Assembly: GCF_001194135.2 (NCBI RefSeq)
Contig: NC_069000.1
Span: forward strand, 43,212,396 to 43,246,525
DNA: 34,130 nt
Origin: Octopus bimaculoides
Lineage: Eukaryota
Direction: 5' to 3'
A program made the position numbers and the translations under genes. Of the stretch, positions 1-34,130 are shown one piece after another. Below the pieces are notes generated by a model, which saw only the letters and a list, made by a program, of their open reading frames with translations, made no database searches and was not told the DNA's origin. Within the stretch, counting starts at the first letter, position 1. The number at the start of each line of letters is the position of its first letter.

Positions 1-90
1 GAAGAAGAAGAAGAAGAAGAAGAAGAAGAAGAAGAAGAAGAAGAAGAAGAAGAAGAAGAAGAAGAAGAAGAAGAAGAAGAAGAAGAAGAA
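1..90. repeat. (GAA)n microsatellite
   Basis: Perfect GAA repeat x30 from the window start. Confidence 0.99.
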
Positions 91-129
91 TTAGTGAAGT
101 GATTATAGTTGCAGATGGTATTCAGATAA

Positions 130-147
130 TTAGGGTTAGGGTTAGGG
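130..147 (+). repeat. Interstitial telomere-type repeat (TTAGGG)3
   Basis: TTAGGG TTAGGG TTAGGG read directly; flanks are not telomeric. Confidence 0.85.
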
Positions 148-566
148 TTGACTGAACGGGTAAGATCTTTTCACAATATTGAAATAGCGAGTTCGCTCCT
201 AGGGTGTGGCATCTTCAAATCATTTACCGAAGAAATCGAGTGGACAACCAAGCCCTAAATGGAAACCCAACGGATCGAATCTACTTATAAATTCGTAAAG
301 CCCAACATAATCTCACGGTGTCACTCCAGTTCCGGTTAAATGGTAACCTAGCTTTATATGTGCTCTACGGAATACTGGGTCCTTTACACACATGCTCAAC
401 GGACAGATATGTGATTTGGTCAACATATCTGTACAGCGATCGTCGAAATCGACAGAGAACCATTGGTGTGCTAATAGTTACTGGTGTAATTTTTGATTTA
501 TCGTTGTCCGTTGTACTTAGCTATGCGGTTGTGATTCGCTCACGTTGTTCATACATTAACAACAAC

Positions 567-597
<31 letters not shown>

Positions 598-774
598 GCC
601 ACCATTGTTGTTGTTGTTGTAGTTGTAAAGAATAAATCCAATTTAAAGTATTACAGATACAGGAAATGAAAAGANNNNNNNNNNNNNNNNNNNNNNNNNN
701 NNNNNNNNNNNNNNNNNNNNNNNNNNNNNNNNNNNNNNNNNNNNNNNNNNNNNNNNNNNNNNNNNNNNNNNNNN

Positions 775-868
775 GTTGGTGGTGGTGATGGCGCTGTTGT
801 AGGTGTTGGTGGTGGTAGTGCTGCTGCTGCTAGCAGTATTAGCAGCAACAGTAGTAGTAGTAGTAGTT

Positions 869-923
<55 letters not shown>
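775..923. repeat. Compound trinucleotide microsatellite (GGT/GCT/AGT)n
   Basis: Degenerate GGT/GCT triplets grading into a long (AGT)n; explains the poly-Leu ORF at 651-950. Confidence 0.95.
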
Positions 924-925
<2 letters not shown>

Positions 926-1392
926 AAATCGTGAAGACTAAATTACACATTAAGTCATTTACGTTTATCTTTGCAGAACAGATTTTTCATTTGTTCTTTG
1001 TTTTCTTTTGTGATAAAACTACAAACTCTTTTAAGTTAAAATTCAATAAACATCAATATACCTTCAGAAAAACTGAAGATCACTAAACGCAAGATTCTCA
1101 GTGTATACAGTTCATCTTTTTTTATGAAATGATAAATATAAGAGATTTTAAATATATTTGGAAGTTATTGGTGTCTTTTATCTAAAAGTAATATACTTTT
1201 GATTATTGCAAGCATTTTGCAGTTGCTATGGTGACTGCTTTCGCTTCGAGCAAAGTTAGTGCTGGCAGTGTGAACACAACCGCTGTTTTATTCACATATT
1301 ATCTACCTACTGTGTAGTGACAATTTCCTCATTGTCTCAGTTCATATGTATGTATGTAAGTATGTATGTATGTATGTATGTATGTATGCATG

Positions 1393-1441
<49 letters not shown>

Positions 1442-1885
1442 NNNNNNNNNNNNNNNNNNNNNNNNNNNNNNNNNNNNNNNNNNNNNNNNNNNNNNNNNNN
1501 NNNNNNNNNNNNNNNNNNNNNNNNNNNNNNNNNNNNNNNNNNNNNNNNNNNNNNNNNNNNNNNNNNNNNNNNNNNNNNNNNNNNNNNNNNNNNNNNNNNN
1601 NNNNNNNNNNNNNNNNNNNNNNNNNNNNNNNNNNNNNNNNNNNNNNNNNNNNNNNNNNNNNNNNNNNNNNNNNNNNNNNNNNNNNNNNNNNNNNNNNNNN
1701 NNNNNNNNNNNNNNNNNNNNNNNNNNNNNNNNNNNNNNNNNNNNNNNNNNNNNNNNNNNNNNNNNNNNNNNNNNNNNNNNNNNNNNNNNNNNNNNNNNNN
1801 NNNNNNNNNNNNNNNNNNNNNNNNNNNNNNNNNNNNNNNNNNNNNNNNNNNNNNNNNNNNNNNNNNNNNNNNNNNNNNNNNNNNN

Positions 1886-1914
<29 letters not shown>

Positions 1915-1917
<3 letters not shown>

Positions 1918-1977
1918 CCACAAAATCCAGGCCTCGTGCCTATAGTAGAAAGGATTATCATTATTATTATTATTATT
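1915..1977 (+). mobile_element. SINE family A, 3' tail with (ATT)n end
   Basis: caggcctcgtgcctatagtagaaaggattatcattatt matches the tail of the family A copy at 28574-28786 (caggccttgtgcctatgc) and the reversed tails at 23905 and 32124. Confidence 0.8.
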
Positions 1978-3610
1978 AAAATTAAAGGAAGAGTGTCATT
2001 TGCTATCTCGTGAACAATATTTCGACATCTTGCGTGTCTTCCACTGGTTCAAAAAATAAATTTGTCAATCTACTTCATTTTGGTTAATATAGAAAGGATT
2101 GAGGTAACTCCTCCTGAAGATATAGAGTCAAAATTAAAAGAACACTCTATATCACAGTCATTAATTACAGAAATAAATTGCTCTGCAATGCATCTATGTG
2201 CCTTATAGTGCTTCAGTTTATTGTTAATTTTTTTGTGCAATTTTTATCGATTTCTGTGTAACCTGCAGCAACCTCCGTGTGCAAAATATTGAATGCGGGT
2301 GGAGTAAGCGTTTCCGAATTGATATAGAAATAATTTACTATAAATAGAGAATTCGTGTAAAAAGAACATTAAATATGCAATAATTAATAAAGACAAACAT
2401 ATATTTTTATTCCGTAATCAATGTGATTGATCAGTAATTATCGAAAAACATGCAAAGTACACTGAATTTCCGAACGTCAGTCGTTTTGGAGATAGCTGAG
2501 TGATGGGTGTGTGTGTGTAGAAGAACTAAAACTGGAGCCTAAATCCCTTGTGAAATGAAGGGTACTTTAATGTTTCGGTTATGGAATTGATACGCTACAT
2601 GTAATTTTGCCCTGAAACCTCAGTACAAACACACACACGCAAACAAGCACGCACACACACAGCAACCCGCACACAGGCATACACACAGACACACACAATG
2701 CCTCATATTCTCATACAGACGCAATTCGTAAACAGAGATAAAACAAAATACGAAATATTTTGGCCATCTTGTGTAACATTTTTTTTTTGTTGTTGTCCAT
2801 TGCGTTTCCGCCGTTGGTTCTTTAAAAACAAATCAATTGTGTAACATCTGATCAATCAAGACCCAATGATCATTGATTAGGTGTTGCTTTTTATTGTTTG
2901 ATTTCTGTTTAATATAAGACTAGAGAGAGAGAGAGAAATTTCAGCAATAACCTACACGCATTAGATCTGTACCNNNNNNNNNNNNNNNNNNNNNNNNNNN
3001 NNNNNNNNNNNNNNNNNNNNNNNNNNNNNNNNNNNNNNNNNNNNNNNNNNNNNNNNNNNNNNNNNNNNNNNNNNNNNNNNNNNNNNNNNNNNNNNNNNNN
3101 NNNNNNNNNNNNNNNNNNNNNNNNNNNNNNNNNNNNNNNNNNNNNNNNNNNNNNNNNNNNNNNNNNNNNNNNNNNNNNNNNNNNNNNNNNNNNNNNNNNN
3201 NNNNNNNNNNNNNNNNNNNNNNNNNNNNNNNNNNNNNNNNNNNNNNNNNNNNNNNNNNNNNNNNNNNNNNNNNNNNNNNNNNNNNNNNNNNNNNNNNNNN
3301 NNNNNNNNNNNNNNNNNNNNNNNNNNNNNNNNNNNNNNNNNNNNNNNNNNNNNNNNNNNNNNNNNNNNTATATATATATATATATATATACATACATACA
3401 TATGCATTCATACACACGTACATACATATGTATGAATGTATGTTTATGTATGTATATATATATCTATGTATATGTATGTATGTATATTCACTCGACTTAA
3501 AACCTTTCTATTTAAGTTGTTGACAAGTCTGTCGGCGTTTGTCATACTCTATTAACGAGTAGACAATCATTAATCGTGTGTGTGTGTGTGTGTGTTACTT
3601 GTTCTGAATC

Positions 3611-3832
3611 ATGGCTCACCTCCTGCGCACGCGACGCTCAACCAATGATGAAATGGAAGCTTCGAATTATAAGAATGGTATCAGCGTGGGATCAAAGAAC
3701 TGGCAGAAAAGTGGCTACAGACGCTGCAACACGATGGTCTCTATTTTGAATGCTAGGCTGCTTTTCTTCTATCTTGTCGAATGAAACAATTAAGTTGCGA
3801 AAATATTGCAAAGCTTTTGACGCAACATGATA
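3611..3832 (+). mobile_element. Mariner transposase C-terminal remnant with right-hand TIR-like end
   Basis: 3673-3756 translates EWYQRGIKELAEKWLQTLQHDGLYFEC*, the typical mariner C-terminus (F/W-Y-x-x-G-I-x-x-L-x-x-R/K-W...D-G-x-Y-F-E). The frameshifted upstream MAHLLRTRRSTNDEME also fits. It ends in gcaaagcttttgacgcaacatgaTA, resembling a decayed mariner TIR plus TA. Confidence 0.8.
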
Positions 3833-4610
3833 TTTAACACTCTTGGAACTTCGGTAATTCAATACTTTTTCAAAGATATTAGAGGCAAGATATATTCCAT
3901 TGTGAGCGAGAGATGATTTTAGTGAAATACACAAACTCTTTAACAGATTCAGATTTATACTTCACCCGTATATCACTTATATTACGTGTTGAGGTTATCT
4001 CTACAGATTTTCTTTAGAAATTATAATCAGTACTGATCTTTGTTACATTTCGTATCCGAAACAGATGTAAAGAAACAATAAGATCGAAGAGGAAAAAATG
4101 GATAATGGGTGTACATGCCGTATTTCCGGGCGTGGGATGAGCTTCTCCTTCATCAGCATGCAAATAACTCATTCACCATCCATGAACTCATTGCTTAAAC
4201 GACCACTATATACCAATTTACATATTGGTATATCCAATAACGTTACACCATTATCCATCCTTCCATCTTCGATCTCATCTGACATCTTGGATATGAAACG
4301 TCGTAGCACAAATCAGACCTGTCATTTCTCAAGAAAATATGTAGAGATGACTTTAACAAGTGGTGTAATAGCACTGCTAACACAGTAGAACACACAGTAT
4401 TGACTAATTAAAAGCGTTTAACATACTCTGTAGCATGTTATGGTTGCATAACGAAATACTGTGTGCCTACAAGTCATTAACACTTGTATTACATTTCTGC
4501 TATCTAAATACAAACTCAATTTCTTTTCATTTGATTATGTTCTGTTTTTTCTAGCGAATCCTCATTTGTCTTCATTTTTTTTTTTGTTTTTTTGATATTC
4601 AAGATATATA

Positions 4611-4750
4611 TGGTGGCGAACTGGTTGAGGTCATGTAACGACGAACGGTTTGCTTCTGCACTATTCACTGCCGCCCTCTGCACTTGAGTTCAAATGCCAC
4701 CGAGGAAGATTGTGCTTTTCATCGAACCGGAAATCAATAAATACAATACC
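4611..4750 (+). mobile_element. SINE family A, degraded
   Basis: ggtggcgaactgg head and gagttcaaatgccaccgagg B-box region, matching the other family A copies in the window. Confidence 0.65.
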
Positions 4751-5276
4751 CGTCCTTTACTGATGCAGATTTCTCTCTTTTATTCTCTTGTTCTTCCTGT
4801 CTGTCTTTCACCCCCCCCTCTCTCTCTTTCTCTATTTCTCTCTCCTCTTTCCTTCTCTCTCCCTCTTTCTTTCTGAAATAAATCGAACGTGAAAGAGATG
4901 TGCTCCGCTCGGTCTAAAACTATGTAGGAAATACTGCACGCCAAGGCCACGCCCCTACTTCTCCACAAGACGTTGTAAGGCCAAAGCAAATGCGAAACAG
5001 TGGATATTGAATGTCAGATATATTTCTAGAGCAAAGTAAAAGTTAATGCGTAGTAAAAAAACAACAAAAAATGACAACAGCAAAAACAAAACAACCAGAA
5101 TTTTAATATAACAATTGCACGCACGTTTAGCAGCAAAAAGTTCACACCTAGTGCAATTGATGGCTGGACTTGAAACGCTTCTAACGATCGCTGCATTCTG
5201 TTCATTAAGATATAAATTGCATTGAACAATACATGCTGCTTTCTACTCAGGGCAAATCGATCAGATACGCATACGT

Positions 5277-5399
5277 ATACATTCATATATACATACATAT
5301 ACATACATATGCATACATACACACATATATACATGCATATATATGTACATGCACATACATGCATTAATATATACATATATATACGCATGCATATACATG

Positions 5400-5437
<38 letters not shown>

Positions 5438-5560
5438 CATATATATATATATATAACATATATATATATATATATATATAACATATATATATATGTATGT
5501 GAATGTATATATGTATGTATGTGAGTATGTATTTATCTAATTGTGTGTATATGTATGTAA
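5277..5560. repeat. Compound (TA)/(CA)/(TATG) microsatellite
   Basis: Low-complexity dinucleotide and tetranucleotide mosaic. Confidence 0.9.
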
Positions 5561-5708
5561 TTATGTGCGTAAGGGCGTACTATCTCACACAGGCGCGAGA
5601 ACGTGTCTGAAGACAATGAAATAAAATATGGTGAATGTCTTCTCTGACTGACAGCGAATTATTACACACGCTAACGAGATTGCAGCGGAGAGGTAAATAA
5701 TGAAAGCA

Positions 5709-5760
<52 letters not shown>

Positions 5761-5965
5761 CTTATGTATGTACTTATAAACATAGACATATATGCATATA
5801 TACAGCTATCTGTACTTTCAGAGGGTATACGTAAACACATATCCACATACGTGAACACAGTCATACATACATGTACTTCTCTGACAGTGTCCATTTTACG
5901 TCAGCTCATGATAAGATAAATATAGACGAATATTCTTCTACGCGCATGCGCTTGTGTGTGCATGT

Positions 5966-6006
<41 letters not shown>

Positions 6007-6142
6007 TTTGTGTGTGTATTTTCAGCTCTTAGCGAAAATACCTGTACTCAGGTGCGAATACGAATGACGGTATTACGCTGACATTCGTTCAAAGATGCGC
6101 ATACACACACATACTCATACATATTTATATTAGCATGTATAA

Positions 6143-6179
<37 letters not shown>

Positions 6180-6227
6180 AGAGTAAGATATCGGGTAGAT
6201 ATAACTGTGTATATGTATATACTTATT

Positions 6228-6258
<31 letters not shown>

Positions 6259-6871
6259 GCATGTGTGTGTGTGTGTGTGTGCGGAGCAAATAGTTCACCA
6301 AAAGATAATTTGCGAAGGAAATATTGACTCTGATATTATGTAGTGTTACAAGTTAAAGATGATGATCACAGAACCAATAACGTAGGCGATGGTAGGTCCC
6401 CAAAAAGTATTAAGGAACGGAAGGAATAAAATTAACCAAAGGACACACGAGGTATGTCTACCTGCTGGAAATAACAGTCAAAATTCATATTTAAATCGCC
6501 AAAATACACTGAAAATAACTACAGAATTCAACCGTCCAAAGGCAAACAGTCTAAGAGAATCTCCGAAATATATATATATATATATATATATCTGTGTGTG
6601 CGTGTGTGTGATTGTACCTATTTTACGGAGTTTGTGCCTATATGTATATATATATATATATATANNNNNNNNNNNNNNNNNNNNNNNNNNNNNNNNNNNN
6701 NNNNNNNNNNNNNNNNNNNNNNNNNNNNNNNNNNNNNNNNNNNNNNNNNNNNNNNNNNNNNNNNNNNNNNNNNNNNNNNNNNNNNNNNNNNNNNNNNNNN
6801 NNNNNNNNNNNNNNNNNNNNNNNNNNNNNNNNNNNNNNNNNNNNNNNNNNNNNNNNNNNNNNNNATGTATT

Positions 6872-6909
<38 letters not shown>

Positions 6910-7949
6910 TATATATACGTATATATATATATATATATAAGTATAAGTATATGTATATATATATGTATATATATATTTATATATATATATATGTATATAC
7001 ATAAATAAATAAATATATATATATATAAATGTATATATATAAATATATATATGCATGTATGCATATATAACGATGCATCTATATAAGCTTCCGCATAGAA
7101 TTTTGCTGCCAAGAGTATTACGATCTTGTATTAAATCTACGGCCAATTTGGATGGCATATATTCAGATTAGCAGATAGTGCCGGACACATTGCTATTTTT
7201 CATTTCCAACTTTCGCGATACTTAACGGAAACCATCTTTTATTTTAATTACATTCCTGGCACCAGGTGGCGTGGCACTGACCAACGTCTGATATCCAATC
7301 CATCCGTCTTGTAGATTTAGCTAAAATATCTTGTCGGCTTGCCTGATATCCTATTCCTGCCGGGTTCCGTTAATATCGCTCTTTCCTTGCTTCATTTTTC
7401 ACAATTATACTGTGTAACGTTGAGAAATGATGTCTAGACTTTGGATGATCGATAATCCGGAGGCTAAATCCCACACGACACCCACACTCTAGTATTAATT
7501 ATAGAACGCATGTATGTCTGTATGTTCTTATGTTGTGGTGTATAATTAAGTTGTAGGAACATTCATTCGGTTACACTTCAATTTCCAGTATCCCTTGTCA
7601 CTAATTTAAAATATTAATGTTTCTTGAACAGAAATGAATGGATAGATGTGGCTGTTGTTGTTGTTGTTATTACTGTTGTTGATGGTGTTGTAGGATTGAG
7701 ACGATATGGCGCAGGTGTTTGGGCGTTCATAATTTGTTATGGCTGTATGGGCATTCAGCCTGTTTGGGCGATAGGAAAGCACACATATACGCACTATGAC
7801 ACACATTCACATACACACATGGACACACACACGCGCACGCACACGCATGCACGTGCACATATATATACATATAGATAGATAGTGTAAGAGTTAGAGCGAG
7901 GAAATGGAATACATTATGATTTATTAACAGGACACAGTATTAACAGGAC

Positions 7950-8080
7950 ACGGTATTTCGTCTGTCTTTACGTCCTGGGTTCGAATTCCGCCAAGGTCCA
8001 CTTTGCCTTTCATCCTTTCCGGGTCGATAAATTAAGTACCAGTTGCACACTGGAGTCGAGCTAATCGACTTGCCCCACAC
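7950..8080 (+). mobile_element. tRNA-derived SINE family A, 5'-truncated
   Basis: Perfect Pol III B box GGTTCGAATTCC (7978-7989), then cgccaaggtccactttgcctttcatcctttccgggtcgataaattaagtaccagttg, shared with the copies at 22100, 23515, 28341, 28574 and 30230. Confidence 0.9.
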
Positions 8081-8434
8081 ATTGTTGTTGTTATTGCTGT
8101 TGTTCTTTCTTCTTGTTAATAATAATGCCATTCTTTCTCGAGTACTAAATTCTCTGGATTCCAATATATGTAATATTAAGAAATAAAAGAAAAACAATAA
8201 ATGATCTCTGAATTCCCACTTATTGATGGAATATGAATAAATTTCTTTTGTATTTTTTTTACTGAAGCATGGAGTAGAAAAAAGTATGTCGTTACAAATA
8301 AGAGATTCCATCCAACAGTGACAGAATATGAAGAATGGTAAGAACTGTCAAGCGTCGGAATGATCTTCGAAGGAAATGAATATCAACTACTTACAACACA
8401 CACACACACACATACACAGACACACACTAAACAC

Positions 8435-8471
<37 letters not shown>

Positions 8472-9025
8472 NNNNNNNNNNNNNNNNNNNNNNNNNNNNN
8501 NNNNNNNNNNNNNNNNNNNNNNNNNNNNNNNNNNNNNNNNNNNNNNNNNNNNNNNNNNNNNNNNNNNNNNNNNNNNNNNNNNNNNNNNNNNNNNNNNNNN
8601 NNNNNNNNNNNNNNNNNNNNNNNNNNNNNNNNNNNNNNNNNNNNNNNNNNNNNNNNNNNNNNNNNNNNNNNNNNNNNNNNNNNNNNNNNNNNNNNNNNNN
8701 NNNNNNNNNNNNNNNNNNNNNNNNNNNNNNNNNNNNNNNNNNNNNNNNNNNNNNNNNNNNNNNNNNNNNNNNNNNNNNNNNNNNNNNNNNNNNNNNNNNN
8801 NNNNNNNNNNNNNNNNNNNNNNNNNNNNNNNNNNNNNNNNNNNNNNNNNNNNNNNNNNNNNNNNNNNNNNNNNNNNNNNNNNNNNNNNNNNNNNNNNNNN
8901 NNNNNNNNNNNNNNNNNNNNNNNNNNNNNNNNNNNNNNNNNNNNNNNNNNNNNNNNNNNNNNNNNNNNNNNNNNNNNNNNNNNNNNNNNNNNNNNNNNNN
9001 NNNNNNNNNNNNNNNNNNNNNNNNN

Positions 9026-9064
<39 letters not shown>

Positions 9065-9555
9065 GTGTAGTATATTATATGCATATATGTACATATAGAT
9101 AGATAGACAGATAGATAGATAGATAGATAGATATTCCTTCTGAAGAATTGGTGCAAATGAATTTACAGAATATTAATGGATCCGACGTCAGTTTGGGACA
9201 CTGAGTGCTTGAACAATTCCAACAATGGAGGTACTTCATCGTCGATTTTGCTGGAATAATTCCACAGAATAATTGTAATGGAAATATTCCGGTAAAATTA
9301 GTATGACACTGTGTGGTATAATTGGTTCTTTGGTTATTTGATCTTTGGGTTCATTTCACGTACACTGGAAACGAAACGTAATATAAGAAACTGTATGTAA
9401 TACGTGTGTATGCGTGTGTCTGTGTGTGTCTGTGTGTGTCTGGGAGTATGTGTGTGCGTGTTTGTTTGGAAATGTGATGTGTGTGGTGAGGTTTGAGCAT
9501 GCTTGTAATTGTACTATGTCTGTGCAGAAAGAATGGGAGTGAGGTGCGAGCAGCC

Positions 9556-9591
<36 letters not shown>

Positions 9592-9809
9592 GTGTGTGTG
9601 TGTCTGTGTGCGAACAGTGAAAGGCAACAAGAACGTTGATGGTGTGATACAGAATTATGCTACGGTACGAGTGTATGACACAGACACACACACACATATA
9701 TACACACAATTCACACTTACACACATGCGTACACGCATATGTATATACATATGGGTGTGTGTGTATATACAAATACATGTATATGTATATATACATGTGT
9801 ATGTATATG

Positions 9810-9842
<33 letters not shown>

Positions 9843-9859
9843 CTGCATATATATATGTA

Positions 9860-9898
<39 letters not shown>

Positions 9899-10997
9899 NN
9901 NNNNNNNNNNNNNNNNNNNNNNNNNNNNNNNNNNNNNNNNNNNNNNNNNNNNNNNNNNNNNNNNNNNNNNNNNNNNNNNNNNNNNNNNNNNNNNNNNNNN
10001 NNNNNNNNNNNNNNNNNNNNNNNNNNNNNNNNNNNNNNNNNNNNNNNNNNNNNNNNNNNNNNNNNNNNNNNNNNNNNNNNNNNNNNNNNNNNNNNNNNNN
10101 NNNNNNNNNNNNNNNNNNNNNNNNNNNNNNNNNNNNNNNNNNNNNNNNNNNNNNNNNNNNNNNNNNNNNNNNNNNNNNNNNNNNNNNNNNNNNNNNNNNN
10201 NNNNNNNNNNNNNNNNNNNNNNNNNNNNNNNNNNNNNNNNNNNNNNNNNNNNNNNNNNNNNNNNNNNNNNNNNNNNNNNNNNNNNNNNNNNNNNNNNNNN
10301 NNNNNNNNNNNNNNNNNNNNNNNNNNNNNNNNNNNNNNNNNNNNNNNNNNNNNNNNNNNNNNNNNNNNNNNNNNNNNNNNNNNNNNNNNNNNNNNNNNNN
10401 NNNNNNNNNNNNNNNNNNNNNNNNNNNNNNNNNNNNNNNNNNNNNNNNNNNNNNNNNNNNNNNNNNNNNNNNNNNNNNNNNNNNNNNNNNNNNNNNNNNN
10501 NNNNNNNNNNNNNNNNNNNNNNNNNNNNNNNNNNNNNNNNNNNNNNNNNNNNNNNNNNNNNNNNNNNNNNNNNNNNNNNNNNNNNNNNNNNNNNNNNNNN
10601 NNNNNNNNNNNNNNNNNNNNNNNNNNNNNNNNNNNNNNNNNNNNNNNNNNNNNNNNATATATATATATATAAAGGAAACAAGAGATCTGGAGTAGAAGTA
10701 AGAGATAGCAAATGTGTTAAATGAGAACGATGAAAGATAAGATAAAAACGAAACGATGAGCCAACGTGAGCGGAGTTAAATGACAAAGAAAGAACGAAAA
10801 CGATAATGAAAACGAAGAATGAGAAAACAAAGATAAATAATAAATGGAAAGGAGAGTGTGAAATGAAAGAAAGAGCGCGGGAAAATGAAAGAAGGAGAGA
10901 AATGGAAAAATGCAGATATACGAAATATAATAGTGAGATTCAGGATGAATAAGACAAATCGAGTTGACAAAACAGATATAAATCAGCAAATGGGGAC

Positions 10998-11036
<39 letters not shown>

Positions 11037-11094
11037 TGGCGATGGGTAGTTGCAGAGAATAAGGTAGAGAAATTAACATACATACATACATACA

Positions 11095-11128
<34 letters not shown>

Positions 11129-11356
11129 CATACATTCATACATAGGTGGTAATTTGGTAAGGATATCAATCAGCGAACTTATACATTACAAACACAATTG
11201 TCATGAGAAAAATTAAGATTACACAAGGCTTTTCTCACGTTCAAAATCTGACATTCAATTTCTCTACATTCCAGCGATGAAGCTTCGTGTCTTTGTTGGA
11301 GACCAGCTCCATTCCTACCGGGAGATTTCACATCATTAAAAACAGAAAGAAACACT

Positions 11357-11357
<1 letters not shown>

Positions 11358-11438
<81 letters not shown>
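11358..11438. repeat. (CA)n microsatellite running into an assembly gap
   Basis: Perfect CA repeat. Confidence 0.98.
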
Positions 11439-11756
11439 NNNNNNNNNNNNNNNNNNNNNNNNNNNNNNNNNNNNNNNNNNNNNNNNNNNNNNNNNNNNNN
11501 NNNNNNNNNNNNNNNNNNNNNNNNNNNNNNNNNNNNNNNNNNNNNNNNNNNNNNNNNNNNNNNNNNNNNNNNNNNNNNNNNNNNNNNNNNNNNNNNNNNN
11601 NNNNNNNNNNNNNNNNNNNNNNNNNNNNNNNNNNNNNNNNNNNNNNNNNNNNNNNNNNNNNNNNNNNNNNNNNNNNNNNNNNNNNNNNNNNNNNNNNNNN
11701 NNNNNNNNNNNNNNNNNNNNNNNNNNNNNNNNNNNNNNNNNNNNNNNNNNNNNNNN

Positions 11757-11807
<51 letters not shown>

Positions 11808-12669
11808 TACATATTCAGTTGCATACATACATATTCACATGTTATATGCTACACACACAACACAGTTCCATTGTACCATCAGCTCTTAGCGTACTCATTA
11901 GTCACCGTTAAATAACGTCTTATGAAGATTAAATGTCGTGACGTCAGACACTTTAAAACTGAACAAATACAGCTAGTTAGACTTCCGGCAAGACCTCCAT
12001 TTCTCTCTCTCGTGCTCTCTCTCTCTCTTTCTCTCACTCCCCTCCTCTCCCCTTCTCTCTCTCGCACTCTCTCCACCTGTCTCTCTATCTCTTTCTATTA
12101 TCTCACATATTTCACCCACTCTGTCATATATAAAATCAAATTATATATGTGTTTATTTTATATATCTCTCTTCCTCTCTCTCTTTCTCTGTCTGTTTCCC
12201 TCTCTCTCTATCTTTTCCTCTCTCTTTCTCTGCTTGTCTCTATCATCTGACGACATCCTCGAGTGTTGTTTTCCAGTGAAGGTTATAACATTCTATCAAA
12301 ACATTAAACTGAATGAGAAATCAATCAAATCACCGCTCCTCCGCCCATCCTTTAAATTCTTGATTAATTGAAAGACAAATATGTCCAGTATATTCCATTA
12401 CAGATAATTGTAGTTAAGGGCGTTAACCTTGCAAATTATTCCAGTGAATAAGTCTTCGAATATGAACCAAAATATCAAAGTAATGGAATTATATCTTCCT
12501 AAACAACACAACATTCAAGTTCAAAAGTCAGATTGAAGTAAGTTAAAAGACTATAATTAATGATAAGCTATTTCATATAATTATATAGAATTATCGTCAT
12601 TTAATAATTAAATTTATTATAGTCTTTCTACGGTTGAATCTCGGTTTTCGGCGAAGCACATTCAACAGC

Positions 12670-13170
12670 GTGTTAATGTTTTCCATCAATAAAACATTTG
12701 ACTCATTAAATTAATTTTGTATGTGGTTGAATATCTCGCAGACAAGTGCAATCTTCGGTCTTTTACTTGTTTCATTCATTAGACTGTGGTCATGCTTGGG
12801 AACCATCCTGAAGAGTTTTTAGCAGAACTAATTGATCCCCAATTGTCCAGGAGGTGGAGTGGCGGACAAACAAAGACACAAGGACACAGACACGTGCATA
12901 CGCTCCACCCCGATAGGCTTCTTATAGTTTCCGTTTACCGAATTCATTGACAAGGCTTGGGTAACTTGATGCGATAGAAGAAGGCATTTGCCCGAGTTGC
13001 CACGTAGTGGGACTGAACGCAGAACCTTGTGGTTGGGCAACAAAATTCTTACCACGTGTTCACGCTTGCGCCTGCGTTAAATTATCGTGCAAGTGGCTGA
13101 ATATCTCACAGACAAGCTTTCTCTAAAATCTAATTTTCAGTCGTAATACAACATGTGACAAGGCTAAACA
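12670..13170 (-). mobile_element. Old SINE family C fragment, interrupted by a family B SINE
   Basis: 12670-12746 and 13077-13170 align colinearly with the family C copy at 21650-21790 (aaattatcgtgcaagtggctgaatatctcacagac and tgtgacaaggct). Confidence 0.6.
12747..13076 (-). mobile_element. tRNA-derived SINE family B, near full length
   Basis: Minus strand begins gcaggcgcaagcgtgaacacgtggtaag...gcgttcagtcccactacgtggcaactcgggcaaatgccttc, matching the + copy at 26670. Its tail (ttttacttgtttcattcattagactgtggtcatgc on +) matches the fragment at 14305. Confidence 0.85.
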
Positions 13171-13199
13171 TTTTAAGTGTGGGTAGAATACACCCGATG

Positions 13200-13362
13200 G
13201 ACTTCCATACAGCTTCCACTATTTTAGTCTCATTCACGAGACTTTGGCCCAACAGGGACTCTGATAAACATACACTGCCTGGGGTAATACATAGAGGAAC
13301 CGAGCCCTGGCTCTAAGGATTCGGAGGCAAACTTTTTATACTCTTGCCCATGCCTGCGTCTA
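13200..13362 (-). mobile_element. SINE family B 5' half, degraded
   Basis: Colinear but diverged match to 12920-13076, ending gcccatgcctgcgtc. Confidence 0.55.
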
Positions 13363-14304
13363 TTCTTACATCATGGATGTTCTAATAGATGGGAGTCATG
13401 GCTGGGTTTCATACTGATGGCAGTCATCAGAGAAATAACGAATAGACAAAGCTTACAAAAGTATATTGGATAAATGACCTATCGCAATATCTTCATTTCT
13501 AGAGATACAATAGTATCCAACGTTGTCGTTGACGTTTTGGTCATTCGTGTACTCAACCAAGGGTAATCGAAGGCTGAAGTTCATAATGAGAAAGGTTTCA
13601 CAGCACATCGTGCTTCCAAAATCCTTTTAGATGTGGACCCAAAGATTTAACCTAAACCAAGAAATCGTGAATCAGGCAACTTCGAAAGAGATGTCAAATG
13701 AATGTCTGGAATGCATGTTCCACAATTCATAAGACAGTTCTGGAAACACTAGGCAAGGCATTGCATGGCATGCATGAAAATAGATCTCAAATTGGAAGAG
13801 TAGATTAATTGTCACGTGATTTCTAGTATCCCTCGTCACCAATCTCGAAAGGAACAGAACCCGATTAAAACCGATCCTGTCTTAAATTGTCAATGTTTTG
13901 GACCAAAGTTAAAATATTCAAACGGTCTAAAAACGTGAGAGTCAATACTTTTGGAAATTATCCATTTCATCATTTTTACCAAAAATTTGTTATGATTTAG
14001 AATGGGAAGATTTCCTTCCTGTAATAATAACGCCATGAAGCCAGCTCCTATACCTGCAGTGATGAAAGCCTCAGATATGAATTGATATAAAAGAGGTCTC
14101 TTCACTGGAAATATCATTCACTAAAACGAAGCTGGTTAAAGTGTAGGATGCAAAATATTTGGGTCTACAGAAGCAACTGGCAGTTGTTTCAGGTTCTTCT
14201 AGGAAATAGACAGAAGTAGAAATCAATAGAAAATGTTATCGATTGGGAAGGAAACAGTTCGCTATCCTGAATTATGTTAAAACTCGGCTTCACGGCTCTG
14301 CCAC

Positions 14305-14500
14305 TATTCTGTTATTCTTTTACTTGTTTCAGTCATTTGACTGCGGCCATGCTGGAGCACCGCCTTCAGTCGAGCAAATCGACCCCAGGACTTACTCTTT
14401 GTAAGCCTAGTACTTACTCTATCGGTCTCTTTTGCCGAACTGCTAAGTTACGGTGACGTAAACACACCAGCAGCGGTTGTCAAACGTTGTTGGGGGGGGG
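14305..14500 (-). mobile_element. SINE family B 3' half
   Basis: ttttacttgtttcagtcatttgactgcggccatgctggagcaccgcc...gaccccag is homologous to 12760-12840. Confidence 0.8.
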
Positions 14501-14558
14501 ACAGACGTAAACGCACAAAGATATGCGCGCGCACACACACAGATATATATATATATAA

Positions 14559-14590
14559 ACATTATTTACATTATTTACATTATTTACATT
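14559..14590. repeat. 9-bp tandem repeat (ACATTATTT)3.5, forming the 3' tail of the hammerhead-bearing element
   Basis: acattattt acattattt acattattt acatt read directly. Confidence 0.9.
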
Positions 14591-14624
14591 TTGACGGATA
14601 TTTGTCCTCATCGTGTTTGTTGCT

Positions 14625-14670
14625 AACACAACGTTTCGGCTGATATACCCTCCAGCCTTCATCAGGTGCT
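14625..14670 (-). ncRNA. Minimal type I hammerhead ribozyme (Penelope-like-element type)
   Basis: Minus strand AGCAC-CUGAUGA-A-GGCUG-GAGGGUAUAU-CAGCC-GAAA-CGUU-GUGUU. It has both core boxes, a 5-bp stem II closed by G-C, a palindromic ACGU in place of stem III, a GUU cleavage triplet, and a 5-bp stem I (AGCAC/GUGUU, one G-U). Confidence 0.85.
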
Positions 14671-15243
14671 TTTCCTAAGTAGGCAATTTGGCCTTGTGAA
14701 AGCCCATTTTTATTACAGGGCCTTGGTAGTTCATACTTGTCTGGCTTTTGTCCTTTGATATCTCCAGCATGGAAGGGCCGCATAAGAAGCTTGAATTCCA
14801 CGAACATAGATGTAATGGGGTCATTGCGACACACAAATAACCACATCGCAACGAGAATTGAGTTTTCTGGTGGATACCAGCACAAGGCCATAACTCATCG
14901 CCAGCAAACTGGAGTGTAGCAGTGTAGCAATGCGAAATAAAATGCCGTTATCAAGGAAATAACTCAGCAGTGAGTCCAGAGATTCAACTCCGCACATTTC
15001 ATTCACTAAATCAGGCGCCTTCAAAAGATGACAATATATTATCTGCAACGATTGTTACAACAGGGATTAAAATGTTTCACATTTACTTAATGTGTCTAGT
15101 TAATGCACTTGACGAAGATATATGCGATTTACACGCGCACCGCACACACACACACGCACATTCACGGATAAGCACATTTGTATGCATACATATATTTCGT
15201 ATATGTACATAGACATATTCATTTGAACACACACTGGCACACA

Positions 15244-15860
15244 TACAGGGTACGTCAGTTTTTCGAGGTCATTTGTTTTCATTTAGAAAAGACGCAGTTA
15301 TCATCAAAGAAAAGTTGTATTCGTAAACAAATTGATGCAAACAATTTTGAGAATCCTTTTATTGCACAAATGCAATAAATCCACGATTAGTATAAATCAC
15401 TGCTTGAATACAGAATCGGAAGTGTTGACATGTTCGAATCAAATGTTCTTTATCAAATTTGGATAAAGTGCTGGTTATTGTAGACTTGGGAGATTGTATG
15501 GTGTTTTTTTACTTCTCTCTCGACTTCACTAAATATAGAATACTTAAATGGATTGAGGGCTGGTCAAATGGGAGACCATGTGTCTGGGAGAAGAGGAGGG
15601 GGCACGTATCCACGCTTGGGTTGTCTTAGCCTTATGAATCTGAATCGGTTAAGAGTTTTATTGTAAGATGTTTGGTCTTTCGTTGCATACTCTGTCTATC
15701 CATTGCCTCACAACTTCTTCTAATACCTCTATGTAGACAATGGCATTGGCTCTTACAGTCTGTACAAAAAAGTGTGGGAGAATCTTCCTCAGAACTGACG
15801 ACTCCTAGAAACCTCACAGTTGCTGGGCTTTTAGTATGCATCACTATTGTTCCTAAGGAG
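15244..15860 (-). mobile_element. Tc1/mariner (maT/DD37D-like) transposase pseudogene with one terminal inverted repeat
   Basis: Across frameshifts the minus strand reads MHTKSPATVRFLGVVSSE / LPHFFVQTVRANAIVYIEVLEEVVRQWIDRVCNERPNILQ*NS / HKAKTTQAW / WSPI*PALNPFKYSIFSEVERE / FDKEHLIRTCQHFRFCIQAVI, ending at the stop at 15359-15361. The terminus TA+CAGGGTACGTCAG lies at 15244-15258. The catalytic Asp positions are mutated, so the subfamily call rests on flanking motifs. Confidence 0.85.
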
Positions 15861-16580
15861 GTGTTATTTTTTTTAATTTCAGGTATTTAATGGTATTGGA
15901 TAAGTCCTTCTCAAACTTATCCAGATAACTATTCGCCAGAGGAGTTTTCTTCGTTTTAAATAGCCTTGAAAGAGTTTCATTATTTGACTTATTTTCAGAG
16001 TTTTGTATTTCCTACTTTTTTGTCAAAATAAAAAGTCTGAGTATATAGATAAAGTCATTCATTTTGGAAATCAGAGAAAAGAGTGAAAGAAACGCCAAAT
16101 CTAACTATTAGTGGCACAGTGAAGATTTGTAAGACATTGCTAATATTCTGCATCTGAGATTTTTATGTGAATAGACGTACATACTCGTGTGTATAGATCG
16201 GCAGTTCTTCTTACACACCAACTCAACCCCATATTTACAAACACCAGGAATTCTCTTAACTCAAAAAATCTTGTGGCTTTGGAAGGAGCTGGCTTGAACT
16301 CTCTCAGGAGGAACTTAAATTTAACTCAAACAGAAACCATATTTACATACATATATGCACACGAACATAAAATACTGGCGATATCTAGCCAATATTCTAT
16401 TTTTAAAGTTTTTCTTCACATATAACACTTCTTTAAATAAATTCCGACCAAAACTCAGACAGTTTGATTTTTCCAGTACATAAAACATCCAACACCGTCA
16501 GGTCTGTTTACATAATATTTTCAGGGGGGAGAAAAAGGTTTCTGCCAAAAACAGTTATGTAATTAATCGTCGTAACACTT

Positions 16581-16600
16581 CATCATCATCGTCGTCGTCG

Positions 16601-16634
<34 letters not shown>

Positions 16635-16883
16635 TGTCACCGTCATCATCGTCATCATCATCATCATCATCATCACCATCATCATTATCATTATCAACAT
16701 CATCAGCTTCATCCTCCTACTCATCATCATCGTCGTCATCGTTATCGTCGTCATCATCATCATCATTATCATCATCATCACCGTTGTTGTCATCATCATC
16801 ATCATCATTCCATCTGTGGATAATCATAATTTTCTGGATTCAAACAGAAAATTATTATTATTATTATTATCATTATTATTATT
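16581..16883. repeat. Compound (CAT/CGT)n and (TTA)n microsatellite
   Basis: Explains the poly-Met and poly-Ser ORFs at 16563-16885. Confidence 0.95.
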
Positions 16884-17205
16884 GAGTGAGAGAGCAGTGC
16901 ATGCCACCATCAAAAGTGACACTGGGGTACAAAGCCCAATATACCAATCATAACCACCCATCTGATAAGGGTACCCCAGGCACATGCATCACAACCATAT
17001 GTGCACAACATGATCATCTCATATCCAGATAAACAGTGCATGACCTCGCAGGTGGGGCCCAGATACAATTTTCTCCAGGTCGAGTAGCCCATCCCACTCA
17101 AGAGGTCGCTGAGTAAGGGTTGTCTAAGAATGTTGAACGAAACACTCATGTTTCCAAAGGTGAACTATCCAAACGCCAAAGAATTCCTCTCGACACATGG
17201 CAACG
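16884..17205 (-). mobile_element. Interspersed repeat ending in (AAT)n on the minus strand; probably the 3' part of a non-autonomous retroelement
   Basis: GC-richer 320-bp block wedged between (TTA)n and (GTA)n tracts, with minus-strand end ...gcactgctctctcactc-aataataat. I recall this sequence as an abundant octopus repeat; unverified, and there is no second copy in the window. Confidence 0.5.
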
Positions 17206-17206
17206 T

Positions 17207-17207
<1 letters not shown>

Positions 17208-17262
<55 letters not shown>
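17208..17262. repeat. (GTA)n microsatellite
   Basis: Perfect repeat. Confidence 0.97.
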
Positions 17263-17274
<12 letters not shown>

Positions 17275-17359
17275 GAAGGCGGTAGTAGTTCTGGTTAGAG
17301 CTGTATTAGTGAATTACCGTTGCTGTAGTTGTCGATGTGCTTACACTGGTGAATATATG

Positions 17360-17419
17360 GTCTCACAACCTCATGACTGTGAGATCGACGCTCTAACCAC
17401 AGGCCCATGCGTCTTCACA
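17360..17419 (-). mobile_element. tRNA-like SINE head fragment (family C related)
   Basis: Minus strand gtgaagacgcatgggcctgtggttagagcg resembles the family C head gtggaggcgcaatggcccagtggttagg. Confidence 0.55.
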
Positions 17420-17561
17420 CACACACACACACACACACATTCACACATACACATACAAACCAATGTGTGAATATATGTATATATATTCACACATACACGC
17501 GCGAAAAACAAACACATATGTATATATGTATTATGTATGTATGTATTATGTATGTATGTAT

Positions 17562-17592
<31 letters not shown>

Positions 17593-18792
17593 GTTGCAAC
17601 CATTATGTATTTATTCTCAGGCTAAATATTTGACGAGATGTAAAATCATTTCGAGTAGACCGTAAATCAGTGGGCAGGACTTTTCATCAGGATTAAAGAG
17701 AAGAAAAAAATACAAGCATAAATTGTATTTTCCATGTAAAAATAATCAGAATTAGAGTTACGCAATTATGCCCATATTTTAATTCTTCTTGAACAATCAA
17801 ACTACTGAAAAAAATCGAATGCCAATTGCATCACTCGAACACGCCTGGACGCCGCCCATATTTGAAACCGTATCTCCTTTTATCTTGTTAATCAGCGAAG
17901 TTGAATTTTCGCAAACCTTTTAAGTTTGTTTGAAAATTCGCGAAAAGAAACTCCATTTGATTAAATCCGCAAAAATAAGCTTAAAAAATTAGTGTAAATG
18001 AGTGTTTAAAATGACGAATGGTACAGTTGCTCCTGTTATCTCATTTCCGCTTTACTGTAAGATTTAAAGAAATGCTTGCTCACTTGGGGGAAGCACTCCA
18101 CTTTAATCTAGTCAACCGAACTGTTCATATTTATTCATGAAGGTTCTATGTTTATTCATATTTTGAATTTAATAATCAATATTCTATGCGTGATTATCTT
18201 GCAGTTTTATAATTCTTTTAATTATACTGACAACAGGAGTTGTCAATAATTTTGGCTGAGTGTACGGTGGTCTTGCAGAAACGGTGTCGGTGTACTAATT
18301 AAGAAATAAAAATATATTACAATATTTGCTTACGTCTGTTTAATTCGTGAGTTCAAATTCTATTAAGATGGCATTGGTTTTTCAAACATTCTTGTTTGAT
18401 TACATAAGCACCACTGTTGAAGAAGCTGCATTAATTTAATCACCTGCACAACTATTCTGTTTTCAATTCTGTTAAGAATTATTAACGGATATCATGTTCT
18501 GAAACCAATATTGTTATATTCACATTAAAGATGATTCCTTCTATCAAAGCCTATAAGCACCCTTACCGTTTATTGCTTGTCTACATCTTCGCTGCTCTTT
18601 TCCCAAAATACTTTTCACAACACTAGTGCTGTGGCCTTTTCAATGACTACAACGTTTCAAATTCTATAAATTTTCCGACACATTTTCCCGTGCTATGACA
18701 TTAGGTAGCCAATAAATCTGGACGAGCTTTGTATAGCATGCTACAGGAATTTTACCCAACATTTTTCACATACACATACATACACACACATA

Positions 18793-18849
<57 letters not shown>

Positions 18850-19495
18850 GTATAAATTGTAACATCGTAACCTTCTGGAAGACCGAGATTCTGGAAATTA
18901 TATTTTTCGATTCTGCTTTGACATAAGGCTTTTATTTACATTTTTCGTGTTTTATTCAGATCTGGACTATCTCCAGTTCTAAACAAAATCGCAATTGCGT
19001 GATTTTGGTGAAAGCGTTTTGAATAATTTGGCAAAATGGTCAGGTTGCTTTGTCATGTTGGTGTACTGCCAGTCTTGAATCACGAAAAATTCTACACAAA
19101 GAGGACGAAGTTTTGTATGAGCAAATAACATGCGTGTGATACAATACTTCGGCAGAAATATTGGCTGAGACCCAAACACCGACGTATTGCCGAGGAACTA
19201 AACTCGAATCACTATGTTCAAACGGAAAGCAAGTGTAAATAAAAAAATAAAAAAAAGAAAACGTTGTCAGGGGTTGCTACGTCAGCAAGTACTTAGTCAT
19301 GCAAGTGGCGGACACATTGAAAATTTGTTTCTGTCGGCGCCTGGACTGATCGGAGAAAAAATAGACCCAAGCACAGATTAATAATTAGATTACAAACCCA
19401 GTTGTTATAAACGACATATATAGGAATGTCGTTAATGATTTTGTCTTTAGCGGCTTTTCTTTGACAGATCATTAGATGTATATAGACATCGTTTG

Positions 19496-19682
19496 TACGA
19501 GGGCGTGCTGGAAAGTTCCTGGCTGTAAGTGTACTGCTAAAGCCCTAGTTTAGAAAAACTGAAGGACTGCTGAAATAAGCGTGTGAATCTGAGAGGGGAA
19601 TATGTTGACTAAAATCATCATTAACTGATCCTCCTCTATTTTTCTTTTACCGAAAGCCAGGAACTTTTCGATCCCCACCGTA
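19496..19682 (+). mobile_element. Mariner-derived MITE with both TIRs and TA target-site duplication
   Basis: TA|CGAGGGCGTGCTGGAAAGTTCCTGGCT (19498-19524) ... AGCCAGGAACTTTTCGATCCCCACCG|TA (19655-19680). Internal 19577-19612 encodes KRVNLRGEYVD*, a mariner transposase terminal motif. Confidence 0.9.
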
Positions 19683-19859
19683 CTTACGCCATTGGATTTC
19701 GTTTACACCTTATGTATGTGCGTACCTGTCAATACAGAAGCGCGTTTATCAAGTTCTAAATTTTAAAAGAGCAACGTGTGATTTCGGAGGAGATTTAACT
19801 GCCACTTCTAACAAGTCAAGCATCTACAAGGAATTGCAGATTCCTAACGAACAAAAATA

Positions 19860-20135
19860 AAGATGACTACGACAAACTGCTGAGAAATATTGTGTTGAAA
19901 ATCCGCCGTTGTTGGAAAATTTGCAAGGATATTGGTTAAAAAGGCTGACCACCTGTCAGGCGAGAATAATAAGATAATGAGATGAGATTCTATAAAACGG
20001 AGAAGCAGTGTTGGAATGGGTAATGCAGTGTAGAATTCTTCTGTGACACGGAGAAAACAAACAAAAGCAACACGGGTGAGAATTCTTCAATGCTAAAACA
20101 TGTCTCTAGATAAACGTGAAAGCAACTAACAAATG
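19860..20135 (+). mobile_element. R4/Dong-clade non-LTR retrotransposon RT fragment, heavily degraded
   Basis: From 19921: LQGYWLKRLTTCQARIIR**DEIL*NGEAVLEWVMQCRILL*, then shifted KSNTGEN and TCL. This follows the order GYW-x-K-x-L-T...PEW...GRTVL...N-x-RPI-x-CL upstream of RT domain 1 in R4-clade elements. Confidence 0.65.
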
Positions 20136-20213
20136 TTAGAGCTAGAGGTGTAGGTGTTACTGTTTGTGCACATGTGAGTGCATATGTTTCTCTGTATTTG
20201 TGTGTGTGTATAA

Positions 20214-20256
<43 letters not shown>

Positions 20257-20492
20257 ATAAGATCGTTATTTAAAATACCGATCTTATCAGGTATAAGATC
20301 ATATCTTATATATATATATATATCATATTATATATATAATATCTACATGCATATGCATATACACACGTGCATGTGTATGTTTATAAAGACATGAACAGAA
20401 ATATGAATATATAGATAGATAGTTAGATAGGTATGTATGTATGTTTGTATGTATGGATGTATGTACGTCAGTATGTATGGATGTATGTGCAT

Positions 20493-20543
20493 ATATAGAA
20501 TGTATGCACATATAGAATGTATGCACATATAGAATGTATGCAC
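20493..20543. repeat. 17-bp minisatellite (ATATAGAATGTATGCAC)3
   Basis: Three perfect units read directly. Confidence 0.95.
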
Positions 20544-20759
20544 ATACATATGTGTACATAGACAATTTATGCATACACACATATATACATACGTAGAGAT
20601 AAATGGATAGAGATAGAGACAGCGATGCAGAAATAGCTATGCAACTATACATGTTTTTTTCTGCACATGCGCAAATATATATGCATATACATACATATAT
20701 CTCTATACGTATATATACATGCATGTACCTGTCTACATATATGTATACATGTACGTGTC

Positions 20760-20800
<41 letters not shown>

Positions 20801-21616
20801 NNNNNNNNNNNNNNNNNNNNNNNNNNNNNNNNNNNNNNNNNNNNNNNNNNNNNNNNNNNNNNNNNNNNNNNNNNNNNNNNNNNNNNNNNNNNNNNNNNNN
20901 NNNNNNNNNNNNNNNNNNNNNNNNNNNNNNNNNNNNNNNNNNNNNNNNNNNNNNNNNNNNNNNNNNNNNNNNNNNNNNNNNNNNNNNNNNNNNNNNNNNN
21001 NNNNNNNNNNNNNNNNNNNNNTGTACATGTACTTATATATACATATATATATATACATACATACATACATACATACATACATACATACATACATACATAC
21101 ATACATGGTGAAGAAACGTGGTAGTAGAGTGAGGGAGAAGGGGAGACAGAGAGACAACATAATACGGCAAGAACAGAAGAATACTGATTGATCCAATGAA
21201 GTTCGAATTTGCACTACTAGGAACCAATTATCGATATCTAATTAATACATTAATATTCCAGAACTGCAGGATGCGATGTTACACATCTCACAATGGAACA
21301 GTTTAATCATAGAAAGACCCAAGTCATGACTTTCCATTCTTAGATAATAGAAATCTAACAGGGGGGTAAAAATGGTAGATAGTATTAAGAAACTTGATTG
21401 CGCAACGTAGAAGAGAAAATAACAAAGGAAAGCGCTTATATGCAATGGTTATGGGGAGCAGAGTGGTTGGGGTAATAAGATTAATGAGAAACTCTTTTCG
21501 AGGTGACAACGTGTCCCATTTGTTTTATATGCTGTGTTCTGCCTGACGTCTTTGACACTGCTGTGCTGCTCAAAAGTGACACAAAGATAAGTGCATATCT
21601 ATCTATTTATATATTA

Positions 21617-21980
21617 TTGTTGGCACTCCGTCGCTTACGACGTCGAGGGTTCCAGTTGATCCGATCAACGGAACAGCCTGCTCGTGAAATTAACGGGCAA
21701 GTGGATGAGCACTCCACAGACACGTGTACCCTTAACGTAGTTCTCGGGGATATTCAGCGTGACACAGTGTGACAAGGCTGACCCTTTGAATTACAGGCAC
21801 AACAGAAACAGGAAGTAAGAATGAGAGAAAGTTGTGGTGGAAGAGTACAGCAGGGTTCGCCACCATCCCCTGCCGGAGCCTTGTGGAGCTTTAGGTGTTT
21901 TCGCTCAATAAACACTCACAAAACCGAGATCCTATGACCACGAGTCCGCTGCCCTAACCACTGGGCCATTGCGCCTCTAC

Positions 21981-21981
<1 letters not shown>
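21617..21981 (-). mobile_element. tRNA-derived SINE family C (possibly the octopus OR type), near full length, B box deleted
   Basis: Minus strand head tgtagaggcgcaatggcccagtggttagggcagcggactcg (A box TGGCCCAGTGG) and tail gtcgtaagcgacggagtgccaacaa. Flanked by the direct repeat ATTTATATAT (21605-21614 / 21981-21990; low complexity). The family name is from memory. Confidence 0.9.
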
Positions 21982-22026
<45 letters not shown>

Positions 22027-22099
22027 ATAAAGAAGTTCTAAGCTTTGCATAAAAATATAAATGGTAGGGACAATGCTTTCGTCTAAAATCCTTGAAGGT

Positions 22100-22262
22100 G
22101 AGATTAAGTCAATTACCTCAGCTGGTACTTATTTTATCGATCACGTAAGGGGCGAAAGGCTAAGTCGACCTCAGCGGGTTTCGAACTCAGAACATAAAGA
22201 CGGATGAAATGCCGCTAAGCATCTTACCCGGCGTATAAACGGTTCTACCATTTAGCTGCCTT
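22100..22262 (-). mobile_element. SINE family A
   Basis: Minus strand aaggcagctaaatggtagaaccg...gagttcgaaacccgctgaggtcgacttagcctttcg with A and B boxes. Confidence 0.85.
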
Positions 22263-22666
22263 GATACCGAGTAACATTATTGAAAGGAATAAATCAAACT
22301 GTCAAAATGGCCACTTGAATCTAAACTAAATTGAAGACGCATGCTAAGTGACTGATGTAACTTTGAACAAGATGAATATAAGAAAAGGCACGGGACTGAT
22401 AGATGGATTGCCCACAAGGTAATGAATTGAGACGAATGGATAAATGGTATCTATAAGAATCACCAATATCTAACTGTATCTAAGTGTATAGATCTTAGAA
22501 TTCTTCAGGATTTCGTTATCCATTGAGAGCCATAAAAACAGAGAACACGGATGTTTGATTTCGGTGAAATGAATTAAAATGAAAAAAAAAAAGAAAAAGA
22601 AAGGGAAACAATTACTATTCCGAAACCTAACAGCCATGTCTGTGTAATCGTGTAGCAGGAATCAAT

Positions 22667-22668
22667 GC

Positions 22669-22730
<62 letters not shown>
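22667..22730. repeat. (GTA)n microsatellite
   Basis: Perfect repeat; explains the poly-Tyr ORF. Confidence 0.97.
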
Positions 22731-22731
<1 letters not shown>

Positions 22732-23320
22732 TCATCTTCATGAAAATAATAGGAATAATAATAATAACAATAATAACAATGAGGAGATTATGAGCGAACT
22801 CCGGGGCCACAACGCCGTATGGCATGAAACGTTTTGAAGAATGAGAAAATATTCATTAAATCCACGGAAATTTCCGAAGTTATATCTTCAAATTGATAGA
22901 ATTCCTGTTATTGTCAAAGACTGAATAGAGAGGTTGCAAAGTAAAAGATATGAAGCACTAAGACAGGAATCAGATTTTAAGAAGTCCTCAACTGAATGGT
23001 TAGGAATACTAGGTTTCTAATCAAAGCAGACGTAACACCAATACTGTATGTCCTCTAGGCAAAGTCTCTCAAAGAACACGGTAGACAAATGCCAAACTAA
23101 ATTATCGAGACAGGTGATATATAAACGGTAGCAGGAGATTTATTAAAGGAATGTCTAATCAAAAGCCGGATGAAAACACATTAGAACAGAAAGGGCTAAA
23201 ATCTGTTTTATAGGACAAGAGCAACAGCAGCTGTTTCCGAAGAATTTTTTCGATCTACGGATCTGAAGGTTACGTCCTCCGAGGAATATGTCACTTCATC
23301 AGTTTTATACAAGATTTATT

Positions 23321-23391
23321 GTGGAGGCGCAATGGCCCAGTGGTTAGGACAGCAAACTCGCGGTCATAGCGACGGAGTGCCAACAAACAAC
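23321..23391 (+). mobile_element. Mini-SINE: family C head fused directly to family C tail, with a 12-bp TSD
   Basis: gtggaggcgcaatggcccagtggttaggacagcaaactcgcggtcatag|cgacggagtgccaacaaacaac, flanked by ACAAGATTTATT (23309-23320) and ACAAAATTTATT (23392-23403). Confidence 0.85.
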
Positions 23392-23514
23392 ACAAAATTT
23401 ATTATATATTGGAGGAGTATTGCATAAAATAACTTGTCCTATTTCTTGCGCCACCCCGCTCCCTAATGTCGAAAATTGTCGAAGTCAGCCATGTTATGAA
23501 TAATTTAGGGGCAA

Positions 23515-34130: not shown

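What the first reader, a model, noticed from the sequence alone, without database searches (positions are those of the whole stretch)
14625..14670. Minimal hammerhead ribozyme with a complete core on the minus strand
Seen: minus strand 5'-AGCAC CUGAUGA A GGCUG[GAGGGUAUAU]CAGCC GAAA CGUU^GUGUU. All core residues are present and stems I and II pair. The predicted cut is after GUU, between + coordinates 14630 and 14629. Known: Penelope-like retroelements carry minimal type I hammerheads whose stem III is reduced to a palindrome such as ACGU and which cleave as dimers. An extra base between A9 and G10.1 is tolerated in the chrysanthemum chlorotic mottle viroid hammerhead. Inference: this copy may still self-cleave. 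With only one complete copy here, it would need a partner in trans, so transcripts crossing this site on the minus strand could be cut by pairing with RNAs from sister copies. The motif class is known; I cannot tell whether this family has been described.
Basis: partly seen in the sequence, partly recalled or inferred. Interest (0 to 1): 0.85.

Follow-up and report, generated by a model that had tools for sequence, protein, structure and literature searches.

The report
Relic Penelope-type minimal hammerhead ribozyme motif
The motif is real: a single, sequence-intact copy of the minimal hammerhead ribozyme that Penelope-like retrotransposons carry near their 3' ends, most likely a leftover of an old insertion and so an ordinary, already described kind of element.

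Summary
Minus strand 14670-14625 reads AGCAC-CUGAUGA-A-GGCUG(G)-loop-(U)CAGCC-GAAA-CGU-U^GUGUU, with the predicted cut between 14630 and 14629.

A generic min-HHR descriptor finds only this site in the window. About 1-2.5e-4 hits per window are expected by chance.

I built a covariance model from seven hammerheads that lie just 3' of Penelope-like (PLE) RT-EN ORFs. Those loci were chosen through protein homology alone. The model hits exactly this site at 40 bits (E about 1e-9); the next-best hit in the window scores 10.7 bits.

The motif shows every published hallmark of metazoan PLE min-HHRs:
- no helix III
- an ACGU palindrome
- an unpaired base after A9
- a G10.1-C11.1 pair
- a 5-bp stem I

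Rfam finds nothing, but it also misses bona fide PLE min-HHRs, so that negative is uninformative.

The PLE context is not shown here. No RT or EN remnant is detectable nearby. The one partly related contig lacks the motif. Genome-wide copies could not be examined.

Self-cleavage, and especially trans-cleavage of host transcripts, is unsupported. Published monomers are inactive, a 4-bp trans helix III is weak, and a local 9-bp hairpin competes with stem I.

Verdict: a new member of a known kind, of low interest.

The parts
14625..14670 (-). Complete minimal (helix III-less) type I hammerhead motif: stem I / CUGAUGA / bulged A / stem II hairpin / GAAA / CGU / U17 / stem I'
   Evidence: Sequence read. 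It is the only descriptor hit in the window. CM R1 scores it at 40 bits, E about 1e-9.
14666..14670 (-). Stem I 5' strand AGCAC (positions 2.5-2.1)
   Evidence: Pairs with GUGUU at 14629-14625 (A-U, G-U, C-G, A-U, C-G). All pairs are standard in the CM alignment.
14659..14665 (-). Core box C3-A9, CUGAUGA. Its AUG (14662-14660) also opens a meaningless 60-aa ORF that runs into the microsatellite.
   Evidence: ORF 14480..14662 on the minus strand.
14658..14658 (-). Unpaired A between A9 and G10.1
   Evidence: This is a hallmark of metazoan PLE min-HHRs (PMC4209133). A one-base bulge is present in all 8 min-HHRs found beside independently chosen PLE ORFs; it is A in 5 of them.
14638..14657 (-). 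Helix II hairpin GGCUG(G)-AGGGUAUA-(U)CAGCC, with a G10.1-C11.1 closing pair
   Evidence: The hairpin forms in the predicted fold of the isolated motif.
14630..14637 (-). GAAA (G12-A15.1), then C15.2-G16.2-U16.1 (palindrome ACGU, no loop 3), then U17. The predicted scissile bond is 3' of U17, between 14630 and 14629.
   Evidence: The same GAAA-CGU-H arrangement occurs in 7 of the 8 independent PLE-linked min-HHRs.
14625..14629 (-). Stem I 3' strand GUGUU (positions 1.1-1.5)
14609..14633 (-). Competing 9-bp hairpin CGUUGUGUU / AACACGAUG. It would sequester the stem I 3' strand and the cleavage site.
   Evidence: Minimum-free-energy folds of the 86- and 96-nt contexts.
14688..14769 (-). Old interspersed repeat segment just upstream of the motif. 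It is the only flank with a relative elsewhere (Logan contig L001, 71% identity over 83 nt). Its class is unknown.
   Evidence: Local alignment beats all 1000 shuffles for 14900-14690 but not for the part that holds the HHR.
14520..14592 (-). Microsatellite block (UGUAAAUAA)x3-(UA)n-(UG)n, starting about 35 nt 3' of the motif. It is a possible insertion target or boundary.
   Evidence: PLEs are reported to prefer microsatellite targets (PMC8557442).
14310..14520 (-). 3' part of a SINE that is also present at 12750-13075(-). The SINE homology begins only at the microsatellite, so the hammerhead is not part of the SINE.
   Evidence: Repeat family D17 and alignment A2.

Best explanation
This is a solitary, sequence-intact copy of the 'min-HHR', the helix III-less type I hammerhead that Penelope-like retroelements (PLEs) carry in their pseudo-LTR, just 3' of the RT-EN ORF. 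It was most likely deposited as part of a PLE-derived insertion. That insertion was either a 5'-truncated PLE 3' end or a non-autonomous pLTR derivative. It sits in microsatellite-rich, repeat-dense intergenic or intronic DNA of what looks like an octopus genome (the organism is my recognition, not a tool result).

In an active PLE, two such motifs are thought to pair through the ACGU palindrome to form a double hammerhead, helped by the element's own protein, and to cut after position 17. Here there is one copy, no partner within 34 kb and no nearby PLE gene. I therefore read it as a molecular fossil with no function of its own. Its intact core is best explained by ascertainment: it is one intact copy among many decayed ones.

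Shown: the motif, its statistical significance, and its match to PLE-linked hammerheads. Inferred: its origin from a PLE insertion and its present inactivity.
For: 1. The motif is present and unique in the window. Chance expectation is about 1-2.5e-4 per window.
2. [quoted passage not shown]
3. I fetched ten PLE loci through protein homology only. In 8 of them a min-HHR of the same build overlaps or lies up to about 310 nt past the ORF stop on the coding strand. All 8 have a 1-nt bulge, 7 have G10.1-C11.1 (one has G-U), and 7 have GAAA-CGU-H.
4. CM R1, built from 7 of these, hits 14625-14670(-) at 40 bits, E about 1e-9.
5. The metagenome scan found min-HHRs with the identical CUGAUGA-A-GGCUG...CAGCC-GAAACGU halves. 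In L006, L013, L014, L015, L040, L046 and L049 they lie within about 150 nt 3' of PLE RT-EN ORFs; in L005 the motif is about 1.5 kb downstream of the ORF on the same strand.
6. Class-level covariation of stems I and II is strong: 94.7% of cells are paired against 66.9% in shuffles, and 8 of 10 pairs show double changes.
7. PLEs are a major, old TE order in octopus genomes, with a burst at about JC 0.2 (PMC13282606).
8. The published picture is that most min-HHRs are scattered single copies from truncated PLEs.
Against: - No RT or GIY-YIG remnant is detectable next to the motif or anywhere in the window. I tried tblastn with 120 PLE proteins, an EN-domain HMM and Pfam.
- The only partly homologous contig (L001) lacks CUGAUGA and shows no significant similarity across the motif. 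It is therefore unproven that the motif belongs to a repeat family.
- Significant homology to L001 stops just before the motif. The two pieces could therefore be of different origin.
- The organism and its PLE families could not be examined with the collections at hand.
Confidence: 0.8

Rival explanations
1. The motif belongs to an HHR-bearing non-autonomous element rather than to a truncated PLE. It could be a monomer of a metazoan non-LTR retrozyme or another small repeat that carries a hammerhead and is mobilised in trans by PLE machinery.
For: - There is no EN or RT remnant upstream.
- Animal retrozymes are reported to derive from PLE pLTRs and to occur partly as monomers (bioRxiv 10.64898/2026.07.22.740005).
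- An unclassified old repeat abuts the motif.
Against: - Published metazoan retrozymes carry canonical type I HHRs with a short helix III plus loop, and they occur in tandem arrays (PMC4209133, for the canonical metazoan HHR architecture; abstract of PMC7229834). Here there is no helix III loop, no tandem repeat and no second copy in 34 kb.
- The motif matches the ORF-linked min-HHR model at 40 bits.
Confidence: 0.1
2. The copy is functional. As the first reader suggested, it pairs through ACGU with RNAs from sister copies, or is helped by PLE protein, and cleaves minus-strand transcripts that cross 14630/14629.
For: - All core residues and both stems are intact.
- Dimeric min-HHR constructs do cleave weakly in vitro (PMC4209133).
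- The PAc HHR cleaves in the presence of its protein (PMC11167929).
Against: - Monomers are inactive and dimers are weak even at non-physiological Mg2+.
- No RNA-seq read ends were found at the PAc site, and cleavage was dispensable for insertion.
- The 4-bp trans helix is worth only about -3 kcal/mol.
- A native-context fold buries the site in a 9-bp hairpin.
- There is no evidence of transcription, of a partner copy, or of conservation.
Confidence: 0.04
3. It is a chance match to the hammerhead consensus in AT-rich, repeat-rich DNA.
For: - A relaxed descriptor is expected to hit about 10-25 times by chance in a genome of this size.
- There is no family or PLE context, and Rfam is silent.
Against: - The extras that the descriptor does not force (an A bulge, G10.1-C11.1, the ACGU palindrome, 5-6-bp stems) cut the chance expectation to roughly 0.002-0.02 per genome by my analytic estimate.
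- An independent CM gives 40 bits, E about 1e-9 for the window, against 10.7 bits for the runner-up.
- Rfam's silence is uninformative for this class.
Confidence: 0.04

Closest known systems
Metazoan PLE 'min-HHR' (Cervera & de la Pena 2014, Mol Biol Evol; PMC4209133)
   Same: - CUGAUGA/GAAA core
- no helix III or loop 3
- palindromic 15.2-16.2 (ACGU)
- an unpaired nucleotide between A9 and G10.1
- a G10.1-C11.1 pair
- a 5-bp open helix I
- occurrence as a scattered single copy

It also matches a CM built from PLE-linked examples.
   Different: No PLE ORF or recognisable pLTR lies next to it here. Helix II is 5-6 bp, against 7-8 bp in the Schistosoma families. A consensus family with covariation in the host genome has not been shown.
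Poseidon (PAc) hammerhead of Anolis carolinensis (Mob DNA 2024; PMC11167929)
   Same: It is a PLE hammerhead with stems I and II only. The AUG inside CUGAUGA can serve as a start codon, and here too an ORF opens at that AUG.
   Different: PAc is part of an active, expressed element, and its cleavage was shown to be protein-dependent. Here the 60-aa ORF runs into a microsatellite and has no PLE similarity.
Canonical metazoan type I hammerheads and non-LTR retrozymes (abstract of PMC7229834; architecture as described in PMC4209133; bioRxiv 10.64898/2026.07.22.740005)
   Same: Type I topology, dimer-dependent activity through a palindromic helix III, and a link to PLEs.
   Different: Those have a 1-2-bp helix III with a 2-4-nt loop, conserved loop 1-loop 2 contacts, and tandem genomic arrays that yield circRNAs. 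None of these is present here.
Hammerheads of viroids, satellite RNAs and satellite DNA that act as double hammerheads or carry an extra core nucleotide (ASBVd, newt satellite 2, CChMVd)
   Same: The same principle applies: an unstable helix III is rescued in a dimer. An extra base after A9 is tolerated (De la Pena & Flores 2001, as cited in PMC4209133; the CChMVd detail is from my own knowledge).
   Different: Those sit in replicating circular RNAs or tandem satellites with closed stems I and II and a real loop 3.
Rfam hammerhead families (my recollection of the names: Hammerhead_1, _3, _II, HH9, HH10)
   Same: The same catalytic core.
   Different: None of these models reports the site even at E up to 10 in an 86-nt search. 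They also miss genuine PLE min-HHRs. The min-HHR class is effectively not represented.

Membership tests
PLE min-HHR (Cervera & de la Pena 2014) | Conserved core C3-A9 (CUGANGA), G12-A14 plus A15.1 (GAAA), U16.1, and H at position 17 | tested here: met
   The site reads CUGAUGA ... GAAA-CGU-U.
PLE min-HHR (Cervera & de la Pena 2014) | No helix III or loop 3; positions 15.2-16.2 are palindromic, so that two copies can form a shared helix III | tested here: met
   A15.1-C-G-U16.1 gives ACGU with no loop. The same CGU is seen in 7 of 8 independent PLE-linked motifs.
PLE min-HHR (Cervera & de la Pena 2014) | An unpaired nucleotide between A9 and G10.1 | tested here: met
   A at 14658. A bulge is present in 8 of 8 independent PLE-linked motifs.
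PLE min-HHR (Cervera & de la Pena 2014) | G10.1-C11.1 closing pair and a helix II hairpin | tested here: met
   GGCUG(G)/(U)CAGCC, 5-6 bp with an 8-10-nt loop.
PLE min-HHR (Cervera & de la Pena 2014) | A short (4-5 bp) open helix I flanking the motif | tested here: met
   AGCAC/GUGUU, 5 bp including one G-U.
PLE min-HHR (Cervera & de la Pena 2014) | A match to a profile of sequence plus structure built from hammerheads physically linked to PLE ORFs | tested here: met
   CM R1 was built from 7 loci chosen by protein only. It gives 40.0 bits, E about 1e-9, over the full model length. This falls within the 26-47-bit range of the PLE-linked motifs that were not used to build the model; the seven training families score 51-62 bits.
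PLE min-HHR (Cervera & de la Pena 2014) | Location in a PLE pseudo-LTR, next to an RT / GIY-YIG ORF | tested here: not met
   No RT or EN similarity was found near the motif or anywhere in the window. Published data say most genomic copies are single motifs from truncated PLEs, so this does not exclude a PLE origin.
PLE min-HHR (Cervera & de la Pena 2014) | Membership of a genome-wide consensus family with covariation and compensatory changes | not testable with these tools
   The host genome is not in any searchable collection. One partly related Logan contig (L001) lacks the motif. Covariation was shown only at class level across other organisms.
PLE min-HHR (Cervera & de la Pena 2014) | Mg2+-dependent self-cleavage as a dimer or with PLE protein | not testable with these tools
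   Only folding predictions are available. The HHR-compatible fold lies within 0.7 kcal/mol of the minimum for the isolated 46-mer, but it is displaced by a 9-bp hairpin in context.
Rfam hammerhead families | A score at or above the family gathering threshold | tested here: not met
   No hammerhead hit at gathering or at E up to 10. As a control, four genuine PLE min-HHR loci also give no hammerhead hit.
Metazoan non-LTR retrozyme | Tandem head-to-tail repeats, each with a canonical type I HHR (short helix III plus loop, loop-loop contacts) | tested here: not met
   There is no second copy or tandem unit in 34 kb, and the motif has no loop 3.
HHR-bearing SINE (Schistosoma Sm-alpha type) | The hammerhead lies inside the SINE body | tested here: not met
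   The adjacent SINE's homology to its sister copy starts only at the microsatellite, 3' of the motif. ARAGORN finds no tRNA-like head.

The most novel reading that the evidence does not exclude
Solitary, sequence-intact min-HHR relics such as this one are not inert. With PLE protein or sister-copy RNAs supplied in trans, they would cut host transcripts that run through them, giving octopus genomes a dispersed, retroelement-derived layer of RNA processing.
Probability: 0.03. Interest if true: 0.7.

Novelty: new member of a known kind. Interest (0 to 1): 0.15.

Why it matters
It matters little on its own. The motif class, its link to Penelope-like elements and its weak, dimer- or protein-dependent activity were described in 2014-2024. 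One more scattered copy adds nothing conceptual.

There are two practical points:
- Rfam's hammerhead models do not see this class at all. Genome annotations will therefore miss thousands of such motifs, and a small dedicated covariance model, like the one built here from seven PLE-linked examples, recovers them cleanly.
- If the source is indeed a cephalopod, a genome-wide census with such a model would give a quick map of PLE 3' ends and of any copies lying inside transcribed genes.

Tried and rejected
1. **Rfam scans.** I ran the whole window at gathering, 701 nt at E up to 10, and 86 nt at E up to 10. There was no hammerhead hit. I rejected this as evidence against the motif after the control on true PLE min-HHRs also came back empty.

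2. **EN-remnant idea.** By eye, the frame reading 14678-14947(-), and 15040 onward, looked like a decayed GIY-YIG C-terminus ending just before the motif. Nothing supported this: Pfam, tblastn with 120 PLE proteins, an EN HMM against the six frames of the window and of L001, and BLASTP of P0003 against EN domains. Rejected.

3. **Sister copies through proteins.**
   - A k-mer search with the 103-aa ORF found nothing.
   - A full HMMER search with the 90-aa ORF gave two repeat-protein artefacts and one real relative, P0003.
   - The contig encoding P0003, L001, shares only about 80-200 nt upstream of the motif and lacks CUGAUGA.
   - The MAFFT picture of a '14-nt deletion' in L001 is not statistically supported.

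4. **Hammerhead as part of the neighbouring SINE.** Rejected on alignment A2.

5. **Second CUGAUGA...GAAAC hit at 13406-13430(-).** This is not a hammerhead. Three extra bases lie between stem II and GAAA, the descriptor does not report it, and the CM gives 9.9 bits.

6. **Supplementary files.** None are held for the two key PLE papers.

7. **Species behind SRR11869384.** A literature search found nothing.

8. **Mariner-like remnant at about 15360-15850(-).** I saw this by eye, but neither Pfam nor PDB sequences confirmed it.

Full report
**Observation.** The minus strand from 14670 to 14625 reads AGCAC CUGAUGA A GGCUGG AGGGUAUA UCAGCC GAAA CGU U GUGUU. U17 is base 14630 and G1.1 is base 14629, so the predicted scissile bond lies between them. 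Stem I has five pairs, one of them G-U. Stem II has five Watson-Crick pairs and can add a sixth as G-U around an 8-nt loop. All invariant core residues are present.

**Is it more than chance?** I wrote a relaxed min-HHR descriptor with these requirements:
- stem I of at least 4 bp
- CUGANGA
- 0-1 extra base
- stem II of at least 4 bp with a 3-20-nt loop
- GAAA
- a 15.2/16.2 pair
- U16.1 and H17

It finds exactly one site in the window, this one. In about 0.46 Gb of random sequence at each of two base compositions it hit once or twice. That is about 1-2.5e-4 expected per window, and about 10-25 chance hits in a 2.7-Gb genome. The relaxed motif alone would therefore not be conclusive if many windows were screened.

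The site also carries features that the descriptor does not force and that the literature lists as hallmarks: the extra base, here an A; G10.1-C11.1; a Watson-Crick 15.2-16.2 pair giving the palindrome ACGU; and 5-6-bp stems. By my analytic estimate these bring the chance expectation down to roughly 0.002-0.02 per whole genome.

**Rfam.** No hammerhead family is reported at gathering thresholds for the window. None is reported at E up to 10 for 701 nt or for 86 nt around the site. This is not evidence against the motif. Four loci with genuine PLE-linked min-HHRs also give no hammerhead hit at E up to 10.

**What the literature says.** Cervera & de la Pena 2014 (PMC4209133) defined the 'min-HHR' of metazoan Penelope-like elements. 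It has these properties:
- no helix III or loop 3
[quoted passage not shown] - a conserved G10.1-C11.1 pair
- palindromic 15.2-16.2 positions
- thousands of copies per genome, mostly as single scattered motifs 'probably related to truncated PLEs'
- no detectable cleavage as a monomer, and weak cleavage as dimers or trimers

Craig et al. 2021 (PMC8557442) place the HHR within the pLTRs, near the 3' ends of PLEs, and note a PLE insertion bias for microsatellites. For the Anolis Poseidon element (PMC11167929):
- the HHR overlaps the ORF start codon
- it cleaves only when PLE protein is added
- it is dispensable for insertion in vitro
- it leaves no RNA-seq ends at the cut site

The window motif fits every structural hallmark.

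**Independent test with real PLE loci.** I retrieved 120 PLE RT(-EN) proteins. The query was a PLE protein consensus written from memory; PLEs are retrotransposons, not viruses. I then fetched the DNA around ten of these proteins, chosen without reference to any hammerhead. In 8 of the 10 loci my descriptor finds a min-HHR on the coding strand, from overlapping the stop codon to about 310 nt past it. The mirror-image copy typical of PLE insertions often carries one too.
- All eight have a one-base bulge after A9: A in five, and C, G and T in one each.
- Seven have G10.1-C11.1; L071 has G-U.
- Seven have GAAA-CGU-H; one has GAAA-UAU-H.
- Stem I is 3-6 bp.

A covariance model (R1) built from seven of these families hits the window at exactly 14625-14670(-). 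The score is 40.0 bits, E about 1e-9, over the full model length with all ten pairs standard. The runner-up in the window scores 10.7 bits. Forty bits falls within the 26-47-bit range of the PLE-linked motifs that were not used to build the model; the seven training families themselves score 51-62 bits. On the 31 matches, 94.7% of pair cells are standard pairs against 66.9% in shuffles. Eight of ten pairs show changes on both sides. The covariation score is 0.71 against 0.20 in shuffles (0 of 500 reach it) and at most 0.12 for slid partners. Two caveats apply: the alignment is fitted to the model, and some rows were selected by a pattern that fixes stem II.

**Metagenome scan.** The pattern CTGATGA-N-GGCTG-N6-12-CAGCC-GAAACGT gave 66 loci. 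They fall into several unrelated hammerhead families. Four groups are min-HHRs with the same halves as the window motif, including the bulged A:
- L003, L005, L019, L054, L062 and L066
- L013 and L049
- L046
- L006, L014, L015, L033 and L040

In L006, L013, L014, L015, L040, L046 and L049, tblastn places a PLE RT-EN ORF on the same strand, ending within about 150 nt upstream of the motif. In L005 the ORF match ends about 1.5 kb upstream of the motif on the same strand. In L033 the motif precedes the ORF, as expected for a 5' pLTR.

**Local context.** The window is eukaryotic, microsatellite-rich, and 15% N in 11 gaps. From memory I recognise its SINEs as octopus SINEs; no tool confirmed the species.

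About 35 nt 3' of the motif, a (UGUAAAUAA)3-(UA)n-(UG)n block begins. It is followed by the 3' part of a SINE that also occurs at 12750-13075(-). The SINE homology starts only at the microsatellite, so the hammerhead is not part of the SINE.

Upstream, 14688-14769(-) is 71% identical to a Logan contig (L001), which I found through a spurious ORF. Local alignment beats all 1000 shuffles there, but not across the motif or further 5'. L001 has no CUGAUGA at the corresponding place.

No RT or GIY-YIG remnant is detectable near the motif or elsewhere in the window. My by-eye reading of an EN C-terminus ending at 14678 was not supported. The PLE origin of this particular copy is therefore inferred from the motif itself, not from its flanks. 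It could be a heavily 5'-truncated PLE end, a piece of pLTR, or a non-autonomous pLTR derivative. A 2026 preprint argues that animal retrozymes are such derivatives.

PLEs are a major and old TE order in octopus, with a burst at JC about 0.2 (PMC13282606; PMC8967140). That fits a decayed context.

**Likely activity.** The isolated 46-mer can adopt the stems I plus II fold within 0.7 kcal/mol of its minimum (-11.6 against -12.3 kcal/mol; z = -1.3). In 86-126-nt contexts the predicted minimum pairs CGUUGUGUU with AACACGAUG in a 9-bp hairpin. This removes the stem I 3' strand and the cleavage site. In the 96- and 126-nt contexts stem II is lost as well. An intermolecular ACGU/ACGU helix III is worth only about -3 kcal/mol.

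Taken with the published inactivity of monomers and the protein dependence of the Poseidon HHR, autonomous cleavage is unlikely. It is not excluded, and I give it about 3-4%. An intact core in an old copy is what ascertainment would produce when one intact motif is picked out of thousands of decayed ones.

**Verdict.** This is a genuine PLE-type minimal hammerhead motif, correctly read by the first stage. It belongs to a class described in 2014 and known to be massively abundant in invertebrate genomes. It is a new, unannotated member of a known kind, most likely a fossil. Interest is low. The one useful by-product is the finding that Rfam misses this class while a small dedicated model recovers it.

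Noticed in passing
L004, L016, L022, L024, L028, L030, L034, L036, L038, L043, L047, L048, L050, L064, L067 (JGI metagenome contigs; from the Ga01233xx and JGI24700 accession names I believe these are termite-gut samples, unverified): These contigs are densely populated with hammerheads on both strands, up to 4-5 per contig. The build is CUGAnGA-U-helix II-GAAA-CAUGU-H, that is, a 2-bp helix III with a 2-nt loop forming the palindrome ACAUGU. Stems I and II covary richly. No PLE ORF was detected on them with my protein set.
   Followed up: partly
L012, L017, L027, L031, L041, L045, L052, L059: These are hammerheads that look bacterial or phage-derived, with a long helix III hairpin, followed by a Shine-Dalgarno-like GGAG and an ATG. 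They also carry an extra U after A9. In L017, L041 and L045, helix II plus loop 2 (GGCUGGAGGGAUACCAGCC) is almost identical to that of the window motif (GGCUGGAGGGUAUAUCAGCC). This is probably coincidence, but it is unexplained.
   Followed up: partly
window 14480-14662 (-): The AUG inside CUGAUGA opens a 60-aa ORF (MKAGGYISRNVV...). The Anolis Poseidon element has its ORF start codon in the HHR in the same way. Here the ORF runs straight into the microsatellite and has no known similarity.
   Followed up: partly
L073 4115-4159; also L068, L069, L073, L075: In L073 the called PLE ORF ends at the UGA inside the hammerhead's CUGAUGA, so the ORF end and the ribozyme overlap. Several PLE loci show the head-to-head inverted pair of copies described for PLE insertions, each with its own min-HHR.
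   Followed up: partly
window about 15360-15850 (-): By eye, two reading frames look like the C-terminal half of a mariner/Tc1-type transposase (..VYIEVLEEVV..W.....AKKTQAW....ACQHFR....AVI...GGFI). Neither Pfam nor PDB sequences confirmed it.
   Followed up: partly
window 29834-30058 (+), and the overlapping ORF at 29800-30237 (-): The translation ..KIVPIIVGSLGTVSEGIKRNIREIGIECPVELLQKVSLLGTARIIRKVL resembles, from memory, the conserved C-terminal tail of invertebrate LINE ORF2 proteins. Not tested.
   Followed up: no
window 21919-22128 (-) and 23200-23424 (+): Two copies of a repeat translate to ..GAMAQWLGQ(Q/R)TRGH... From memory this is the tRNA-like head of a second SINE family; ARAGORN calls no tRNA. 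The copy at 23281-23364 gives a weak spurious tblastn hit to the 'YIGQT.R' part of GIY-YIG.
   Followed up: partly
window, whole: There are eleven runs of N totalling 5128 bases (15%). Most are flanked by (TA)n or (TG)n microsatellites, which is typical of a short-read draft assembly. They produce artefactual 'inverted repeats' of N in the repeat finder.
   Followed up: yes
L069 4384-4577: A roughly 190-nt perfect-looking hairpin, about 110 nt 3' of the PLE min-HHR, scores 80 bits on both strands against the plant miRNA precursor models MIR1437 and MIR1858. This is below their gathering thresholds. It is probably a MITE-like inverted repeat.
   Followed up: no
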